From contig BTVY01000025.1 of the NCBI GenBank assembly GCA_045863335.1, positions 947 to 64,946 of the forward strand: a stretch of DNA of 64,000 bases, given 5' to 3'. Each line of letters starts with the position of its first letter. The first letter of the stretch is position 1. Both the position numbers and the translations under genes were made by a program. The stretch comes from Candidatus Hydrogenedentota bacterium (GTDB taxonomy: Bacteria; Hydrogenedentota; Hydrogenedentia; Hydrogenedentales; SLHB01). Below the pieces are notes generated by a model that had not been told where the DNA came from, did not search any database, and worked only from the letters and a program-made list of their open reading frames with translations. Below, one piece after another: positions 1 through 64,000 of this stretch.

Positions 1-515
1 TAGTGGAGCGCGAGGCGCACCTGATCTACAACGTGGCCGTGTTGCTCGACCGCGAGGGCGTGCTTGTGGGGAAATATCGCAAGGTCACCTTGCCGCGCAC
101 CGAAATCGACATGGGCATCACGCCGGGCTACGAGTATCCGGTGTTCGATACAGAGTTCGGCAAGGTCGGCATGATGATTTGTTACGACGGATTCTTCCCG
201 GAAGTGGCGCGGGAGTTGAGCAACCGCGGCGCGGAGGTGATTGCCTTTCCGGTGGCGGGGTGCAATCCGCTGCTGGCGAAAGCGCGGGCCTGCGAGAACC
301 ATGTGTTCATCGTGAGCAGCACGTACACCGGCGTGGATTCGAACTGGATGGTCACGGGGGTGTTCGACCGAGAAGGGCAGGTCATCGCGCAGGCGAAGGA
401 ATGGGGCACGGTGGCCGTGGCCAAAGTGGACCTCGACAAACACCTGTACTGGTCGAGCTTGGGCGATTTCCGTGCGGAGTTGCCGCACAACCGGCCGCTT
501 CCGCCGGGCAAGTAA
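1..515 (+). CDS. carbon-nitrogen hydrolase (nitrilase superfamily) C-terminal fragment; 5' end lies outside the window
   Basis: ORF 3..515 is in frame from the window edge. The motif [13 protein letters not shown] matches the nitrilase-superfamily catalytic Cys region (ICYD..FPE). The reading frame ends at TAA 513-515. Confidence 0.7.
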
Positions 516-746
516 TTGGCATCAGGGAACTTGGAAGCATCATGGGGTGCAAGTTGGCCTATTCGAAAGATTGGCTCCGTCGCGCTCTTAGTAAATAATT
601 GACTAAATAATTGTTTTATGTTAACCTCGAAACGAACTCGAAAATAAGCGAGGATTTGTCCCGCAAAGCCCTCAAAATACCATGTAAGTGCGTTAGAAGC
701 GCGAATGAGGTGTCGTTCTATTAACCATACGATAGGGTGCGTCATC

Positions 747-1781
747 ATGAAAAGAGCAAGGGGTTTCACGTTAATCGAGTTGCTGGTGGTCATCGCGATC
801 ATTGGCATCCTGGCGGCAATATTGCTCCCGGCTCTGGCCCGGGCGCGGGAGGCCGCACGGAGAGCGAGTTGCCAGAACAACCTGAAGCAGATCGGTCTCG
901 TGTGCAAGATGTACACCAACGAATCGCGCGGCGGATTGTTCCCGCCGCAGAAATTGATGGCATGCGAGCCGGGAGGTGACGTCCGAAACACGATCGAGCC
1001 TGAGTTTATGATTGACGGGATTGAGGTCTATCCGGAGTACTTGACGGACATGGCCGTAATGATCTGCCCATCGTCTTCCGGCGCTGGTCCAGTCGAGGAA
1101 TCGTTTGACGCTGCCGATAACCTGGCGGCTGTGGTGGTCAGCAACGCGTACACCGACAAATTTGATACGCCCATCACGGCACCGACTTCAGGGGTGCCGA
1201 ATACGGACTTGTATGCGTGCGAGTTGGACACGTCGGCGAGTGCCTATATCTACCTGGCATGGATGACAACCCTTGTGGGCGTTACGGACGGTCCCCAAGT
1301 CGATTTTACCGGCGTGACGGACATGTTGAGCGCTGCGACGGCGATGTATTTGGGCGGATGGGGCGATGTCGTGCTGTTGATGGGGGGATTGCGAAACGTA
1401 ATGGCCGACGCCAGTATCGCTCCGGGCGCGGAGCCGGGAGATGACCCCGGCGCCCGAAACGGGGATTTCACGGTACCCAACACTGGGATTCCATTCCCCA
1501 CGTCGTCCGGCGACGATCTGGAAGGCTTGAGACTTCGAGAAGGGATCGAGCGCTATCTGATCACCGATATCAACAATCCCGCCGGGTCTGCCCGGGCTCA
1601 GAGCGAGATCTGGGTGGCATCGGATGCGATCGACCTATACCCGGATGAGTTCAACCACGTTCCGGGCGGCGCGAACGTGCTGTATATGGACGGACACGTG
1701 GAGTTCATCCGATACCCGGGTGAGTGGCCGGTCCACAGCGTATTCGCCGCGCTGAATTACCAGGTGTGGTTCGGTGGCTAA
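747..1781 (+). CDS. DUF1559 family protein with N-terminal prepilin-type cleavage/methylation signal (type II secretion pseudopilin-like)
   Basis: Translation [39 protein letters not shown] is a classic G/F prepilin signal. The C-terminal [11 protein letters not shown] is typical of the Planctomycete DUF1559 (H-X9-DG) family. I take the ATG at 747 rather than the ORF-track start at 705. Confidence 0.8.
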
Positions 1782-1896
1782 GGACCTGTCGCTATGCGAG
1801 TACATACGTTATCGCAGATTGCCGGGGACGACCGAAGGGTCGTCCCCGTTTTATGCATACTCGCGATGCGCCGCGAGTCTTGCTCTCGCGGCCACT

Positions 1897-3576
1897 TCAG
1901 TGCTTGACGAGTTTGCGGTACCGGCTACGGCGGTTTTCGAAGAGCTTGGAACCGAACTCCTTCACGCGCCATGCCTCGTATTCCTGGAAGTTGCCGTTGA
2001 ACCAACGGACGTTCCCTTCGCCTTCGAAGACAAGCAGGTGCGTGCAGATCCGGTCCAGGAAGAAGCGGTCGTGGCTGGTGACCAGAACGCAGCCGCGGAA
2101 ATTGAGGATCGCCTCTTCGAGCAGACGGAGCGTGTTTACGTCGAGGTCGTTCGTGGGCTCGTCGAGGAGGAGGACGTTTCCGCCTTCTTTCAATAGTTTC
2201 GCAAGATGGCAGCGGTTCCGCTCGCCGCCGGAGAGATTGCCGACGTTCTTCTGCTGATCCTGGCCTTTGAATCCAAAGGTGGCGAGGTACTTGCGGATGG
2301 GTATCCGCTGTTTGCCGAGTTCCACTTCTTCCTTGCCGTCCCCCACTTCTTCCACGAGACTGCGATCGGCCTGCAACTCTTCGCGATCCTGATCGACATA
2401 TGCGAAGGACACGGTTGATCCGATGACCACTTCGCCGGCATCCGGCGTTTCGCGGCCGACGATCATGCGCATCATGGTGGTCTTGCCGGTTCCGTTGGGG
2501 CCGACGATGCCGACGATGGCGGCTTTGGGAATGATGAAGCTGACGTCGTTGAAGAGGGGGACGCCGCCGAACTGCTTGCTGACACCTTTGAACTCGATCA
2601 CCTGGTCGCCGAGTTCGGGGCCGGGCGCGATCTGAATGACCGCGCCGTCCTGTTTGCTGGCGGCCGTCTCGCGGGCGACGAGTTGTTCGTAATGGGCAAG
2701 GCGGGTTTGCGCGAGTTCGTGGCGGTCCTTGTTGCTCATGCGAATCCAGGAGAGTTCATGTTCCAGCGCCCGGCCGCGGGGCGAGTCTTTCTTTTCCTCC
2801 GACGCGAGCTTGGTCAGTTTCTGCTCGAGCCAGGTCGAGTAGTTGCCCTCCCAGGGGACGCCATGGCCACCGTCGAGTTCGAGGATCCACTTCGTGACGT
2901 TATCGAGGAAATAGCGGTCGTGGGTCACGATGATGACGGTGCCGGGGTAGTCTTTGAGCTGTTCCTCGAGCCAGTCGACGGTTTCGGCGTCGAGATGGTT
3001 GGTGGGCTCGTCGAGGAGAAGCAGGTCCGGCCGTTCGAGCAGGGCTTTGCACAGGGCGACGCGACGCTTCTCGCCGCCGCTGAGGGTCTTGATGATGCGG
3101 TCGTCGTCGGGCAGGCAGAGGGCCTCGCTGGCCTGGTTCAAGCGGGTGTCGAGATTCCACGCGTCGGCGGCGTCGAGCTTGTCCTGCAGGACGCCCATGC
3201 GGTCGATGGCGGCCTGCATGTCGTCGTCGGACATGGGCTCGGACATGCTGGCGGTGATGGCTTCGTACTCTTTCATCAGCGCCATGGTTTCGGAGAAGGC
3301 GGATTCGAGGACCTGGCGGACGGTGGCTTCGAGGTCGAGGTGCGGCTCCTGGGCGACCATCTTGGCCTCGTAGCCTTTGGAGATGTCGGCCTTGCCGTTG
3401 AAGTCGTGGTCCTGGCCGGCCATGATGCGGAGCACGGTGGACTTGCCCGCACCGTTCTCGCCGACGATGCCGATCTTGGCGCCGGGGAAGAAGCATAGGT
3501 TGATGTCCTTGAGGACGTGCTTCTGGCCGAAGTGCTTGTTCAGGCCGAGCATGGTGAAGATGTACTGTTCCGCCAT
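1897..3576 (-). CDS. ettA: energy-dependent translational throttle ABC-F ATPase EttA
   Basis: The 559-aa product has two ABC cassettes. The N-terminus MAEQYIFTMLGLNKHFGQKHVLKDINLCFFPGAKIGIVGENGAGKST aligns over its length with the E. coli EttA pattern. A GAGGAG ribosome-binding site sits 9 nt upstream on the minus strand. Confidence 0.9.
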   Translation of the reverse strand: MAEQYIFTMLGLNKHFGQKHVLKDINLCFFPGAKIGIVGENGAGKSTVLRIMAGQDHDFNGKADISKGYEAKMVAQEPHLDLEATVRQVLESAFSETMALMKEYEAITASMSEPMSDDDMQAAIDRMGVLQDKLDAADAWNLDTRLNQASEALCLPDDDRIIKTLSGGEKRRVALCKALLERPDLLLLDEPTNHLDAETVDWLEEQLKDYPGTVIIVTHDRYFLDNVTKWILELDGGHGVPWEGNYSTWLEQKLTKLASEEKKDSPRGRALEHELSWIRMSNKDRHELAQTRLAHYEQLVARETAASKQDGAVIQIAPGPELGDQVIEFKGVSKQFGGVPLFNDVSFIIPKAAIVGIVGPNGTGKTTMMRMIVGRETPDAGEVVIGSTVSFAYVDQDREELQADRSLVEEVGDGKEEVELGKQRIPIRKYLATFGFKGQDQQKNVGNLSGGERNRCHLAKLLKEGGNVLLLDEPTNDLDVNTLRLLEEAILNFRGCVLVTSHDRFFLDRICTHLLVFEGEGNVRWFNGNFQEYEAWRVKEFGSKLFENRRSRYRKLVKH

Positions 3577-3870
3577 GGGTCTCCTCTTTTACGGAATGCA
3601 CCGGTACCGGTGGCTTGGATCGTGGATATCGTTAGACCGTCCGTGATGGACGCAAGACTTATTTTACACACAGAAACATCGAGAGAAAAGGACGTCGGGC
3701 AGTCGGGGCTGGATGAGCATGGATCGGGCATTCAGCCCTTGTGTTTCCGGTATCACAGTTTCCTGGGGCGTTGCCCCAGGCTGGTATGGGGCGCGCCGTT
3801 GGCGCTTAAGAGCATTTCTCACGTGGTGGTCGCGTTTAGAAGAAAGCGGAACGTCTGCGCTACGTACCGA

Positions 3871-4167
3871 TCAATTCCGGGAGCGCTGGTAGTATTTGCC
3901 TTCGTGGAAGGACGGGAAGTAAATGGGAATGAGGGGGTGGTCGATCTTCTCGCCGCTGGGGTCGGGTTCGAGGTTCTCTTCGGCGACGTAGTGTTCCCAG
4001 CCGCGGTGACGGAGGACGTGGTACCAGGGTTGGTCGCGGCGCGGTTGGGTCTGGTTACGTTCGTACCATTCGTCGGGCGCTTCGCATTGGTCGTCGATAC
4101 CGATGATCACGCCGCGGTAGCCGTAGCGGCGGTGGTGGATGACGTCGCCGATTTCGAACTTGGCCAT
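3871..4167 (-). CDS. hspQ: HspQ/YccV-like hemimethylated-DNA-binding domain protein
   Basis: MAKFEIGDVIHHRRYGYRGVIIGID...PWYHVL... matches the HspQ/YccV-like domain pattern (FxIGQxVxHxxxGYxGVV...PWYHV). Size is 98 aa. Confidence 0.65.
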   Translation of the reverse strand: MAKFEIGDVIHHRRYGYRGVIIGIDDQCEAPDEWYERNQTQPRRDQPWYHVLRHRGWEHYVAEENLEPDPSGEKIDHPLIPIYFPSFHEGKYYQRSRN

Positions 4168-4343
4168 AAGGGGGATACCTTGCTTTCGGTCAGTATAGGC
4201 CGATCGGGGCGAAGGGGCAATCGGGGCGCGAGAGGAAATCAGGGATTAAATGTCCAGCGCGATTGCGGGAAGCGCCAAATTCGAAACTCGAAGCACGAAA
4301 TCCGAAACAAATCCGAATGTTCAAAATTCGAAAGGAGTCTCCT

Positions 4344-4429
4344 GTGGCTTGAGCGTCCTCGCCCAAGATGGCCGGCCGAATAGTCTGCCGCCAATTCCCA
4401 AGGTCCTTGGGCGAGGACGCCCAAGCCAC
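4344..4429 (+). promoter_or_regulatory. 24-bp-stem hairpin (1 mismatch, 38-nt loop) in the divergent hspQ / GH20 intergenic region
   Basis: GTGGCTTGAGCGTCCTCGCCCAAG pairs with CTTGGGCGAGGACGCCCAAGCCAC. It lies about 130 nt upstream of the GH20 start. It is preceded by a lower-GC stretch with six YCGAAR motifs (4277-4335). Confidence 0.5.
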
Positions 4430-4559
4430 GGAACCCGTAACGAAGCGAGCTGCGAAGGAGAGCGAACGAAAAACGTTTCGAAGGGAATGGAAGGGCCTTG
4501 CGCCTTGCGGTAAAGTGGTGTGGCACTTGGGCAAACTTGCGGGAGTTCGATCGATTATC

Positions 4560-6557
4560 ATGAAAACGAAGCGAGTCATGGTGTTATTGGGGGCGGTGCT
4601 GCCGCTGGTCGTTTCCGCGGGTTGTGTCTCGCAGACAGGGACAGCCACGCCGGGGCAGCCGCCGGTTGCTAAGAAGGAGTCTGAACCCGTGGCGAGGAGT
4701 CTTCCGGTATACGAGGAGTGGCCATTGTTGCCGCAGCCGCGGGAGATGTCGGTGACGGGGTCGATTGAGGGTATTATTCCGGCTAAGCAGCTGCATACGG
4801 ATGCGATGCCGGCTTTGATTCAGGCGGCATTGCAGGATGCGCAGGCTACCTTACCCGCGCACACTCCGGACATGCTCAGCAATGTGGAGCAACTCTTCTC
4901 ACCGGAGGCACGCATCGATCCCGAAGCCATGTCACATCCTCAGGGCTACGACATTCGGATTGTGAGCGCAGATCCACGTGGTTGGCAGGCGACAATACAC
5001 GTCGTGGCCCACGACGAGGCGGGCCTCTTCTATGCGGCGCAGACCTTGAAGCAATTAGGGAAGCTTGCGTCGGAGCGGGGCGTGGTGCCGGTGTGTCGTA
5101 TCACGGACTGGCCGGACTTTCCGAATCGCGGGGTGATGATCGATATTGCCCGGGACAAGGTGCCCGAGATGGAGACGCTGTACGAACTGGTGGACCTGTT
5201 CGCGTCGTGGAAGTACAACCAGCTGCAGATGTACACGGAGCACACGTTTGCGTACAAGGGACATCACGTGGTGTGGGAAGACGCGTCGCCCATGACGCCG
5301 GCGCAGATTCAAGATCTCGACCGGTACTGCCGCGAACGGTACGTCCAGCTCATCCCGAACCAGAATTCCTTCGGCCACATGAACCGGTGGTTGTCGCATC
5401 CGGAGTATGCCGATCTTGCGGAAACACCGGGCGGGTCAGACCTCTGCCCCATCGATCCGCGTTCCTTTGAACTGTTGCGCAGCATGTACACCTTCATGTT
5501 ACCCAATTTCACGAGCGAGTATGCGAACGTGGGCTGCGACGAGACGTGGAGCCTGGGCAAGGGCCGCAGCAAGGAAGCCGTCGCGGAACGGGGCGTAGGC
5601 CGGGTCTATCTCGAATTCCTGATGAAAATCTACGGGTTGCTCAACGAGAACGGGAAGACGATGCAGTTCTGGGCGGATATCATCAACAACCATCCCGATC
5701 TGATTCCGGAATTGCCGAAGGATGTGGTGGCGATGGAATGGGGCTACGAAGCGAATCATCCTTACGCGGAACACACGAAACGATTCCACGACAACGGCGT
5801 GCGATTCTACGTGGTGCCGGGGACGTCGTCGTGGAACTCGCTGCTGGGGCGGACGGACAATGCCCTGGGCAACCTGCGCAATGCGGCGGAGAATGGAATC
5901 CAGAACGGCGGCGAGGGATTTCTTGTGACCGATTGGGGCGATGGCGGGCACTGGCAGTTTCTTCCGGTGTCGTATTTGCCCTTCCTGTACGGCGCGGCGG
6001 TGAGCTGGTGCTATGACACCAATCGGGACTGCGATGTCGCGGCCATGACGGATCGCTATGCGTTTATGGACGCGGCGGGCATCATGGGCCAGGTGGCATA
6101 CGACTTGGGCAACGCGCACCAGCAGACGGGTCTCGAGTTTGGCAACAGCACGATGTACTACATGGTGCTCAGCCGCTTTCGGGATCGGCCGCTGACGGTG
6201 AATGATTTTGGCGTATTGGACGCCGCCAAGTTTGACGCGACGGTACAGACGATAGACGCGATTCTCGCGCGCATGGACAGCGCGGATATGCAGGGGCCGG
6301 ACGCGGAGCTGATCAAAGCGGAGTTCCGGATGAATGCCGCGCTCGCCAAGTTTTCATGCCGGCTGGGCGCGGCGCGGGTGCGGGCGGGCGGCGTGCCCAC
6401 GGCGGAGTTGCCGAAGGACGTGCGCGCTACGCTCGCAGCGGAGCTGGAACCGCTGATTCCCGAGTACCGGCAGTTATGGCTGGCGCGGAACCGGTCGGGC
6501 GGGTTGAAGGACAGCGCCGGGCGGTTCGAGGAACTGTTGACCATGCTGAAGCAGTAA
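4560..6557 (+). CDS. glycoside hydrolase family 20-like beta-N-acetylhexosaminidase (lipoprotein)
   Basis: N-terminus MKTKRVMVLLGAVLPLVVSAGC is a lipoprotein signal. Core RGVMIDIARDKVP...NQLQMYTEH...NVGCDETW resembles the GH20 catalytic block (RGxMxDxxR / HxGGDE with a D-E pair), preceded by a GH20b-like GLFYAAQTLKQL region. I take the ATG at 4560, not the ORF-track start at 4368. Confidence 0.6.
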   Translation: MKTKRVMVLLGAVLPLVVSAGCVSQTGTATPGQPPVAKKESEPVARSLPVYEEWPLLPQPREMSVTGSIEGIIPAKQLHTDAMPALIQAALQDAQATLPAHTPDMLSNVEQLFSPEARIDPEAMSHPQGYDIRIVSADPRGWQATIHVVAHDEAGLFYAAQTLKQLGKLASERGVVPVCRITDWPDFPNRGVMIDIARDKVPEMETLYELVDLFASWKYNQLQMYTEHTFAYKGHHVVWEDASPMTPAQIQDLDRYCRERYVQLIPNQNSFGHMNRWLSHPEYADLAETPGGSDLCPIDPRSFELLRSMYTFMLPNFTSEYANVGCDETWSLGKGRSKEAVAERGVGRVYLEFLMKIYGLLNENGKTMQFWADIINNHPDLIPELPKDVVAMEWGYEANHPYAEHTKRFHDNGVRFYVVPGTSSWNSLLGRTDNALGNLRNAAENGIQNGGEGFLVTDWGDGGHWQFLPVSYLPFLYGAAVSWCYDTNRDCDVAAMTDRYAFMDAAGIMGQVAYDLGNAHQQTGLEFGNSTMYYMVLSRFRDRPLTVNDFGVLDAAKFDATVQTIDAILARMDSADMQGPDAELIKAEFRMNAALAKFSCRLGAARVRAGGVPTAELPKDVRATLAAELEPLIPEYRQLWLARNRSGGLKDSAGRFEELLTMLKQ

Positions 6558-6573
6558 GGAAACGAGGTACGCA

Positions 6574-8382
6574 GTGAACACCTTTTCCCAATGGCTACGG
6601 AATGTGAATTGCTTCGTTGTTGGCGCGATGGGATTGTGCGTTGCGGTGTCCGCGACGGACTACTACGTGGCGACGACCGGGTCGGACGAGGCGACGGGCT
6701 CACAAGATGCGCCGTTCCGCACGGTCCAGCGCGCAGCCGCAGCCATGCAGGCCGGTGACACGTGCATCGTGCGCGAAGGCGTATACCGGGAGACGGTTCG
6801 CCCCGCGAATTCGGGCAGTGCAGACCAGCCTATTACCTTTCGCGCGGCGGAAGGGGAGTCTGTGGTCGTGAGCGGGGCCGAGCCCATCGAAGGTCGGTCG
6901 GCGCAGGACGGCCGTTGGACAGCGCAGGCGGACTTTGATTTCGAGCAGCTCTTCGTCGACGGTGTCATGATGCCGCCGGCGCGATGGCCGAGTATGGACG
7001 CCGGTGCGATCTGGCCTACCTTTGCGGAGGCGGACGACGGCAGCGACGCGACCGGTATCGTGGACGCGGATTTGCCCGAGGTCGACCTGGCGGGTGCGCG
7101 CATCCACGTATTGCCCGGAAGGCGGTGGGTGTCGTGGATGCGGCCGGTTGACGGCATGGAGTCGCGCGACACGGCGCGCAAGGTGTTGTTCGAGGGGTCC
7201 TGGAGCCAGGAACCCGCGTATCGCATCGAGAAGGGCACGCAGTATTACCTCTTCGGAGCGCCGTCGCTACTGGATGCGCCGGGTGAATGGTGCGTGGATG
7301 GGACGACGGTGACACTGATTCCGCCGGCGGATGCTGCGCCGGACGGCCTACGGATTGAGGCCAGGAAGCGGGAGTTCGCTTTCGATCTCCGCGAGCGAAG
7401 CCACATCGTCGTTGAAGGGATTCGGATCTTCGCGGCGACAATTCACTTGGGCGATGCGCAAGGGTGCACGATTGAGAACTGCCATCTGCGGTATCCCTCC
7501 CACTTCACGAATCCGGATGGCTGGACGATTCCCGACAGCGGCATCGTTGTGAGTGGGAAGGACAATATCATTCGGTCATGTTCCGTCCAGTACAGCGCGG
7601 GTAACGGCATTACGTTGGACGGTGAGAACAACACGGTGACAAATTGTCTCGTGCGCTACGTCGATTATATGGCGACGGATTGCGGCGCGATTTTCGCGCG
7701 GGGCCGGGGCAACATCATCGAGCGGAATACCCTTTGCGAGACGGGACGCAGCGTGTTATTGCACCGGGCACTGAAGGCGGGCCGCATCGAGTACAACGAC
7801 ATCTTTCATGCGGGAATCCTGACGACGGATTTGGGGAGCACGTACTGCTTCCAGACGGACGGCGAAGGGACGGTTATCGCGTACAACTGGGTGCACGACA
7901 ACCTCGCCGATCATGTAGGCGTTGGCATCTACATCGATAACGGCTCCAAGAATTTCCTAATCCATCACAACGTGTCGTGGAACAATCCGGACAGCGGCAT
8001 CCGGCTCAACACGCCGTCGCACGACAATCTCGTGTACAACAACACGGTCCTAGACAATGGCAACAGCCTGAGCTACTGGGGTCCCGATGGCGAAGACCGG
8101 CAGCCGGGCTGCCGCGCAATGAATAACATCTTCACGAACAAGGTGGAACCCGGCGATGGGATTGAGATGAGCCACAACTTTGAGGGTGGCGATCCTGGCA
8201 TGGAGTCAATTGACGAACACGACTTTTGGTTGGCCGAAGGATCTCCCTGTATCGACGCCGGAACTCGAATCGAGGGAATTACGGACGGGTACATCGGTCT
8301 AGCGCCAGATATCGGCGCCTATGAGTTCGGCGGAACTCCCTGGAAACCCGGTCACGACTGGGGAGAGCCGCCGGAGTTTTGA
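6574..8382 (+). CDS. secreted right-handed parallel beta-helix (pectate-lyase fold) repeat protein
   Basis: GTG start with an AGGA/GAGG ribosome-binding site. It has a signal peptide and the motif DYYVATTGSDEATGSQDAPFRTVQRA..AGDTCIVREGVYRE typical of pectate-lyase-fold proteins. Repeated NxxxxNN/GNGI beta-helix rungs follow. Confidence 0.6.
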   Translation: MNTFSQWLRNVNCFVVGAMGLCVAVSATDYYVATTGSDEATGSQDAPFRTVQRAAAAMQAGDTCIVREGVYRETVRPANSGSADQPITFRAAEGESVVVSGAEPIEGRSAQDGRWTAQADFDFEQLFVDGVMMPPARWPSMDAGAIWPTFAEADDGSDATGIVDADLPEVDLAGARIHVLPGRRWVSWMRPVDGMESRDTARKVLFEGSWSQEPAYRIEKGTQYYLFGAPSLLDAPGEWCVDGTTVTLIPPADAAPDGLRIEARKREFAFDLRERSHIVVEGIRIFAATIHLGDAQGCTIENCHLRYPSHFTNPDGWTIPDSGIVVSGKDNIIRSCSVQYSAGNGITLDGENNTVTNCLVRYVDYMATDCGAIFARGRGNIIERNTLCETGRSVLLHRALKAGRIEYNDIFHAGILTTDLGSTYCFQTDGEGTVIAYNWVHDNLADHVGVGIYIDNGSKNFLIHHNVSWNNPDSGIRLNTPSHDNLVYNNTVLDNGNSLSYWGPDGEDRQPGCRAMNNIFTNKVEPGDGIEMSHNFEGGDPGMESIDEHDFWLAEGSPCIDAGTRIEGITDGYIGLAPDIGAYEFGGTPWKPGHDWGEPPEF

Positions 8383-8420
8383 CGGAGCGCTGTGAAGGAT
8401 TTGCGGGAAAGGATGGAGCC

Positions 8421-9815
8421 ATGAAGGAATCGGGTCGAATCACTCGAACGCAGTTCCTCGCGGTCTGCGGGCTGGCGGTGGCGGGCGCGGCGGCGGCTCA
8501 GAAACCGCGGCGGGCGCAACGGCGGCCGAATTTCCTGGTGATCGTCAGCGACGATCACGCCTTCCGCGCCATCGGGTATAACAATCCGATCGTGAAGACG
8601 CCAAACATGGACCGGCTCGCGGGCGGTGGCATCATCTTCGACCGGGCCTATATTGCGACGCCCATCTGTGCGGCGAGCCGGGCGAGCATGTTGACGGGGT
8701 TGTTCCCGCAACAGCATGGCTCAGTAGGACTGGACGGCGCGGGGTTTCACCGCAACGTGGTGGAAGAACGGAACTACCCGACGCTGGCGCATATGCTGGG
8801 CGAAGCGGGGTACGACACGGCGTTTTTCGGCAAGTCGCATTTGGGACCGCCCACGGACTACGGCTTCGCCTTCGGCGAGGAACAGCCAGATCGGCAGGAC
8901 AACACGATTTTCGCGAGTGCCACAGAGTTTGTCCAGAGCCGGAAGGAGAACGACACGCCGTACCTGATGTGGGTGGCGACGCATCAGCCGCACATTCCCG
9001 TGGAGCCGGGTGAGGAATGGCTCGACCTGTACAAGGACGCGGATATCCAGGTCGATCCGAACTTTTTGGAGTCGCCGCCGGAACGGAGCGAGTTCAACCA
9101 AGGTCTTCCGGGCGAGCATTATTACCGCGAGTCTCGCGACGATCCGGACTACACCGGGCTGCGCTCGGGTCCCCCCCGCACGAAGGAGCAGACCATCGAA
9201 TTCATGCGGTATTACTACGCCGTCATCTCGCGGTTGGATCATCAGATCGGCGCGTTAATAGACACGCTCAAAGCGGCGGGGCAGTACGAGAACACAGTCA
9301 TCGTGTACATCGGCGACAACGGGTACCATCTCGGCAATCATGGGCTCGGCAACAAGATCACCATGCACGAGGAGTCCGCGCGCGTGCCCATGTTCCTCCA
9401 TTGGAGCGGACTGCGCAAGACGGGCGTGCGCAGCGAATCGCTCGTATCGAGTCTGGACATCTACCCCACCCTGCTCGACCTCGCAGGCCTCGATACGCCG
9501 GATCGTTTGATGGGCACTTCGCTCGCGCCGCGCTTCAAGAATCCGGAACAACGCCTCCGCGACTACGTCGCGAGCGAATGCGTCGGCGTCGGCGGCAAAC
9601 CCGGCGAGGGGCACCGCATGGTCTCCACCGGCGAATGGAAATACATCCTCACCGACACCAACGAGGAAGTGCTCTATCATCTCACGGAAGACCCTTACGA
9701 GATGAACGACGTGTCGGGTTCGGAAGGGAACGGAGCGATACTCGACAAGCTCCGCGGCTACATGCGGGAATGGATGGACAAGGTCGGCGATACGCACGCG
9801 GCGCCGTCTGGCTGA
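8421..9815 (+). CDS. sulfatase (arylsulfatase family, formylglycine-dependent)
   Basis: PNFLVIVSDDHAFRAIGY...ATPICAASRASMLTGLFPQQHG contains the C-x-A-x-R formylglycine motif. The leader has a TAT-like/signal region RTQFLAVCGLAVAGAAAA. Ribosome-binding site GGATGGAG before the ATG at 8421. Confidence 0.85.
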   Translation: MKESGRITRTQFLAVCGLAVAGAAAAQKPRRAQRRPNFLVIVSDDHAFRAIGYNNPIVKTPNMDRLAGGGIIFDRAYIATPICAASRASMLTGLFPQQHGSVGLDGAGFHRNVVEERNYPTLAHMLGEAGYDTAFFGKSHLGPPTDYGFAFGEEQPDRQDNTIFASATEFVQSRKENDTPYLMWVATHQPHIPVEPGEEWLDLYKDADIQVDPNFLESPPERSEFNQGLPGEHYYRESRDDPDYTGLRSGPPRTKEQTIEFMRYYYAVISRLDHQIGALIDTLKAAGQYENTVIVYIGDNGYHLGNHGLGNKITMHEESARVPMFLHWSGLRKTGVRSESLVSSLDIYPTLLDLAGLDTPDRLMGTSLAPRFKNPEQRLRDYVASECVGVGGKPGEGHRMVSTGEWKYILTDTNEEVLYHLTEDPYEMNDVSGSEGNGAILDKLRGYMREWMDKVGDTHAAPSG

Positions 9816-9916
9816 CTATGAAACTAACGACCAGTCATCGCGATCTTGGCGCCAATTTGACAAGTCGGCGGTGGCACAGAAACTGCCACATCGCGGCGTA
9901 GCTGCCATGCGGGCAA

Positions 9917-11113
9917 TTACAGCCAGTGATGCCAGGAGTAGACCATGGCTTCCTGCCGTTTCATCGAAGTACCGCCCCCAAAAACCAGGGCCGCTGGACA
10001 GTCTTTCTGTCCCGGTAGCGAACGCCAATACTGCAATCCCTTGAAGAAATCGGCAGCAATGGTTTCACCCGACTTGATCTCTATGGGAACGAGTTCCATT
10101 CCGTGGTCAAGAACCAGATCCACCTCATTGCCGGCGGAATCCCGCCAAAAATGAACGTCTGGCTCAAGGCCCTGGTTCAAGTAGGACTTTAGGAGCTCAG
10201 TCAATACGAAGGTCTCAAATACTGCCCCTCTGGACGAGTGGGTGACGAGTTCGTCCACAGACCGAATTCTCAAAAGATAGCAGAGTAGACCGGTGTCGAG
10301 AAAGTACAGTTTGGGCGACTTTACAAGACGTTTGCTGAAGTTCTTGTGATAGGGACGAAGCAAGTAAACGATGAAACTCGCTTCAAGTACAGCCAACCAG
10401 CGTTTGGCCGTGGCGTGGCTAACGCCACAGTCTGCGCCCAGAGAAGATAGGTTGAGCATCTGTCCAGTCCTGCCCGCGCATAGCCGAACGAATCGTCCGA
10501 AGGTCTCAATGTCTCCAACATTGAGAATGGAGCGAACGTCTCGCTCAATGTAGGTTTGGTAGTAGTTGCGGAGCCATTCCTGTGGATCGAGCCCTTTGTC
10601 ATGAATTCTAGGATAGGACCCGGCGAAGAGCGTTTGGAACAGGTTTGCCTGCCCGGGCTTCCGCTTGGGGAGCGCGCGTCCAATGTCCTTGATGGGCAGT
10701 GGCTCTCTCGCTTCAAGCTCCGCTCTTGAAAAGGGAAGTAGATGAAACACCGAAGTTCTGCCTGCGAGACTCTGCGAGACTTGTTGGAGGAGCAGGAAGT
10801 TCTGTGAGCCGGTCAGGACAAACTGTCCTGGCTTGTCCTCAGCATCCACAATGCCTTGAATGTATGAAAACAAATTCGGTACGCGCTGAACTTCATCAAG
10901 GACCACGCCACGGTCAAACTGCCCCAGGAAACCTCGAGGGTCTTCGGCGGCGAATTCGCGAATGTCTGGGGCTTCCAGGGATACGTAGGTATGCTTGCCA
11001 AAAAGGCTCCGTACGAGCGTGGTCTTTCCCGATTGACGCGGTCCGGTAACGGTAAGAACGGGGTAGTGCGATGCGCTTCGCTTGAGTGTAGCCGCAAGAT
11101 GTCGAGTAATCAT
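9917..11113 (-). CDS. AAA+ ATPase with C-terminal DUF4143-type domain (COG1373-like)
   Basis: Walker A motif GPRQSGKTT near the N-terminus. Overall ~400-aa architecture matches the widespread ATPase/DUF4143 family. AGGAGG ribosome-binding site before the ATG at 11113. Confidence 0.75.
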   Translation of the reverse strand: MITRHLAATLKRSASHYPVLTVTGPRQSGKTTLVRSLFGKHTYVSLEAPDIREFAAEDPRGFLGQFDRGVVLDEVQRVPNLFSYIQGIVDAEDKPGQFVLTGSQNFLLLQQVSQSLAGRTSVFHLLPFSRAELEAREPLPIKDIGRALPKRKPGQANLFQTLFAGSYPRIHDKGLDPQEWLRNYYQTYIERDVRSILNVGDIETFGRFVRLCAGRTGQMLNLSSLGADCGVSHATAKRWLAVLEASFIVYLLRPYHKNFSKRLVKSPKLYFLDTGLLCYLLRIRSVDELVTHSSRGAVFETFVLTELLKSYLNQGLEPDVHFWRDSAGNEVDLVLDHGMELVPIEIKSGETIAADFFKGLQYWRSLPGQKDCPAALVFGGGTSMKRQEAMVYSWHHWL

Positions 11114-11320
11114 CACCCCTCCTCGCTTGCGTCATTATGAATATTCAATATTCAAATTGCAAAAAGGGGCCGCAAAGTAGAGAACTCTATTGTGACCTGT
11201 GGTCGCGGTCACTAACCGTCACATGCCGTAAACACGAATTGGGCACTTTACAGGCACTAGCCCGGCGGTGGGATTGCACAAGGCGTTTCAGAAGAGAGGC
11301 ATGACGACGAGAAAAAAGTA

Positions 11321-11414
11321 TGGCGGAGAGAGAGGGATTCGAACCCTCGGTACGGGTTTACCCCGTACAACGGCTTAGCAGGCCGCCACCTTCAGCCACT
11401 CGGTCATCTCTCCG
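11321..11414 (-). tRNA. tRNA-Ser (anticodon GCU), class II with long variable arm, CCA encoded
   Basis: Minus-strand sequence GGAGAGATGACCGAGTGGCTGAAGGTGGCGGCCTGCTAAGCCGTTGTACGGGGTAAACCCGTACCGAGGGTTCGAATCCCTCTCTCTCCGCCA folds as a class II tRNA. It has a 7-bp acceptor stem, 3-bp D-stem, anticodon loop CUGCUAA, a long variable arm, the T-arm GGTTCGAATCC and a 3' CCA. Confidence 0.85.
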
Positions 11415-11484
11415 AAGAAAAGCAGCGATTAGGGTAGCATGCGGCTGCGAATTGATGCAAATTGGGGGCGATGCGTTGGGGATC

Positions 11485-11520
11485 ATAGGACGTATAGGAC
11501 GGATTGGACCTATAGGACGA
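11485..11520. repeat. four tandem 9-bp units ATAGGACGN upstream of tRNA-Ser
   Basis: The sequence is cataggacgt ataggacgg attggacct ataggacga. It lies 70-105 bp upstream of the tRNA 5' end on the transcribed (minus) side. Confidence 0.5.
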
Positions 11521-11592
11521 ATGTGGCGGGGACCTGCGGGAACCGGGGTAGATAGAGCGCCGGATCGGGGGAGCGCGATTGGCGCTCGTCCG

Positions 11593-13041
11593 CTATTTGT
11601 TCTTGATGGCGTTGTAAGCTTCGAGGGCGCGTTCGCGGGCCTGGGCATGATCGACGATAGGGTGCGGGTATGTGTCGCCTAGGGTAATGCCCGCTTCGGA
11701 CAGTTCCACTTCGGAAGCTTCCCAGGGTTTGTGAATCCACTTGGACGGAAGATTTGCCAGCTCGGGAATCCATTCGCGAACGTAGTCACCTTCGGGATCG
11801 TAGCGTTCGCCCTGGGTCACGGGGTTGAAGATGCGGAAGTAGGGGGCCGCGTCGGCGCCGCACCCTCCGGTCCATTGCCATCCCTGGGTGTTGTTGGCGA
11901 GGTCGGCGTCGACGAGGGTGTCCCAGAACCAGCGCGCGCCTTCGAGCCAGTGAATGAGCAGGTCTTTGGTCAGAAACGATGCGACGATCATGCGGACGCG
12001 GTTGTGCATCCAGCCGGTGGTCCAGAGTTCGCGCATGCCGGCATCGACGATGGGGTAGCCGGTCATGCCCTTCTGCCACGCGCGCAGGGCCTTCTCATCA
12101 TCCGCCCACGGGAAGCGGTTGAACTGTTCGCGCAGATTCTCGTTGGGCACGTGGGGGAAGTGGTAAAGCAGGTGGTGGGAAAACTCGCGCCAGCCGAGTT
12201 CCGCGAGGAATTTCTCGGCGCCATTCGCGGCACCTTTGCCGGAAATCCCTGCGAGATGGTTCTGCGTGGTGCCCCAGATCTGCCGGGGGCTGATTTCGCC
12301 GAAGTGGAGATGGGGCGACAAACGTGAGGTGCCGAAGATGTCGGGACGGTCGCGGGATGAATCGTAGTCGGCGACGGCGTCCTCCAGGAACCGGTTCAGT
12401 TGTTCCGCGGCCGCGCCTTCGCCCATGGACCACGCCTTTCGAATGCCTTGGTCCCATGAGATGCCCGGCAATAACCGCAACGCTTCCAACTCCAGTGAAG
12501 CGGGCCAATCGTTCGGCGCGGGAATCTTGCGCGGTGCGGGGAACGGTTCAGCGGGGTCGTCCTTCGCGAGGCAAGCCTTCCAGAAAGGCGTAAACACCTG
12601 GTAGGGATCGCCCTGTTTGGTTTCGATCTCCCAGGGCTCGAAGAGGAGCGAACCATTAAAGCTCATGGCGTCGCAGCCCATGTCGCGAAGGGCGGTCTTG
12701 ATGATCTCGTCGCGCGTTCGAATCGTGGGTTCGTAACGGCGGTTCCAGAAAACGGCCCCCGCGCCGGTGTCGCGAACAAGACCCTCCAAAACGTCCTGGG
12801 AGCGGCCTTTCAGAACGATTAAGCGGGAGTGCTTATCCCGCAGGGAAGCATCCAGCGCGGAAAGTGAGTGGTGGAGCCAGACCTTAGAGGCAGCGCCGGT
12901 CGGCCACTCCCCCTCTTCTTCCGGCGCGTGGATGTACGCGGGAATGATGGGTCCGCCGCGCTTGACGGCGGTGGCTAAAGCGGGATTGTCCTCGATCCGG
13001 AGGTCCTGTCGAAACCAGACGATTGCAGGTGATGTGCTCAT
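11593..13041 (-). CDS. phr: deoxyribodipyrimidine (CPD) photolyase
   Basis: The N-terminus IVWFRQDLRIEDNPAL and the FAD-binding region WREFSHHLLYHFP...NTQGWQWTGG...DAAPYFRIFNPVTQGERYDPEGDYVREWIPEL carry canonical photolyase motifs. Confidence 0.9.
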   Translation of the reverse strand: MSTSPAIVWFRQDLRIEDNPALATAVKRGGPIIPAYIHAPEEEGEWPTGAASKVWLHHSLSALDASLRDKHSRLIVLKGRSQDVLEGLVRDTGAGAVFWNRRYEPTIRTRDEIIKTALRDMGCDAMSFNGSLLFEPWEIETKQGDPYQVFTPFWKACLAKDDPAEPFPAPRKIPAPNDWPASLELEALRLLPGISWDQGIRKAWSMGEGAAAEQLNRFLEDAVADYDSSRDRPDIFGTSRLSPHLHFGEISPRQIWGTTQNHLAGISGKGAANGAEKFLAELGWREFSHHLLYHFPHVPNENLREQFNRFPWADDEKALRAWQKGMTGYPIVDAGMRELWTTGWMHNRVRMIVASFLTKDLLIHWLEGARWFWDTLVDADLANNTQGWQWTGGCGADAAPYFRIFNPVTQGERYDPEGDYVREWIPELANLPSKWIHKPWEASEVELSEAGITLGDTYPHPIVDHAQARERALEAYNAIKNK

Positions 13042-13122
13042 GGATGGTACTTCTTACACTATTGTCATTATGCAGAAACCACGCGGGACACGCATCCATT
13101 CCGCGATTTGGCCCGCCGGGGG

Positions 13123-14172
13123 CTATTTGTGTTGGAGCCGGACGACACCTCGGCTGTACCGTGCGAGAGCCGTGCAACGGAGATACGCCGCGGAACGCGG
13201 ATCCTCCTTGAGGTGGGCATCCCAGAAGGCGGTGCTGGCGATGCGGGAGTAGTCAAAGATGCCCACCTGATCCAGGCCGGGGGCAAAGGCCGCCAGCCAC
13301 CTTGCGCAGCAGCGAAGGGCCAGCGCGACGGGACCGCGCTTGCCGGGATCGCGAAGTGGCAGGTCAAAGATGGGGCCGACGTAAGACATGTGGTTGGCGC
13401 CGCGGATGAAGACGAGATACTTGTCGCCGGCGGGTCCGCACGTATAGGCCTCGGCGCGCCACATGGGATCGGAGGCGAAGGTCGGCGGCGGATCGTGGGA
13501 GCCCGCGAACACCATGAGCGGACGCGTCATGGCGTCGTAGGAGCTTTCCGTCAGCCCCCAGGAATCGTGGCCGGGTCCGGAGATCATCAGGAAGGCTTTC
13601 GGCCGGGGATCGTCGAATCGAAACGTTGAGCCGTCTTTATCCTTCAACGTAGCGCCGCCGAGCAGCATCGTTGTGTATGCTCCGAATGAATGGCCGCCGA
13701 CTCCTATGCGGGAGGGATCGACTTTTCCGTCGAGTTCCGGAACGATGCTGCCGAGCGCCGGAAGAGAATCGAGTACGGCGCGGATATCGCCGGTGCGCTC
13801 GAACCAGGCAGAGGGGCCCTGGCGAGCAGGGCGCAGCAGTTCACGGGCGAGACGTCCGAGACTGCGCTCGATGAGGGGCCGCTCGCCGAAGTAATGGGTG
13901 GGCAGCAGCACGATGTAGCCGTGGCTCGCCCAGTGGCGCATGAGGTGGGGCGAACTTTCGTTGGAGTCGCCCGCGCCGTGGGAGAAGATGATGACGGGAA
14001 ATGGGCCGTCCGCCATTGGACAGTAAGCCTTGACCGGGATTTCCTTTTCGCGCGCGGGGTCGTGGATCTCGAACTCGTCGATGACGCGGACTTCGTGCGG
14101 GCCGAACCCAAGGTAGGTTTGGGTTACCGCGTCAGGGCGATCGATGGGCGAGGTTTCTGCATCCGGAGCCAT
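13123..14172 (-). CDS. alpha/beta-hydrolase (PAF-acetylhydrolase / dienelactone-hydrolase-like)
   Basis: PVIIFSHGAGDS and GVGGHSFGAYTT contain a GHSFG nucleophile-elbow motif. The start is uncertain. The ORF track extends to 14247, and I favour the ATG at 14172 (MAPDAE) because an AAAGG sits 10 nt upstream. Confidence 0.55.
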   Translation of the reverse strand: MAPDAETSPIDRPDAVTQTYLGFGPHEVRVIDEFEIHDPAREKEIPVKAYCPMADGPFPVIIFSHGAGDSNESSPHLMRHWASHGYIVLLPTHYFGERPLIERSLGRLARELLRPARQGPSAWFERTGDIRAVLDSLPALGSIVPELDGKVDPSRIGVGGHSFGAYTTMLLGGATLKDKDGSTFRFDDPRPKAFLMISGPGHDSWGLTESSYDAMTRPLMVFAGSHDPPPTFASDPMWRAEAYTCGPAGDKYLVFIRGANHMSYVGPIFDLPLRDPGKRGPVALALRCCARWLAAFAPGLDQVGIFDYSRIASTAFWDAHLKEDPRSAAYLRCTALARYSRGVVRLQHK

Positions 14173-14433
14173 GTGTATTGCCTTTTCCATGTGTGGACAC
14201 GGTCGCGCGTGCGGGACGAGGATTTCAGAGTTGGCACACTGGTTCAACTTGCCGTCTCATTTAGGTTGGTTGCGTTTTGATTGAAGATGGGTCCCCGCCT
14301 GCGCGGGTATGACGGTTGGGGTGTGCGGTGAGGGCGTTTGCGCACGTGCGTGGTGAATGTGGGTGCGACGTTCCTTGTTGAAGATTGGACCGCGCTTTCG
14401 CGAGGATGAGGGTTTGGGACGGAGTGGCGTATC

Positions 14434-16092
14434 GTGAACGACGTGGCTCATCTCCATTCTATTCGTGGGACGCATCGAACAACTGGAGGTTGGTTGTTCG
14501 TGGTCGCGTTGTGTCTGATGCCGCTGCTTGGCGGCTGCGCAGTGGTCCGCTACGCGGACTATGCGATGCCGGCGCTACGATTTGACCGGCCGAGCAATGA
14601 ACCGTTGCCGCCTCGCGAGGACCCCGCCGTTCAAGATGCGCTCTCTCGCTGGGACGCGATGTCGCCCGATGAGCGCGAGCGATATCCCTCGCCGTATCAC
14701 GTGTACGTGAATACACCCGAACCCGGGACCTTCGAAGGCGATCTCGTCGCGGGACTGGCGTTTTCTGGTGGCGGAACGCGGGGAACGGTATTCGGGGCGG
14801 CCTGCGTGCGCGAGCTGATGGATTTGGGACCCGTCGTGGTGCATGGGCCGGAGGGCGAGTTCACGGTCGATCTGATGGACGAGATCGATTACGTATCGGG
14901 CGTGTCAACCGGGGCGATCCCGGCGGCGCTGTTCGCCCTGGCCTTCGGAGAGTCCTGTCCCGATGCCATGCGGTTCGAACATTGGCCGGACTGTTTCAAC
15001 GTCGATGTGCAGGGAATCGGCGCGCGGCACATGGCGGCACGGCCGGATCTGTTTCTCCGTGATATGACCTTCGGGATGAACACGCGGTACGCGCTGGCAG
15101 GGGCGATTGCTGCGGCGTTCTTTGAAGGAAAGCCCAACCACCCGGCGAGCGGATTGACCTTTGCGGATCTGCCTGAGACGCCGGTGCTCGCGATCGGCGC
15201 GACGATTGTCAACGATCCAGGCGTGCCATTGATGTTGACCCGGTTGCCGTACCGGTACGCGATCGACCAACAGCCCGACTACCTTTGGCAGACGGGAATC
15301 CAGAGTTTTGAATCGCTTCATAGCGATCCGATGACGTATCCGCTGGGGGAGGCTTCGTACGGCAGCTCGTCGTTCCCGGGTCATTTGCGCGCCGGTCAGA
15401 TGCGCGTCCGTGAGGATCGTCCCTGGGTGTATACCGGCCTCGATTCCAGCCAGGAAGAGCGGATGCGGATGGCGCGCAATCAGCGGGGGTATGAGGGAAC
15501 CTACGCGATTAAGGACGGCGGACTCGTCGACAATCGCGGATCGTACATTTTGCATCGCCTGTACACCGATAGCGGTCTCGAGCGAAACGCTGAAAAGAAG
15601 CCGCTGCTGCTCGCCGCGGATGCGGGATTCCTCGAGTTGCGCCCAACCAAACCCGGCGCGGAAAAGCTGGCGCAGGGGTGGATGAATGAGTTGCAGTCAT
15701 CTATGCGGGCGTCGTGGCAGACGGGACAGGACGCGTACAACGCGATGATCGAGGCGACGGCGGAAGATGGCGCCTATGCGTATGTGCGGTTACGGTTCAC
15801 GGAGTGGGTGCCACACATGATCTCCGAGGACGCGGTGGACGATTCGGAAGCGGGCGCGTATCTTCAGTTCCTTTGCGAGCGCGAGCCGTTGGTCGGGTCG
15901 CCTGGGGCATTGCTGAAGATCCTTCGCCCAATCGGAACGACATTCGGCACGCTATCGCCGGAGCAACTCGCCGCGGTGAAACTGTGCGCGCGATTCGCTG
16001 TTTGGACAGAGCGGGAGCGTCTGCTGCAATGGGTCTCCGAATGCCACGGCGGGGCTGCGGCGGAGTTTGCGCAAATACCAGGCAATTCTTGA
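14434..16092 (+). CDS. patatin-like phospholipase, lipoprotein
   Basis: Lipobox LLGGC; GGGTRG oxyanion motif; GVSTG (GxSxG) serine; DGGLVDN catalytic Asp motif. GTG start. Confidence 0.75.
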   Translation: MNDVAHLHSIRGTHRTTGGWLFVVALCLMPLLGGCAVVRYADYAMPALRFDRPSNEPLPPREDPAVQDALSRWDAMSPDERERYPSPYHVYVNTPEPGTFEGDLVAGLAFSGGGTRGTVFGAACVRELMDLGPVVVHGPEGEFTVDLMDEIDYVSGVSTGAIPAALFALAFGESCPDAMRFEHWPDCFNVDVQGIGARHMAARPDLFLRDMTFGMNTRYALAGAIAAAFFEGKPNHPASGLTFADLPETPVLAIGATIVNDPGVPLMLTRLPYRYAIDQQPDYLWQTGIQSFESLHSDPMTYPLGEASYGSSSFPGHLRAGQMRVREDRPWVYTGLDSSQEERMRMARNQRGYEGTYAIKDGGLVDNRGSYILHRLYTDSGLERNAEKKPLLLAADAGFLELRPTKPGAEKLAQGWMNELQSSMRASWQTGQDAYNAMIEATAEDGAYAYVRLRFTEWVPHMISEDAVDDSEAGAYLQFLCEREPLVGSPGALLKILRPIGTTFGTLSPEQLAAVKLCARFAVWTERERLLQWVSECHGGAAAEFAQIPGNS

Positions 16093-16359
16093 AGCCCTTA
16101 TTGGGGGCCGATCTTGCGCTAAAAGGGTGCGCGCCTGCGTCAGGAAGGAAGGAGTGAGTCTGACGGGTCCGGCATCGAAACGATGTCGGCCGCAACGGCA
16201 TCCAAGATCTGGGAACCGGTATTGATTTCGAATCTGAGATCTCAAATTTGGAATACGCGATCCAGGGCGTGGCATAGGCAGAAAGCGAACATCCGGAATT
16301 TGGGAAGAACCTGGCGTTTCGGATTCACTGCCAATGGAAGGGGCATATTCGCCACAAAG

Positions 16360-16414
16360 GATCGCAAAGAACGCAAGAAGGAACACGTTCTCTCTTTTCG
16401 AGTTCTTTGCGATC
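16360..16414 (+). terminator. 13-bp perfect inverted repeat (GATCGCAAAGAAC ... GTTCTTTGCGATC) followed by TTTTGT
   Basis: The hairpin has a 29-nt loop and an immediately following U-rich tract. It lies in a 660-bp lower-GC non-coding stretch between the patatin gene and gcvT. It could be an intrinsic terminator, a small-RNA 3' end or an attenuator. Confidence 0.35.
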
Positions 16415-16754
16415 TTTTGTGGCCAATTCATTAATACAAGGGGCGTTTGTAGACAGATATTCGCAGTTCACAATGCGAGACGTGCGAGTTTCCGTCGAGA
16501 CCTACATCCAAAACACTGGTCCGATGGGGGTAAGATTCATTTGACAGTTCCCGGTTCGGAATGGCAGCATATGGCCTTCTAACGGTCCGTCGTGACTGGC
16601 GACTCGACGTGGAAGTAACCACGGGGAAGCGGCGGGGCCGAAGTTCATGCCGATCGCCTGGGCACGATGGCGCGAGTAGGTTGCAAGGGCTGCGTCATCG
16701 CGTAACTTACCGGATGCGTTTCGCGGGCTGGCGGCGCGTATTCAGAGGCGTGTT

Positions 16755-17819
16755 ATGCGGCAAACTCCCCTGTACGACGAGCATGTCGCGCTGGGCGGCA
16801 AGGTCGTCGATTTCCATGGCTGGGCATTGCCCGTGCAATTCTCGGGAATCGTCCAGGAACATCACCATACCCGGTCGAAGGCGGCGCTTTTCGATTGCTC
16901 GCACATGGGCGAATTCCGCATCCGCGGCGAAGCGGCGATTAAGGCCTATAGCGATCTCGTCTGCTCCGACCCGATGAAGCTCGCGGTGGGCCGGGGCCGG
17001 TACGGCGCGCTGCTCCACGACGACGGCGGCATCATCGACGACATCATCACCATCAAACTCGCGGAGGACGATCTGTTCGTCGTCACCAACGCGGGTCCCT
17101 TGGAGAAGGTAGCCGGTATCTTCTGCGGTTGTCACGAGAATGTCGTGAACGTCTCGGATCAGACGGCGAAGATCGATATTCAGGGTCCGCTTGCGCGGGA
17201 CATTCTCGCACGCGAGATCCCGAAGGCTTCCGAACTAAAGTACTTCCGGGCCTGTCTTGCGGAATGGAGCGGCACGGAGATCGTTCTTTCGCGGACAGGC
17301 TACACGGGCGAATTGGGGTACGAACTGTTTGTGCCGGAGTCGCTGGCCGTGCCGCTGTGGCGCGCATTACTGGCGCATGACGAGGTCGCTCCTGCCGGAC
17401 TTGGCGCGCGGGATACGCTGCGCACCGAAGTCGGGTACGCGCTTTCGGGACAGGATTTCGACGAATCGCGCAGTCCGCTGGAAGCGAACATGGAGACTTT
17501 CGTCGCGTGGGATACCGCGTTCATTGGCAAGGAAGCGCTGCGAGATCAGCAAGCGAAAGGCGGCTATTCCGTACTGACGGCGATTAAGACTGCGGACCGG
17601 CGCGCGCCTCGGCATGAGTTTGACGTGAAACAAGACGGCACGGCGGTCGGCGTGGTGACCAGCGGGACCTTTGGTCCGTCCGTGGGTCACGGGATCGGGC
17701 TGGCCTATGTGCCGCAGGAATGCGCTTCCCCCGGAACGCGGCTTACCGCGGGACCGAAAGATCTGGCCATTGAGACTGCAACGTTGCCCTTCTACACGGC
17801 GGGAACCTGCCGGAGCTAA
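16755..17819 (+). CDS. gcvT: glycine cleavage system T protein (aminomethyltransferase)
   Basis: MRQTPLYDEHVALGGKVVDFHGWALPVQF...ALFDCSHMGEFRIRG matches the conserved GcvT N-terminus. Length is 354 aa. Confidence 0.9.
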   Translation: MRQTPLYDEHVALGGKVVDFHGWALPVQFSGIVQEHHHTRSKAALFDCSHMGEFRIRGEAAIKAYSDLVCSDPMKLAVGRGRYGALLHDDGGIIDDIITIKLAEDDLFVVTNAGPLEKVAGIFCGCHENVVNVSDQTAKIDIQGPLARDILAREIPKASELKYFRACLAEWSGTEIVLSRTGYTGELGYELFVPESLAVPLWRALLAHDEVAPAGLGARDTLRTEVGYALSGQDFDESRSPLEANMETFVAWDTAFIGKEALRDQQAKGGYSVLTAIKTADRRAPRHEFDVKQDGTAVGVVTSGTFGPSVGHGIGLAYVPQECASPGTRLTAGPKDLAIETATLPFYTAGTCRS

Positions 17820-17831
17820 GGAGTTTTGACC

Positions 17832-18218
17832 ATGTACCCAGACGATCTGAAATACACCAAGGATCATGAGTGGATTCGCGACGAGGGCGATGCGTACGCG
17901 GTCGGCATCACGGCATTCGCGGCGGAGCAGTTGGGCGACGTGACGTACGTGGAGTTGCCGGAAGTGGACGCGCAGGTGGAACAGGGCAACGCGGCCGGAG
18001 CGGTGGAATCCGTGAAGGCGGCGAGCGATGTCTACGCGCCGGTCAGCGGAACGGTGAGCGAAGTCAATGGCGATTTGGAAAATGCGCCGGAACTGGTGAA
18101 CCAGAGTTCCTACGACAAGGGCTGGTTCTTCAAGTTGACGGGGGTCAACAAGTCGCAGTTGTCGGGACTGATGGATGCCGCGGCGTACGAGAAGTTCGTC
18201 GACGAGCAGGCCCACTAG
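17832..18218 (+). CDS. gcvH: glycine cleavage system H protein (lipoyl carrier)
   Basis: YTKDHEWIRDEGD..VGITAFAAEQLGDV..VESVKAASDVYAPVSGTV carries the lipoyl-lysine motif (ESVKA). AAGGAG ribosome-binding site 8 nt before the ATG at 17832. Confidence 0.9.
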   Translation: MYPDDLKYTKDHEWIRDEGDAYAVGITAFAAEQLGDVTYVELPEVDAQVEQGNAAGAVESVKAASDVYAPVSGTVSEVNGDLENAPELVNQSSYDKGWFFKLTGVNKSQLSGLMDAAAYEKFVDEQAH

Positions 18219-18255
18219 CACAAAGGATTCGGTGTAGATTCGCGCGATCCGGAAG

Positions 18256-18293
18256 AACATCCCCCTAGCCCCCTTCAAAGGGGGAATTAAGAA
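18256..18293. repeat. REP-like palindromic element, copy a (AACATCCCCCT-N3-CCCCCTTCAAAGGGGGA)
   Basis: Lies 38 nt downstream of the gcvH stop. It shares 30+ of ~38 positions with copies at 21263, 22900, 55348 and 55536. Confidence 0.8.
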
Positions 18294-18330
18294 GTGTTTC
18301 GAGATGCAAGCTTCAGAGGTATTGGGCGAA

Positions 18331-18376
18331 GCATTTGAGAAGCAAACGAGAGAGCATTCGAGAAGCAAACGAGAGA
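18331..18376. repeat. 23-bp tandem duplication (GCATTYGAGAAGCAAACGAGAGA x2)
   Basis: Two adjacent units with one mismatch, in the gcvH-gcvPA spacer. Confidence 0.8.
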
Positions 18377-18396
18377 TACTGGCGTTGGGGAAAAAT

Positions 18397-18473
18397 GGGG
18401 ACCGTTACCTTTTTCCTGTTGATTCGCGGAGAAGGTGACACAGCGGCAGATGAAGAAAAAGGTAACAGTCCCC
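18397..18473 (+). promoter_or_regulatory. 19-bp-stem hairpin (one mismatch, 39-nt loop) in the gcvPA 5' leader
   Basis: GGGGACCGTTACCTTTTTC pairs with GAAAAAGGTAACAGTCCCC. The hairpin ends 32 nt before the gcvPA ATG. Confidence 0.5.
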
Positions 18474-18505
18474 ATTATTCCTCCTAGAAAGGACAGGCAG
18501 TACAG

Positions 18506-19789
18506 ATGACATGGGTTCCCTCCACGCCGGCCGAGCGCGACGCCATGCTCTCGGTAATCGGCGTCACGACCATTGACGATCTATTTGCATCGATTCCCAA
18601 GAACCTGCGGGCGAAGTCCTGGGAACTTCCGGCGGGCTTGTCCGAGATGGCGGTGCGCGCGGAGATGGAGAAGACAGCGGCGCGCAACAGTTCCGAGCTG
18701 GTCAGCTTTCTCGGCGGCGGCGCCTACGATCACTTCATCCCGGCAGCGGTCGACGGGCTTACGTCGCGCGGCGAATTCTATACGGCCTATACGCCCTATC
18801 AACCGGAATGCGCGCAGGGCACCTTACAGAGCATTTACGAATATCAGTCGGCCGTATGCCGTTTGACCGGCATGGACTTCGCCAACGCGTCGCTGTACGA
18901 CGGCGGCACGGCGGTCTTCGAAGCGACGACCATGGCCGTGCGTCTCACGCGGCGGACGCGTATCGTGGTGCACGAATCCTTGAACCCCATCTATCGGAAG
19001 ATGCTGGATACGCACGTCGCGAATCTCGATTTGGACGTCGTATCAGGGGACAATCCGGAAGGCGCTGCGTGCGTCATCGTGCAGAATCCGAGTTTTCTGG
19101 GGACCGTCGCCGATTTCACGGCTCTGGCCGAACAATGCCACGCGGCGGGGGCGATGCTGGTGGTCTCCTTCTACCCCATCTCGCTGGGGTTGCTGAAGAC
19201 GCCAGGCGAAATGGGCGCGGACATCGCGATCGCGGAAGGGCAGTGCATGGGCGTGCCGTTGAATTTCGGCGGGCCCTGGCTGGGCGTGATGGCGACGCGC
19301 AAGGAGCATGTGCGCAAGATGCCGGGACGGATCGCGGCGGCCACAGAAGACAGCCAAGGACGTCGCGGATTCGTGTTGACCCTGCAAGCGCGCGAGCAGC
19401 ACATCCGGCGCGACAAGGCCATGTCGAACATTTGTTCCAACGAGGCGCTGTGTGCGTTGCGGGCCTTGATGTACCTGACCCTGCTTGGCAAGGAAGGGTT
19501 GCGCGATGTGGCCCGGCATTGTCACTCGAAGGCCGAGTACCTGAAGTCCAAACTCGGTTTCGCCAAAGTGCTCAACGAAGGGCCCACGTTCAATGAGTTC
19601 GCCGTGCGATTGCCGAAGCCCGCGGAAGACGTTGCGACAAAGATGGCGGAGCGCGGTTACCTCGCGGGGCTTCCGCTCGCTTCCGTTGGGGCCGGCGAGG
19701 CCAATGACTTATTGATCGCGGTGACCGAGCGGCGCACGAAAGACGAATTGGATGCCTTCGCGAAGGCGTTGGAGGAAGTATGCAGTTAA
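18506..19789 (+). CDS. gcvPA: glycine dehydrogenase (decarboxylating) subunit 1
   Basis: Length is 427 aa. TPYQPECAQGTLQSIYEYQS and the N-terminal MTWVPSTPAERDAML pattern are typical of GcvPA. Confidence 0.9.
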   Translation: MTWVPSTPAERDAMLSVIGVTTIDDLFASIPKNLRAKSWELPAGLSEMAVRAEMEKTAARNSSELVSFLGGGAYDHFIPAAVDGLTSRGEFYTAYTPYQPECAQGTLQSIYEYQSAVCRLTGMDFANASLYDGGTAVFEATTMAVRLTRRTRIVVHESLNPIYRKMLDTHVANLDLDVVSGDNPEGAACVIVQNPSFLGTVADFTALAEQCHAAGAMLVVSFYPISLGLLKTPGEMGADIAIAEGQCMGVPLNFGGPWLGVMATRKEHVRKMPGRIAAATEDSQGRRGFVLTLQAREQHIRRDKAMSNICSNEALCALRALMYLTLLGKEGLRDVARHCHSKAEYLKSKLGFAKVLNEGPTFNEFAVRLPKPAEDVATKMAERGYLAGLPLASVGAGEANDLLIAVTERRTKDELDAFAKALEEVCS

Positions 19790-21213
19790 GTTACGAAAAG
19801 TCGGTGCCGGGCCGGCGCGCCATCACACTCGATCCGTTGGATGTGCCGGAGGCGAAGTTGCCGCCGGACCTTTGCCGGAGCGAGCCGGCGCAGTTGCCGG
19901 AGCTGGGCGAACTGGACGTGGTGCGCCACTTCACGCGGCTGTCGCAGTTGAACTTTGGCATCGACTCCCACTTCTATCCGCTGGGATCGTGCACGATGAA
20001 GTACAACCCGAAGATGGCGGAGGCCGTGTCGGCGCTGGCGGGATTCGCGCAGCTTCACCCCCATCTTTCGTCGAGCAAAGCGTATTGGCCCCATTGTCAG
20101 GGCGCTTTCGAGCTGATCTACGCGACCGAGCACTGGCTGGCAGAAATCGCGGGCATGCGGGAAGTGTCCCTGCAACCTATCGCGGGCGCCCATGGCGAGC
20201 TAACGGGCACGCTGTTGATGGCGGCGTATCACCGGGAACGCGGCAGCAAGAAAGACACGATTCTCATTCCCGATTCCGCGCATGGCACCAACCCCGCCAG
20301 CGCGGCCATCGCGGGCTTCAAGGTGGTCGAGGTACCCTCCCACGAGGACGGCACCATGCGGCTGGATTCCATCAAGGCGGCCATGTCCGATTCGGTGGCA
20401 GGGATCATGATGACCTGTCCGAACACGCACGGGCTTTTCGAACCGGCCGTGGCCGAGATCGCGGAGTTGATGCACGCGAACGATGCGTTGCTCTATTACG
20501 ACGGCGCGAATTTGAACGCGATCATGGGGATTGCGCGGCCGGGAGACCTCGGATTCGACGTGATGCATTACAACCTGCACAAGACCTTTGCTACGCCCCA
20601 CGGCATGGGCGGGCCCGGTTCGGGGCCTGTCGGCGTCGGCGAACGGCTGGCGCCGTATTTACCAGGCCCGCGCGTGATCAAGGGTTCAGAAGGATTCGAG
20701 CTTGCTTCCCCGGAGAGATCGATTGGACGAATTGCGGCCTTCTTCGGCAACTTCATGATGGCGGTCCGCGCGTACGCGTACATGCGCCATCTGGGCAAGG
20801 ACGGACTCCGGCAAGTCTCGGAGAACGCGGTGCTGAACGCCAACTACATCTTCGCGCGGTTGAAGGATGCGTATGAGCCTGCCTTCGATTTGCCGTTCAT
20901 GCACGAGTGTGTGTTTACGGCGGTGCCGCAGACCAAGAAAGGCGTCCGCGCGCTGGATATCGCGAAGGCCCTGCTCGATTACGGTTTTCATGCGCCTACG
21001 GTATACTTCCCGCTGACCGTGAAGGAGAGCCTCATGATCGAGCCGACGGAGACCGAGTCGCGGGAAACCCTGGACGCGTTCTGCGAGGCCATGCTGGAGA
21101 TCGCGAATACGGTGGATACCAATCCCGCACTTCTGCACGAGGCGCCCAAGACGACTCCCGTCGGGCGGCTTGATGAAGTTCGCGCCGCGAGGCAATTGAA
21201 CTGCGCCTGCTAA
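19780..21213 (+). CDS. gcvPB: glycine dehydrogenase (decarboxylating) subunit 2, PLP-binding
   Basis: The start overlaps the gcvPA stop (ATGCAGTTAA). The PLP-lysine region MHYNLHKTFATPHGMGGPG is canonical for GcvPB. Confidence 0.9.
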   Translation: MQLSYEKSVPGRRAITLDPLDVPEAKLPPDLCRSEPAQLPELGELDVVRHFTRLSQLNFGIDSHFYPLGSCTMKYNPKMAEAVSALAGFAQLHPHLSSSKAYWPHCQGAFELIYATEHWLAEIAGMREVSLQPIAGAHGELTGTLLMAAYHRERGSKKDTILIPDSAHGTNPASAAIAGFKVVEVPSHEDGTMRLDSIKAAMSDSVAGIMMTCPNTHGLFEPAVAEIAELMHANDALLYYDGANLNAIMGIARPGDLGFDVMHYNLHKTFATPHGMGGPGSGPVGVGERLAPYLPGPRVIKGSEGFELASPERSIGRIAAFFGNFMMAVRAYAYMRHLGKDGLRQVSENAVLNANYIFARLKDAYEPAFDLPFMHECVFTAVPQTKKGVRALDIAKALLDYGFHAPTVYFPLTVKESLMIEPTETESRETLDAFCEAMLEIANTVDTNPALLHEAPKTTPVGRLDEVRAARQLNCAC

Positions 21214-21262
21214 TGTAGTGGGAGCCGAGATTCCATCTAGATTTCGTACCGGTATCTGAGGG

Positions 21263-21301
21263 AACATCCCCCTAAATCCCCCTTCAAAGGGGGACTTTGA
21301 G
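21263..21301. repeat. REP-like palindromic element, copy b
   Basis: AACATCCCCCTAAATCCCCCTTCAAAGGGGGACTTTGAG, 50 nt after the gcvPB stop. Confidence 0.8.
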
Positions 21302-21369
21302 CGTGTTGTGCAAGGTCTTTGGGCATAGACTCGGATCCTTGCAAATGAACTTACGGTTCAGGGCACTAG

Positions 21370-22155
21370 ATGATCGACGAGATTGCGAATACCAGCACGA
21401 CACCCCGGACAGGCCCGCGTGGCAAGCGGAAGATCCGGCTCGTCGATTTTACGTTCGGGAGCCCGGCGGAGAACCTCGCCTATGAAGAGGTGCTGCTCGA
21501 CGAAGCCGAGCGCAGTGGCCGGGAGGTGTTGCGATTCTGGGAGAGTCCCACGCCGTTCGTCGTCCTGGGCGTGTCACAGGTACTTCGCGAGCAGGTCAAC
21601 GAGCGGGAGTGCGAAGAGGACAAGGTACCCATCTTGCGCCGGGCTTCAGCGGGGGGCTGCGTTCTGCAGGGCCCCGGCTGTTTGAATTTCACGCTCGTAC
21701 TTACGCATGAACTGCATCCGGACGCGGCGACCATTCGCGGGTCGTATTGCTACATCCTCGGCCGCATCTGTGACGCCTTGCAGGAGCGCGGGATCGCCGC
21801 GAAACACAAGGGAACCTCGGATATCGCCGTTCGCGGAAAGAAGATATCGGGCAACGCGCAGAAGCGACGCCGCAAGTCGATCCTCCACCACGGGACTCTA
21901 CTATACGCTATGGATGGCGAATCGATGGAGCGGTATCTGAAAGAACCGTCGGACCGTCCGCAGTACCGCGGCGGACGCACGCACAGCGGCTTCGTCAAGC
22001 CGTTGTCACTACAGCCCGCGGAACTTCGCGAGCTGGTCAGGAAGACGTTCGAGGTCGAAACGTCCTCGAGCAAACCGACGAAACGCGAGCAGAAGGCCGT
22101 CCAGCAGTTGGTTAAAGAGAAGTATGGCACTGCGGACTGGGTTCGACGGCGTTAG
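21370..22155 (+). CDS. lipoate-protein ligase / octanoyltransferase family protein (LplA/LipM-like BPL_LPL catalytic domain)
   Basis: RRASAGGCVLQGPGCLNF...KISGNAQKRRRKSILHHGTLLY contains the conserved catalytic lysine context (KISGNAQ) of LplA/LipM. Its position next to the gcv genes fits lipoylation of GcvH. Confidence 0.7.
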   Translation: MIDEIANTSTTPRTGPRGKRKIRLVDFTFGSPAENLAYEEVLLDEAERSGREVLRFWESPTPFVVLGVSQVLREQVNERECEEDKVPILRRASAGGCVLQGPGCLNFTLVLTHELHPDAATIRGSYCYILGRICDALQERGIAAKHKGTSDIAVRGKKISGNAQKRRRKSILHHGTLLYAMDGESMERYLKEPSDRPQYRGGRTHSGFVKPLSLQPAELRELVRKTFEVETSSSKPTKREQKAVQQLVKEKYGTADWVRRR

Positions 22156-22268
22156 GCTCGGCGGTTTTTCACGCACGCGAAGGCAGATTTTGGGCCGTCG
22201 AGGTGTTATCCTAGCGGTACTGTCGGTGAATCAATCCTGATCATTCCCATTTCTTGGAGGAGGCTGCT

Positions 22269-22865
22269 ATGTCTACGAAGTCCTTGTCGGTGTTGCTGAT
22301 GACCCTTGCGGCGGCAGGTCCGGGCGCGTTCGGCGAAGAGTCGAAAGCGGAGTCGGTGCTGGATTTCACGGTGCAGGATATTGACGGAAATGAAGTGAAA
22401 CTCCGGGACAAGTACCAGGGCAAGGTGCTGCTTCTTGTGAACACCGCTTCGGAGTGCGGGTACACGCCGCAGTACGCCGACCTCGAGGCGTTGTACGAGA
22501 AGTATCGCGAGCAGGGCTTTGAAGTACTGGCGTTTCCGTCCAACGATTTCGGCGGCCAGGAACCTGGATCAAACGCCGAGATCAAGTTGTTTTGCTCGGA
22601 GAAATATGACGTGGAGTTTCCCTTGTTCGCCAAGATTCCTGTCAAAGGCGAGGATAAGCACCCGTTGTACGCGTACCTCACCGACGCGGAAGCCCACCCG
22701 GACACCGGCGGCGAGATTAAGTGGAACTTCACGAAGTTTCTCGTGGACGGCAACGGGAAGGTTATTCACCGCTACGAATCCAAGGTAAAGCCCACGGATG
22801 AGAGCGTGGCGAAAGACGTGGAAGCGGCCATCGAAAGCGCGAAGGCGTCCGGCGCCGGCGAGTAG
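22269..22865 (+). CDS. glutathione peroxidase (Cys-type), secreted
   Basis: GKVLLLVNTASECGYT, FPSNDFGGQEP and WNFTKFLVDGNGKV are canonical GPx motifs. Signal peptide MSTKSLSVLLMTLAAAG. GGAGGAGG ribosome-binding site before the ATG at 22269. Confidence 0.85.
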   Translation: MSTKSLSVLLMTLAAAGPGAFGEESKAESVLDFTVQDIDGNEVKLRDKYQGKVLLLVNTASECGYTPQYADLEALYEKYREQGFEVLAFPSNDFGGQEPGSNAEIKLFCSEKYDVEFPLFAKIPVKGEDKHPLYAYLTDAEAHPDTGGEIKWNFTKFLVDGNGKVIHRYESKVKPTDESVAKDVEAAIESAKASGAGE

Positions 22866-22899
22866 TTAGCCAAGACATAGTACGCACGTCGTCTTAACG

Positions 22900-22940
22900 T
22901 AACATCCCCCTAAATCCCCCTTCGAAGGGGGACTTTTAGC
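22900..22940. repeat. REP-like palindromic element, copy c
   Basis: AACATCCCCCTAAATCCCCCTTCGAAGGGGGACTTTTAGC, 35 nt after the gpx stop. It is followed by the direct repeat CCTTGCAACA x2. Confidence 0.8.
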
Positions 22941-23006
22941 AGGACCTTGCAACAGCCTTGCAACAAGGTCTTGGAAAAGGGACCTGGGGTTCAGGACAGT
23001 AGCGCT

Positions 23007-23375
23007 TTACGAATCGTCGCGGTGGACCTTTTCGGGTGAGAAGGCGGGGAGACATACGGCAATGTAGTCGGCCCCGTCCGCTCCGGGCGTGCTGTAGCGG
23101 ACCCATTCGCCTTTGTGAGCGATGATGGCTTCGCCCGCGGACACGTCGAAGGTCTCGCCCGATTCCGTCGTCACGCGAAGGGTGCCGCGCAGTACCACGG
23201 TGAACTCGTCAAACTCCGGCCGTTGCCCCGGTTCTTCCCAACCGGAGGGACTGGACATGTGGGCCACGCTGACCTCGGCCGTACCAGAGTTCACCTGGCC
23301 GATGTATTCACGGATGGTCTTGGGGATGTTTCCGGCAGCGTGAACGACGGTGGGCTGGGAAATATGTGTCGGCAT
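23007..23375 (-). CDS. cupin domain protein
   Basis: 122 aa with a two-motif cupin pattern (EFDEFTVVLRGTL...GEAIIAHKGEWVRY). GAGGAG ribosome-binding site. Confidence 0.55.
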   Translation of the reverse strand: MPTHISQPTVVHAAGNIPKTIREYIGQVNSGTAEVSVAHMSSPSGWEEPGQRPEFDEFTVVLRGTLRVTTESGETFDVSAGEAIIAHKGEWVRYSTPGADGADYIAVCLPAFSPEKVHRDDS

Positions 23376-23562
23376 CGCAGGGTCTCCTCACATACCAGTT
23401 GATGAAACGCGCCTTGCCCCGCCATCTGTACCACAGAACACATGGACGAGTCACCTTACCGAGTGCTGAGACGGGGCTCGCGGGTTTGGTATACTTCGGC
23501 CTCACCGCGCTCCGGCGCACTCTGACAACCACAACAGGCAGCTTTCTTCCACGAGGAACATC

Positions 23563-24543
23563 ATGATACACACGTGCATCGCGGGCACCGGACACTATCT
23601 CCCCAAGAAGGTGCTTACCAATACAGACCTCGAGCAACTCATGGACACGACGGATGAATGGATCCGGCAACGGACTGGCATCCTCCAGCGGCACGTCGCG
23701 GCCGACGACGAGTTCGTGTCTGATTTGGCGACGCAGGCGGCCTTGCGCGCCATGGAGAACGCGGGAATCGGGCCGGACGAAATCGACTACATCATCTGCG
23801 CGACGTTGACGCCGGACTTCCTGATGCCGTCGGCGGCGTGTCTCATTCAGGAGAATCTGAAGGCGCGGCGCGCCGGGGCCTGCGATCTCAACGCGGCCTG
23901 CTCGGGCTTCGTGTATGGGTTGGAGGTGGCCGACGCGCTCATCCGGGCCGGCGTGCATAAGACGGTCCTGTTGATCGGCGCGGAGGAGATGACGGCGCGT
24001 CTTGATTGGACGAAGCGGGACACGGCCGTGCTTTTCGGCGACGGCGCGGGCGCCACGGTGTTGCGCGGTGTGGAAGGCGACCGGGGCGTGCTTGCGACCT
24101 TTACAGCGTCGGACGGTAGCGGCGCGGAGATTCTTTCCATTCCGGTGGGGGGGGCGCGCAACGCGTTGACGCCCGAGAACATCCATGAGCTGGATCGCAG
24201 TATTCGCATGAATGGACGGGAGCTGTACAAGCGCGCGGTGGTCGCCTTTGGGGATGCGATCGAAAAGGCCTTGGCAAAGTCCGGCCTGACTGCGGAGGAC
24301 ATCGACGTGTTCATTCCTCATCAAGCCAATCGCCGAATCATTCTCGCCGCGACCGATCGGATCGGTCTGCCCGAGGAGAAGATTTATCTCAACGTGGACC
24401 GTGTAGCGAACACGAGCGCGGCATCCATCCCCATCGCGCTGGATCAGGCGCGCGCGGAAGGCCGGATTCAGGATGGTGACCTGGTCTTGCTGGCTGCGTT
24501 CGGGGCCGGTCTCACGTGGGCGTCCGCGATGATACGCTGGTAG
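23563..24543 (+). CDS. fabH: beta-ketoacyl-ACP synthase III
   Basis: GTGHYLPKKVLTNTDLEQLMDTTDEWIRQRTGI, the active-site Cys context NAACSGFVYGL, HQANRRII and GAGLTWAS are canonical FabH motifs. Confidence 0.9.
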   Translation: MIHTCIAGTGHYLPKKVLTNTDLEQLMDTTDEWIRQRTGILQRHVAADDEFVSDLATQAALRAMENAGIGPDEIDYIICATLTPDFLMPSAACLIQENLKARRAGACDLNAACSGFVYGLEVADALIRAGVHKTVLLIGAEEMTARLDWTKRDTAVLFGDGAGATVLRGVEGDRGVLATFTASDGSGAEILSIPVGGARNALTPENIHELDRSIRMNGRELYKRAVVAFGDAIEKALAKSGLTAEDIDVFIPHQANRRIILAATDRIGLPEEKIYLNVDRVANTSAASIPIALDQARAEGRIQDGDLVLLAAFGAGLTWASAMIRW

Positions 24544-24554
24544 CGGGCGCAAAA

Positions 24555-25517
24555 CTACGAAACGCGCTGCTCCGTGTCACTTGAGGTGACGTCTTCCTCG
24601 TCCTTGAGATCCGGATAGAGGGTTTTGACACATTCCGGGCAAAGGCTGTGGGAGAACTGGGCGTCGGAATGGTCGCGAATGTACACTTCGATTTGCTCCC
24701 AATAGCCTTGGTCGTCGCGGATCTTCTTGCAGGAAGCACAAATCGGGATGAGTCCGCCCAAGGTTCGAACATCGGCGAGCGCCTTCTTGAGTTCGCCGAT
24801 GAGACGCACGCGTTCCTGCTCAGTATGGGACCGCTCAGTGATGTCACGAACGACCACAACGAACAGGGACTGCCCGGGGATAGGCACTTCTCCGACGCTG
24901 ATTTCCATGGGAAACGTGATCTCGCCTTTTCGGAGACCTTGCACTTCGATGTCCCGCTGGATGATGGACCGTTCCTTGGTATTGAGATAGGTGATCAGGT
25001 AGTCCTTAAGTTCCGTTCGGTAACGAGCCGCAACGAGTTCTACGAAGTTTTTTCCGACGAAGTCGCGCGGAGGAATACCGAAAATGGTCGCGGCGGCGGG
25101 GTTGACCGAATCGATTCGGCCGTTGCCGTCGATCATGATGATGCCGAGGCCTGCATAGGCGACGATCGACGCGTAACGCGCCTCACTCTGACGAAGGCGA
25201 TCCTCGATGGTCTTGCGACGGAGCGACAGGAGCGCGGCGGCCCAGATGGCGACGATGGCCAAGACGCGGTCAAGAAGTGCCACCCGGATGTCGGTCGTGC
25301 CTTCGGCGTAGAAATGGCCAATCATGACGAGGAGGGAACAGCAGGCGGCAACGGTGATCGTGTATCGGCGGTCTGGCGACCACAGGGAGATGAGCACGAC
25401 GACCACATAGGGAACCCCGCCCGCAACGCCCACTGGCAAGAGGCTATCCAACAGAAACGTGCCGAGGGTTAGCACGAGCGTCAACAGGACAAGATTAACG
25501 CTGGTCTTCGAGTACAT
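24555..25517 (-). CDS. membrane-anchored PAS sensor protein with C-terminal 4-Cys (CxxC...CPEC) module
   Basis: Three or four N-terminal transmembrane helices; a PAS-like segment (ARYASIVAYAGLGIIMIDGNGRIDSVNPAAATIFG); a C-terminus GGLIPICASCKKIRDDQGYWEQIEVYIRDHSDAQFSHSLCPEC. No HisKA, HATPase, GGDEF or EAL domain is recognisable. GGAGGAAG ribosome-binding site before the ATG at 25517. Confidence 0.6.
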   Translation of the reverse strand: MYSKTSVNLVLLTLVLTLGTFLLDSLLPVGVAGGVPYVVVVLISLWSPDRRYTITVAACCSLLVMIGHFYAEGTTDIRVALLDRVLAIVAIWAAALLSLRRKTIEDRLRQSEARYASIVAYAGLGIIMIDGNGRIDSVNPAAATIFGIPPRDFVGKNFVELVAARYRTELKDYLITYLNTKERSIIQRDIEVQGLRKGEITFPMEISVGEVPIPGQSLFVVVVRDITERSHTEQERVRLIGELKKALADVRTLGGLIPICASCKKIRDDQGYWEQIEVYIRDHSDAQFSHSLCPECVKTLYPDLKDEEDVTSSDTEQRVS

Positions 25518-25727
25518 CGTAAGCAAACTTCCTCCAGTGCCGACGACTGTGCAACCGGTCCGGCGATGCACCAAATAATTATGCCATGCTCCGGGAAGAT
25601 TGTTTTTCACTTCCCGCACCTATCGCATTTCAGGGTAGAAAAATGTTCTGAGTCGACCCATGTATCTACGCAGAATCACGGGAAAAGCGCGATATATCCA
25701 CAATTCACAATCGCGGGAATGACGTTA

Positions 25728-26708
25728 TTACTCGACTGTGGACGGGGCACCGGTGCGGGCCGAACGCAGGAGCGCGTCAATGACCGCCATATTCGCTACC
25801 GCGTCGTCAACGGTCCATCGGGGCGGACGGGCGGAGCGAACCGCGTCGGCGAAGTCCTCCACTTCAAGGTGGTAGCCATTGCCGCCTGGCGTGGCGATAC
25901 GTTCCTCTTTCGCACCGCGCCGCAAGACTATCTCGCCTCGCTCCTGCCCGGGAAACCAGGGATTCTCCAGTACGATCGCCCCTTCTGAGCCGACGATTTC
26001 CGCGCGGGCCCGATCGTAGGACTCGATGCTGCAATCGATTTGCGCGAGGACGCGATCGGGGAACTGGAGCACGCCGACCAACGTATCGTCGACGCTGGTG
26101 CGGCGCTCGAAGGCTACAACTCCTTCCGGTTCAGCGCCGGTGACCAGCCGGGCGAAGTTGACGCAGTAACACCCCACGTCCATGAGGGCGCCTCCGGCGA
26201 GTTCAGGTGAAGCGGGGATTTCTTCGCGGTTGGAGAGAAAGAAGGAGAATGAAGCGTGGATTGAGACGAGGTTTCCGACGACCCCCTTGAGCAACAGTCC
26301 GATCAGGTGCTCGTAGAGGGGATGAAACCGGTACATGAAGGCTTCCGCAACAGGCACTCCAGTTTCCCGGGCGACGCGTTGCACCTCGCGGGCCTCCGCG
26401 GCGTTGGAGGCGAAGGGTTTTTCGCAGAGCACGGGCTTTCCGGCCTGGAGGCAGCGGATTGTCCACTCCGCATGCATGCTGTTCGGGAGGGGAATGTAGA
26501 TCAGATCGACGTCGCCGGATTCGATGAGTGCATCGTAGGATCCGAAGGCGCCCGGTATACCGTGCTCGCCCGCCCACGCTTTGGCCCGGGCGGCGTCGCG
26601 ACTGGCGACCGCGGATGGGACGCCGTTGGAACTCATGCGAATGCCGTCAATCACGGCGGGGGCAATGTTTGCGGTCCCCAAGATTCCCCATCGTAGTTTA
26701 TCTGCCAT
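25728..26708 (-). CDS. Gfo/Idh/MocA family NAD(P)-dependent oxidoreductase
   Basis: LRWGILGTANIAPAVI Rossmann N-terminus and the EKP motif (LCEKPFASN). AGGAG ribosome-binding site before the ATG at 26708. The ORF track's upstream extension is not used. Confidence 0.8.
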   Translation of the reverse strand: MADKLRWGILGTANIAPAVIDGIRMSSNGVPSAVASRDAARAKAWAGEHGIPGAFGSYDALIESGDVDLIYIPLPNSMHAEWTIRCLQAGKPVLCEKPFASNAAEAREVQRVARETGVPVAEAFMYRFHPLYEHLIGLLLKGVVGNLVSIHASFSFFLSNREEIPASPELAGGALMDVGCYCVNFARLVTGAEPEGVVAFERRTSVDDTLVGVLQFPDRVLAQIDCSIESYDRARAEIVGSEGAIVLENPWFPGQERGEIVLRRGAKEERIATPGGNGYHLEVEDFADAVRSARPPRWTVDDAVANMAVIDALLRSARTGAPSTVE

Positions 26709-26963
26709 CGATACTCCTGACTCGATTTCACCGAGGGACATCAGCGACAGCAAAGACACCAGGGACAAAGCGTCGCGCGCCATTCCAAAGTTATCCGTGA
26801 GATCCAGAATCGCTGAGCCATTCCTAGACGGAAACGTTTCCGCTCCTTCGCCTGATGTTTTTGATGTCTCTTCAGTCCCTCTACTTCTGCCGGACCTTTC
26901 CTGGAGGGGGATTTCTCGTTTCCCCACATCGCAGCCGTTTAGAAAAGTCCGACGGTTGAGATC

Positions 26964-28082
26964 CTAGTGATGGGAAAAGCAACGTTCCATTGAAAAGACC
27001 ATGGCGGCGCTGGCTTCGTTGCATGCGGCGATCGCGTCGTAGTCGTTTACGCTGCCGCCCGGTTGGACGAAGGCGCTGATCCCCGCGCGAGTCGCCGCGT
27101 CGACGGCGTCACGGAAGGGGAAGAAACCGTCGGAGGAGAGCACCGCGCCCTCGAGCGATTCTTCGCCTTTGTACTTGGACTTGGCTTTGACAATGGCTTG
27201 TTCTACGGCGCCGACGCGGTCCTGCTCGCCGGTGCCAACGGCGAGGGTCTGGCCGTGATGGGCGATGACGCAGCCGTTGGATCGGACGTGAATGTTGACG
27301 TACCAGGCGAAGAGTAAATCGTCGAGTTCCCGAAGGGTGGCCGGGCGGGCGATATCGATGCGGCCGTGGGTCTTGTGAACGTTGTATGCCGGTACAAGGT
27401 CTTTCACAGTCTTTACGCGCGAAAGGTAGGGCTGGGCCAACACGATGCTACCGTCGTCGAAGACTTTCATCTCATATCCCGCCGAGGCGTCGCCGATGAA
27501 TCTCGGCAACTTCGAAAAGTCCGGGAGCTTGATGATTCGGATTTCCTTGTTCCGGCGATACTTGTCGAAATTGAGAAAGGATTCCATGGCGGCGTCGTCA
27601 AAACCCGGAGCGGCGACGCCTTCCACGATGGTCTGCATGATGGCGTCGGCGGTGTCGGCATCGACGGTGCGGTTGAACACGACGACGCTGCCGAAGGCGG
27701 CCTGGGCATCGGCATCCCGGGCGCGTTCGTAGACGGTGGCCAGGGGCATGCTCTCCACCTGCATGGCGACGCCGGAGGGATTGCAGTGCTTCATCACGGC
27801 GCAGGCAGGGACGTTGAGATACTTTAGAATACCAACGGCGTGGTGCATGTCCTCGATATTGGTCTGGGAGAGCCCGCTTTTGCCGGTCTTGAGGATTTCG
27901 TAGGCGCCGAGTACCAGGTTCTGACCGTCCGCCGGCCGGTAAAACGCGGCGGGTTGGTGCGGATTGGTGCCGTAGCGCAGGTCTTCGATTTTCTGATAGG
28001 ACCGTCCCATTACATCGATGGCTGCCGGAAAATCGCCCTCGTTCCGACTGCGGTACATTCCTTTGAGGTCATCTGAAGGCAT
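26964..28082 (-). CDS. stand-alone AICAR transformylase domain protein (PurH C-terminal AICARFT domain; no MGS/IMP-cyclohydrolase domain)
   Basis: LRYGTNPHQPAAFY, GQTLAVGTGEQDRVGAV, SDGFFPFRDAVD and GISAFVQPGGS match the AICARFT half of PurH. About 370 aa are encoded, and no MGS-like domain lies upstream. GGAGGAG ribosome-binding site before the ATG at 28082. Confidence 0.7.
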   Translation of the reverse strand: MPSDDLKGMYRSRNEGDFPAAIDVMGRSYQKIEDLRYGTNPHQPAAFYRPADGQNLVLGAYEILKTGKSGLSQTNIEDMHHAVGILKYLNVPACAVMKHCNPSGVAMQVESMPLATVYERARDADAQAAFGSVVVFNRTVDADTADAIMQTIVEGVAAPGFDDAAMESFLNFDKYRRNKEIRIIKLPDFSKLPRFIGDASAGYEMKVFDDGSIVLAQPYLSRVKTVKDLVPAYNVHKTHGRIDIARPATLRELDDLLFAWYVNIHVRSNGCVIAHHGQTLAVGTGEQDRVGAVEQAIVKAKSKYKGEESLEGAVLSSDGFFPFRDAVDAATRAGISAFVQPGGSVNDYDAIAACNEASAAMVFSMERCFSHH

Positions 28083-28391
28083 GGTCGAATTCTCCTCCTG
28101 CATCCGAATCGCGGTCCGAAAGTGTTGCGAGCAAAGCCCGGTGGGGTCCATCGCATCCATCGCAGGAATTCTGGGCCGGAAAACCAATAGGGACGCCCCA
28201 CTTGCCCCCGTTGCCGAAAGCGGTAGGTTGCCAGACGGACACCGGAAAGTCAACGAAAGACAGTACTTGACTAAGACTCAGGGCATCTGGCGCCCGCGCA
28301 TTTCTCGGAACATTTCCTGAAAAAGCTGGTATACTCTGTTGCACCCGATGGCGGGGTTCCCCAGAACGCAGAATCAGAGGAGGATTCCTTC

Positions 28392-30794
28392 GTGCGTTGT
28401 ATTCCGGGCTTTGCAGTAGGACTCATTCTGACATTAGGATCACTCGCACAGGCACAAAACCCGCCTGCCCCCCCTTTCGTCCCGCCGGACCAGAAGGTCT
28501 ATTACTACAATGGCGACATGAAGGTTGAGTTGGTAGTGGCATTGGACGAACTGGATGCCACTCCGCCCAAAGGCATTTCCACGCAAGGACTTAAATCTCT
28601 TCTTCCTGATGCGAGTCTTCGTACGGTAATGGGAGGGGAAAGCGTCCGGGTTAACTTTGGCAAGTCACCGGCAACGGTGGCTGGATTGGAATCGACCGCG
28701 CAAACTTTGCGTAGCGCGGGTTACGCAGTCCGGCCGGTGCTGTATGCGCCGGGTCAAACGGGTAATTCGGAGGCGGCCCAGGTCTTGACGCCGCAGTTCA
28801 GCATAAAGGTCGCGAGCGGTCATACCATCGAAGAAATCGCCGCTGCGCACGGTGTTACGATTGTGGAAGCGATTGATTTCAGCCCGAATACCTACGTGGT
28901 CGAGACGACAGACCCATCGCTCCTTGCGAGTTTGAATACAGCGAATGCGCTTTACGAATCGGGGGCCGCGGAATTTGCGACGCCGCTGCTGAAGCGGCAG
29001 ATGCACAAGCGCTTGATCCCCGATGACTCGTTGTTCGGCAACCAATGGCATCTACGCAACACGGCGCAGGGCGCCGCGGGCGCGGGCGCTATCGCCGGGA
29101 ACGACGTGAACATCGTGACGGCGTGGGACCAGGTGACGGGCGCGGGTGTCAACATCGCCGTGGTGGACGACGGCGTGGAAGCGACGCACTCGGACCTGGC
29201 CGCGAACGCACGAACGGACGTGGATATCGACCTGAACGGCGGCGATAACGATGCGTCTCCGGAAGGAGGCGACAGTCACGGGACCTCGGTGGCCGGTGTG
29301 GCGGCGGCGGTCGGGAAGAACGCGACGGGGGTGATCGGGGCAGGGTTTGAGGCGTCCATAATCGGCGTGCGGCTTCTGGGAGGTCCGGCGAACGATTTGC
29401 AGGAGGCCCAAGGGCTCGCCCACTTGATCAACCCAGTGTTAGAAACAGACCAGGTCTGGATCTCGAGTAACTCGTGGGGTCCGTTGGACAATGGCAGTAC
29501 GTTGGAGACGTTTGGCCCGTTGACCAAAGCGGCGATTCAGAATGGCGCCATGAACGGCCGGGGCGGCCGTGGAATCATTTATACCTGGGCGGGCGGCAAC
29601 GGCCGGCTCAACAGCGACTACGCGAACTTTGACGGCTACGCGTCGAGCCGGTATACGATCTGTGTGGGAGCATCCGGAGCGAACGGGGTGGTTTCGTTTT
29701 ACAGCGAAAGCGGCGCGTCTTTGCTGGTGAACTCGCCGTCCGGTTGGGCCAATGCCGGCATCACGACGACGACGATTGGGAATGCGTATACGTCGAGCTT
29801 CGGGGGCACCTCCTCGGCAACACCGCTGGTGTCGGGGATTGTGGCGCTTATGTTGGAGGAGAATCCGTTCCTCGGCTGGCGGGATGTGCAACATATCCTG
29901 GCGGAAACGGCGACCCAAATCGACGCTGGCAATCCGGACTGGCAAACGAACGGGGCAGGCCTGACCTTCAATCACACCTACGGATACGGACGAGTCGATG
30001 CGACGGCCGCGGTGACCGCAGCTTCGACGTGGTACAACGTGCCCGCAGAGGCGACACCGTTGACCAATGCCGAAGCAGTCGCGACTGCGATCCCGGACAA
30101 TACACCGGCGGGAGTTTCGCGCGGGCTGGCGGTTGCGGGCGCGGCGAACTTTGTGACGGAACATGTCGAGGTGGTGGCGAATGTGACGCACCCGTCGCGT
30201 GGTCAACTGAAGATCACGCTGACATCGCCGAGCGGCATGGTTTCGACTCTCGCGGCACAGCGCCCTTTTGACAGTAACGCGAATTTCAGTAGTTGGATTT
30301 TTACGTCTGTAGCCCATATGGGTGAAGACCCGAACGGTACGTGGACGCTCAACGTGTCCGACAATGGGGCCGGCAGCACCGGATCGCTGACAAGCTGGAA
30401 CATCACGGTGCATGGCTATTTGTCCACGACCGACCAAGATGGGGACGGAATACCGGACACGACGGAAGGCCTGGAAGACGGGGACGGGGATGGGTTGCAG
30501 AATTACCAGGACACGGACAGCGACGGCGACACGCTCCTGGACGCGGATGAGTACACCGCGCCGGAAGGGCTCGACCCGGATGGGGACACCATCCCGAATT
30601 TCCTGGATACCGATTCGGATGACGATGGGTTTACGGATGAGTATGAGGACCTCGTGGGGACCAATCCGTACGATGCGGGTGATGTGCCGGCGATGTCGTT
30701 GCGCGGCTGGCCGGTGGCGATGGTGGCGTTACTGTTGGCGGGTCTCATCGTGTTGCGCCGGAATCAACGTTTGGCGCCGGTGCGGGTGAGGTAG
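28392..30794 (+). CDS. secreted subtilisin/kexin-like S8 serine peptidase with P-domain, Asp-rich calcium-binding (TSP3-type) repeats and C-terminal membrane anchor
   Basis: Catalytic triad blocks VAVVDDGVE (Asp), HGTSVAGVAAA (His) and GGTSSATPLVSGIVAL (Ser). A P-domain-like region follows (GQLKITLTSPSGMVSTL). Multiple DxDxDGD repeats (DQDGDGIPD, DTDSDGD, DPDGDTIPNFLDTDSDDDG) precede a C-terminal hydrophobic helix plus RRNQR. Confidence 0.8.
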   Translation: MRCIPGFAVGLILTLGSLAQAQNPPAPPFVPPDQKVYYYNGDMKVELVVALDELDATPPKGISTQGLKSLLPDASLRTVMGGESVRVNFGKSPATVAGLESTAQTLRSAGYAVRPVLYAPGQTGNSEAAQVLTPQFSIKVASGHTIEEIAAAHGVTIVEAIDFSPNTYVVETTDPSLLASLNTANALYESGAAEFATPLLKRQMHKRLIPDDSLFGNQWHLRNTAQGAAGAGAIAGNDVNIVTAWDQVTGAGVNIAVVDDGVEATHSDLAANARTDVDIDLNGGDNDASPEGGDSHGTSVAGVAAAVGKNATGVIGAGFEASIIGVRLLGGPANDLQEAQGLAHLINPVLETDQVWISSNSWGPLDNGSTLETFGPLTKAAIQNGAMNGRGGRGIIYTWAGGNGRLNSDYANFDGYASSRYTICVGASGANGVVSFYSESGASLLVNSPSGWANAGITTTTIGNAYTSSFGGTSSATPLVSGIVALMLEENPFLGWRDVQHILAETATQIDAGNPDWQTNGAGLTFNHTYGYGRVDATAAVTAASTWYNVPAEATPLTNAEAVATAIPDNTPAGVSRGLAVAGAANFVTEHVEVVANVTHPSRGQLKITLTSPSGMVSTLAAQRPFDSNANFSSWIFTSVAHMGEDPNGTWTLNVSDNGAGSTGSLTSWNITVHGYLSTTDQDGDGIPDTTEGLEDGDGDGLQNYQDTDSDGDTLLDADEYTAPEGLDPDGDTIPNFLDTDSDDDGFTDEYEDLVGTNPYDAGDVPAMSLRGWPVAMVALLLAGLIVLRRNQRLAPVRVR

Positions 30795-31159
30795 CGGTAA
30801 AGAGGTGGTCCCGCCCCTTCAGACATTTCTCTGGAAGGTGACTTTTTCCAGGGGCTTCGCCCCTGGCTAGGGTTGCGTCACACCGTTGGTGTGAAGAGAA
30901 ACCGTCGTTTGTGGCGTACGTTGCGGGCTCACCACGCCCGCGTGGATTGGGACCGCGTTTGTATACTTTTCCAACTCACTTTATGGAGTGCGGGGTATCG
31001 AGACAGCTTTGACCGGGCGGGCGTGCCTGCGGCCGTGCGCCAGGCAGAGATTCGGTCTGCTTCTTAGGTTTATCAGAACGGTCTAAACCTAAGCGGCCAC
31101 GCCGCGGCGTGGCCGCACTCAATAGGTGCCATTTCTGGTTGCCGTTACACGGTCTCCCT

Positions 31160-32842
31160 CTATTTCTCCTCGGCCCGTTTCACGGGGGGTGGCGGCGGCG
31201 GGGTGGCGGCGGTGGCTTTGGCTTGGGCTCCGTCGCCGGTGGGTTTGCCGTTGCCTTCGGTGGCTTCGGTGGTGAGTTTGATGAGGGATTCGGGGAGTTC
31301 GACGCCGCCGATGTCGCGCATGACCTGGAGCATGGGCGGTAGAGTGCGGGCCATGCCCTGGATGAAGTTGGCCGTGTTGCTGCCGTTCTGGCCGCCCCCT
31401 TCCCAGACGATGACTTTGTCGAACTTGATGTTGGAGATGGCGGTGGCCGCTGTCTCGGCGAGGTTGTCGAGATGCTCGAGCATGAGCATCTGGAAGGCTT
31501 CGTGACTGCCGCCGCAGGATTCGACGATGCGCTTGAGTCCTTCTCCCTTCTTGGCGAGGATCTCATATTGGCCGCGGGCCTCGGCGTCGAGTTTGGCGAA
31601 GATGGCTTTGGCTTCACCTTCGGCCTCGATGCGGCGTTTCTCGGCTTCGGCCTCGGCCTCGACGATGGTCTGCGCCTTCTGCGCCTTGGCGGGGGCTTCT
31701 AGTTCGGCGCGACGCTGGGCTTCGACCAGTTCGGCCTCGGCGAGCGCGGCCTTGGCCATGGCCTTGTTTTGCGCTTCGAGCACGGCGGCCTCGGCTTCGC
31801 GGCGCTTGGTCTCACCGATCTGGTAGGCCTCGGCGCGCTTCACTTGCAACTCGGCTTCGGATGCGGCGATGGCGGCCTGGGACAGGTTTTCGCCCGTTAC
31901 GGCCTCGGCTTCGGCTTGGGCGACCGAGACGCGGCGGTTGCGTTCCGATTCCTTTTCGCCGCGGATGGCGAGGGCTTCGGCCTCGGCCACGTTGGTACGC
32001 TTTTCACGTTCCGCGTTCTTGACCTGCACTTCCCGCTCGAAGGCGGCCTGCTGCTCGCCGACCTGTTGCTCTTTGTTCAATTCGGCGACGCGGACGGCCT
32101 GTTCGCGCTGGGCTTCGCGGATACCGATGTTGCGCTGTTTCGTGGCGCTGGCGACCTGGATCTCCTTGTCGCGTTCGGCCATGGCGACGCGGATTTCACC
32201 CTGCTTGACCTCGTCGGCCACGTCACCTCGGGCCTGCTGGACGGCCTGGGACGCGGCCTTCTGTCCGATGGCTTCGATGTAGCCGGACTCGTCAGTGATG
32301 TCGGTGATGTTCACGTTGATGAGCACAAGACCGATCTTGCGGAGTTCCGGTTCGAGGGAGTTCTGCACGGCGTGCAGGAACTTCTCGCGGTCGCGATTGA
32401 TCTCTTCAATACTCATAGATGCGATCACCTGGCGCAATTGTCCGAAGATGATGTCTTCGGCCTGCTTCTTGATCTGCACCGTATTGAGGCCGAGGAGTCG
32501 GATGGCCGCATTTTGCATGAACTCGCGCTGCGTGCCGATGGCGACGGTGAAGACGCTGGGCACGTTGACGCGGATGTTCTCGACGGAGAGGGCGTCCTTG
32601 AGCGGTACTTCAATCTGTATGGGTTCCAGGCTCAGGTACGCGTGTTCCTGGAACAAGGGCCAGACAAAGGCCGCGCCGCCATGAATACATTTCGCGGAGT
32701 CGCCGGTGCGGACTTTACCGTAGATAACGAGGACGCGGTTGCTGGGGCAGCGTTTGTAGCGGCTGGCGATGAGCAGAATCAGGCTCATGAACCCGATACC
32801 GACCACGAGTACTGTTGCAATGAGAATCAGTGGGAGTTCCAT
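31160..32842 (-). CDS. flotillin family (SPFH/band-7) protein, YqiK-like
   Basis: An N-terminal transmembrane helix, an SPFH domain, a long EA-rich coiled coil and a C-terminal poly-Pro tail (TPPPPPPV). 560 aa. Confidence 0.85.
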   Translation of the reverse strand: MELPLILIATVLVVGIGFMSLILLIASRYKRCPSNRVLVIYGKVRTGDSAKCIHGGAAFVWPLFQEHAYLSLEPIQIEVPLKDALSVENIRVNVPSVFTVAIGTQREFMQNAAIRLLGLNTVQIKKQAEDIIFGQLRQVIASMSIEEINRDREKFLHAVQNSLEPELRKIGLVLINVNITDITDESGYIEAIGQKAASQAVQQARGDVADEVKQGEIRVAMAERDKEIQVASATKQRNIGIREAQREQAVRVAELNKEQQVGEQQAAFEREVQVKNAEREKRTNVAEAEALAIRGEKESERNRRVSVAQAEAEAVTGENLSQAAIAASEAELQVKRAEAYQIGETKRREAEAAVLEAQNKAMAKAALAEAELVEAQRRAELEAPAKAQKAQTIVEAEAEAEKRRIEAEGEAKAIFAKLDAEARGQYEILAKKGEGLKRIVESCGGSHEAFQMLMLEHLDNLAETAATAISNIKFDKVIVWEGGGQNGSNTANFIQGMARTLPPMLQVMRDIGGVELPESLIKLTTEATEGNGKPTGDGAQAKATAATPPPPPPVKRAEEK

Positions 32843-32844
32843 GG

Positions 32845-33486
32845 CTAGTTCCCTTCAATGCTTTCGACGGGTTCCACCTGCAAGGTATTGGAGTCAATAA
32901 TATCCACAACGACGACGGGCGTCCCGGTTGCGAGGGGCCCGCGTTTACTGCGCGCGTCATATTCCATGGTGCGGTCCTGCACGTTGACAAGCACCTTGCC
33001 CATACCGCTGTTCTCTTCGGGAATCGCGAGGTATACGGTGCCGTGACTGCCGAGGGCGCACTCGATGTAGACGTTGCCTTCGGAGCGGAGATTCGATAGC
33101 GCGCGCATGATCCACGCGACGATGTACATGGCGATGAGACCGGCGACGACGGCGATGGAGAGGCTCAGGATCGCGGAGAGACCGACACTGATCCCTCCCA
33201 AACCGCCGAGCCCGAAGAATGCGCAGGCGGCCGTCAACGCGCGAACGCTGAGCATGCGCAGGAACGGCGAACTGGCTTCGTGGGCGTGGCCATGACCGTG
33301 GGCGTCCAAATCGTGATCGCCGGACACGTCAATCGCGTCGCCTCCGGCGTCGGCGTGGCCCACATCGAGGTCTGCGTGTCCAACATCGAAGTCGTGGCCG
33401 AAGTCGAAACCGATGAGGGTCATGATGAATTGAATGACGAGAACCGTGGTCCCTGCCGCAAAGCAGACCAGATAGACGGTTTCCAT
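32845..33486 (-). CDS. YqiJ/NfeD-like membrane protein (flotillin-associated)
   Basis: Lies 2 bp upstream of the flotillin gene. It has transmembrane segments, a His/Asp-rich loop and a C-terminal NfeD-like OB-fold (GKVLVNVQDRTMEYDARS...VVVVDI). Confidence 0.65.
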   Translation of the reverse strand: METVYLVCFAAGTTVLVIQFIMTLIGFDFGHDFDVGHADLDVGHADAGGDAIDVSGDHDLDAHGHGHAHEASSPFLRMLSVRALTAACAFFGLGGLGGISVGLSAILSLSIAVVAGLIAMYIVAWIMRALSNLRSEGNVYIECALGSHGTVYLAIPEENSGMGKVLVNVQDRTMEYDARSKRGPLATGTPVVVVDIIDSNTLQVEPVESIEGN

Positions 33487-33726
33487 ACCGCAACCCCGCT
33501 TTCCCGAGGCAACCCGAGCCCCCGGATGTGCCGCCCGCAGCGGCGGCTTGTCGCAAGCATATGCACCTATGGCAAGGATAGTGTAAGCATACGGTGGCTG
33601 TCAATCGGGAGGACATGCCGATTTGCGGCACTTCCCGACAATCCTGTCATGACAACAAGTATGCGCATTGCTCGTTTTGTGGGCTTCCTGAAGGCAGGGC
33701 AAGTCGTCGGCGCGACCGGGGATGCA

Positions 33727-33848
33727 GGCTGGAAGCCTGCACCACAATGGGCGGCAGGGAAACCTGCACAATGCCCGGCAGGGAAACCTGCACAATGCCC
33801 GGCAGGGAAACCTGCACAAGTAGCAGGGAAGCCTGCACAAGGCGCGGG
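33727..33848. repeat. 24-bp tandem repeat (GGCAGGGAAACCTGCACAATGCCC), about 5 units
   Basis: Three near-perfect units lie at 33753-33824, flanked by degenerate units. Each unit contains the mini-palindrome GCAGG-GAAA-CCTGC. Confidence 0.85.
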
Positions 33849-33886
33849 AGCCATGGTTCATTGAAGTTCGTTATAGCGCTCTCCGG

Positions 33887-34710
33887 TCAGCAGAACTGTT
33901 CGAGGAACCAGGCGCCGCGCATGAAGCCTTCTTCGCGGGTCTGGGTTTCGTCTTCGTGTTCGATGCTCATGACGCCGTCGTAGCCGTTGGCGCGGAGGTG
34001 GCTGACGTATTCGCCCCAGTTGATGTTGCCGAAACCGGGGATGACGTAGCGCCACCAGCCTTTGCCGTAGACGCCGACGCGGGCGCGTTTGGCCTTGTCG
34101 ACGAGGGTGTCTTTGGCGTGGGTGTGGAAGATGCGTTCCTTGAACTGCGTCACAGGAATGAGATGATCGCATTCCTGGTGGTAGAGGTGGGATGGGTCGT
34201 AGTTGAGGCCGAAGTTCTTGTCCGGGATCGCCGCGAACATGGCTTCAAAGGTGTCGAGTCCCTGCAGGCAGGTTTCGAAATAGTTCTCCAGCGCGATGTT
34301 GACCTTCTTCTTGCGCGCGTGGGCGAGGATGGGTTTGAAGACTTTGGGCAGCACCTTCCGGATGGTGTCGGTCTTGGTCATGCCTTCGGCTGGGAAGCCC
34401 GCGAGGGTGCAGACGGTGTCAACGCCCAAGAGGGCGGCCGCGTCGATGACTTTGATGGTATGCGCCTGCACTGTCTTCGTGAGCTTCGGCTTGGTGATGT
34501 CGACGGTGTAGTACGCGAGACTGGTGATTTCCAGTCCGCGTTCGGCGAGGGCTTGGTTGATCTTGGCGGCCTTGGCCGCAGTCAGTTTCGCAGCATCGAA
34601 ATGGGCGCAGCCGGGATGGGCGGCGATTTCCAGACAGGGAATCCCCGCGTCTTCGGCGAAGTCGAGGACGGGTTCCAGTTTTTCTTTCGCGAAGGGGACG
34701 GTCAGCATAC
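33887..34710 (-). CDS. sugar phosphate isomerase/epimerase (xylose isomerase-like TIM barrel)
   Basis: MKVGMLTVPFAK...LEIAAHPG start and the conserved C-terminal HAKD / IEHED-type motifs (FHTHAKD, MSIEHEDE). AAGGAAAA ribosome-binding site before the ATG at 34710. Confidence 0.75.
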
Positions 34711-34792
34711 CCACTTTCATTTCGGTTTTCCTTTTTGTTTCGTTCAAGCGAGGGCAAGCCCTCGCACTCCATATGGTGCTCGAACGCGTGTT

Positions 34793-35764
34793 CTAGCTGG
34801 ACACCGCCGGTACGGGTTCCATTCGCAGTAGGACCTTCATGACGTCGCGCGCCGTGGCGCGGTTTAATGCGTCGATGCCATCGCCGATATCGTAGGTTTC
34901 GGTGACCATGGATTTAACTTCCACGTTGCCCAGGGCGAGCGCTTCCAGGGCGGGGCGGAAAGGCCCGCAGCGCGACCCGATCACTTTCACTTCGTTGATG
35001 ACGGGGAGACTCATGTCGAGCGACGAAGCGCCGGCGACGGTGGTTTTCAGCACGATAGTCCCTTCGGGGCGGACCAGTTCCAGGGCGCGGGCGAATCCTT
35101 CGGAAGAACCGGTGGCTTCGACGACGATGTCGGCGCCGGGTTCGACGGGCTCGTCCTTATGCGCGGTGCGAATGTGCAGGCGGTTGAGCAGATCGAGTTT
35201 CCACGCGGTGCGCCCGACACAGACGAGTTTCTTGGTGCGTAGCCACAAGACCTGTGCGACAAGTTGGCCCAGCTTACCCGCGCCAAGCACGACGACGCGG
35301 TCGTTTGCCGAAATCTCAATCTGCTCGGTGATGCGGAATGCGGCGGCGGTGGGCTCCGTGAAGACGGCGACCTCATCCGGCATCCCCTCGGGAACAAGGT
35401 AGAGGTTTTCCTCCGGGATCGTAAGGTATTCCGCAAAAGCGCCGTTCCGGTTCAGGATGCCGAGTACGCTGCGGTTGAGGCAGTGGTGGGGCATGTCGAG
35501 CTTGCAGTAGTGGCAGGCATGGCAGACGCAATTGATCTCGCCCACGACGCGGCGGCCGAGAAGATGCTCGTTCTCACAGGCTTCAACCACGCCGACGAAC
35601 TCGTGTCCGGGTACTCCGCGGAAGCCCATGTAACCGTGCAAGATTTCGAGGTCGGTGTTGCACACACCCGCGACGAGAACTCGCACAAGCGCCTCGCCCG
35701 GGCCCGGCTCCGGCTTTGACAAGTCCGCGACCGCGATTTCTTCGTCGAAAACCAATGCGCGCAT
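34793..35764 (-). CDS. zinc-dependent medium-chain alcohol/polyol dehydrogenase
   Basis: GHEFVGVV and the C-x2-C-x2-C-x7-C structural-zinc motif (CVCHACHYCKLDMPHHC). Rossmann motif GAGKLG. Confidence 0.8.
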   Translation of the reverse strand: MRALVFDEEIAVADLSKPEPGPGEALVRVLVAGVCNTDLEILHGYMGFRGVPGHEFVGVVEACENEHLLGRRVVGEINCVCHACHYCKLDMPHHCLNRSVLGILNRNGAFAEYLTIPEENLYLVPEGMPDEVAVFTEPTAAAFRITEQIEISANDRVVVLGAGKLGQLVAQVLWLRTKKLVCVGRTAWKLDLLNRLHIRTAHKDEPVEPGADIVVEATGSSEGFARALELVRPEGTIVLKTTVAGASSLDMSLPVINEVKVIGSRCGPFRPALEALALGNVEVKSMVTETYDIGDGIDALNRATARDVMKVLLRMEPVPAVSS

Positions 35765-35782
35765 GAGTACCTCCTGACGAAC

Positions 35783-37321
35783 TCAGTTGAAAATCAGGCT
35801 ACCTTCCGCCTCCTCGAACCGGCCCGCGGAATAGGCCCACACCGACCGCTCGTCGCGCACATTGCGGCGGGTGCGAATACAGTCGAGGGTCCAATCCACG
35901 CCGGTTTTCGGCACCACATCAAAATCGGTGAACGGAATAGCGAACTCCGCGGCCCAGCCGTTTGGATACGTTCTCGAAACCACGCGCCAGTCGCCGTTCC
36001 AGCCGGTGTCGTCGCCGCGGGCATCGGTTTGCGCGCCGGATGGATTCGTGGCGAACCGATAGACGGGCTTGCCGGGCGGACCGATGACCAGTTCGAAAGA
36101 CTCCTCGGACGCGAGCGGTGCGTCGCGGGCGGTCATGTTGGAAACCATGGTGTCCATGCGCGCCTCGCGGGCGTATACACCGACGAACAAGGTGTCCTGC
36201 GTGCGGCACAGCCGGACCGTCGTCTGCGATTCCGCGAAGGCGTCGCTGTCGGGGCTGATGAAGCCTTCAATCTGCGCGGTCCTCGGCCAGCCCGCTTCCT
36301 TGAACGAGGCATCCAATTCGGGAGCTTCGTGGACCGTGGGGCAGATGGCCGCGGCCGGTTCCTTCAAGGCGAAGACGCGCACGTTGCGGAGCACGGCCGT
36401 GGTGTTGGCGGATTCTACCGTCAATCGCAGGTATCGCGCGCTTTGGGGCGTCTGGAGAATGGCGGGGCCGCGCACGCCGCTGACGCCGGAAAAGACGTTG
36501 CCAGGAACGGGTTCGATGAGCGGCTCCTCGTCCCCCATTTCCGCGGAAAACTGTTTTGACGCGACCGTGTCGAAATCGATGCGGTAAACCGGACCCGGAC
36601 AATAGAGGAAATCGAAGTTGGCTTGCGTTCGCCCGGCGGAATCGGTGAACTCCGGCGTGGCGAGGACTTCGAAAAGACCGAAGCCGCGGGGTACGTTCAT
36701 GTCGCGGTAGGGCAAAAGCGAGATCCCGAAGAGGATCCCCGAGGGCGGGAAAAGTCCCTGTTGCTCGATGGTCGCGATGATCTGATCCCGGCGTTCGGGT
36801 TCGTAGGACGGGTCCAATTCGGCATGTTCGCGGACGAGATCGACCATGTCTTTCATTACGGAGCGCCCGCCATCATCGGTGAACTTGGATTCGAGTTCGA
36901 CCCATCGTGCGAGGTTATGGAAGTAAGCGTCGACGACTTCCGTTTCGACTTCATGTTTGGGGAGCGTCTTGCGAAAGCGTTTCAGCCAATCAGCGAACTG
37001 TTCATACGCGTCTTCCGGCCTGACGCCCGACAGTATTTGCCGGTTCAATTGGGTGGCCACGGCCGAGAGGACCTGATCGTGGGTCGGATTGGACAGGGAT
37101 GAATGGAAGTAGCCGTTGAGTCCAGCTGGCCACGCGGAAGACGGCGCGCCTTCACGACCCTTCCTGGGCGGTGGCAGCGGCGCCGGGTCGGGCTCTGACG
37201 GGCCCGCGTTGAAGAGGCTTCCCCGGTTTTGCGCAAGCCTCAGAGTTCCCTCCTGTCCGGCGGAAGGTAGAGAAACGAGCAGCGCCAAGGCAGATACGAA
37301 TGCGACGGCAAGTATCGGCAT
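35783..37321 (-). CDS. secreted hypothetical protein, C-terminal CBM9-like/DOMON-like carbohydrate-binding domain (tentative)
   Basis: Signal peptide. The C-terminal block NPSGAQTDARGDDTGWNGDWRVVSRTYPNGWAAEFAIPFTDFD resembles CBM9-type modules. No catalytic motif is recognised. Confidence 0.4.
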   Translation of the reverse strand: MPILAVAFVSALALLVSLPSAGQEGTLRLAQNRGSLFNAGPSEPDPAPLPPPRKGREGAPSSAWPAGLNGYFHSSLSNPTHDQVLSAVATQLNRQILSGVRPEDAYEQFADWLKRFRKTLPKHEVETEVVDAYFHNLARWVELESKFTDDGGRSVMKDMVDLVREHAELDPSYEPERRDQIIATIEQQGLFPPSGILFGISLLPYRDMNVPRGFGLFEVLATPEFTDSAGRTQANFDFLYCPGPVYRIDFDTVASKQFSAEMGDEEPLIEPVPGNVFSGVSGVRGPAILQTPQSARYLRLTVESANTTAVLRNVRVFALKEPAAAICPTVHEAPELDASFKEAGWPRTAQIEGFISPDSDAFAESQTTVRLCRTQDTLFVGVYAREARMDTMVSNMTARDAPLASEESFELVIGPPGKPVYRFATNPSGAQTDARGDDTGWNGDWRVVSRTYPNGWAAEFAIPFTDFDVVPKTGVDWTLDCIRTRRNVRDERSVWAYSAGRFEEAEGSLIFN

Positions 37322-37422
37322 GAAAGCTCCTTCGGAATGCGGTGCACCGGAATGCCGTGCGGAAAATCGCGAGAAGGGGCCGCCGCACAGTCGCGACGGC
37401 CCCAGAATCAGATTCTAGGGGA

Positions 37423-38385
37423 TTAGGCCCAGGTGATGGCCGTGGTCTTCTCGAACATGATGGACTGCTTCAGCATGGCGACGGCTTTCGTGAGGCCTTC
37501 CATGCGCGACATGAGCGAGTCTTCGTGCTCGATGGAAATGGCACCATCGTAGCCGACCATGCGCAGGGTGGAAACGAATTCGTTCCACCAGCTCTGCGGA
37601 TGGCCATAACCGCAGGTGCGGAAGAGCCAGCTCCGGTTAATCTCGTCGCCATAGTGTTTGACGTCGAGCACGCCGTTGACCCGCGCGTTCTCCTCGTACA
37701 CCTTCGAATCCTTGGCGTGGACGTGGAAGATGGCCTTACCCAAGGCGCGGACGGCTTCGATGGGCTCGATCCCCTGCCAGAAAAAGTGGCTGGGATCGAA
37801 GTTCGCGCCGAGGTTGTTGCCGCAAGCTTTGCGCAGCTTCAACACGGTCTCCGGGTTGTACACGACAAAACCGGGGTGCGCTTCGAACGCCACCTTTACA
37901 CCGTTGTCCTCAGCGAACTTGGCCTGCTTCTTCCAGTACGGGATCACCTTTTTTTCCCACTGCCACTCCAGCGCTTCGAGGTAGTCCGGCGGCCAGGGGC
38001 AGGTCACCCAACTGGGCCGGGTGGCTTTTTCGTCCGAGCCGGGGCATCCGGAAAAGTCGTTGACCACCTTTACGCCGAGGAGTCCGGCGAGCTTGATCGT
38101 GTTGCTCTGCGTTTCGGCGTGTTTCTTCCCGATGGCGGGATTCGGATGCAGGCAGTTTCCGTGACAGCTCAGGGCGCTGATCTCGAGGCCTTCGCCCTTG
38201 AGCATGGCCTTCAGTTCTTCCCGCTTGGGTTTCGACGCGAGCAACTCTTTCAAATTGCAGTGCGCGTCGCCGGGGTAGTTGCCGGCGCCGAGTTCGACGG
38301 TCTGCACCTGCAAAGGACGAATGATATCCAAGACCTCTTTCAAGGACTTGTCGCTGAACATGACCGTTAACAGACCCAGTTTCAT
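37423..38385 (-). CDS. sugar phosphate isomerase/epimerase (xylose isomerase-like TIM barrel)
   Basis: MKLGLLTVMF...VELGAGNYPG; paralogous to 33887..34710. GGGAGGAGAG ribosome-binding site. Confidence 0.75.
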   Translation of the reverse strand: MKLGLLTVMFSDKSLKEVLDIIRPLQVQTVELGAGNYPGDAHCNLKELLASKPKREELKAMLKGEGLEISALSCHGNCLHPNPAIGKKHAETQSNTIKLAGLLGVKVVNDFSGCPGSDEKATRPSWVTCPWPPDYLEALEWQWEKKVIPYWKKQAKFAEDNGVKVAFEAHPGFVVYNPETVLKLRKACGNNLGANFDPSHFFWQGIEPIEAVRALGKAIFHVHAKDSKVYEENARVNGVLDVKHYGDEINRSWLFRTCGYGHPQSWWNEFVSTLRMVGYDGAISIEHEDSLMSRMEGLTKAVAMLKQSIMFEKTTAITWA

Positions 38386-38466
38386 TGTGGCTCTCCTCCC
38401 TTTGTTTGACCACGGGGACACGGGGAACACATACTTCCAATCCCCGCGTCATCGAGGGTTATCTTC

Positions 38467-39633
38467 TCAGACCTTTTCCCACTTGCGCGATTTGTTGGAT
38501 TTTTCCACGGCGGCCAGGACGCGCTGGCATGCGAGTCCATCTTCAAACGTGGGATATGTGACTTTCTTCCGGTTCAGTTGGGTCAGGAAATCGTAGACCT
38601 CGTGCGTGAAGAGGTGCTCGTAGCCGATGATGTGGGCGCTGGGCCACCAGGCTTCCGTGTAGGGGTGGCCGGGGTCGGTCGCGTGGACGCGGCGGAAGCC
38701 CTGGACATGCCCGGGATCGTCGCCGTTGTAGTAGTGGAAAACGTTCATCTCTTCCTGGTTCCAGAGCACGCTGCCCTTGCTGCCGTTCACCTCGATGCTG
38801 TTGTGGTTGCGGCGACCCGGGGCGAAGCGCGTGGCTTCAAAGGTCGCCAGCGCGCGCGAACCTTTGATCGTGCCGATGAAAATGGCCGCATCATCCACGT
38901 CAACTTTGCCCATCTTGCCGCGTTTCTTGTGGCCCGACTTGGCGGCGATGGTCGCGGCAGTGTCCGAGATGGGACGCTTCGTAACGAAGGTCCGCATGAT
39001 GGACGACACGGAGTCGATGGGACCGACAAGGTTGTGGCACATATCAACGATATGGGCGCCGATGTCGCCCAAGGTGCCCGAACCGGCGGTCTTCTTCTGT
39101 AAGCGCCAGTTCAGGGGGAAGTCGGGGTCTACGATCCAGTCCTGCTGGTAGGCGGCGCGGAAGTGGTAGATCTCGCCGAGTTCACCGGACTGGATCATCT
39201 TCTTGATGGTGCCGATGGCCGGCACGAAGCGATAGGAAAACCCGCAGAGATTCTGCACGCCCGCCTTTTTGACAGCGGCGACCATGTCCTCGGCCTGTTT
39301 CAGGGTGTTGGCCAAGGGCTTTTCGCAGATGATGTGCTTGCCGGCCTTCGCGGCGGCGACAACCATCGGATGATGTTGATCTCCGGAAGCCGATACGTCG
39401 ACCACGTCGATGTCTTCACGGGCGATGACGCGCTTCCAGTTCGTGTCCCACTCTTCCCAACCGAGCTTTTCGGCGGCGTCCTTTGTGTCGCTGTCGCTGC
39501 GCCCGCATATGACCTTCATGACCGGTTCAACGGGCAGGTCAAAAAAGCGCCCGACCTGCCGGAACGCATTGCTGTGGGCCTTGCCCATGAACTTCGTGCC
39601 AATCAAGGCGACGTTAACTTTCTTCTTGGCCAT
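38467..39633 (-). CDS. Gfo/Idh/MocA family oxidoreductase
   Basis: MAKKKVNVALIGTKFMGKAHSNAF...ICEKPLANTL. GGAGGAGGG ribosome-binding site before the ATG at 39633. The ORF track's longer version (to 40455) overlaps the plus-strand gene and is rejected. Confidence 0.8.
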   Translation of the reverse strand: MAKKKVNVALIGTKFMGKAHSNAFRQVGRFFDLPVEPVMKVICGRSDSDTKDAAEKLGWEEWDTNWKRVIAREDIDVVDVSASGDQHHPMVVAAAKAGKHIICEKPLANTLKQAEDMVAAVKKAGVQNLCGFSYRFVPAIGTIKKMIQSGELGEIYHFRAAYQQDWIVDPDFPLNWRLQKKTAGSGTLGDIGAHIVDMCHNLVGPIDSVSSIMRTFVTKRPISDTAATIAAKSGHKKRGKMGKVDVDDAAIFIGTIKGSRALATFEATRFAPGRRNHNSIEVNGSKGSVLWNQEEMNVFHYYNGDDPGHVQGFRRVHATDPGHPYTEAWWPSAHIIGYEHLFTHEVYDFLTQLNRKKVTYPTFEDGLACQRVLAAVEKSNKSRKWEKV

Positions 39634-39750
39634 TCGACTCCCTCCTCCGCTTGTCTCAGGGTGCGTGATTGAACAATCGCCGCCCATTATATAACTGAGC
39701 GGGGAGATTGCCAACACCGAGGTGGGTCGGGGGAAACGCAGGACTGCGGA

Positions 39751-41934
39751 TTGTCTGCCCGGTACCGGCACGATATACTCCGGTCGATGTTGAACGAATC
39801 TCTCTTCCGCCTGATTAACGGCATCTGGAAAAATCCGCTTCTCGATCGCATCATCCCGATCTTTTCCGATAAGGACCTGGTCCTCATTCCCGGCGCCGTG
39901 CTGGTGGGGATTCTGGTTTACTTCGGCGGAAAGCGCATGCGGCTGTGCCTGTTGGCGTTCATTCCCGCGCTCATACTTTCGGATAGCGGGTCGGCCGCGA
40001 TTCTCAAGAATCTCTTTGGCATGCCCCGGCCGTATGTCGTGCTGGAAGATGTTCACCTTTGCCGGGGGTATGAGTGGACTCTTTCCCAACCTGACCTCTA
40101 CGCGGACAGCGGCCCTATCTACGGGTTTCCTTCGTCCCATGCGGCCAATGCGGCTGCGGTTGCCGTGGTATTGGCAATCCTCAGCCGCAGGACGCTGCGG
40201 GCGACAGTGCCCTTGGCGTTGCTGATTGGCTACTCGCGCATCTACACCGGGAACCACTACCCAGGTGACGTGCTGGCCGGTTATCTCTGGGGGATTATGA
40301 GCGGGGGTGCTGCCGCGGGCCTCATGCTGCGGTTTGGGTCGCAGTATGCGGCGGATGGGCGGCGTCATGCGTCCTGGGCGGAGATTCATCCGGCGCGGCG
40401 CACCTTCTACCTCGTGCTGGGCGCGTGGACCTTGGGCAATTTCGCATTTGTCCACACGGGGCTCTTCGATCTCGCGGGCGATGAGGCGCAGTATTGGGTC
40501 TGGTCGCGGGAGTTGGCGTTGGGGTACTACAGCAAACCGCCCATGGTCGCGTATGTCATCGCCGCGTTCAGTTCGGCCGGCGGAAACGAGGCGTGGGCGA
40601 TTCGTTCCGCGGCAGTCATCTTGTCGTCGCTGACGCTCGCGCTGATCTATGCGCTTACGTTGCGCATCACCAAGCGGGAGCGGACCTCGCTGCTGGCGGC
40701 GATGGTGGCGCTGGCGCTACCGGCGATGTGGGCGGGGTCGGCGATCATGACGGTGGATCCCCTGCTTTGTTTCGCGTGGGCGGCGGCGCTCTATGCTTTT
40801 CACCGCGCGGTGCAGGGTGAGCAGGGGTACTGGTGGGTGCTGGGCTTCGCCCTGGGGTTTGGAATGCTCGCCAAGTACACGATGATCCTGCTCGTACTCG
40901 CGCTGATCGTGTATCTCGTGGCGGTGGAGCGGGCGCATTTGCGGACGCGGGGACCGTATATCGCGTTTGCGGTTGCCATGCTCTGTATGAGCGGTGTTGC
41001 ATACTGGAACTGGAGTCACGACTGGATTTCTCTGCGGCATACGGCCCGCATCGGCGCGGATGAAAGCGTGGACGCCGAAAGCGCGTTCGCGAACACCGCT
41101 GAATTGCTGGGAGCGCAATTGGGCGTAGCATCACCGTTCCTGTTTGGGCTTATGGTGTGGGCGGCCCTGGTGTGTATGAAGCGGCTCCGCCACGAACGTG
41201 ATGCGGCGCTTCTCGCGATCGCGTTCTTCGTGGTGTTTTTCGCGTATGTGCTGATTGCCTTGACGCACTCGCCGGAGCCGAACTGGCCGGTGTGCGCGTA
41301 CGTCACGGGCGCTCCCGCCCTGGCGTGGGTTTGGCGGGAACGGAATCGAACGCGCGGGTTTCAAACGCTCCTTATGGCGGGACTGGTTCTTGGCATCTTC
41401 ATGGGGCTTGCCGTGCGAAGCACCGGACTCGTGTACCTGGCCGCTGGTCCCGCGTCCAAGCCGGGCCACGCGCAACTGGGCCCCTTCACCTTTGACGTGG
41501 ACCGCGACCCCACGAACGCGTTGCAGGGCGGCCGCGAACTTGGGGCTGCGCTGACGGCGCACCGGGAATCGGGGTCTGACGAGAAGCCCTTCGTGTTCAG
41601 CGACCGGTATCAACTCGCGGTGTGGTCGGCGTTCTACACGAAGGGACGGCCCCGCGCGTACTGCATGAACGTCGGCGACCGCCGCATGAACCAGTACGAC
41701 CTTTGGGGAGGATGGGACGAGTTGACGGATCGTGATGGTCTGTTTGTCACCGGAGGCGATCCGCTGAAGACGCAGATGTTCATCAACTACATGGTGAGCG
41801 AAGGTTATTTCGAAAGCGGGGAACTGCTGGAGATGGTCGAAGCGCGCCGGGGCGACATTGTGGTGCGCCGGTTTTCGATTTCACTGATGCACGGGTACAC
41901 GGGCAAACCGTGGCCGGTGCCGGACACGTACTGA
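39751..41934 (+). CDS. fusion protein: N-terminal PAP2 (type-2 phosphatidic acid phosphatase) domain + ArnT/PMT-like (GT39/GT83-type) polytopic membrane glycosyltransferase
   Basis: PAP2 motifs KNLFGMPRP, FPSSHAAN and SRIYTGNHYPGDV (KxxxxxxRP / PSGH / SRxxxxxHxxxD) are followed by 12+ transmembrane segments with an ArnT-like VWSRELALGYYSKPPMVAY region. TTG at 39751 or ATG at 39787. Confidence 0.65.
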   Translation: MSARYRHDILRSMLNESLFRLINGIWKNPLLDRIIPIFSDKDLVLIPGAVLVGILVYFGGKRMRLCLLAFIPALILSDSGSAAILKNLFGMPRPYVVLEDVHLCRGYEWTLSQPDLYADSGPIYGFPSSHAANAAAVAVVLAILSRRTLRATVPLALLIGYSRIYTGNHYPGDVLAGYLWGIMSGGAAAGLMLRFGSQYAADGRRHASWAEIHPARRTFYLVLGAWTLGNFAFVHTGLFDLAGDEAQYWVWSRELALGYYSKPPMVAYVIAAFSSAGGNEAWAIRSAAVILSSLTLALIYALTLRITKRERTSLLAAMVALALPAMWAGSAIMTVDPLLCFAWAAALYAFHRAVQGEQGYWWVLGFALGFGMLAKYTMILLVLALIVYLVAVERAHLRTRGPYIAFAVAMLCMSGVAYWNWSHDWISLRHTARIGADESVDAESAFANTAELLGAQLGVASPFLFGLMVWAALVCMKRLRHERDAALLAIAFFVVFFAYVLIALTHSPEPNWPVCAYVTGAPALAWVWRERNRTRGFQTLLMAGLVLGIFMGLAVRSTGLVYLAAGPASKPGHAQLGPFTFDVDRDPTNALQGGRELGAALTAHRESGSDEKPFVFSDRYQLAVWSAFYTKGRPRAYCMNVGDRRMNQYDLWGGWDELTDRDGLFVTGGDPLKTQMFINYMVSEGYFESGELLEMVEARRGDIVVRRFSISLMHGYTGKPWPVPDTY

Positions 41935-42009
41935 GATTTGGTAGCCGTGACATTGCTGCCGCCCGCACTTACAATGCGACGACACAATGGGAACTTCAGG
42001 GGAAACGCC

Positions 42010-43557
42010 ATGACGCGATTGTTGGTTCGCTTTGATCTGTGTGTAGTCGTATGTATCGCTTCTTTCTTGTCGGCTGCGGCCAAGTCTCAGACTTTGCTTG
42101 ATTCGGTGACGCGGCAACTCGATTTTCGCGCGCAACGGTCGAGCAGCGCGAATGAGGACCTCGCGAAGAACGGCGATGCACGGCCGATCCCGGCCGGGCA
42201 GGAACTGGTGCTTGCCGACCTGGAGGGGCCGGGCATCGTCACGCACATCTGGTGCACCATCGGCACGGAAGATTACTTCCACGGCCGATCGCATGTGCTG
42301 AAGGTTTATTACGACGGCGCGGAGCGGCCGAGCGTGCAGGTCCCGCTGGGGGATTTCTTCGGCATGGGCCATGCCGCGTGGGAGGATTACGAGTCCGCGG
42401 TAGCCGTGATCTCCTCCGAGGGCCGTGCGCGTACATGCTATTGGAAAATGCCCTTTAAGCAACACATCAAGATCGCCGTGGCCAACCAGGGCGAGCACGA
42501 TACGGATTCGTTTTACTTTTACGTGGACTGGGAGAAGCATGAAAGTCTTCCCGAAGACACGGTGTATTTTCACGCCCAGTACCGGCAGGAGAATCCCACG
42601 GGTCCCGAGGATTTCGTGCTGCTCGACACGAAAGGGCACGGGCAGTACGTGGGCACCGTGTATTCGGCGCACATGACGGAGATCGGGTGGTTTGGCGAAG
42701 GGGATGACCGGTTCTACGTGGACGGTGAGGCGTATCCGTCGCTCAGCGGCACGGGCACGGAAGACTATTTCTGCGACGCGTGGGGATTCCGCAAGTTTGA
42801 TACGCCGTACTTCGGCGTGTCGTTGTGGGACGGGTATTTCGCGGGCGACCGGGTGACCGCGTACCGGTGGCACTTGCCCGATCCGGTTCCCTTCCAAGAA
42901 TCGCTGCGCGTGCAGATGGAAACGCGCGGGAGCGTCTTCTCGCGAAACGCGGAGCACCTGGGCCAGTTCCTGCCGCGGCAGGATTTCGTGAGCGCGGTGG
43001 CGTATTGGTACCAGTGGCCCGCGGTCGAGATTGCGGAGGATTTGCCGGCGGCGAAGGATCGCATCGCGCCGTACCGGATTGTCCCGGCCCAGGACCTGGA
43101 AGTGCGCGCGGATCCGGCGATGGGGCTTTCCAAAGGCGGCGAGGGCGTCCAGTACGCGGGGTTCACGCCGACGGGCACGGTATCGATCGATTTCACAGTG
43201 CCCGAAGACGGCCGCTACCAAATCAATGCGGTGATGAGCTACGGCTTCATCGGCGGCGTGTATCAGGCCGATCTCAACGGCGTGCCGATCGGGGGTCCCG
43301 TCGATTTCTGCCGGGAAGGACTGGACCCGGTGTGGACGCGGTTTGATGTCCATGACATGAAGGCGGGTGAAACGTATACGTTAACGTTTACCGGTCAGGG
43401 TCCGTCGCCCAACAAGCGGACCAGCACGCCGCCGATGCACGGGTTAGGGATGCGTTCGCTGATCCTGCTGCGTCTCGACGATCTTCCGGGTTTTGAGAAG
43501 ACCCTTGAGGCGGAATTGGAAAGACGCAAGGCATCAGAAAACCCCACAGGACAATAA
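42010..43557 (+). CDS. DUF2961 (GH172-like) family secreted protein
   Basis: Signal peptide. Blocks GPGIVTHIW, GDDRFYVDGE and GTGTEDYFCDAWG are as I recall for DUF2961/GH172. Confidence 0.55.
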   Translation: MTRLLVRFDLCVVVCIASFLSAAAKSQTLLDSVTRQLDFRAQRSSSANEDLAKNGDARPIPAGQELVLADLEGPGIVTHIWCTIGTEDYFHGRSHVLKVYYDGAERPSVQVPLGDFFGMGHAAWEDYESAVAVISSEGRARTCYWKMPFKQHIKIAVANQGEHDTDSFYFYVDWEKHESLPEDTVYFHAQYRQENPTGPEDFVLLDTKGHGQYVGTVYSAHMTEIGWFGEGDDRFYVDGEAYPSLSGTGTEDYFCDAWGFRKFDTPYFGVSLWDGYFAGDRVTAYRWHLPDPVPFQESLRVQMETRGSVFSRNAEHLGQFLPRQDFVSAVAYWYQWPAVEIAEDLPAAKDRIAPYRIVPAQDLEVRADPAMGLSKGGEGVQYAGFTPTGTVSIDFTVPEDGRYQINAVMSYGFIGGVYQADLNGVPIGGPVDFCREGLDPVWTRFDVHDMKAGETYTLTFTGQGPSPNKRTSTPPMHGLGMRSLILLRLDDLPGFEKTLEAELERRKASENPTGQ

Positions 43558-43559
43558 GA

Positions 43560-43904
43560 ATGAAGGAACCGCCCATCTGGAATACCTCGGAAGCCGCCGC
43601 GTTTTCCGAAGAGAAGATGAAGAAGGTAAACCTGTACGAGTCGCACCGAATGTTTTGCGATGTGTATTGCCTCTTGCCGGGACAGTGCCAACGGTCGCAC
43701 GTCCATAACGACGAGGATAAAGTCTATCACGCGCTAACGGGGACCTGCGACGTGCAGATCGAGGATGAAACGTATCCGTTGCCGCCGGGGCACGTGGCCG
43801 TGGCGCCGGCAGGCGTATACCACGGCATCGTCAACAACAGCGACGAACCGGCGACCGTGCTGGTCGTGATGGCGCCTCACCCCAAACTGCGACATGACAC
43901 GTAA
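43560..43904 (+). CDS. cupin domain protein
   Basis: SHVHNDEDKVYHALTGTCDV...PAGVYHGIVN is a two-motif cupin. Confidence 0.55.
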   Translation: MKEPPIWNTSEAAAFSEEKMKKVNLYESHRMFCDVYCLLPGQCQRSHVHNDEDKVYHALTGTCDVQIEDETYPLPPGHVAVAPAGVYHGIVNNSDEPATVLVVMAPHPKLRHDT

Positions 43905-44277
43905 CTTGGACGACACCGGAAGCTTTTATGAGGCCGTGTACCGGCTCGTGCGCGCGATCCCGCGTGGTCGCGTGATGACCTATGGCCAGATTGCGACGAT
44001 CCTCGGGGCGCCGCGCGCGGCGCGGGCCGTGGGCTATGCGCTCCGGGCTTGCAAGAGTAAAGACATCCCTTGGCAGCGGGTCATCAACCATCGCGGGGCG
44101 ATCAGCGGCCGCGGCGACATCGAACGTCCGCACCTGCAGCGGGTACTGCTGGAACGCGAAGGCGTCCGCTTCAACGCGGAGGATCGCTGCGACCTGAAGA
44201 AGCTTCGCTGGGAACCGCCGGACCCGGACGAATACGCGTACGCGGATCTGGACGATGCGGATCTTCCGTTTCGATGA
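43894..44277 (+). CDS. alkyltransferase-like protein (Atl; MGMT/Ogt DNA-binding domain with Cys replaced by Trp)
   Basis: YGQIATILGAPRAARAVGYAL (HTH) followed by PWQRVINHRG. In the O6-alkylguanine methyltransferase family this position is PCHRV. PW(H/Q)RV is the hallmark of the non-catalytic Atl/YbaZ type. Confidence 0.7.
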   Translation: MTRNLDDTGSFYEAVYRLVRAIPRGRVMTYGQIATILGAPRAARAVGYALRACKSKDIPWQRVINHRGAISGRGDIERPHLQRVLLEREGVRFNAEDRCDLKKLRWEPPDPDEYAYADLDDADLPFR

Positions 44278-44349
44278 TTCGCGACGGGTTAAGCCCGTGC
44301 CGTTGGATGATACTTCGAGCGCAAATCCACATCGTGATGCGATCGCATC

Positions 44350-44378
44350 TTGACATCATCCAATTTGTGTGGGATACT
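44350..44378 (+). promoter_or_regulatory. sigma-70-like promoter (TTGACA-N17-GATACT) driving a near-leaderless vapBC transcript
   Basis: A perfect -35 hexamer at 44350-44355, a 17-bp spacer and a -10-like GATACT. The vapB ATG lies 8 nt downstream of the -10. Confidence 0.45.
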
Positions 44379-44385
44379 TAACGTT

Positions 44386-44613
44386 ATGAGAACCACACTC
44401 GTTATCGACGATGACTTGCTAGCGGCCGCGAAGAATTTGGCGCGTGCAAAGTCGGTTTCCGTCGGCCGGGTCCTTTCCGATCTGGCGCGTCGGGGGCTCC
44501 AGTCGACGAACCGGGTAAGTTCGGCAAGCAGTGGATTCCCGGTGTTCCGCGTTCCTCCCGATGCGGGTCCCATCACAAGTGACGATGTGAAGCAGGCCGA
44601 GGATGAACCGTGA
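44386..44613 (+). CDS. vapB: type II antitoxin VapB-like (ribbon-helix-helix/AbrB-like)
   Basis: 75 aa; MRTTLVIDDDLLAAAKNLARAKSVSVGRVLSDLARRGL. The stop overlaps the downstream PIN gene. Confidence 0.55.
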   Translation: MRTTLVIDDDLLAAAKNLARAKSVSVGRVLSDLARRGLQSTNRVSSASSGFPVFRVPPDAGPITSDDVKQAEDEP

Positions 44614-45059
44614 GCGTCGCGCTGCTGGACGTGAATGTCCTCGTCGCACTCGCATGGCCCACTCACATTCATCATCGTGCCGCGCACCGGTGGTTTGATC
44701 ACAATCATTCCAAGGGTTGGGCGACTTGCCCATTGACTCAGTGCGGCTTTGTCCGGGTTAGTTCCAACTCTAACGTCATTCGCGAAGCCGTTGAACCCCT
44801 CGAGGCTCTAGCGTTGCTGCAACAGATAGTGACGTTGAAGGGCCATACGTTTTGGCCAGACGCACTTCCGCTCATCGACGAACCAGTGCCCACTGACCTC
44901 TTGGCCGGGCATCGGCAGATTACGGACGCGTACCTCTTGGCGTTGGCGATTCACAATCAGGGAAAATTGGCAACCCTGGATCGCGGCATTGCCGCGTTAC
45001 TGCCCGATACGAGTGCTTCCAAGAGCGCACTCGAACTCATACCGGCCGAGTTTCCGTGA
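44610..45059 (+). CDS. vapC: type II toxin VapC (PIN domain ribonuclease)
   Basis: LLDVNVLVAL (PIN Asp 1) and TDAYLLALAIHNQGKLATLDRGIA (conserved D near the C-terminus). A 4-bp overlap with vapB. Confidence 0.7.
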   Translation: MSVALLDVNVLVALAWPTHIHHRAAHRWFDHNHSKGWATCPLTQCGFVRVSSNSNVIREAVEPLEALALLQQIVTLKGHTFWPDALPLIDEPVPTDLLAGHRQITDAYLLALAIHNQGKLATLDRGIAALLPDTSASKSALELIPAEFP

Positions 45060-45259
45060 AATAGCACCGGCGTAGCATTCGCCCGCTCAGACGTAATGTG
45101 CGCCTTAAAAAAACGAGGCCGCGCGATGACTGTCCGCACCTCCGCGAGGATGCCCGGCGGCTCCAAGGACGACGACGCGAACGGTACCCTCTCTCCCATG
45201 CGGCGTGCTAGAATGCCGCGGCTTTCCGATACACCTCCTTGGACCGAAAGGTTTCGTTT

Positions 45260-46069
45260 GTGCTGTACATCAACGCATTTCTCCTTTCCATTGTGGAAGG
45301 ATTCACCGAGTTCCTGCCCATCAGCAGTACCGGTCATCTGATCATTGTCGAGTCCTTCCTGCGGCTTAGCGAGGATCCGAACTCGACCTTTCCGTTTTCC
45401 TTTATGGTCATCATTCAGTTGCCGGCAATCTTTGCGGTGGTCGTCTATTTCTGGCGGAAGTTGTGGCCATTCACCGGAGACGCGTCGCATCGTCAGATGA
45501 CGGTCTTGTTGTGGTTTAACATTGCGGTTGCCGTGATTCCCGCGGTGGTGCTGGGGCTCATGTTCAACGACCTTATCGAAGAATACCTCGCGCATGAGAT
45601 CCCGGTGGCCATCGCGCTCTTTGTTGGCGGCGTTATCCTGATCGCCATCGAACGCAGGCAATTGCCGGTACGATTTGAGACGGTTTACGACGTCACGATC
45701 ACGACCGCCTTCGCTATCGGCTTCTTTCAGTGTCTCGCCATGTTGCCGGGCACGTCGCGCTCGGCGGCGACGATCATCGGCGCGATGCTGTTAGGGGCAA
45801 GCCGTCCGGCCGCGGCGGAGTTTTCGTTCTTTCTGGCCATCCCGACCATGTTCGGCGCGACCGTCCTTACGATTGCGAAAAGCGGATTGTCCTTTACCGG
45901 ACCGCAGTGGGCGGCGATCGCGCTGGGTTCCGTGGTGTCGTTTGTGACGGCTTACGCCGCAGTGGCCTTCCTCATGCGCTATATTCAGCGGAACGATTTC
46001 AAGGCCTTCGGGTACTACCGCATCGCGCTCGCGGTGTTGGTCGTCATCTCCTACTATGCCTTCGGATAG
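45260..46069 (+). CDS. uppP: undecaprenyl-diphosphate phosphatase
   Basis: LLSIVEGFTEFLPISSTGHL and GTSRSAATIIGAMLLG are canonical UppP/BacA motifs. GAAAGG ribosome-binding site 8 nt before the GTG at 45260. Confidence 0.85.
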   Translation: MLYINAFLLSIVEGFTEFLPISSTGHLIIVESFLRLSEDPNSTFPFSFMVIIQLPAIFAVVVYFWRKLWPFTGDASHRQMTVLLWFNIAVAVIPAVVLGLMFNDLIEEYLAHEIPVAIALFVGGVILIAIERRQLPVRFETVYDVTITTAFAIGFFQCLAMLPGTSRSAATIIGAMLLGASRPAAAEFSFFLAIPTMFGATVLTIAKSGLSFTGPQWAAIALGSVVSFVTAYAAVAFLMRYIQRNDFKAFGYYRIALAVLVVISYYAFG

Positions 46070-47552
46070 CGCAACGCAAGACGGCAGCGTTTCCGTGTCT
46101 TGGTGGAAGGACGGGTATCTTGCCGGCCTTCTTCTGGTCTCGCTGGGCTTCGGTCTCGCGTTCATGGCACTCGGCGTGTACAAGCCGTGGCACCAGCGCA
46201 TCGCGGGCGTTGACCCGGTCGGGTATTACGCTTACGCGCGATCGCTGCTTTTCGACCAGGACCTCCAGTTTGCAAACGAGTACCGGGCGCTGAATGCGAA
46301 GGCGACGTTCACCGAAGGGTTCCTCATGAATCCCGACGGCGCGCGAACGGCGACGGGGCACCTTCCCAACCTGTTTTCCATCGGCCCCGGCATATTGTGG
46401 ACGCCCTTCGTTGGGATCGCGCACGGCGTGGCACTCATCACCGGCGAGGAAGCCGACGGATTCTCGCGGCCCTATCACACAGCGGTTTTCCTCGCGAACG
46501 CGTTTTACGGGCTGGCCGGGCTGGTCTGCACCTACCTTCTGCTGCGAACGTGGTTCTCGCAGGCGCACAGCGCGCTCGGGGCCTTCGCCGCCTGGACCTG
46601 CTCGCCCGCGCTCTACTACACCTACGGGCAGATCGCAATGGCGCACGCGGGCTCGTTCTTCTGCATCGCGCTCTTTCTGCTGCTCTGGGCGCGATTGCGC
46701 GAGCGCGACGCCCTGTGGCCGTGGGCGGTCATCGGCGCGGCGTTGGGGTTGGCGGCGCTGGTGCGTTGGCAGAATGCCGCGTTCGGCATTGTCCCGGCTA
46801 TCGACCTTCTTTGGAACCGGCGCGTGCGGGGCGTCGCGCCCTTGGCGCTGTGCGCCGGAGCGTCCATTGTGGCGTTCGCGCCGCAGATGATCGCCTGGAA
46901 ATTCCTCTACGGCTCGTTCTTCACAATCCCCCAGGGCGGCGCGTTCGTCGACTGGGGACGCCCGGACGTGATGAACACGCTGTTCTCGACGGCGTCAGGC
47001 TTGATCACCTGGACGCCGCTCTGCGCGGTGGCCATTGCGGGACTGTTCGTGTGGCGGCGAGAATACCGTCCGGTGTGGGTGGCGCTCGCGGCGGCCTTTG
47101 CGGTACAGCTCTATGTGAACTCCGTCGTGCCCGACGCGGGTTGGAGTTTCGGCATGCGGCGCATGGTGAATTGCACGCCCCTCTTCGCCGTCGGGATCGC
47201 TCAACTCGCGGCGCTGATACCGGGGCGATTGCGGTGGAACGTGGCGGTCGTGTTGGCCTTGGCATTCTGGAACTTCCTGTTCGTCTTGCAGTATTGCGGG
47301 TTCATCGACCGGTTCTACGTGGAGCGCGCGGCGCGGGAAAAGGCGGCGGAATTGAACGTGCCGGTTCAGGATCTGGTGAAGATGACCCAGTTGCCGAACG
47401 GCGAGGCCTTCGACCTGCGCGCATTCGCGAGCGAACACCGGTTTCCTCGTGGTAAAGAACTGACAGCACGACAGTTAACCACAGACAAACTCATCGTGTT
47501 TCGTTTCCTCGTCGAACGCGCGGCCTCCCCCGGAACGGAGGACGCGCCATAG
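46056..47552 (+). CDS. polytopic membrane protein, probable glycosyltransferase (GT39/DUF2723-like; tentative)
   Basis: About 12 predicted transmembrane helices. The start overlaps the uppP stop. I recognise no soluble catalytic motif. The class is inferred only from topology and neighbours. Confidence 0.35.
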   Translation: MPSDSATQDGSVSVSWWKDGYLAGLLLVSLGFGLAFMALGVYKPWHQRIAGVDPVGYYAYARSLLFDQDLQFANEYRALNAKATFTEGFLMNPDGARTATGHLPNLFSIGPGILWTPFVGIAHGVALITGEEADGFSRPYHTAVFLANAFYGLAGLVCTYLLLRTWFSQAHSALGAFAAWTCSPALYYTYGQIAMAHAGSFFCIALFLLLWARLRERDALWPWAVIGAALGLAALVRWQNAAFGIVPAIDLLWNRRVRGVAPLALCAGASIVAFAPQMIAWKFLYGSFFTIPQGGAFVDWGRPDVMNTLFSTASGLITWTPLCAVAIAGLFVWRREYRPVWVALAAAFAVQLYVNSVVPDAGWSFGMRRMVNCTPLFAVGIAQLAALIPGRLRWNVAVVLALAFWNFLFVLQYCGFIDRFYVERAAREKAAELNVPVQDLVKMTQLPNGEAFDLRAFASEHRFPRGKELTARQLTTDKLIVFRFLVERAASPGTEDAP

Positions 47553-47644
47553 CGCCGCAAACGGTTTTTCGCAGCCTTCCTTCGTGTGCTATCATTCGCC
47601 AAACTATCTACTTATCAGGCGTTCTGCCTTGGAAGGGGTTTTCG

Positions 47645-49039
47645 ATGTCGCAGGAATTCAAACTCATCAGACCGAACTTTGTGCCGCCGCTGGACGAGGG
47701 GTATCGTCCGGCCGTGCTGGCGAACCGCGCGTTTCGCGCCGAAGTCGAGGCGTCCGGGGAGGGGGTTCCCTTGGTGCTGGGGCTGGAGCGGGCGGACGGG
47801 TCCGTATCGCGTTACGAGACGCAGGTATTTCCAGAGGGCCACGCACGGGCGCAAGCGAACCTGTTCTACGTGGAACGGCTGGTCAAGTTCCTGTTGTGGC
47901 AGCGCGGCGGCTGGAAGGTCTACGTGGGTGGGCCGCGCAGCATCGGCGAACACATCGCCACGGTATACGCCATGGGCGGCGCGCGGGAGTTCGACTTCAA
48001 GTTTATGGGTGAGGACGTGTACGAACACACGTTCACCGTGGTTCCATGCGACGTGTCGGACGTCCCGGCGGAAAACGAAACAACGCAGGCGCTTGGGCGT
48101 CATCTGGACGGATGCCGCATCGGGTTTGACCTGGGCGCATCGGATCGCAAGGTGTCGGCCGTCGTGAACGGCGAGGCAGTGTACAGCGAAGAGGTTGTGT
48201 GGGAGCCGCGCAAGCAGACGGATCCCGCGTACCACTACAACGGGATCATGACCGCGTTGAAAACGGCTGCGTCCAAGATGGACCGGGTCGATGCCATCGG
48301 CGGCAGCTCCGCGGGCGTGTACATCAACAACCGGCCCATGATCGCATCGCTGTTCCGGGGAATCCCGAAGGATCGCTTCGACGAGGTCCACAATCTGTTC
48401 CTGCGCATCCGCGACGAGATGGGTGTGCCGCTGGAAATCGTGAATGACGGCGAGGTCACCGCGCTCGCGGGGTCCATGTCGCTGGAAGACAACGGCGTGC
48501 TGGGGATCGCACTCGGGTCGAGCGAGGCGGGCGGCTATGTGACTATGGACGGCAACATCACGGGCTGGCTGAACGAATTGGCCTTCGCGCCGGTGGACTA
48601 CAGTCCGGACGCGCCGAAGGACGAATGGTCCGGCGATGCGGGTGTGGGCGCGTTGTACTTCTCGCAGCAGTGCGTGTTCCGGTTGGCACCCAAGGCGGGA
48701 ATCGAACTGCCGAAGGACGTGACCGACGCGGAAAAGCTCAAGGCCGTGCAGGAGAAGCTGGAAGCAGGCCACGAAGGCGCGACGGACATCTGGCGGAGCA
48801 TGGGCATCTACATGGGGTATACCATCGCCCACTACGCGGACTTTTACGAACTCAAACACGTGCTGGTGTTGGGACGTTGCACGTCCGGCAAAGGCGGCGA
48901 CTTGATCGTGAACGGCGCGAATGAAGTGTTGAATGCCGAGTTCCCCGAACTGGCGAAACGGATTGAAGTACAATTGCCGGACGAAAAGGCGCGCCGGGTC
49001 GGGCAGTCGATCGCAGCGGCAAGTCTGCCGGCGATATAG
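47645..49039 (+). CDS. ROK/sugar-kinase-like (ASKHA fold) protein with ~150-aa N-terminal extension (tentative)
   Basis: GFDLGASDRKVSAVVNGE (phosphate-1-like), DAIGGSSAGVY and EIVNDGEVTALAG (ROK/glucokinase-like blocks). The N-terminal domain is unassigned. Confidence 0.45.
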   Translation: MSQEFKLIRPNFVPPLDEGYRPAVLANRAFRAEVEASGEGVPLVLGLERADGSVSRYETQVFPEGHARAQANLFYVERLVKFLLWQRGGWKVYVGGPRSIGEHIATVYAMGGAREFDFKFMGEDVYEHTFTVVPCDVSDVPAENETTQALGRHLDGCRIGFDLGASDRKVSAVVNGEAVYSEEVVWEPRKQTDPAYHYNGIMTALKTAASKMDRVDAIGGSSAGVYINNRPMIASLFRGIPKDRFDEVHNLFLRIRDEMGVPLEIVNDGEVTALAGSMSLEDNGVLGIALGSSEAGGYVTMDGNITGWLNELAFAPVDYSPDAPKDEWSGDAGVGALYFSQQCVFRLAPKAGIELPKDVTDAEKLKAVQEKLEAGHEGATDIWRSMGIYMGYTIAHYADFYELKHVLVLGRCTSGKGGDLIVNGANEVLNAEFPELAKRIEVQLPDEKARRVGQSIAAASLPAI

Positions 49040-49079
49040 GAAAGAACACGGACTTGCACGGACGGGCACGGACGAAGAG
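49040..49079. repeat. 10-bp-periodic CACGGAC array (3 units) starting right after the stop codon
   Basis: GAAAGAACACGGACTTGCACGGACGGGCACGGACGAAGAG. Confidence 0.8.
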
Positions 49080-49126
49080 AAGAAATAGCAACCGCCTCGA
49101 TCGAACTGGCGGATAGGAGAGGACGA

Positions 49127-49975
49127 ATGAAGTTTACGTTGGAAGGCGCACAGGTATTTGTGCCCGATCATTTGCCGGTTGAGGAGGCGCTCAGCCGGAC
49201 CACCCATATCGCCATCGGCGCGCATCAGGACGACCTGGAGATCATGGCGTACGACGGCATCATCAAGTGCTTTCAGCAGGAAGACAAGTGGTACTGCGGC
49301 GTCGTGGTGACGGACGGGAGCGGCTCGCCGCGCGACGATGTGTACAAGGATTACACCGACGACGAAATGCGGGTCGTGCGGGTGAAGGAGCAATTCAAGG
49401 CGGCGGTGGTCGGTGAGTACTCCGCGCAAGTCATGCTCGATTACCCGAGCAAAGCGGTGAAGGATGGCTCTGACAAGCGGCCGGTCGAAGACATCGTGAA
49501 AATCCTTCGCGCGACGCGACCGGAGGTGGTGTATACGCACAACCTCACCGACAAGCACGACACGCATATCGGCGTGACCTTGAAAGTCATCGAAGCGATC
49601 CGGAGTCTGCCCGCCCCGGAACGTCCGCAGGCCTTGTATGGTTGCGAAGTGTGGCGGGATCTGGACTGGATGGTGGACACGGACAAAGTAGCCTTTGACT
49701 GTTCAGCCCACGAAAACTTGCAGGCGGCGCTGTTGGGCGTCTTCGACTCGCAGATCGCAGGCGGCAAGCGGTACGACCTGGCAACCCTGGGCCGGCGCCG
49801 CGCCCATGCCACGTACCACGCGTCGCACGCCACGGACGTAACCACGGGGATCAGTTTTGCCATGGACCTAACCCCGCTCATTGACGATGCGGAGCGGGAT
49901 GTGGCGGACTTCGCGCAGGAACTGATTCGGCGTTTCGCGAGCGACGTGGCGGTGCGCATCGGCAAGCTTCGCTAA
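49127..49975 (+). CDS. PIG-L/LmbE family N-acetylglucosaminyl deacetylase
   Basis: IAIGAHQDDLEIMAYDG (HxDD motif) plus the His/Asp zinc ligands VYTHNLTDKHDTH. AGGAGAGGA ribosome-binding site. Confidence 0.7.
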   Translation: MKFTLEGAQVFVPDHLPVEEALSRTTHIAIGAHQDDLEIMAYDGIIKCFQQEDKWYCGVVVTDGSGSPRDDVYKDYTDDEMRVVRVKEQFKAAVVGEYSAQVMLDYPSKAVKDGSDKRPVEDIVKILRATRPEVVYTHNLTDKHDTHIGVTLKVIEAIRSLPAPERPQALYGCEVWRDLDWMVDTDKVAFDCSAHENLQAALLGVFDSQIAGGKRYDLATLGRRRAHATYHASHATDVTTGISFAMDLTPLIDDAERDVADFAQELIRRFASDVAVRIGKLR

Positions 49976-50049
49976 ACCAGAGGGCAAGAAATGTGGACTC
50001 GCACGACCGTGGCTTGCGAACGACCTTTATGTTGAGCGAGTTTCACGGT

Positions 50050-50223
50050 TCGTGCGCGAAGGCGATTAAGATGGGTTCCCGCTTTCGCGGGAATGACGGC
50101 GTGGGGGGGTTGCAGAATGCCTCGCTCTATCCGTCATTCCCGCGAAGGCGGGAATCCAGTGCAACGTCCGGCACTTCCGGGGATCCCCGAAAGCGACGTC
50201 TGATCAAACAATGGCGTATCGCC
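50050..50223 (+). ncRNA. candidate cobalamin (AdoCbl) riboswitch-like leader upstream of the btuF-like gene (tentative)
   Basis: GGGAATCCAGTGCAACGTCCGGCAC (50149-50173) resembles the E. coli btuB leader core GGGAAUCCAGUGCGAAUCUGGAGC, as far as I recall it. The leader also contains a 22-bp near-perfect inverted repeat (50078-50099 / 50131-50152). I cannot verify the full consensus or the B12 box. Confidence 0.3.
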
Positions 50224-51099
50224 GTGCTGACACTTGCGTTCGCAATCGGCGTCCTCTCTTCCACAGGTTGCTCGCCTGAGGCGGCAGTTGAAAATCCGGC
50301 CAGGCACGGCATCATCTCCATGTCGCCAAATATCACGGAGACCCTCTTCGCCCTAGGGCAGGGCGATCGCATCATCGCGGTGACTGCGTATTGCGATTAT
50401 CCGCCGGAAGTGGAATCGCTGCCGGATGTGGGCGGATACATCGATCCCAATCTCGAAAGAATCACAATGCTCGATCCCGGGCTGATCATCCTTCCGGGCA
50501 AGCATGAGAAGGTTGCCGCACTCGCGAAGCAGAACGGATTCCCCGTGCTCCACGCGCATATGGATAGTCTCGCCACGATTCACGACGGCATTACCCGGAT
50601 CGGAGAAGCGCTGGAGTGTCCGGACGAAGCAACGGCGCTGTGGAATCAGATCCAAAGCGAGTTGGATGCGATACGCGCGGCAGTCGAAGGACAGCCGAGG
50701 CCGAAGGTCCTGTTGATCAATACGCGGTCGAACCATGACCTGAACAACCTCTTCACGGTGGGCAGCAAATCGTTTCTCTCCGAGATGCTGGACGTGGCCG
50801 GCGGCGAGAATCTCTTTGGCGATGAAACGGTGGACTATTTCGAGGCCTCCAAGGAATCGGTGGTCGTGCGTGCACCCGACGTAATCATCGAGTGTCATGC
50901 GGGCGAAGGGCTCTCGCAAGAGGAGTTGCAACAGTATCGCGACGACTGGAACGCGCTGCCGTCGTTGCCTGCTGTCGAGTCGGAGCGTATCTACTTGTTT
51001 GAGGAGTCCTACGCGTTGCGGCCCGGACCGCGCATAGCATTGATCGCCGCGCAGTTCGCGCGCTGGTTGCATCCCGACATTGAGATCCCCGCGCCATGA
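50224..51099 (+). CDS. ABC transporter periplasmic substrate-binding lipoprotein, BtuF/FecB (class III) type
   Basis: Lipobox VLSSTGC; IISMSPNITETLFALGQGDRIIAVTAYCDYPPEV; LDPGLIIL. I take the GTG at 50224. The ORF track starts at 49993, which would run through the structured leader. Confidence 0.65.
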   Translation: MLTLAFAIGVLSSTGCSPEAAVENPARHGIISMSPNITETLFALGQGDRIIAVTAYCDYPPEVESLPDVGGYIDPNLERITMLDPGLIILPGKHEKVAALAKQNGFPVLHAHMDSLATIHDGITRIGEALECPDEATALWNQIQSELDAIRAAVEGQPRPKVLLINTRSNHDLNNLFTVGSKSFLSEMLDVAGGENLFGDETVDYFEASKESVVVRAPDVIIECHAGEGLSQEELQQYRDDWNALPSLPAVESERIYLFEESYALRPGPRIALIAAQFARWLHPDIEIPAP

Positions 51100-51899
51100 C
51101 GCGCGTGTTGCGCTCGGAGAATGTGACCTTCGCCTATGAACCGGGAACGGACGTGATCTCCGGCGTCGGCGCGTCCGTGGAGAGCGGGACGATCACGGGG
51201 CTCGTCGGGCCGAATGGTTCAGGGAAGAGCACGTTGCTGCGCGTTTTGGCGGGATTGCTGCGGCCGCGATCGGGAAGCATTCTCATCGACGAGCGGCCGT
51301 TGAGCGTCGTATCAAACCGCGAACGGGCGCGCATCATGGGGTTTCTGCCGCAAGCGGTGAATCCGGTGTTCTCGCTGAACGTGTTCGAGGTGGTATGCCT
51401 GGGACGCTATCCGCATCTTGGCGCGTTGGGCGCATTGCTGCCCCACGACCGGACTGTGGCGCACCGCTGTTTGCGCGATACCGGCACCGAGGATCTGCAC
51501 AACCGCAATTTCATGTCCCTGTCCGGCGGTGAACGTCAGCGGGTGTTGCTGGCGAGCGTGCTGGCGCAGGAGCCGGACCTGTTGTTGCTGGACGAACCGA
51601 CCTCGTCGCTGGACATCCATCATCAGATCGAGATTTTCGCGCTGCTGCGGCGGCTGGCGTCGGAAGGCTACGGCATCGGCGTCGTCACGCACGACCTTAA
51701 TCTTGCAGCGCGATTCTGCGATCGATTGTATCTGTTGTCGCACTTGTCGACCGGCCTCATCGCTTCCGGTGAACCGGGTGCGGTGCTGACCGAGGAACTA
51801 CTGTCGAAGGCCTACGACGCGCCCATTCGCGTGTGCCGCCATCCCCTGACGGGCGCGCCGCTGATCACGGCGGAGGAACCTGCGGAGTCAGCGCCATGA
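51096..51899 (+). CDS. ABC transporter ATP-binding protein (FecE/BtuD family)
   Basis: Walker A GPNGSGKST, signature LSGGERQR, Walker B LLLLDEPT. ATGA overlap with the upstream gene. Confidence 0.85.
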   Translation: MTRVLRSENVTFAYEPGTDVISGVGASVESGTITGLVGPNGSGKSTLLRVLAGLLRPRSGSILIDERPLSVVSNRERARIMGFLPQAVNPVFSLNVFEVVCLGRYPHLGALGALLPHDRTVAHRCLRDTGTEDLHNRNFMSLSGGERQRVLLASVLAQEPDLLLLDEPTSSLDIHHQIEIFALLRRLASEGYGIGVVTHDLNLAARFCDRLYLLSHLSTGLIASGEPGAVLTEELLSKAYDAPIRVCRHPLTGAPLITAEEPAESAP

Positions 51900-52930
51900 C
51901 GAGAAGTACACGCAGATGGCTGACCGTCGCGGTGGCGCTGGGCTCCGTCGTGCTCATGACGGCCAGTCTGCTCATCGGCACGGAAACCCTGAGCGTCGGG
52001 CGCATTGTTGCGGAATGGCGCGCGGGAGAAGCGATCAACGACTCGCCCGCGCTGAGCATCCTGTTCAACCAACGCATGCCGCGCACGCTGGTGGCGCTGA
52101 TCGTCGGGTGCGGTCTGACCATTGCGGGATGTTCCTTTCAGGCCTTGTTGCGGAATCCACTCGCGACGCCGTACACCTTGGGCATTGACAGCTTCGGGGC
52201 CTTCGGGGCCTACGCGGCAACGATCTTCGGATCGGCAGCGGGCTGGACGGCATTTGAGATCGCGGGCTTCTCCCATGTGCAGGCCTCGGCCTTCGCCTTC
52301 GCCACCTTCGACGTGCTGCTGATTTACGGCATGGCGACGCGCAAGACCCGCATGGCGCCGTCGGTGTTGTTGCTCGCGGGCGTGACGCTGGGTCTGCTCG
52401 CGGGGTCCGGCATTCTGTTCCTGCGCTACCTCGCCCGTCCGGAGCAATTGGTCAACATGGACCGCTGGCTCATGGGCGGCGTCGACGTGATCGGCTACGA
52501 GCCCGTGCTGACGCTGCTCATCGGCGTGGTGCCGTGCTCGATCGTTTTGCTGGCGCAGGCGCCGAAGTTCGACCAGCTCGGGTTTGGCGAGGAGATGGCG
52601 GCCGGCCGCGGCGTGAACGTGCGGCGTCTGCAACTGACGACGTTCCTCGTGTGCTCGCTCATGACCGGGATCATCGTGTCCAAAGTGGGCCCCATCGGGT
52701 TCGTCGGGCTCATCGTCCCCCACGCGGTACGGTCGATCACCGGGTCGCGCCATCGCGTGCTCATGCCCGTGAGTATGATCGCGGGCGGGGCGTTTCTCTG
52801 CGCCTGCGATATCATCGCGCGGAAGTTTATGACGGGAGAGACGCCGATAGGGATTATCACGTCGCTGATTGGGGCACCGTTCTTTTTGTATTTGTTGACG
52901 AGAAGGCGGTTTACGGATTGGGAGACGTAG
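51896..52930 (+). CDS. FecCD-family ABC permease (BtuC-like)
   Basis: The ATGA overlap makes the 51896 start likely. Ten transmembrane helices of FecCD type, with GAPFFLYLL at the C-terminus. Confidence 0.85.
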   Translation: MTRSTRRWLTVAVALGSVVLMTASLLIGTETLSVGRIVAEWRAGEAINDSPALSILFNQRMPRTLVALIVGCGLTIAGCSFQALLRNPLATPYTLGIDSFGAFGAYAATIFGSAAGWTAFEIAGFSHVQASAFAFATFDVLLIYGMATRKTRMAPSVLLLAGVTLGLLAGSGILFLRYLARPEQLVNMDRWLMGGVDVIGYEPVLTLLIGVVPCSIVLLAQAPKFDQLGFGEEMAAGRGVNVRRLQLTTFLVCSLMTGIIVSKVGPIGFVGLIVPHAVRSITGSRHRVLMPVSMIAGGAFLCACDIIARKFMTGETPIGIITSLIGAPFFLYLLTRRRFTDWET

Positions 52931-52934
52931 GGAA

Positions 52935-53024
52935 TACGGACCTACACGGACCTACACGGACCTACACGGACCTACACGGGCAGACACGGACAGACACGGG
53001 CAGACACGGGCAGACACGGTCGGT
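52935..53024. repeat. 10-bp tandem array, 9 units (ACGGACCTAC x4, ACGGRCAGAC x4, and one more)
   Basis: Begins 5 nt after the permease stop. The periodicity is strictly 10 bp. Confidence 0.9.
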
Positions 53025-53077
53025 GATCTCGCGAGGAACCGCGTCGCCGTGTGCGATGGACGGCGAATTGAATTCCC

Positions 53078-53776
53078 CTATTCTTTCCGCTTCTTCCGTC
53101 GCCGTTCGGTGCGGATGCGGTAGAGGCGTTCTGAGAAGCCGCCTTCTTCGGTGAAGGTCTCGCCCTGGGAGTCGACCTGGCGTTTGAGGAGGTAGCTGGC
53201 GAGGTTGATGAGGGATAGGGCGGCGTTCGCGGCGAGGATCGCGGAGGGCGGGGTGGAAGAACACGGACGTACATGGACCGACGCGGACGCACACGGACGT
53301 GGGGACTCCACTTGATCCGATTTGTTCTTTCCGTCCGTGTTGGTCTGTGTGGGTCCGTGTAGGTCCGTGCGGTGGAACTTCAGTTCGTCGGCCACCCAGG
53401 CCTGCACCTCCTGGAGTGTGGCACAGCGCCGCTTCTTGAAGCGCTGCAACGCCGGATGATCCGGCGGGTACTCGGGTAGACCCCGCTGCCGGAGGAAATC
53501 TTCGTAATCATCGTGCAGTTCTTCCAAACTGCCACGCGCAATGTTGGTCAGAAACATCTCTGACTTTTTCGATGTGGCGGAATCGATGCTGCCTTCGGCG
53601 ATGTTTTGCACGCCAGAGCGCGCGGCTTGGACCATTTGATCGTGGGTGCGACCTCGTTTCTCAAGGTACAACTCGCAGAAACGAAATGTTACGTCGTAGA
53701 TCAACCGGGCGACTTGGAAGGACTTGAGGCTCCGGTAACCTCCATGGTTGGGGATGAGTTTCTCGTCGTCGGACAT
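53078..53776 (-). CDS. four-helix-bundle protein (TIGR02436-like, 23S-rRNA-IVS-protein family) carrying a ~75-aa in-frame insertion made of the CACGGAC repeat
   Basis: The N-terminal ~100 aa (LKSFQVARLIYDVTFRF...ARGSLEELHDDYEDFL) and the C-terminal ~50 aa (ILAANAALSLINLASYLLKRQ) look like a normal four-helix-bundle protein. The middle (TDLHGPTQTNTDGKN...SASVHVRPCS) is encoded by the inverted decamer arrays at 53248-53363. Confidence 0.5.
   Translation of the reverse strand: MSDDEKLIPNHGGYRSLKSFQVARLIYDVTFRFCELYLEKRGRTHDQMVQAARSGVQNIAEGSIDSATSKKSEMFLTNIARGSLEELHDDYEDFLRQRGLPEYPPDHPALQRFKKRRCATLQEVQAWVADELKFHRTDLHGPTQTNTDGKNKSDQVESPRPCASASVHVRPCSSTPPSAILAANAALSLINLASYLLKRQVDSQGETFTEEGGFSERLYRIRTERRRKKRKE
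53248..53363. repeat. inverted pair of CACGGAC decamer arrays (4 direct + 4 inverted units, 28-bp spacer)
   Basis: Left arm 53253-53293 reads ACACGGACGT ACATGGACCG ACGCGGACGC ACACGGACGT. The right arm 53323-53363 is its approximate reverse complement. Confidence 0.85.
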
Positions 53777-54043
53777 GACAATCCCTCTATGGCTATGACA
53801 AAGCCAAATCGCGAAAATCAGATTAAATTCATCCGGCGTGCTGAATCAATCAGCGCCACTCCAATCCTACACTCACATTGATTTCCCTTCTCCTCCCCCG
53901 TACCATATGGGGCTATTCTGTTTGCCGGGGCTCTCTCGTGCGCATACTTCTTGTCCCTGTGATGAAACGCGTTTCGGGTATTGGGGATTAGAAGTATTGC
54001 AGCGAAGAGCCGGGGCGCGGTTGGACCGCAACGTGGAGCATTC

Positions 54044-55345
54044 ATGAGACGCAATATCGTACATATGGGCGCGGGGAGTCTGAGCTACGAGATCCGGGAG
54101 ATCGTGGCGGTGGCCCGGCAGATCCGCGCCATGGGCATGGAAATCACCTGGGAGAACATCGGCGATCCGGTCCAGAAGGGCGAGAAGGTCGCGCCGTGGA
54201 TTCGCGAGATCGTGCATGACCTCGTAGAGCAGCACGATTCCTGGGCGTACTGCGATTCGGCGGGCGTGCCGGCGACGCGGGAGTTTCTGGCGTCCAACGT
54301 GAATGTGCGCAAAGGCGGAGTCCAGATTAGTTCCGACGACATCATGTTCTTCAACGGACTCGGCGACGCGGTGAGCAAGGTGTACGGTTTCCTGCGGCGC
54401 GAGGCGCGTGTGTTGGGGCCTTCCCCCGCGTACAGCACGCACTCGTCGGCGGAGGCGGCACACTCCGGCTACAACCATGTCACGTACAACCTCGATCCGT
54501 ACAATGGCTGGTTGCCGGACGTCGAGGACATCCGCAACAAGGTAAAGTACAACGACTCCATCGCGGGCATCCTGATTCTGTCGCCGGACAATCCGACGGG
54601 CGCGGTGTATCCTCGTGAGATGCTCGAGGAAATCGCTGGGATCGCGCGCGAGTACAAGCTGTTCATGATCACGGACGAGATCTACGTCCACATCGTATAC
54701 AACGGTAGTCCCCGGATGCATATGAGCGAGTGGATTGGCGACGTGCCGGCGCTCGCGATGCGCGGCATCAGCAAGGAATACCCCTGGCCGGGTTCGCGCT
54801 GCGGCTGGCTGGAAGTGTTGAACAAGGACAAGGACGAGAACTTCGCGACCTATGTGAACAGCCTGCTCGCGGCGAAACGGTTGGAGGTTTCGTCCACCAC
54901 GATGCCGCAGATGTCCATTCCGCGCGTTATGGGCGATGCGCGGTATCTCGATCACTTGAGCACGCGCGAAGCACTGTTTGATGGGCGCGCCGACGAGGCC
55001 ATGAAGGCGTTCGAAGGCTGCGACGCGGTTATCACGAACAAGCCGGGCGGCGCGTTCTATTTTACGGTAATGTTCAAGGACGGTGTGCTGAACCAACAGC
55101 AGACGCTTCCCATCGACAACCCGAAGATCAAGGCGCGCATCGAGGAACTGGTCAAGAACGTGGCGCCGGACAAGCGGTTCGTCTACTACCTCATGGGCGC
55201 GACGGGAATCGTGGTCGTGCCGTTGACGGGGTTCCAGTGCGACCACGACGGGTTCCGCATGACGCTGCTGGAGTCGGACGACACGAAGCGCGCCTGGATC
55301 TTGAAAACCCTGCGCGACGCCATCGACACGTACATCGCTTCTTGA
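54044..55345 (+). CDS. class I/II PLP-dependent aminotransferase (alanine-aminotransferase-like)
   Basis: LSYEIREIV near the N-terminus, the PLP-lysine context SKEYPWPGSRCGW and overall length of ~430 aa. The start could alternatively be the ATG at 54065. Confidence 0.7.
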   Translation: MRRNIVHMGAGSLSYEIREIVAVARQIRAMGMEITWENIGDPVQKGEKVAPWIREIVHDLVEQHDSWAYCDSAGVPATREFLASNVNVRKGGVQISSDDIMFFNGLGDAVSKVYGFLRREARVLGPSPAYSTHSSAEAAHSGYNHVTYNLDPYNGWLPDVEDIRNKVKYNDSIAGILILSPDNPTGAVYPREMLEEIAGIAREYKLFMITDEIYVHIVYNGSPRMHMSEWIGDVPALAMRGISKEYPWPGSRCGWLEVLNKDKDENFATYVNSLLAAKRLEVSSTTMPQMSIPRVMGDARYLDHLSTREALFDGRADEAMKAFEGCDAVITNKPGGAFYFTVMFKDGVLNQQQTLPIDNPKIKARIEELVKNVAPDKRFVYYLMGATGIVVVPLTGFQCDHDGFRMTLLESDDTKRAWILKTLRDAIDTYIAS

Positions 55346-55347
55346 AG

Positions 55348-55388
55348 TACATCCCCCTTGATCCCCCTTCGAAGGGGGAGTTGTGCTC
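55348..55388. repeat. REP-like palindromic element, copy d
   Basis: TACATCCCCCTTGATCCCCCTTCGAAGGGGGAGTTGTGC, 3 nt after the aminotransferase stop. Confidence 0.8.
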
Positions 55389-55535
55389 CGCGCCGTAATC
55401 GGCACGCACGGGGGCTAACGTGACCATCGACGACGCGGGATCGTCCGTTTCGCAATGCGTCGCATTGCGGTTGCCTGCGTCGCTGGCTTTGAAGCCGAAT
55501 CAGCCGCTGCCTGATCCACAACCTTGGGCTCGCCA

Positions 55536-55578
55536 AATTCCCCCTTCGAAGGGGGACAAAGGGGGATGTTTCTTCGTC
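55536..55578. repeat. REP-like palindromic element, copy e (inverted orientation)
   Basis: The reverse complement is AACATCCCCCTTTGTCCCCCTTCGAAGGGGGAATTT. With copy d it brackets a 147-bp segment. Confidence 0.8.
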
Positions 55579-55676
55579 GCGCGACGGCATTGGCGGTTTG
55601 TGGTTGGCGGCGAGAAGGAGCAAAAGCCGGCGCGGCCGATTGATTTCGCCGAGGCTTCGCCGTAGCATCTTCGATT

Positions 55677-57146
55677 GTGGGCGAGGCGGCTGAAGAGAAG
55701 CGAGCACGGAGGGGCGAAATCGCGCTGTGGATGGGCGCGGCGCTCGTGGTCCGGCTTGTGTTTCTCGCGTTGTCGCCGCGGGCCCTTGATTCGGCGGACT
55801 CCATCCGCTACCTGGAAGTGGCGAAGCTGCTTCGCGAAGGCAGCATCTTTGATTTCGATACGCGCATTCCCCTCCTCTACCCCACGCTGACGGCCCTGGC
55901 GAACCTTGTTATCCCCGATCTGGAATGGGCGGCGATTGGCGTGTCGTTGGGCGCGTCGGTATTGCTGATATGGCCGGTGATCCGGCTGTCCGATTCCATG
56001 CATGGACGTTCGACCGCGCGCATCGCGGCGCTATCCGTCTGCCTGTGGCCGTGGCTGGTCGATTACGGGTGCCGCGTCGCGCCGGAAGCGCTCATGTCGG
56101 TGTTGTGGTTCGGCGCGCTGTGGGCGTTGGCGCAGACGGTTCGGCGTGGCGGGTTTTGGCCGTATGTCGCGGCATTCCTATGCCTCGGACTGCACCTCAC
56201 TCGCCCCGAGGGCATGTTGTTGTGGGCGGCCGCGCCCTTCGTCGCCCTCATTCTTCGCGAGCCCAAACGCGATGCGCGAGCCCTGCGGTTGATTCCGTTT
56301 GTTGTCACCAGCGTGGTTCTGTTGGGGGCATACGCGCTCTATATGCGGTTGGTCACAGGCGCGGCCATCGTGTCGTCGCGCGCTGGCACGGCCTCCCTGC
56401 GATTCGCGCTGGTCGATCAGGGCGCAGCGACGGCGAGAGCCTTCCTTGCGCTGTTCGGCGAAGTGCTTCCCGTCATGCTGGGGCCCTTGCTGCTGGCGTT
56501 CGCGGGCGCGGGACTGTTCATGGCCTCGGAACGCAAACGGGATCTTCGACTGGAATTGATGATCCTGGCTTTCGCGGCGGCACAGTTTGTCCTTGCGGGA
56601 CTGAGTACCTTTGCGGAACCGCGGTACGTGATGAACGTGGCCATTGCGTTGACGCTGTGGTCCGCGCGCGGCATTGCGCTCACCGGCGCGCGCGCCTCGG
56701 CCTTACCGCGCGGCGCGTGGTTGCGCCGGGTACCTGCGGCGGTGTTGATTGCGATGTTCAGTTTTGGTCTGGCGGTCAATATCGTTCCGCCGCTCCTGGG
56801 CCGCATGTCGTATCAGCCGGTGGAGTACAAGATCGCGGGCGCGTGGATGAAGGAGCACCTTGAACCGGGATTAATCCTCTGCCGCAAACCGCAGGTGGGA
56901 TTCTACGCGGACATGCCGACCACGGGCCCCGCGCCGAATGAGTCGGTCGTGGAAGTGATTCAACGCGCGCGGGATGCTGGAGCGCGGTACCTCGTCGTGG
57001 ATGAGCGGTATACGGCGCAAATGGTGCCAAGTCTGGAGGCGCTGTTGGACCCCGCGACGGTGCCGGAAGGATTGCGCTTGCTGAAGGCGGATTTGTCGCC
57101 GTACGCGGAGGCGCGGATTGTGATTTACGCGGTGTTGCCGCGGTGA
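55677..57146 (+). CDS. ArnT/PMT-like (GT39/GT83-type) membrane glycosyltransferase
   Basis: Polytopic; N-terminal region LVVRLVFLALSPRALDSADSIRYLEVAKLL with a conserved D-x-D-like loop; a periplasmic C-terminal domain. GTG at 55677, or ATG at 55731. Confidence 0.65.
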   Translation: MGEAAEEKRARRGEIALWMGAALVVRLVFLALSPRALDSADSIRYLEVAKLLREGSIFDFDTRIPLLYPTLTALANLVIPDLEWAAIGVSLGASVLLIWPVIRLSDSMHGRSTARIAALSVCLWPWLVDYGCRVAPEALMSVLWFGALWALAQTVRRGGFWPYVAAFLCLGLHLTRPEGMLLWAAAPFVALILREPKRDARALRLIPFVVTSVVLLGAYALYMRLVTGAAIVSSRAGTASLRFALVDQGAATARAFLALFGEVLPVMLGPLLLAFAGAGLFMASERKRDLRLELMILAFAAAQFVLAGLSTFAEPRYVMNVAIALTLWSARGIALTGARASALPRGAWLRRVPAAVLIAMFSFGLAVNIVPPLLGRMSYQPVEYKIAGAWMKEHLEPGLILCRKPQVGFYADMPTTGPAPNESVVEVIQRARDAGARYLVVDERYTAQMVPSLEALLDPATVPEGLRLLKADLSPYAEARIVIYAVLPR

Positions 57147-57243
57147 GCTATGGACGATATGGACGGATAGGAGTGAAACTGCTGCGAGGTGATCGCGATT
57201 ATTCGGTGAGTTTCGGAGGCGCGGGCTTAGGATTCGTTCGCCG

Positions 57244-58125
57244 ATGACGGCTGCTGCTATGCACCGCACATCCGGCGACCGTCGCACGCTCGTGGTTCAC
57301 ACCGGTGGGATTGGTGACTTTTTGCTCTTTTGTCCTTCCCTTCTTCGGCTTCGGGAAGAAGGTCCGGTTACGCTCGCGGGGTTCCGCGACCGGCTGAATC
57401 TTGCCGTCGTGACGGGGATTGCGGAGGATGCGTTGGACCTGGATGACACGGGATTCGAGTCGGTGTTTTCCGAACCCAATGCGATTTTGCAGCGCTTTCT
57501 CGCGCGATTCGACCGGGCGGTGGTGTGGATGAATGACGACGGCGCGATTGCACGCGCGTTTGAAGCCTGCGGTGTTGGCGATTTGCGTGTGTTCCCGGGT
57601 CTCCCACCGGAGGGCTGGACGCGGCATGCGTCGGCGTATTACGCAGAGCAATTGGGACTCGGTGCATTGCCGCCGTTTCGACTCCCTATCGAGGCATCAG
57701 AGACTCCGCATGACGTGTTGATTCATCCCGGCAGCGGAGGAAAGAAGAAGAACTGGCCTATGGAGCGTTTTGCCGAAGTCGCAGCGCGGCTGACGCAGCT
57801 TGGCAGGAACGTTGCGTGGATTCGCGGGCCGGCGGAGGAATCGATACGGATCCCTCCTGGAGCGAACCTGATCGAGACGCCGTCATTGGTAACGCTGGCG
57901 CGTGATCTGGCAGCTACGCGGTTGTACGTGGGGAACGACAGCGGGGTCACGCACCTCGCGGCGGCATGCGGATGCCGGACGGTGGCGGTCTTCGGGCCGA
58001 CGGACCCGGCGGTCTGGGCGCCGCGCGGGGAGCACGTGACGGTGGTTCATGGCGACCCGTGGCCGGGGATCGGGGATGTTATGGACGGTATGGGCGATAT
58101 GGACCGGATGGACAGCGCCGGGTAG
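57244..58125 (+). CDS. glycosyltransferase family 9 (heptosyltransferase-like)
   Basis: LVVHTGGIGDFLLFCPSL...LIHPGSGGKKKNWPMERF...YVGNDSGVTHLAAACGCRTVAVFGPTDPAVWAP are GT9 signature blocks. Confidence 0.75.
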   Translation: MTAAAMHRTSGDRRTLVVHTGGIGDFLLFCPSLLRLREEGPVTLAGFRDRLNLAVVTGIAEDALDLDDTGFESVFSEPNAILQRFLARFDRAVVWMNDDGAIARAFEACGVGDLRVFPGLPPEGWTRHASAYYAEQLGLGALPPFRLPIEASETPHDVLIHPGSGGKKKNWPMERFAEVAARLTQLGRNVAWIRGPAEESIRIPPGANLIETPSLVTLARDLAATRLYVGNDSGVTHLAAACGCRTVAVFGPTDPAVWAPRGEHVTVVHGDPWPGIGDVMDGMGDMDRMDSAG

Positions 58126-58201
58126 TTCTCAGAAAACGAAACCGATTGTCAGGGGATGCCGCGCTCGGCGAGCGCGGCAGTACGAGTTCAACGCGTTCCC
58201 G

Positions 58202-59122
58202 TCAGTTGGCGTTGGCGGCTTCGACGGCGGGGCGCCAGTACTCGACCGACTCCTTGAGATCCTGCACGACGGTGTAGTCGCTGGGCCAGCGTTCGCGGTG
58301 GCTGATCTCCAGTAGGAGCGTGCATTTCTCGATGCCGGCGTCGCGCATGGTCGCCAGGATCTCCGAGGGGATAATCTTGCCGCGTTCGTTGTACTGCGCG
58401 GTGAAGGGGTAGTGCCCCCCTTTTTCACGGAGGCTTTGCTTGATGTGGATGCAGGGCGATTCCTTGCCAAAAGCCCGAATCCAGGCATGGGGGTCGGTGT
58501 CGTCGGGGTCGGTGGACTGGAGGTCGCCGTGGTCCACGTCGAGGCAGAGCAACATGGGGATGGCGAATCCTTCCGCGCAACGGTCCATGATGTCCCGCGT
58601 GGCCGGGATCGTTTCGGCTACTTCGCGGGGAATCGACATGGGCTCGAAAATCATGTAATCGAAACCGATCTCCGCGCCGTATTCGGATAGTTCCCGCCAG
58701 GCGTTAACGGCCTGTTGAATGCGCCGCTCCCGAATGGCGGGATCCGCATTGTCGCGGACCGACATGATTCCAAAATGGCTCCCTCCCCCTTCGGCGCCAA
58801 GGTCGCGGGAGAGGCGGAAGAAACGCTTGAACCAATCGGTCCAGACCTGTTGTATCTCCGGGTTCGGATGCATAAGATGATTCACGCGCGTAAAGGCTGA
58901 CGTAAAAGTCGTCTGCACGCGAATGGATTTCCTGGCGCAGAGATCCCGGATGATTTCCGCTTCCCGCCGGACGACGTCTTCGGGCAAGAACGGGTTGAGC
59001 AGATCCGCCGTGAATTGGACGTTGCCAAGGCCCAGTTCGTCCGCCACAACCGCAACCCAATCATCGGGTTCGGGAAAACGGTTGATGGCGAAGCCGGTAT
59101 TGATGCCGAGGGTAACGTGCAT
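58202..59122 (-). CDS. sugar phosphate isomerase/epimerase (xylose isomerase-like TIM barrel)
   Basis: Third paralogue in the window; LGINTGFAINRFPEPDDWV...LLEISHRE. Confidence 0.7.
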   Translation of the reverse strand: MHVTLGINTGFAINRFPEPDDWVAVVADELGLGNVQFTADLLNPFLPEDVVRREAEIIRDLCARKSIRVQTTFTSAFTRVNHLMHPNPEIQQVWTDWFKRFFRLSRDLGAEGGGSHFGIMSVRDNADPAIRERRIQQAVNAWRELSEYGAEIGFDYMIFEPMSIPREVAETIPATRDIMDRCAEGFAIPMLLCLDVDHGDLQSTDPDDTDPHAWIRAFGKESPCIHIKQSLREKGGHYPFTAQYNERGKIIPSEILATMRDAGIEKCTLLLEISHRERWPSDYTVVQDLKESVEYWRPAVEAANAN

Positions 59123-59294
59123 GGGAGATTCCTGTGTAATCGCGGCGAATTCAGTTCATGCTGTAGCGGTCGGCAGGTTGTAGCATATGTACTTGGCGCA
59201 AGTAAACCGGCGGATATTCGTTTGACACGGGCGGTATCCAGGGCGTAGTATTTGATATTGTATTATCATTAACATCCCCCGATGGAGTAGGTCG

Positions 59295-59957
59295 ATGGTT
59301 ACGATGAGCGATTGCCGGCGGCGGCTGGGGCCCGGCGTGGAGTTCTATTGCGAGAAGTTCCACGCGCCCGAGGGGGTCCAGATGGCGCTGTGGGGTCCCA
59401 GCGGGTGCGGGAAGAGCACGATGCTCAACCTCATCACGGGATTGTTGCGTCCGGACGCGGGCCGTATCGAGGTGGACGGTACCGAAACGACGAAACTGCG
59501 GAGCGGCCAATTGGACCGGTTCCGGGGAGAGCGGTTTGGATTCGTCTTTCAGACGTTCAATCTGCTCGGACCGTTTACGGCGCTGCAGAACGTGATGCTC
59601 GGCATGCGGTTCGCCGACACCCGGCCGCCTGGAGAGTGGCGGCCACACGCAAAAGAGTTGCTGGAACGCGTGGGCCTGGCGCACCGGATGCATAGCAAGC
59701 CTACGACCATGAGCGTAGGTGAACGGCAGCGGGTCGCCATCGCGCGGGCGCTTGCGAACAAGCAGAGAATCGTCGTGGCCGACGAGCCGACGGGGAGTCT
59801 GGATCCCAAAACATCGAAAGCGGTCATGGATCTCCTCCTGGAGTTGTGCGCGGAGGAAAAGTTGACGCTCCTGCTGGTCACCCATGACGCGGGGATTGCC
59901 GAGCGGCTTCCAGAACAGTTCGACTGCACGGGGCTTGCCCGGGAGGTGCAGTCATGA
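59295..59957 (+). CDS. ABC transporter ATP-binding protein (LolD/MacB/FtsE-like)
   Basis: Walker A GPSGCGKST, Q-loop, signature MSVGERQR, Walker B IVVADEPTGSLD. Confidence 0.85.
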   Translation: MVTMSDCRRRLGPGVEFYCEKFHAPEGVQMALWGPSGCGKSTMLNLITGLLRPDAGRIEVDGTETTKLRSGQLDRFRGERFGFVFQTFNLLGPFTALQNVMLGMRFADTRPPGEWRPHAKELLERVGLAHRMHSKPTTMSVGERQRVAIARALANKQRIVVADEPTGSLDPKTSKAVMDLLLELCAEEKLTLLLVTHDAGIAERLPEQFDCTGLAREVQS

Positions 59958-61318
59958 CGATCTGGCATATCGCGTGGAATTATCTCTGGAACCGGAAGCT
60001 AACGACGATCCTCACGATCGTTTCCGTGGCTTTGGGTGTGGGGCTTATTACGTCGGTCCTGCTGTTACGCGACGAAACGGAACGGCGTTTCGTCGAGGAA
60101 GGGCAGGCCTTTGATGTCGCCATTGGCGCGAAGGGCAGCACCCAGCAACTCGTGCTAAGCACGGTGTATTTCATCGGACAACCGGCCGGCAACATTTCGT
60201 ACGAGAGTTACGAGCAGGTCAAGAACGACCCGCAAGTGGAAGCTGCCTTCCCCATCGCCATGGGCGATTCATTCCAGGGATATCGCATCGTGGGGACGAC
60301 CGTCGAATTGTTCCAGCACGACTGGACTAATCGGATAACGGGCGAGCCGCGGGATACCTACCAACTGGCGGATGGCCGGTATTTTGAGGAATCGCTGGAG
60401 GCCGTCATTGGCAGTGAGGTCGCGGCATCGGCTGGCCTGTCCGTGGGCGATACCTTTGTCAGTACCCACGGACTCACCCAATTTGAGGGCGTAGAAGCGC
60501 ATGGCGACACACCGTATACGGTCGTCGGCGTAATGAAACCTTCCGGGACCCCGAACGACCGGGTCATCTTTTGTTCACTCGATTCCATCTGGCACGTGCA
60601 CGAGCACGAGTACGGCACGCCGAGCCTGACGGGCGGGGTGTCGGTCACCGAACTGGCTTCGGGGGCCGTTGCGGAAGAGACGCATGCCGAAGACGAGGCG
60701 CACGAGGCAGAGCATGGTCATGAGGAGGCGGAACACGCCCATGAAGATGAAGACCATGAGCATCACGACAAGGAGGTCACGTCTGTCCTCGTGGTGCTTG
60801 AAAGCCCGGCCATGCGTTTCGAGTTCATTCGGCGCGTGCTCACGGACTTTCCAAACGTCGTGGCGGCGAATCCAGTCCAGGAGATTCAGGACTTGTATAA
60901 CCAGTTGCTCGGAACGGCGCGCCAGGTTCTGCTCGCCATCGGATATCTGGTTGTCATTATTTCGTCGATCTCGATTTTGATTGGACTCTATCTCTCCATC
61001 ATCCAGCGGAAGCGGGACCTGGCCATCATGCGGGCCCTCGGCGCGGCGGCCGGCGAGATCATGGGTGCGGTGCTTATCGAAGCATTTTGGGTGACGCTGT
61101 TGGGCATTGCCTCGGGGTGGGTCGTGGGCACGGGCCTGACGTATGTGTTGAGCGGATACCTCACCGAACGGTTCGGGTTTGCCATATCCGTGTTTCGCCC
61201 GAGCCCCGATATGGTGTCGGCCTATTCCGCGGTGCTGCTCATGGGGATGTTCGCGGGAATCGTCCCGGCGTTTCAGGCCTACCGGACGGATATCGCAAGA
61301 GACCTCGCGGAACCGTAA
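59954..61318 (+). CDS. FtsX-like ABC permease (MacB-type) with His/Glu-rich insertion
   Basis: ATGA overlap with the ATPase gene. N-terminal transmembrane helix, a large periplasmic domain, a C-terminal FtsX 4-TM bundle, and the insert ETHAEDEAHEAEHGHEEAEHAHEDEDHEHHDKE. Confidence 0.8.
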   Translation: MTIWHIAWNYLWNRKLTTILTIVSVALGVGLITSVLLLRDETERRFVEEGQAFDVAIGAKGSTQQLVLSTVYFIGQPAGNISYESYEQVKNDPQVEAAFPIAMGDSFQGYRIVGTTVELFQHDWTNRITGEPRDTYQLADGRYFEESLEAVIGSEVAASAGLSVGDTFVSTHGLTQFEGVEAHGDTPYTVVGVMKPSGTPNDRVIFCSLDSIWHVHEHEYGTPSLTGGVSVTELASGAVAEETHAEDEAHEAEHGHEEAEHAHEDEDHEHHDKEVTSVLVVLESPAMRFEFIRRVLTDFPNVVAANPVQEIQDLYNQLLGTARQVLLAIGYLVVIISSISILIGLYLSIIQRKRDLAIMRALGAAAGEIMGAVLIEAFWVTLLGIASGWVVGTGLTYVLSGYLTERFGFAISVFRPSPDMVSAYSAVLLMGMFAGIVPAFQAYRTDIARDLAEP

Positions 61319-61455
61319 CCACTGAATCGAGAGTGTGTTGTACATGCCCTGGCCACGATCTCGCAGCGCCCCCGGCTCGCAGATCGGGGGTTGGCAATTG
61401 CCCGCCGGAAATATGCTATAGTATCGGGCGGTTTTGGCAACTGGAGGTTCATTTT

Positions 61456-62139
61456 GTGAGACGTCGTGTAGTCAGAGATCTGGGTACGATCATCGGCGTG
61501 GTTGTGATTCTCGCCGGTGTGGTTGGCGTGAATTTTTACATGCGCCTCGAAGGCCTGCAGGAAAAGTACGACCAGATTCGCCGGTCCTACGAACAGCAGG
61601 CGGTCCAAAAAGGCACGGAACTGCTCGACTGGGAGTTGTTGCGCAAGACCAAGGGTTCGCTATATAGCGGGCCAACCTTTGACGAGGAGTTGAAAGCCAT
61701 CGCGGGGCAGAGCGTGAACCTGATGGGGTTCATGACGCCCATCGACGAGTTCCGCGACGCCACCCATTTCATGTTGCTCCGGTTGCCCATCGAATGCTAT
61801 TTCTGCAACGCTCCCCCCATGCGGGACGTCATGCTGGTTCGGATGGCCGAAGGCCAGTGGGTCAACATGGTGGAAGAGCCGGTACTCATGTCGGGCACGC
61901 TTAAACTCAGTGCCGGCGGTGACGAGAAGTTCTTCTACACGCTTGAGAATGCGATACGCACCACCATAGGCGAGACGACCGAGAAGCGTTTCACGCAGCA
62001 GCATCGGCAAGAGGGCCAGACCATGGGACGCGACCTTTTGTCGGTCGACGATCACGCGGGCCAACAGCCCGAGCCTGCTCAGGAGCAGATGCTGCCGCCG
62101 ACCGAGCTGCCGAAACCGGACGCGGAGCCGGCGCCCTAG
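61456..62139 (+). CDS. DUF3299-like periplasmic protein (tentative), N-terminal TM anchor
   Basis: GTG start with a GGAGG ribosome-binding site. Anchor IIGVVVILAGVVGV. It has a conserved CYFC motif (LPIECYFCNAPPMRDV). Proteins of this type commonly sit next to MacB/FtsX-like transporters. Confidence 0.45.
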   Translation: MRRRVVRDLGTIIGVVVILAGVVGVNFYMRLEGLQEKYDQIRRSYEQQAVQKGTELLDWELLRKTKGSLYSGPTFDEELKAIAGQSVNLMGFMTPIDEFRDATHFMLLRLPIECYFCNAPPMRDVMLVRMAEGQWVNMVEEPVLMSGTLKLSAGGDEKFFYTLENAIRTTIGETTEKRFTQQHRQEGQTMGRDLLSVDDHAGQQPEPAQEQMLPPTELPKPDAEPAP

Positions 62140-62241
62140 CGTTGCATCCGGATTGATTTTTGCGGCCTTCATCGGACTCGGTGAAGGCCGTTTCTTGTTT
62201 CCGGGCGTCTATCCGGAATGGTTACGGTCGAGGGTTGTTCA

Positions 62242-62964
62242 ATGCCGCATTTGCACCGGTTCTTCGCAACGCCGGAAGACGATGATCCGGGCCGCGCCAT
62301 CCTGCGGGATGAAGAAGCCCACCACGCAATCCACGTCGTACGCCTGAAGCCGGGCGATGAAATCGCCGTATTCGACGGACAGGGCCGAACCTGGATCGGC
62401 GAGATCGAAAGCCTGTCGCGGCGCGAGGTGCGGGTTCGGCTGACTGGCGAGGCCTGCGTTCCGCGGCCCGATACCCAGGTGACGCTTGTTCAGGCGTGGC
62501 TCCACCGCGACAAGTCTATTGAAGAGATCATACGCCGCTGCACCGAAATCGGCGTAGACCGGTTCGTGTTCTTCCCCGCTGCGCGGTCGGAGCGTCCGCC
62601 TAAGGCCAACAGCAAGTGGAACCGCCTCGCCGTGGAATCCTGCAAACAGTGCGGCCGGGTTTGGCTCCCGGAATTCCACGTCGCCGATTCGCTCGACTAC
62701 GCTCTGGCGCTGATGGACGGTCCGATCCTTGCCGCGACCTTGGATGGGGAGCCCGTTGCCCTGTCCGATGCTGTGTCCTCGAACCGCATTGGCTTTCTCG
62801 TCGGTCCGGAAGGGGACTTTACCCGCGAAGAACTCGCGCGCCTAACCCAGGCGCATGCGACGCCGATAGGCCTCGGTGCCACGGTATTTCGCTCGGAGGT
62901 GGCTGCGGTCGTGGGATGCAGTTTGGTCCTGTATGAACTCGGCCGCCTTGGCCCCAGGGTCTGA
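62242..62964 (+). CDS. rsmE: 16S rRNA (uracil1498-N3)-methyltransferase
   Basis: PUA-like N-terminus HHAIHVVRLKPGDEIAVFDGQG and the SPOUT C-terminus IGFLVGPEGDFTREEL...GATVFRSEVAAVV are canonical RsmE. Confidence 0.85.
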   Translation: MPHLHRFFATPEDDDPGRAILRDEEAHHAIHVVRLKPGDEIAVFDGQGRTWIGEIESLSRREVRVRLTGEACVPRPDTQVTLVQAWLHRDKSIEEIIRRCTEIGVDRFVFFPAARSERPPKANSKWNRLAVESCKQCGRVWLPEFHVADSLDYALALMDGPILAATLDGEPVALSDAVSSNRIGFLVGPEGDFTREELARLTQAHATPIGLGATVFRSEVAAVVGCSLVLYELGRLGPRV

Positions 62965-62990
62965 CCAATCTGCTCCTGCGGGGAATTTGA

Positions 62991-63947
62991 TCAGCTTGCG
63001 CGATCTCGAACGCGGCTCTGCGCGACGACAAGCATGACGCCGCCGGCCACGACCAGAAGACCGCCGATAGCCTGAAGTGTGGTCATGCGTTCGGAAAGGA
63101 TAAGGGTCGCTCCCAATAGAGTAACGAACGGGGTGGCCATTTGAAGGCCGGTTGACACAATGGCGCCCATTCCTTGAATCGCGCGGTAGTAGAGGACGTG
63201 CGCGAACGCGATGCCGGAAATTGCGGAAACCGCCACGAGGCCGAGGGTGGGCACACTTGTTTCTGCAAGCGCCGCATAGTCTCCGAATAGGAACATCAGC
63301 ACCAATAGCCCGGACGCCGTGTAGAGGCTGATCACGCCAAAACTAAGCCGGGCCGGATACCCGGCCATGAATCGGCGCACGACGACCGCATAGGCACCGA
63401 ACATGATGGTGGTGACAAGAAACACTGCCAAGCCCACCATCGACGCCGTGCTTTGGCCTCCCAGATCCTGCAGGAACATCCCCACCACGCCGCCGACGCA
63501 TACGAGGGTTCCGCCGAGAAACCAGGGGTCCCGCACGACCGGCCGCTCTTCGCGAATGAACAGGAAACCGAAAACGATGGTGAACAGGAAGTGCAGTTTG
63601 TAGGCGAATCCGATGACGCTGGCTTCCAAGTAGTAGGGTGTGATGGCCCAGCAAGTCTGGCCGACGAGATTGATTACGGTGGGTACCAGGGCGCTGCGCC
63701 AGACGCCCCAGCGAGGGCGGACATGGCTGTCCGATTTCCTATCGCGGAGTAACGCGATCACGAAGGGCAGCCAGAACAGCGCCCCCACGGTATACCGCAC
63801 CCCGTTGACGGTCCACGAGTCGAGATCATCGATAAACATGCGCAGAAATACGGGCGTTGTGCCGTAACACACAACGGCGCCGAGGGCTGCGGCGAGGGCC
63901 AGGGAATCGTTTCGGTGAAGGGATTGCATAAGACTCCACAGTGACAT
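62991..63947 (-). CDS. DMT-superfamily (EamA-like) transporter
   Basis: Ten transmembrane helices in two EamA-type repeats. Confidence 0.75.
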   Translation of the reverse strand: MSLWSLMQSLHRNDSLALAAALGAVVCYGTTPVFLRMFIDDLDSWTVNGVRYTVGALFWLPFVIALLRDRKSDSHVRPRWGVWRSALVPTVINLVGQTCWAITPYYLEASVIGFAYKLHFLFTIVFGFLFIREERPVVRDPWFLGGTLVCVGGVVGMFLQDLGGQSTASMVGLAVFLVTTIMFGAYAVVVRRFMAGYPARLSFGVISLYTASGLLVLMFLFGDYAALAETSVPTLGLVAVSAISGIAFAHVLYYRAIQGMGAIVSTGLQMATPFVTLLGATLILSERMTTLQAIGGLLVVAGGVMLVVAQSRVRDRAS

Positions 63948-64000
63948 ACTACGTGCTGAAACAAATCGGCGTGCGTCCGCATACCATAGGAATTTCGCGC

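Follow-up and report, generated by a model that had tools for sequence, protein, structure and literature searches.

Why should a seven-nucleotide core, CACGGAC, recur at three places in one part of a bacterial genome with a strict period of 10 nucleotides, and is anything in the cell likely to read it? A preliminary description of the DNA analysed here, a stretch of 64,000 nucleotides (the window), had reported such decamer arrays at three loci, and all three are found in our analysis. Using as a criterion a chain of at least three CACGGAC cores with at most one mismatch and a spacing of exactly 10 bp, such chains occur in the window only at 49047-49073, 52935-53021, 53262-53298 and 53333-53369, and the phased three-core pattern (at most two mismatches) has 11 matches compared with 0.00 expected from 100 dinucleotide-preserving shuffles. 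Single CACGGAC 7-mers are barely enriched in the window (25 versus 14.1 expected), and hence the signal lies in the phasing. The features are as follows.

49040-49079, plus strand: array 1, a purine-rich GAAAGAA lead-in and three CACGGAC cores in 10-nt phase (cores 49047-49073), with the TAG of a ROK-like gene on one side and the ATG (49127) of a PIG-L deacetylase gene on the other
52931-53024, plus strand: array 2, nine units in strict 10-nt phase, in two blocks (cores 52935-53021)
53078-53776, minus strand: four-helix-bundle suffix gene, 232 aa, clade A (10-nt repeat type)
53262-53298, plus strand: antisense arm of array 3, four cores; the mRNA reads GTCCGTG-type; translation ...PCASASVHVRPC
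53333-53369, minus strand: sense arm of array 3, four cores on the coding strand of the four-helix-bundle gene; translation TDLHGPTQTNTD
11485-11520, plus strand: 9-nt array, four units in 9-nt phase, ATAGGACGT type, intergenic, same super-family
58080-58115, plus strand: 9-nt array, four units in 9-nt phase, TATGGACGG type, same super-family

Geometry of the arrays in the window

The prefix of array 1 lies 1 nt past the TAG of the ORF at 47645-49039 (a weak ROK match), and the first core of array 2 lies 4 nt past the TAG of the FecCD permease gene (51896-52930). From the end of array 2 it is 57 nt to the stop codon of the convergent four-helix-bundle gene, and on the strand of that gene array 2 reads GTCCGTG. 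Array 2 has the nine strictly phased units ascribed to it, although just four of them are exact CACGGAC, the rest comprising one TACGGAC, three CACGGGC and one CACGGTC. Its first block has four units with CTA as the spacer after them and its second has five units with AGA after the first four, and its size is exceptional, as only three of 181 arrays have nine units or more. Array 3 is the proposed arrangement of four direct and four inverted units and is in frame within the minus-strand gene at 53078-53776, but its inverted arm ends at 53369 rather than 53363 and the spacer between the innermost cores is 34 rather than 28 nt. The prefix GAA(A)GAACACGGAC, said to be common to two arrays, is that of arrays 1 and 3. 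In RNA folding the gene strand of array 3 reaches −51.3 kcal/mol (z −3.8) and the opposite strand −72.4 (z −6.0); neither array 1 nor array 2 folds by itself.

Two 9-bp-phased GGAC arrays (11485-11520 and 58080-58115) were absent from the earlier list, and the second of these constitutes the last codons of a GT9 heptosyltransferase ORF (57244-58125), directly ahead of its TAG. Some familiar elements can be set aside. No terminator-like site is present at any array and the hairpins are not followed by T-runs, which excludes intrinsic terminators; cores of 7 nt with spacers of 3 nt are also very different from CRISPR arrays, in which repeats of 23-47 bp alternate with unique spacers of similar length. 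A search of Rfam 15 gave merely spurious sub-threshold matches of miRNA models to the hairpins and no rRNA match in the region.

The suffix gene and its internal repeats

The gene containing array 3 encodes an S23p/Avd-like domain (TIGR02436/PF05635, residues 18-89), a repeat-encoded disordered loop (residues ~138-176) and a TIGR04258 suffix domain (residues 181-227). Both NCBIfam models are matched above their cut-offs (TIGR04258 at 68.6 bits, cut-off 40; TIGR02436 at 31.4 bits, cut-off 24), and the PF05635 score of 31.8 bits is slightly below its cut-off of 33.8. In the AF2 model the bundle helices have pLDDT values near 90 and the repeat-encoded segment near 42, and the best PDB folds, with weak E-values, are 2RLD of the S23p family (probability 0.95) and the DGR protein Avd (8UB7_B, probability 0.82). 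A pI of 10.3 marks the C-terminal domain as basic.

Array 3 had been described as inserted in frame; the frame is as stated, but array 3 is a conserved, family-wide feature of the suffix gene and not a gene-specific insertion. Members of two large suffix-gene clades encode a 4+4 inverted array in the disordered loop, and the linker consensus from 21 homologues, TDxHGxTRTxTD...SVxVxxxPCxSV, is the 4+4 set of cores in translation. Among 80 protein-selected loci, 32 have CACGGAC arrays of 10-nt period at nt ~390-520 of the coding sequence, and the remaining loci have RTGGAC arrays of 9-nt period at the same place. The repeat dictates codon choice within the suffix gene: GGA is used for Gly at 36%/67% in the linker versus 12%/16% elsewhere, and TCC for Ser at 39%/52% versus 14%/13%.

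The repeat type co-varies with the protein clade, being CACGGAC at 10 nt in clade A and RTGGAC at 9 nt in the other (clade B), and a protein tree built without the linker separates the two types; in 72 of 72 cases the nearest neighbour shares the repeat type. The same agreement extends to the leader, where a sense array can be recognised in about 40% of the members of the two large clades, its end being 4-27 nt ahead of the start codon, and where a metaprofile shows sense GGAC to be enriched 5-7 fold at positions −90 to −1 in both clades. Leader arrays in clade A have a 10-nt period at five loci versus a 9-nt period at one, and in clade B a 9-nt period at 14 loci versus a 10-nt period at two. 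A leader array was not found at the window copy of the suffix gene, nor were repeats found in a distant family member from Prevotella. The suffix sub-family alone comprises more than 8000 clusters.

A repeat family across bacteria and its conservation

The three arrays in the window belong to a family of phased repeats with a GGAC core that extends across phyla. More than 12 phyla have the same arrays, which were found at over 117 genome loci and mostly adjoin ordinary genes (ROK-like, PIG-L, ABC transporter and aminotransferase genes in the window), so the genome-specific repeat that had been considered does not apply. The module consists of 3-4 cores with free 3-nt spacers, either single or as a 4+4 inverted pair: among 150 elements there are 115 single arrays and 35 inverted pairs, and 83 of 181 arrays have three units and 77 have four, with a sharp fall beyond. 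Neighbouring spacers are identical in 26% of cases and different in 74%, which, together with the lack of a target-site duplication and of any recurrent nearby transposase (see below), speaks against the simple-repeat mobile element that was also suggested. Literature searches gave no paper with these repeat strings, in agreement with the initial impression that no element with a CACGGAC unit had been described, and the family is apparently new.

An extragenic position is usual, the exceptions being the copies in the suffix gene and those at the 3' ends of some ORFs. Copy number seems to be low (~1 per 10-100 kb), and at most gene-centred loci arrays are sparse away from the suffix gene (~1 per 100 kb), a density that does not point to a genome-wide regulon. 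A start just after a stop codon, as was reported for the window, is true of arrays 1 and 2 and is a tendency in the family rather than a rule, since gene ends within 40 nt of an array are on the sense side in 13 cases versus 6 on the antisense side. Many single arrays sit between convergent genes, and antisense arrays are common. Single arrays follow no strong strand rule relative to genes, which suits neither a strictly RNA-sense role nor one as promoter operators. Across 117 loci no neighbouring gene family recurs besides the suffix gene, which is the sole constant genetic partner of the arrays.

Comparison of orthologous loci shows that the cores of array 1 are kept by selection at the nucleotide level. 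Array 1 is retained in relatives L235 and L236/L237, where the phase and each of the 21 core positions match the window exactly, while the spacers all differ among the three lineages and four-fold sites are only 47-56% identical, so that the cores persist although nearby neutral sites are near saturation. The GT9 array at 58080-58115 is likewise conserved in L235 with changed spacers. Relative L242 keeps the synteny, yet is without the suffix gene, array 1 and array 2. A 7-nt core with a fixed phase that is maintained both across phyla and at orthologous intergenic sites represents an unusual form of conservation. Unit number does not vary freely and without positional rule, the pattern by which functionless microsatellites were to be recognised, as the orthologous sites have 3-4 units and keep their position. 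Neutral, slippage-prone minisatellites are accordingly a very improbable explanation, even though the two blocks of array 2 are internally homogeneous, its unit number is 9, 7+4 or 0 among relatives and a few actinobacterial matches have identical spacers throughout, since the conserved cores and phase of array 1 amid diverged spacers and four-fold sites, the differing spacers and the size peak in the family at large, the same core across phyla and the repeat-dictated codons of the suffix gene all oppose it.

Candidate readers of the phased cores

We tentatively propose, with rather less than even confidence, that an oligomeric protein uses the arrays as phased recognition sites, and that this protein is probably the product of the suffix gene itself, acting at its own leader and at a few gene junctions. 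Each core would be the contact site for one subunit, most probably of the suffix protein, in a phased binding mode like that of TRAP or HutP on spaced RNA triplets or of MetJ on tandem DNA met-boxes. The suffix gene might be autoregulated through the sites in its leader and coding sequence, with further action possible at the ROK/PIG-L intercistronic spacer (array 1) and at the convergent junction of the FecCD and four-helix-bundle genes (array 2). We infer a protein that reads the cores, its identity as the suffix protein, its RNA or DNA substrate and a regulatory outcome. The link between the arrays and the suffix protein is one of association, which could equally have arisen by co-inheritance or local gene conversion, and several observations go against the suffix protein as reader, among them that the window has both 10-nt and 9-nt arrays, yet only a clade-A gene, that this gene is without a leader array, that the Prevotella family member is without repeats, and that the arrays are sparse away from the gene and follow no strong strand rule.

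Cooperative phased binding sites, as first suggested, are still the best reading of the arrays, and the idea is strengthened by the conserved cores, free spacers, strict phase and preference for 3-4 units. Plasmid iterons are similar in that they are direct, helically phased repeats suited to cooperative binding, but they are replicon-specific units of 17-22 bp located at origins by a rep gene. Strict iterons can be rejected, as the present units are 9-10 bp and chromosomal with no replication gene or origin nearby, and the linked gene is hardly ever found on plasmids. A closer parallel is provided by the sites of TRAP and HutP (spaced GAG/UAG triplets read by ring oligomers), the met-boxes of MetJ and the hexamer arrays of Fur, in which short conserved cores with free spacers have a fixed period, and which share with the present arrays a small, defined number of units, leader and intercistronic sites and a ring-like candidate reader, whose family is one of toroidal homopentamers. 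The putative sites described here differ in having cores of 5-7 nt and a period of 9-10 nt, and some of them are antisense or lie within the gene of the putative reader itself. Homopentamers are known for the S23p protein of X. campestris and for Avd (bioRxiv 10.1101/2023.10.23.563531; PMC4990558), the latter forming a barrel of positive charge for which a defined RNA element serves as binding site (bioRxiv 10.1101/2023.10.23.563531), and four units do not obviously match a pentamer. The tandem repeats in the leader of the Coxiella S23p ORF (PMC4990558; see below) likewise favour the proposed reading. The Avd of DGRs is a homologous four-helix bundle, pentameric, basic and in contact with a specific RNA element, but the suffix gene has no reverse transcriptase or template/variable repeats nearby, and Avd lacks the suffix domain and the repeat-encoded loop.

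The alternative that survives best, although we consider it unlikely, is that the arrays are self-pairing elements of the REP or IVS kind, in which sense and antisense cores pair in local hairpins or, over long range or in trans, between arrays of equal period, giving RNA structures for processing, stability or termination (for example, RNase III substrates) without a dedicated protein. Strict phase and free spacers would then follow from the two partners having an equal period, and one period is indeed common to leader and internal arrays. Intergenic inverted pairs are true palindromes (spacer pairing 0.72 versus a null of 0.60 ± 0.016), many of them lying directly 3' of stop codons or between convergent genes, and the array-3 hairpin has the pronounced z-scores given above. 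The spacers of the suffix-gene copies, however, are not complementary (0.53), the 115 single elements have no partner nearby, arrays 1 and 2 are without structure, no consistent G.U strand asymmetry was found (13 versus 13 in clade A) and T-run terminators are missing from the arrays. The precedent for such structures is the 23S rRNA intervening sequence (IVS) carrying an S23p ORF, a stem cut by RNase III (PMC4990558), and in Coxiella two to three tandem GACAGAT repeats of strain-variable copy number are found right upstream of the start of the S23p ORF (PMC4990558). The IVSs of Coxiella, Leptospira and Brucella and the present element share a gene family (PF05635/TIGR02436) that forms an intervening ORF in other transcription units, with accompanying inverted repeats and short tandem repeats in the leader (the window copy being without a leader array). 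IVSs, however, are located in helix 25 or 45 of the 23S rRNA gene, from which RNase III removes them by cutting a terminal stem, whereas the present element is in a protein-coding context with no rRNA match; their inverted repeats flank the ORF rather than lying within it; and they form a continuous 28-bp stem instead of phased 7-nt cores with free spacers, the 7-bp stems interrupted by 3x3 loops presumably being poor RNase III substrates. The present repeats are in addition dispersed beside unrelated genes across phyla, and the protein has the extra suffix domain. REP/BIME elements are likewise short, dispersed, mostly extragenic, often situated after stops or between convergent genes, in part hairpin-forming and tied to one gene family. 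They are species- or genus-specific, however, while the present core is common to more than 12 phyla; the REP unit is a single imperfect palindrome, while 115 of the 150 present elements are non-palindromic direct arrays; and the REP partner is a RAYT Y1 transposase, while here it is a four-helix bundle with the repeats internal rather than flanking.

It is less probable still that the arrays are recombination junctions or the ends of mobile cassettes, at which the suffix gene and small orphan ORFs are gained and lost, with solo arrays as footprints or landing pads. The site of array 2 is suggestive in this respect, as L235 has a 403-aa orphan ORF flanked by co-oriented arrays of seven and four units exactly where the window has its two-part array of nine, and L236/L237 have a different orphan ORF and no array. 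Array pairs on one contig are usually co-oriented, the neighbours of the suffix gene are conserved whether or not the gene lies between them, and four-helix-bundle suffix genes are found wedged in Type I R-M operons, where the gaps measure 13-27 nt. At the points where the suffix gene is inserted in the window, however, there are no arrays, and in three lineages array 1 keeps its place between the same two conserved housekeeping genes. Transposases or integrases do not recur near the arrays, and the suffix gene was not found in phage records or viral contigs and is nearly absent from plasmids. Ends of MITEs or transposons were rejected, as no fixed terminal sequence was found and target-site duplication lengths at 28 intergenic hairpins equal those of a shifted control, although fuzzy boundaries may hide short duplications.

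A platform for a general host RNA-binding protein appears more improbable again, such as one of CsrA type that would recognise the GGA of ACACGGAC, with the arrays as CsrB/RsmZ-like sponges or leader sites. The CsrA-type consensus is CANGGANG, which ACACGGAC resembles. GGA is invariant in each unit of both repeat types, the arrays include leader sites 4-27 nt before start codons as well as sites after stops, and the nearby gene ends are more often on the sense side; several GGA motifs per transcript are also typical of the CsrB and RsmZ RNAs. Conservation is just as strong, however, for the C that follows GGA and the pyrimidine that precedes it, the common antisense arrays place no GGA on the transcript, hairpin forms would hide GGA in stems, and the clade-specific 9-nt and 10-nt periods that track the suffix gene would be left unexplained. 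The present repeats differ from CsrB/RsmZ in their strict phase, longer YGGAC core, antisense copies, and link to a protein-coding gene, and give no sign of an sRNA gene, as Rfam yielded no match.

A conserved motif that matches the clade of the suffix gene, and that is found in its leader, within its coding sequence and at junctions of other genes, offers a concrete candidate ligand for suffix proteins. A broader scheme, which we regard as possible but doubtful, is a cross-phylum protein-repeat system in which a toroidal Avd/S23p-like protein reads GGAC arrays of 10 or 9 nt according to its clade, one core per subunit, with the leader and coding-sequence copies serving autoregulation or ribonucleoprotein assembly and the junction copies as further targets. 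Proteins of the PF05635/TIGR02436 family (S23p, Avd-like) are very common and we know of no function for them outside DGRs. A suffix-protein reader would provide the first sequence-specific nucleic-acid ligand for this family outside DGRs, and would explain the persistence of small intervening ORFs in operons such as the Type I R-M loci. In metagenome annotation the repeats also give rise to spurious low-complexity peptides (TDxHGxTRT, SGQ/STK runs) and to ORFs that are falsely extended, and gene calls improve once the repeats are recognised.

Phased arrays in the window and across genomes

We conclude that the CACGGAC arrays are real and that they are members of a selected family of phased repeats with a GGAC core, which is widespread. 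On direct reading of 48800-53600 the arrays are present much as they had been described. Chains of at least three CACGGAC units are confined to four sites in the 64-kb window, and the phased three-core pattern, with up to two mismatches, is matched 11 times against 0.00 expected from shuffles of the window. The isolated CACGGAC 7-mer is hardly enriched in the window (25 observed versus 14.1 expected), and hence the signal resides in the phasing. The unit is written as CACGGACNNN for the 10-nt type and as RTGGACNNN for a 9-nt type, of which one array, at 11485-11520, had been overlooked in the preliminary description.

Phased arrays in the window (arrays 1 to 3: CACGGAC, at most one mismatch, chained at exactly 10 bp)
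11485-11520, + strand: 9-nt-phase array, 4 units (ATAGGACGT, ATAGGACGG, ATTGGACCT, ATAGGACGA), an intergenic 9-nt relative of the CACGGAC arrays
49047-49073, + strand: array 1, 3 units
52935-53021, + strand: array 2, 9 units
53262-53298, + strand: array 3, one arm, 4 units
53333-53369, - strand: array 3, other arm, 4 units
58080-58115, + strand: 9-nt-phase array, 4 units (TATGGACGG type), in the final codons (...MDGMGDMDRMDSAG*) of a GT9 heptosyltransferase ORF (57244-58125)

Array 1 is placed between the TAG of an ORF with weak ROK similarity (47645-49039) and a PIG-L deacetylase gene, array 2 comes after the TAG of a FecCD-type permease gene, and array 3 lies in frame within a minus-strand gene (53078-53776) which, with its homologues, is referred to here as the suffix gene. 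Array 2 consists of two homogeneous blocks.

A scan of one genome per species found three exact phased cores at at least 117 loci. The matches listed include Lentisphaerota, Acidobacteriota, Nitrospirota, Planctomycetota, Verrucomicrobiota, Hydrogenedentota, Desulfobacterota, Gemmatimonadota, Armatimonadota, Sumerlaeota, WOR-3, Spirochaetota and others. Convergent pairs, typically with 4+4 cores and a loop of 12-120 nt, number 35 among these matches, and single arrays number 115. The suffix gene surrounds the pair in only 5 of the 117 matches listed, and clustering of neighbors among these 117 gave, the suffix gene apart, no transposase or other recurrent partner family. The spread over many phyla, together with a negative test for target-site duplication and this lack of a recurrent transposase, refutes the earlier suggestion of a genome-specific mobile repeat. 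Arrays are rare on viral contigs, with 37 matches in the complete scan. A derivation of the dispersed hairpins from decayed suffix genes was also considered and rejected, as no HMM matches adjoin them. In a few actinobacterial matches the spacers are identical, and these look like unrelated homogeneous tandem repeats.

The suffix gene and its two repeat types

The product of gene 53078-53776 is a four-helix-bundle protein. It matches TIGR02436/PF05635, the S23p or "23S rRNA IVS protein" family with the DGR Avd included, at residues 18-89 and carries the TIGR04258 "suffix" domain at residues 181-227. Across 21 aligned homologues from several phyla, the linker between the two domains has the consensus TDxHGxTRTxTD ... 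SVxVxxxPCxSV, which translates four CACGGAC cores in 10-nt phase and then four opposite-strand cores. Array 3 is, on this alignment, a feature of the suffix family, and the preliminary view that it had been inserted in frame is not sustained. The repeat-encoded stretch (residues ~138-176) is predicted by AlphaFold to be a disordered loop between bundle helices (pLDDT ~42), and the closest PDB folds, each scoring weakly, are those of an S23p-family protein and of Avd. Phase variation through slippage of 10-bp units within the gene was rejected, given a conserved 4+4 count and differing spacers. The gene had no matches on viral contigs or in phage records, one match in plasmids and no matching PADLOC model, and phage-borne, plasmid-borne and known-defense readings were therefore dropped.

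Among 80 suffix-gene loci fetched by protein similarity, the closer homologues (clade A) have CACGGAC/10-nt arrays at CDS nt ~390-520, usually four sense and then four antisense cores, and the more distant ones (clade B) have RTGGAC cores in that position, with a period of 9 nt, and then the inverse, encoding SGQ/NGQ... and then STK/STM.... Logos anchored on GGAC alone confirmed the two units as CAC-GGAC+N3 and R-T-GGAC+N3. [quoted passage not shown] The leader repeat type matches the internal type, with leader arrays at 10 nt in five loci versus one at 9 nt in clade A, and at 9 nt in 14 loci versus two at 10 nt in clade B. Few dispersed arrays lie in the flanks of the suffix-gene loci for a comparison of their type with that of the resident gene. 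With the linker columns removed, the proteins still cluster perfectly by repeat type (nearest neighbor of the same type in 72/72), and the clade-diagnostic residues are in a short helix, 107-113, directly before the linker. We regard as secure that the array family is genetically tied to this four-helix-bundle gene and that the repeats differ in unit and period in step with the clade of the protein. A distant Prevotella family member has no linker repeats, and the embedded array is therefore a derived trait inside the family. Immediately past the stop of such a linker-repeat-free suffix gene in Prevotella nigrescens (NZ_CP082843.1; L241 6672-6707) is a different palindromic repeat with a 9-bp period, of the TTCCTAGGA type.

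Selection on the repeats and their genomic setting

Codon choice in the linker is dictated by the repeat and not by the suffix gene's own usage, as seen for Gly GGA (36%/67% in the linker versus 12%/16% elsewhere), Ser TCC (39%/52% versus 14%/13%) and Cys TGT (57% versus 24%). In the Hydrogenedentota relatives L235 and L236/L237, whose housekeeping proteins are 91-95% identical and four-fold sites 47-56% identical to those of the window, array 1 is at the same position past the ROK-like stop with every core and the 10-nt phase identical, while all of its spacers differ (TTG,GGG / CGA,CAG / CTA,GGT,AAA). The free variation in unit number, lacking a positional rule, by which the preliminary description would have recognized slippage is not what array 1 displays, as it keeps its position and 3-4 units. 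The 9-nt array that closes the GT9 gene is similarly kept in L235 with changed spacers. Of 181 arrays, 83 have three units and 77 have four, followed by a sharp drop, and only 26% of neighboring spacer pairs are identical. These sequence comparisons indicate that the array family is under selection at the nucleotide level.

The 10-nt arrays co-occur with the suffix gene in this Hydrogenedentota lineage. The relative L242, whose aminotransferase is 90% identical, retains the complete gene order and is missing the suffix gene, its site being reduced to about 17 bp versus ~830 bp in the window with flanks that align, and arrays 1 and 2 are also missing. At the array-2 site, L235 has 7-unit and 4-unit arrays flanking an orphan 403-aa ORF (10810-12021, - strand), and L236/L237 have a different orphan ORF of 151 aa (L236 10899-11354, - strand) and no array; neither ORF has a Pfam or PADLOC match. 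The spacer between the FecCD and suffix genes is thus a hot spot holding either ORF or, as in the window, nothing. Suffix genes are also often co-oriented within Type I R-M operons (loci L189, L196, L202, L214, L215, L219 and L234), for example in L202 (2-6185), where the order is hsdR-hsdS-[gene]-hsdM, the gaps measure 13 and 27 nt, and HsdM, HsdS and HsdR are confirmed by Pfam. Hence the suffix gene behaves as an accessory intervening ORF.

Candidate roles of the arrays

With cores that are conserved, spacers that vary freely, strict phasing and a preferred size of 3-4 units, the arrays look like sites for an oligomeric binder. Oligomers that read spaced sites include TRAP and HutP, which act on RNA, and MetJ and Fur, which act on DNA. 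The protein-binding idea of the preliminary description is plausible, but its "iteron" label is wrong. Relatives of the suffix gene are toroidal, basic homopentamers, and Avd contacts a defined RNA element (bioRxiv 10.1101/2023.10.23.563531; PMC4990558). The Coxiella IVS is a selfish element with an S23p ORF, tandem heptamers in the ORF leader and terminal inverted repeats (PMC4990558), and resembles the array system in having tandem repeats in the leader of an S23p-family ORF together with inverted repeats. From this pattern, these relatives and this parallel we tentatively favor phased recognition by the suffix gene's own product as a possible reading, in which binding itself, the identity of the binder, an RNA or DNA substrate and the outcome are all inferred. 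The protein would recognize phased cores, leading to autoregulation at its own leader and internal sites, and it may also act elsewhere, at a small number of junctions that include array 1 upstream of PIG-L.

That the arrays are self-pairing, REP- or IVS-like RNA elements is rather unlikely. Spacer complementarity in the intergenic inverted pairs is 0.72 versus a null of 0.60 +/- 0.016, so these pairs are true palindromes, and the array-3 hairpin fold is significant (z -3.8 on the gene strand and -6.0 on the other strand); in the suffix-gene copies the cores alone match (spacer complementarity 0.53), neither array 1 nor array 2 folds by itself, and the G.U versus A.C strand asymmetry among 66 suffix homologues is 13 versus 13 in clade A. 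Recombination or cassette junctions, which would accord with the variable array-2 site, are less probable still, and array ends have no fixed terminus. TAG is over-represented in the 20 nt upstream of arrays (34 versus 11 CTA; loci L001-L117 of the scan plus the window) and is the stop codon of most long ORFs ending within 20 nt of an array; the lead-in is also rich in purines. For single arrays, gene ends no more than 40 nt away are 13 sense versus 6 antisense, and a strong sense-strand rule past stop codons, taken from a hand count, was not upheld by a systematic, crude GC3-based gene call, which found no strong strand rule relative to flanking genes. Sites for a general host RNA-binding protein such as CsrA are very doubtful, set beside the match between repeat type and protein clade. 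Scans for terminator-like or promoter-like sites at the arrays gave none. Neutral slippage is highly improbable and does not fit the repeat-driven linker codons, the array-1 cores and phase kept identical while spacers and four-fold sites diverged, the size peak or the differing adjacent spacers; array 2, with its homogeneous blocks, is the exception.

Searches of the literature with the repeat strings, TIGR04258 and the suffix-family name found no description of the element, in agreement with the preliminary description, which knew of none with a CACGGAC unit. We class it with extragenic repeats and S23p-ORF-linked elements, with a real possibility of its being a new protein-repeat system.

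Several other repeats lie nearby or in relatives. An Rfam search of the array region gave spurious miRNA-model matches only. Such matches arise at a member of a different, REP-like family at 50072-50158, whose two 28-nt arms (TGGGTTCCCGCTTTCGCGGGAATGACGG / CCGTCATTCCCGCGAAGGCGGGAATCCA) form an inverted repeat, 93% complementary, around a 31-nt loop upstream of a substrate-binding protein gene. A third repeat type, ACATCCCCCTTGATCCCCCTTCGAAGGGGGAG, is at 55349-55383 in the window, at 5900-6070 in L242 and, as reverse complement, at ~15080-15150 in L236; in L242, which has no array 1, the same kind occupies the ROK/PIG-L spacer, and in L236/L237 it comes after array 1. A 24-bp tandem repeat, CACAATGCCCGGCAGGGAAACCTG, is present in 4.5 copies at 33743-33847, and another Hydrogenedentota relative, L243, has a 9-unit GGAC array at 9-nt phase (3537-3612, - strand) within a called 1366-aa ORF.

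Follow-up and report, generated by a model that had tools for sequence, protein, structure and literature searches.

The gene for a four-helix-bundle protein at positions 53078–53776 (minus strand) of the window, the 64,000-nucleotide stretch of a Candidatus Hydrogenedentota contig analyzed here, carries inside its reading frame an inverted pair of short tandem arrays with the core CACGGAC. By sequence comparison, the middle region of the gene that holds this cassette is ancestral and is conserved as nucleic acid rather than as a protein domain. The reading we favor, at a probability of about 0.45, is that the cassette is the ancestral, defining nucleic-acid element of a "suffix" gene family and that its arrays are putative recognition sites, with the encoded protein as the best candidate binder, in a relationship similar to that of REP elements and RAYT. 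Arrays occur within the gene, on its flanks, and in the spaces separating genes unrelated to it; this distribution suggests that a repeat element and a candidate binding protein form a pair not described before.

A reading frame of 232 residues encoding a TIGR02436-type four-helix bundle had been proposed here from the sequence alone, and both the frame and the assignment were confirmed. A hypothetical protein deposited for a Hydrogenedentota MAG has exactly the sequence of the product. Its N-terminal part (residues 18–89) matches NCBIfam TIGR02436 with 31.4 bits, which passes the cut-off of 24, and its C-terminal suffix (residues 181–227, profile positions 3–49 of 49) matches TIGR04258, "4helix_suffix," with 68.6 bits, well above the required 40. 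Pfam PF05635 (23S_rRNA_IVP) scores 31.8 bits, slightly below the gathering score of 33.8, and homologues of the protein bear a precomputed PF05635 match. There are more than 8000 homologues, 215–235 residues long and labeled "four helix bundle suffix protein" by JGI; a 50%-cluster search is no measure of the diversity of this family, because fragments and frameshifted entries swell the number of representatives.

The AF2 model of the protein (pLDDT 84) contains helices at residues 18–37, 43–62, 70–97, 108–116, 121–138, 177–211, and 214–231. The best Foldseek matches of this predicted model in the PDB are 2gsc (probability 1.00, TM-target 0.66) and 2rld (probability 0.97), consistent with a four-helix-bundle fold. 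2gsc is also the sole PDB sequence match (E = 0.5), and the alignment runs over the signature ARSxxxNIAEG. Proteins of the suffix family are basic, with a median pI of 9.5, a median net charge of +9, and a basic tail; the window protein contains no recognized DNA-reading motif. The motifs HGGYR, RTxDQ, and NIAEGS are invariant.

The window gene is neighbored by FecCD and AlaT genes, and no rRNA match was found between 48500 and 54500. About one-fifth of the family loci sit within type I R-M operons. The recurrent neighbors of the family genes (121 neighboring ORFs at ~70 loci) include neither a transposase or integrase nor a reverse transcriptase. The defense-system models of PADLOC-DB matched the 232-residue protein with 0 families, and none matched the variable neighbors ORF403 and ORF151. 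A search of IMG/VR found no relative of the protein, so that there is no hint of a phage origin for the gene. A literature search returned no description of the decamer, of TIGR04258, or of a "four helix bundle suffix," and none of the publications that it found to mention PF05635 or TIGR02436 is about an array-bearing suffix gene.

The internal sense array (53333–53369, minus strand) consists of four units, which read CACGGACCTA CACGGACCCA CACAGACCAA CACGGAC on the mRNA strand and code for residues 136–148 (RTDLHGPTQTNTD). It is followed by a loop of about 32–33 nt (53299–53332, minus strand; residues 149–160), whose length and sequence vary among homologues, and then by the internal antisense array (53262–53298, minus strand). 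The four units of the latter read GTCCGTGTGC GTCCGCGTCG GTCCATGTAC GTCCGTG on the mRNA strand and code for residues 160–172 (RPCASASVHVRPC). Each arm of the inverted repeat is thus built from four units of a 10-nt repeat with the core CACGGAC, and the arms (53262–53299 and 53332–53369) are 38 nt long and 82% complementary. As DNA, the cassette folds with −36.5 kcal/mol, compared with −23.6 ± 2.8 kcal/mol for shuffled sequences (z = −4.67; 0 of 200 shuffles as stable); as RNA, it folds with −51.3 kcal/mol. The reading frame remains open throughout. The inverted CACGGAC cassette of the sequence-only reading is, by these measures, real. The accompanying claim that the central ~75 residues derive wholly from a cassette of 116 bp proved incorrect: 116 bp encode about 39 residues (138–177), and the remainder of the segment between helices 3 and 4, residues 98–138, forms instead a helix pair that is conserved at the protein level and common to all homologues. 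The linker encoded by the cassette, between helix 3 and helix 4, is disordered in the AlphaFold model (pLDDT ~50). A permissive Rfam search of the 48.5–54.5-kb region returned only spurious miRNA-hairpin matches, such as mir-3149 on the cassette (30.5 bits versus a gathering score of 100), and no known RNA family.

All close homologues (60–83% identity, at least five phyla) have, where the window gene has its cassette, a sense array, (CACGGACnnn)×3–6, and after it an antisense array. Arrays were seen in the DNA of members of the Verrucomicrobia, Desulfobulbaceae, WOR-3, Lentisphaeria, and Thermoanaerobaculia. The unit of these genes is (A)CACGGAC with a 10-nt period. A sister subfamily (48–54% identity) has 9-nt TGGAC/GTCCA units (RTGGAC, 9-nt period) at the same position, and a third variant, CAGGGAC, occurs both inside and upstream of the gene at locus L155. 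Arrays occupy this one position in 42 of 42 ten-mer-type and 33 of 33 nine-mer-type coding sequences. At the protein level, the consensus TDxHGxTRTxTD...SVxVxxxPCxSVP extends across 120 homologues, none of which is without a comparable stretch, and its part SVxVxxxPCxSV is what (nnnGTCCGTG)n encodes. The frame is kept at all 87 loci examined, and several database proteins (P0263 and P0259) shift frame in or beside the arrays, possibly through assembly errors.

These comparisons bear on the origin of the cassette, which the sequence-only reading had taken for a MITE or repeat insertion tolerated in the loop between helices 3 and 4. The position in a disordered segment was borne out, as was the relation to a family of repeat elements, with free copies and copies in NRPS genes. 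A tolerated, lineage-specific insertion is contradicted by the same position of the arrays in all close homologues, and a lineage-specific MITE also by the lack of near-identical copies. The alignment of homologues that had been put forward as a check of lineage specificity yielded 120 aligned proteins, none of them without the region. Of the finding that had been named as refuting an insert, an ancestral conserved domain in the middle region, ancestry and conservation hold and the protein domain does not; what is conserved is nucleic acid.

Conservation at the nucleotide level is seen most directly in codon usage. In the linker, glycine is encoded by GGA in 23 of 26 codons (88%), compared with 60 of 387 (16%) elsewhere (p = 1e-14). 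The codons CGG (77% in the linker versus 39% elsewhere), TCC (71% versus 29%), and CGT (50% versus 13%) behave likewise. Pairwise identity at four-fold sites is 0.57–0.81 in the arms and 0.33–0.46 everywhere else. Core bases that fall on third codon positions are conserved equally to those on first and second positions. The cores are constant at synonymous sites, and the 3-nt spacers drift. Synonymous sites follow the DNA motif, and this indicates that the constraint acts on the nucleic acid and not on the peptide. The alternative offered earlier, a repeat recruited as a low-complexity linker, fits the protein product and leaves both this constraint and the matching arrays outside the genes unexplained.

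Just outside the ORFs, the arrays beside the family genes are usually in the sense orientation, 2–60 nt ahead of the ATG; beside the window gene the array is antisense and follows the stop codon. Genes that have no internal sense array (L141, L155, and L200) have a sense array in the 5′ flank. The type of the flanking array equals the type of the flanked gene in 27 of 27 cases, with 14 ten-mer and 0 nine-mer arrays beside ten-mer genes and 0 and 13, respectively, beside nine-mer genes. This match could also stem from local duplication or gene conversion instead of co-evolution with the protein. In the regions flanking ten-mer genes, ~184 kb in all with the window excepted, no array lies more than 300 nt from the gene, which suggests that many carriers may have few satellites or none.

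Two further arrays in the window had escaped the sequence-only reading. An external antisense array of nine decamer units (52935–53021, minus strand) occupies the 3′ flank of the gene, 56 nt past its stop codon and 5 nt past the stop codon of the convergent FecCD gene, and is 88% complementary to the internal sense array across 40 nt. A free-standing array of three units of the same CACGGAC decamer (49047–49073, plus strand) is intergenic, 8 nt past the stop codon of the ORF at 47645–49039 and 54 nt ahead of the ORF at 49127–49975.

The locus was compared with L202 and L003, which have orthologues of the gene, and with the syntenic relative L204. A segment comprising the external array, the gene, and ~119 nt upstream of the ATG (52932–53895) is present in the window, L202, and L003, and is replaced by 109 nt in L204 according to blastn, the external array forming one edge of the missing segment. 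In L202 the external array is broken into 4 + 8 units by a 1.3-kb insert. The free-standing array at 49047–49073 has an orthologue of four units with other spacers in L202 and is missing in L204. Gene, adjoining array, and the free array at a distance of 4 kb are thus all present in the window and L202 and all missing from L204, a gain/loss contrast that comes from a single genome and fits insertion and deletion alike. The window, L202, and L003 share 4 + 4 internal units; at ~83% DNA identity, unit number and even spacers are unchanged in the orthologues, and the internal sense array, spacers included, is almost invariant. L003 has ~125 extra nt in the loop between the internal arrays. The C-terminal half of the gene is ~94% identical among the three Hydrogenedentota orthologues. 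A nucleotide-level element in that half was considered and rejected, as the pattern is absent across the family. L204 carries a nine-mer array with no gene within the 9 kb at hand, and nine-mer arrays adjoin ten-mer arrays in some genomes, which together indicate that array types are not strictly genome-specific.

Free-standing arrays were found at no fewer than 117 loci in a dozen phyla, where an arithmetic estimate of the chance expectation is below 1. They lie mostly right after the stop codons of unrelated genes, 2–15 nt past the stop in the clear cases, to which the genic or intergenic classification is confined because crude ORF calling is too noisy in GC-rich contigs. Most have three or four units. 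Many are in a single orientation, with up to nine units, and where free arrays are paired, the sense array precedes the antisense array in a ratio of 47:1. Inverted arrays are 30–40 nt long and 12–120 nt apart. Two copies lie in frame within NRPS genes (L024 and L114, checked with Pfam). The free copies of one MAG (L021, L030, L034, and L055) have only the core in common and differ in spacers and loops, and no target-site duplications were evident by eye in the flanks inspected. Spacer complementarity in free hairpins is 42%, compared with 33% in the control, and this low value indicates that a continuous stem is not what is maintained. A simple terminator or cruciform was dropped on the same grounds.

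In the reading we favor, the cores would be putative cis-acting recognition sites, phased at about one helical turn, for a factor that binds nucleic acid sequence-specifically. The simplest assumption is that this factor is the encoded protein itself, which is basic, has the predicted Avd/23S-IVS-protein fold, and is probably oligomeric. The protein would bind its own gene, regulating it by way of the sites upstream and inside, and would bind the scattered arrays as well; the form recognized might be duplex DNA, an extruded DNA hairpin, or RNA. Gene and arrays would form a compact cassette whose parts come and go together and that occupies operons without disrupting them, and the free arrays would be non-autonomous satellites of this gene cassette. 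A broader proposal is conceivable, if doubtful: the CACGGAC/10-nt and TGGAC/9-nt arrays may together be an unrecognized cross-phylum class of tandem-core palindromes whose "master" gene encodes a four-helix bundle of the Avd/23S-IVS superfamily and neither a recombinase nor a transposase. Recognition of the arrays, and perhaps their propagation or organization, would then be the role of this protein.

The same arrays could instead act as an RNA-level switch, in which the internal antisense array pairs with the internal sense array in a local hairpin, or with a sense array in the 5′ leader, and thereby controls translation initiation or provides a target for RNase III, as happens in those intervening sequences of 23S rRNA that contain genes of this superfamily. 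The upstream arrays are almost always sense and end 2–25 nt before the ATG, a leader sense array is present in the genes without an internal one, and the RNA hairpin is stable at −51.3 kcal/mol. S23p-bearing IVS elements are, moreover, bounded by a 28-bp stem that is cut by RNase III (PMC4990558). We nevertheless consider a switch unlikely. Across the family the internal arms are only ~71–73% complementary, with cores paired and spacers mostly unpaired, and on the sense strand A:C mismatches outnumber G:U (159 versus 95), the reverse of what a sense-RNA helix predicts, although this excess may be a mere product of A-rich spacers and so is weak evidence. Free arrays are often in one orientation only, with up to nine units, the 47:1 orientation bias is not needed for a hairpin, and no Rfam family matches. 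Quite improbable is a passive selfish repeat, an RPE- or MITE-like palindrome that landed once in a loop of the ancestral gene and stayed as a harmless disordered linker, refreshed by an active repeat family and unrelated to the protein. The intergenic arrays in many genomes and the in-frame NRPS copies agree with it, as does the disordered linker of variable length, and palindromes inserted in frame are already known in the form of Rickettsia palindromic elements (RPEs; PMC10969869). A neutral insert should, however, have decayed in proteins that are 35–50% diverged and saturated at synonymous sites, whereas the cores are held, at one position in every member examined (77 coding sequences), and the unit type switches jointly inside and outside the ORF. 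Since free copies within one genome share no spacers, they are not copy-paste products; no target-site duplications were evident by eye in the flanks inspected.

A contingency locus, in which slippage of the 10-nt units shifts the frame and toggles the C-terminal suffix, is suggested by a unit length that is not a multiple of 3 and by the frame changes in or beside the arrays of P0263 and P0259. Neighboring units have different spacers and would slip poorly, orthologues at ~83% identity share unit number and spacers, and the 9-nt units of the sister subfamily are incapable of a frame shift. All of the 87 loci are in frame, and assembly errors may account for the frameshifted entries. This explanation is highly improbable; phase variation was rejected on the non-identical units, the constant 4 + 4 arrangement in the window, L202, and L003, and the open frame at all loci. 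Close to negligible is the possibility that the linker peptide, rich in Thr/Asp/His/Gly and then in Ser/Val/Pro/Cys, is the selected trait and the DNA repeat its by-product. The motif is recognizable throughout the family, but synonymous positions track the DNA core and not codon usage, which largely refutes selection on the peptide; no peptide function needs the two halves to be reverse-complementary, and the same units are found outside ORFs.

PF05635/TIGR02436 proteins are very common and recur in "selfish" places, namely 23S rRNA intervening sequences, type I R-M operons, and diversity-generating retroelements (DGRs). We know of no function for those outside DGRs. The nucleotide-conserved, in-frame array hairpin of the subfamily described here leads to a concrete hypothesis, that the protein recognizes the arrays. 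If the "master gene" reading is true, it would give a first function to the large non-DGR part of the superfamily and would connect to the puzzle of its genes in hairpin-bounded intervening sequences and type I R-M operons. The cassette is also a clear example of a coding sequence under strong nucleic-acid selection, which shows at third codon positions, and a warning for annotation that "low-complexity linkers" may be cis-elements. The repeat family itself is apparently missing from genome and RNA-motif catalogues.

Several known systems share features with the cassette. With MITEs it has small size and terminal inverted repeats in common, but there are no near-identical copies within a genome and no transposase among the neighbors. 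It differs from contingency loci in its non-identical units and in a unit number that is constant in close relatives. RPEs are in-frame palindromic inserts in protein-coding genes, reported in an article that also mentions REP elements (PMC10969869). As with RPEs, a palindromic repeat is translated in frame within a segment that tolerates it, either disordered or at the surface, and it is found in unrelated genes as well, here the NRPS genes of L024 and L114. RPE insertions are lineage-specific, ~150 bp long, and encode a conserved peptide, whereas the present element, a tandem series of 9–10-nt units, occurs in all members of a widespread family and shows conservation at synonymous sites.

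Intervening sequences of 23S rRNA with an S23p/PF05635 ORF are known from Coxiella and Leptospira (PMC4990558). They encode a protein of the same superfamily and are likewise compact elements of obscure benefit that move horizontally and combine a small helix-bundle gene with inverted repeats at or near their ends. The present element is located outside rRNA (not in 23S helix 25 or 45), its inverted repeats are arrays of short units with one pair within the ORF, and its protein has two extra helices and the C-terminal suffix. Avd, the accessory four-helix-bundle protein (PF05635) of DGRs, is basic and acts on nucleic acid as a small oligomer. The suffix protein belongs to the same fold family and is also basic, and an action on nucleic acid as a small oligomer is putative for it. 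Avd has neither the suffix domain nor internal arrays, and near ~70 family loci there is no reverse transcriptase and no template/variable repeat pair.

Looping of the lac O1/O2 type, with an auxiliary operator within the coding region, offers a parallel to the repeated putative sites upstream of the start codon and ~400–500 bp inside the ORF. In the present case the function is purely hypothetical, and each site is a tandem array, with both orientations represented. A further counterpart is the system of REP elements and RAYT (REP-associated tyrosine transposase), in which short imperfect palindromes lie mostly past stop codons, a single gene is flanked by the repeats, and the repeat type co-varies with the gene clade. 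The protein here is a four-helix bundle instead of an HUH/Y1 (IS200/IS605-like) transposase. A REP element is one palindrome of 20–40 nt, whereas the present arrays consist of tandem 7–8-nt cores with free spacers, include a pair inside the ORF in frame, and have a core that is common across phyla. The likeness to REP and RAYT lies in the single gene flanked by arrays, in the matching of array type to gene type (27 of 27), and in the position of the arrays, mostly just past stop codons.

The minus-strand ORF at 53078..53776 encodes a 232-aa protein. An identical sequence is deposited as a hypothetical protein from a Candidatus Hydrogenedentota MAG, and the 64-kb window contains no other gene of the four helix bundle suffix family. 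The sequence-only reading had taken this product for a four-helix-bundle protein, and the profile searches agree: TIGR02436 (four helix bundle protein family) covers aa 18–89 (NCBIfam, 31.4 bits, cut-off 24) and TIGR04258 (four helix bundle suffix domain) covers aa 181–227 (NCBIfam, 68.6 bits, cut-off 40). Pfam PF05635 gives 31.8 bits, slightly below its gathering score of 33.8. An AlphaFold2 model derived from 120 homologues has a mean pLDDT of 84, with predicted helices at residues 18–37, 43–62, 70–97, 108–116, 121–138, 177–211 and 214–231 and a low-confidence segment at aa 139–176. The closest solved structures to the model are the PF05635 proteins 2gsc and 2rld, and 2gsc is the only PDB match by sequence. 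Proteins of the suffix family are basic, with a median pI of 9.5, a net charge of +9 and a basic tail. The window protein matches no PADLOC model, and a search of IMG/VR revealed no relatives.

Two arrays lie inside the gene. The sense array (53333–53369) consists of four 10-nt repeat units whose core on the mRNA strand is CACGGAC and encodes aa 136–148, RTDLHGPTQTNTD; the antisense array (53262–53298) consists of four reverse-complement units and encodes aa 160–172, RPCASASVHVRPC. The arms are 38 nt each, 82% complementary and separated by a 32-nt loop, and their fold is far outside that of shuffled controls (z = -4.67, 0/200 as good). The reading frame is kept open in every locus examined. 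The in-frame inverted CACGGAC cassette described earlier is thus confirmed, but it cannot be the source of all ~75 central residues, as had been claimed, because 116 bp encode only about 39. The remaining half of the region between helices 3 and 4 is a helix pair conserved at the protein level.

A homologue search covering 5.8 billion proteins returned more than 8000 matches. The best 120 of these are 211–274 aa long (mostly 215–235), with 57–83% identity and full query coverage, and named sources include Hydrogenedentota, Latescibacteria, Verrucomicrobia, Desulfobulbaceae and Sumerlaeota. Their middle-region consensus, TDxHGxTRTxTD ... SVxVxxxPCxSVP, is the exact three-frame translation of (CACGGACnnn)n followed by (nnnGTCCGTG)n. 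In homologue DNA, the arrays were seen in a Verrucomicrobia MAG, a Desulfobulbaceae MAG, two syntenic Hydrogenedentota contigs and 80 metagenome loci. Among the 77 distinct full-length coding sequences examined, all closer relatives carry both arrays at nt ~400–540. A distant branch (48–54% identity) has another inverted repeat at the same position, with 9-nt units, RTGGAC and then GTCCAY, and one locus (L155) has the variant CAGGGAC/GTCCCTG. Because homologues carry inverted arrays at the same position and in frame, the proposal of a lineage-specific insertion fails; what survives of the original interpretation is a repeat element lying in frame in a helix-bundle gene. Four database proteins of the family (P0263, P0259, P0277 and P0270) show frame changes in or beside the arrays followed by read-through of downstream arrays, and these may be genuine frameshift alleles or assembly artefacts.

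In the linkers of the ten-mer genes, four-fold degenerate third positions depart from the codon usage of the genes themselves and match the DNA core. Glycine in HG is encoded by GGA in 23/26 cases in the linker versus 60/387 in the rest of the gene (p 1e-14). The same comparison gives 68% versus 32% for threonine in TD (ACG), 77% versus 39% for arginine in RT (CGG), 71% versus 29% for serine in SV (TCC), 94% versus 65% for proline in PC (CCG) and 50% versus 13% for arginine in VR (CGT). Over the full alignment, four-fold sites in the protein domains have a pairwise identity of 0.33–0.46, which is saturation, whereas this identity reaches 0.57 in the sense arm and 0.74 in the antisense arm of ten-mer genes, and 0.81 and 0.67, respectively, in nine-mer genes, the sister subfamily with TGGAC/GTCCA units. 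Core bases at codon position 3 are about as conserved as those at positions 1 or 2. The sense array, spacers included, is almost unchanged among three Hydrogenedentota orthologues, whereas the codons around it vary. The arms within genes are 71–73% complementary, close to the share of the core in each unit (7/10 nt in ten-mer units); the cores are conserved, not a continuous stem. On this sequence evidence, the constraint on the cassette acts on the nucleic acid and not on the peptide.

In the same orthologues, the C-terminal gene half (window 53078–53250, alignment columns ~780–960) shows ~93–95% DNA identity among the window and contigs L202 and L003, compared with ~77–80% for the N-terminal half and 83–88% for neighbouring genes. 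The pattern is absent across the family and may reflect gene conversion.

Arrays also flank the gene. An external array of nine decamer units (52935–53021) lies 56 nt past the gene stop and abuts the convergent FecCD gene at its stop codon. In 247 kb of flank searched around 36 ten-mer genes there are 14 ten-mer arrays and 0 nine-mer arrays; in 120 kb around 27 nine-mer genes there are 0 ten-mer and 13 nine-mer arrays. Unit type differs between the subfamilies, and the flanks hold arrays of the matching type. Most flanking arrays are sense-oriented and end 2–60 nt ahead of the ATG, and the window gene is the mirror case, with its antisense array past the stop. Three loci (L141, L155 and L200) lack an internal sense array but have one in the leader.

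Around ~70 loci, only type I restriction-modification genes (HsdS 9, HsdM 5, HsdR 5) recur as neighbours; the other neighbours belong to 117 different families, none of them a transposase, integrase or reverse transcriptase family. In at least 12 loci (L130, L137, L152, L154, L156, L169, L172, L178, L181, L189, L190 and L199) the gene stop shares bases with the ATG of an unrelated gene downstream (ATGA), including genes for a penicillin-binding protein (PBP1), a sulfatase, a GT4 glycosyltransferase, HsdM, HsdR and an M16 peptidase. Operons thus accommodate the gene and stay intact, and the overlap suggests either translational coupling or insertion immediately ahead of start codons.

The genes of the window, L202 and L003 are orthologous, with 77–88% DNA identity, similar to their flanks. 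In the syntenic relative L204, AlaT is 90% identical and the gene order is the same, but 109 nt replaces the 964 nt of the window (52932–53895) that comprise array, gene and upstream region, and the outer boundary of the external array coincides exactly with one edge of the difference. The FecCD–AlaT gap of L204 (3738–4000, versus window 52931–54043) is 263 nt long, contains neither helix-bundle gene nor decamer arrays, and is a syntenic empty site. In L202, the closest relative whose DNA could be compared, a 1.3-kb segment divides the external array into 4+8 units (6755–6791 and 8087–8155); the segment codes for a 403-aa protein (ORF 6810–8021, minus strand) that has no match in Pfam, NCBIfam or PADLOC. 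L003 has a different, unrelated 151-aa ORF at this spot, and the window has no insert there. Arrays bound a site of variable cargo on the 3' side of the helix-bundle gene.

Elsewhere in the window, a free array of three decamer units occupies a short intergenic gap upstream of the PIG-L gene (49047–49073); L202 carries this free array too, and L204 lacks it. Separately, an 87-nt near-perfect inverted repeat with a 28-bp stem (50072–50158) lies within a 327-nt stretch (49976–50302), between the PIG-L-like gene and a periplasmic-binding-protein gene, that has no counterpart in L204 or L202. This repeat resembles a further palindromic insertion, and its sequence has no relation to that of the decamers.

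When one genome per species (596 Gb) was scanned for three exact cores spaced 10 nt apart, at least 117 loci matched, where ~0.3 would be expected by chance (21 fixed bases, two strands; our own arithmetic). The matches listed include Acidobacteriota, Lentisphaerota, Nitrospirota, Hydrogenedentota, Aminicenantes, Verrucomicrobiota, Planctomycetota, Sumerlaeota, WOR-3, Spirochaetota, Myxococcota, a Prevotella and others, which shows that look-alike arrays are spread across many phyla. A few actinobacterial matches are perfect microsatellites and probably unrelated. About six of the 117 matches listed lie in or beside a suffix-family gene. A typical free locus consists of a sense array, a loop (median 29 nt) and an antisense array, this orientation outnumbering the reverse 47:1; most arrays have 3–4 units of consensus A-CACGGAC-N-R. 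Spacer complementarity is barely higher than in controls (42% versus 33%). Many free arrays, including both arrays outside the gene in the window, start 2–15 nt past a stop codon. Nine-mer TGGAC arrays occur free in Hydrogenedentota relatives (L202 1790–1812 and 2722–2762; L203 3127–3149 and 4055–4077; L204 5398–5429) and, in other phyla, directly beside ten-mer arrays (L008, L045 and L063), so both unit types co-exist in some genomes. In two NRPS genes (L024 1452–1478 and L114 7010–7046), 3–4 CACGGAC decamers are translated in frame, one set at the start of an adenylation domain and the other in an inter-domain linker. No Rfam family covers the decamer arrays, and a literature search found no published description of them.

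Taken together, the data show that the cassette is ancestral to the suffix family and that the constraint on it is at the nucleic-acid level. A passive ancient insertion is contradicted by codon choice at synonymous sites and by four-fold-site identity, and selection on the peptide by synonymous positions that track the DNA core. Phase variation is at odds with the intact frame of all examined loci and the stable arrays of orthologues. The main rival is an RNA switch, with the sense array of the leader and that inside the gene competing to pair with the antisense array; against it stand the weak pairing of the spacers and mismatches rich in A:C.

For the ancestral element, we infer that the cores, grouped by 3–4 and spaced at roughly one helical turn, are putative recognition sites for a sequence-specific factor, with duplex DNA, hairpin DNA or RNA as the possible substrate. 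The only candidate factor in sight would be the encoded protein, which is basic, has the Avd fold and falls into subfamilies that track unit type. Avd binds nucleic acid as a pentamer. A genome-wide link between the gene and the free arrays may likewise be drawn from the co-variation in the flanks and the one comparison of an occupied with an empty site.

The feature is more interesting than first proposed, as it belongs to the theme of a repeat element plus an associated gene, and the protein superfamily involved has a function assigned in DGRs only. For arrays together with a suffix gene, the nearest analogue would be REP elements with their RAYT genes. By protein family, the nearest relatives are the 23S rRNA intervening sequences, which carry S23p genes and are bounded by hairpins (PMC4990558). 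For in-frame palindromes, the nearest analogue is the Rickettsia palindromic elements (PMC10969869), which the NRPS decamers also resemble as in-frame repeats in unrelated proteins.
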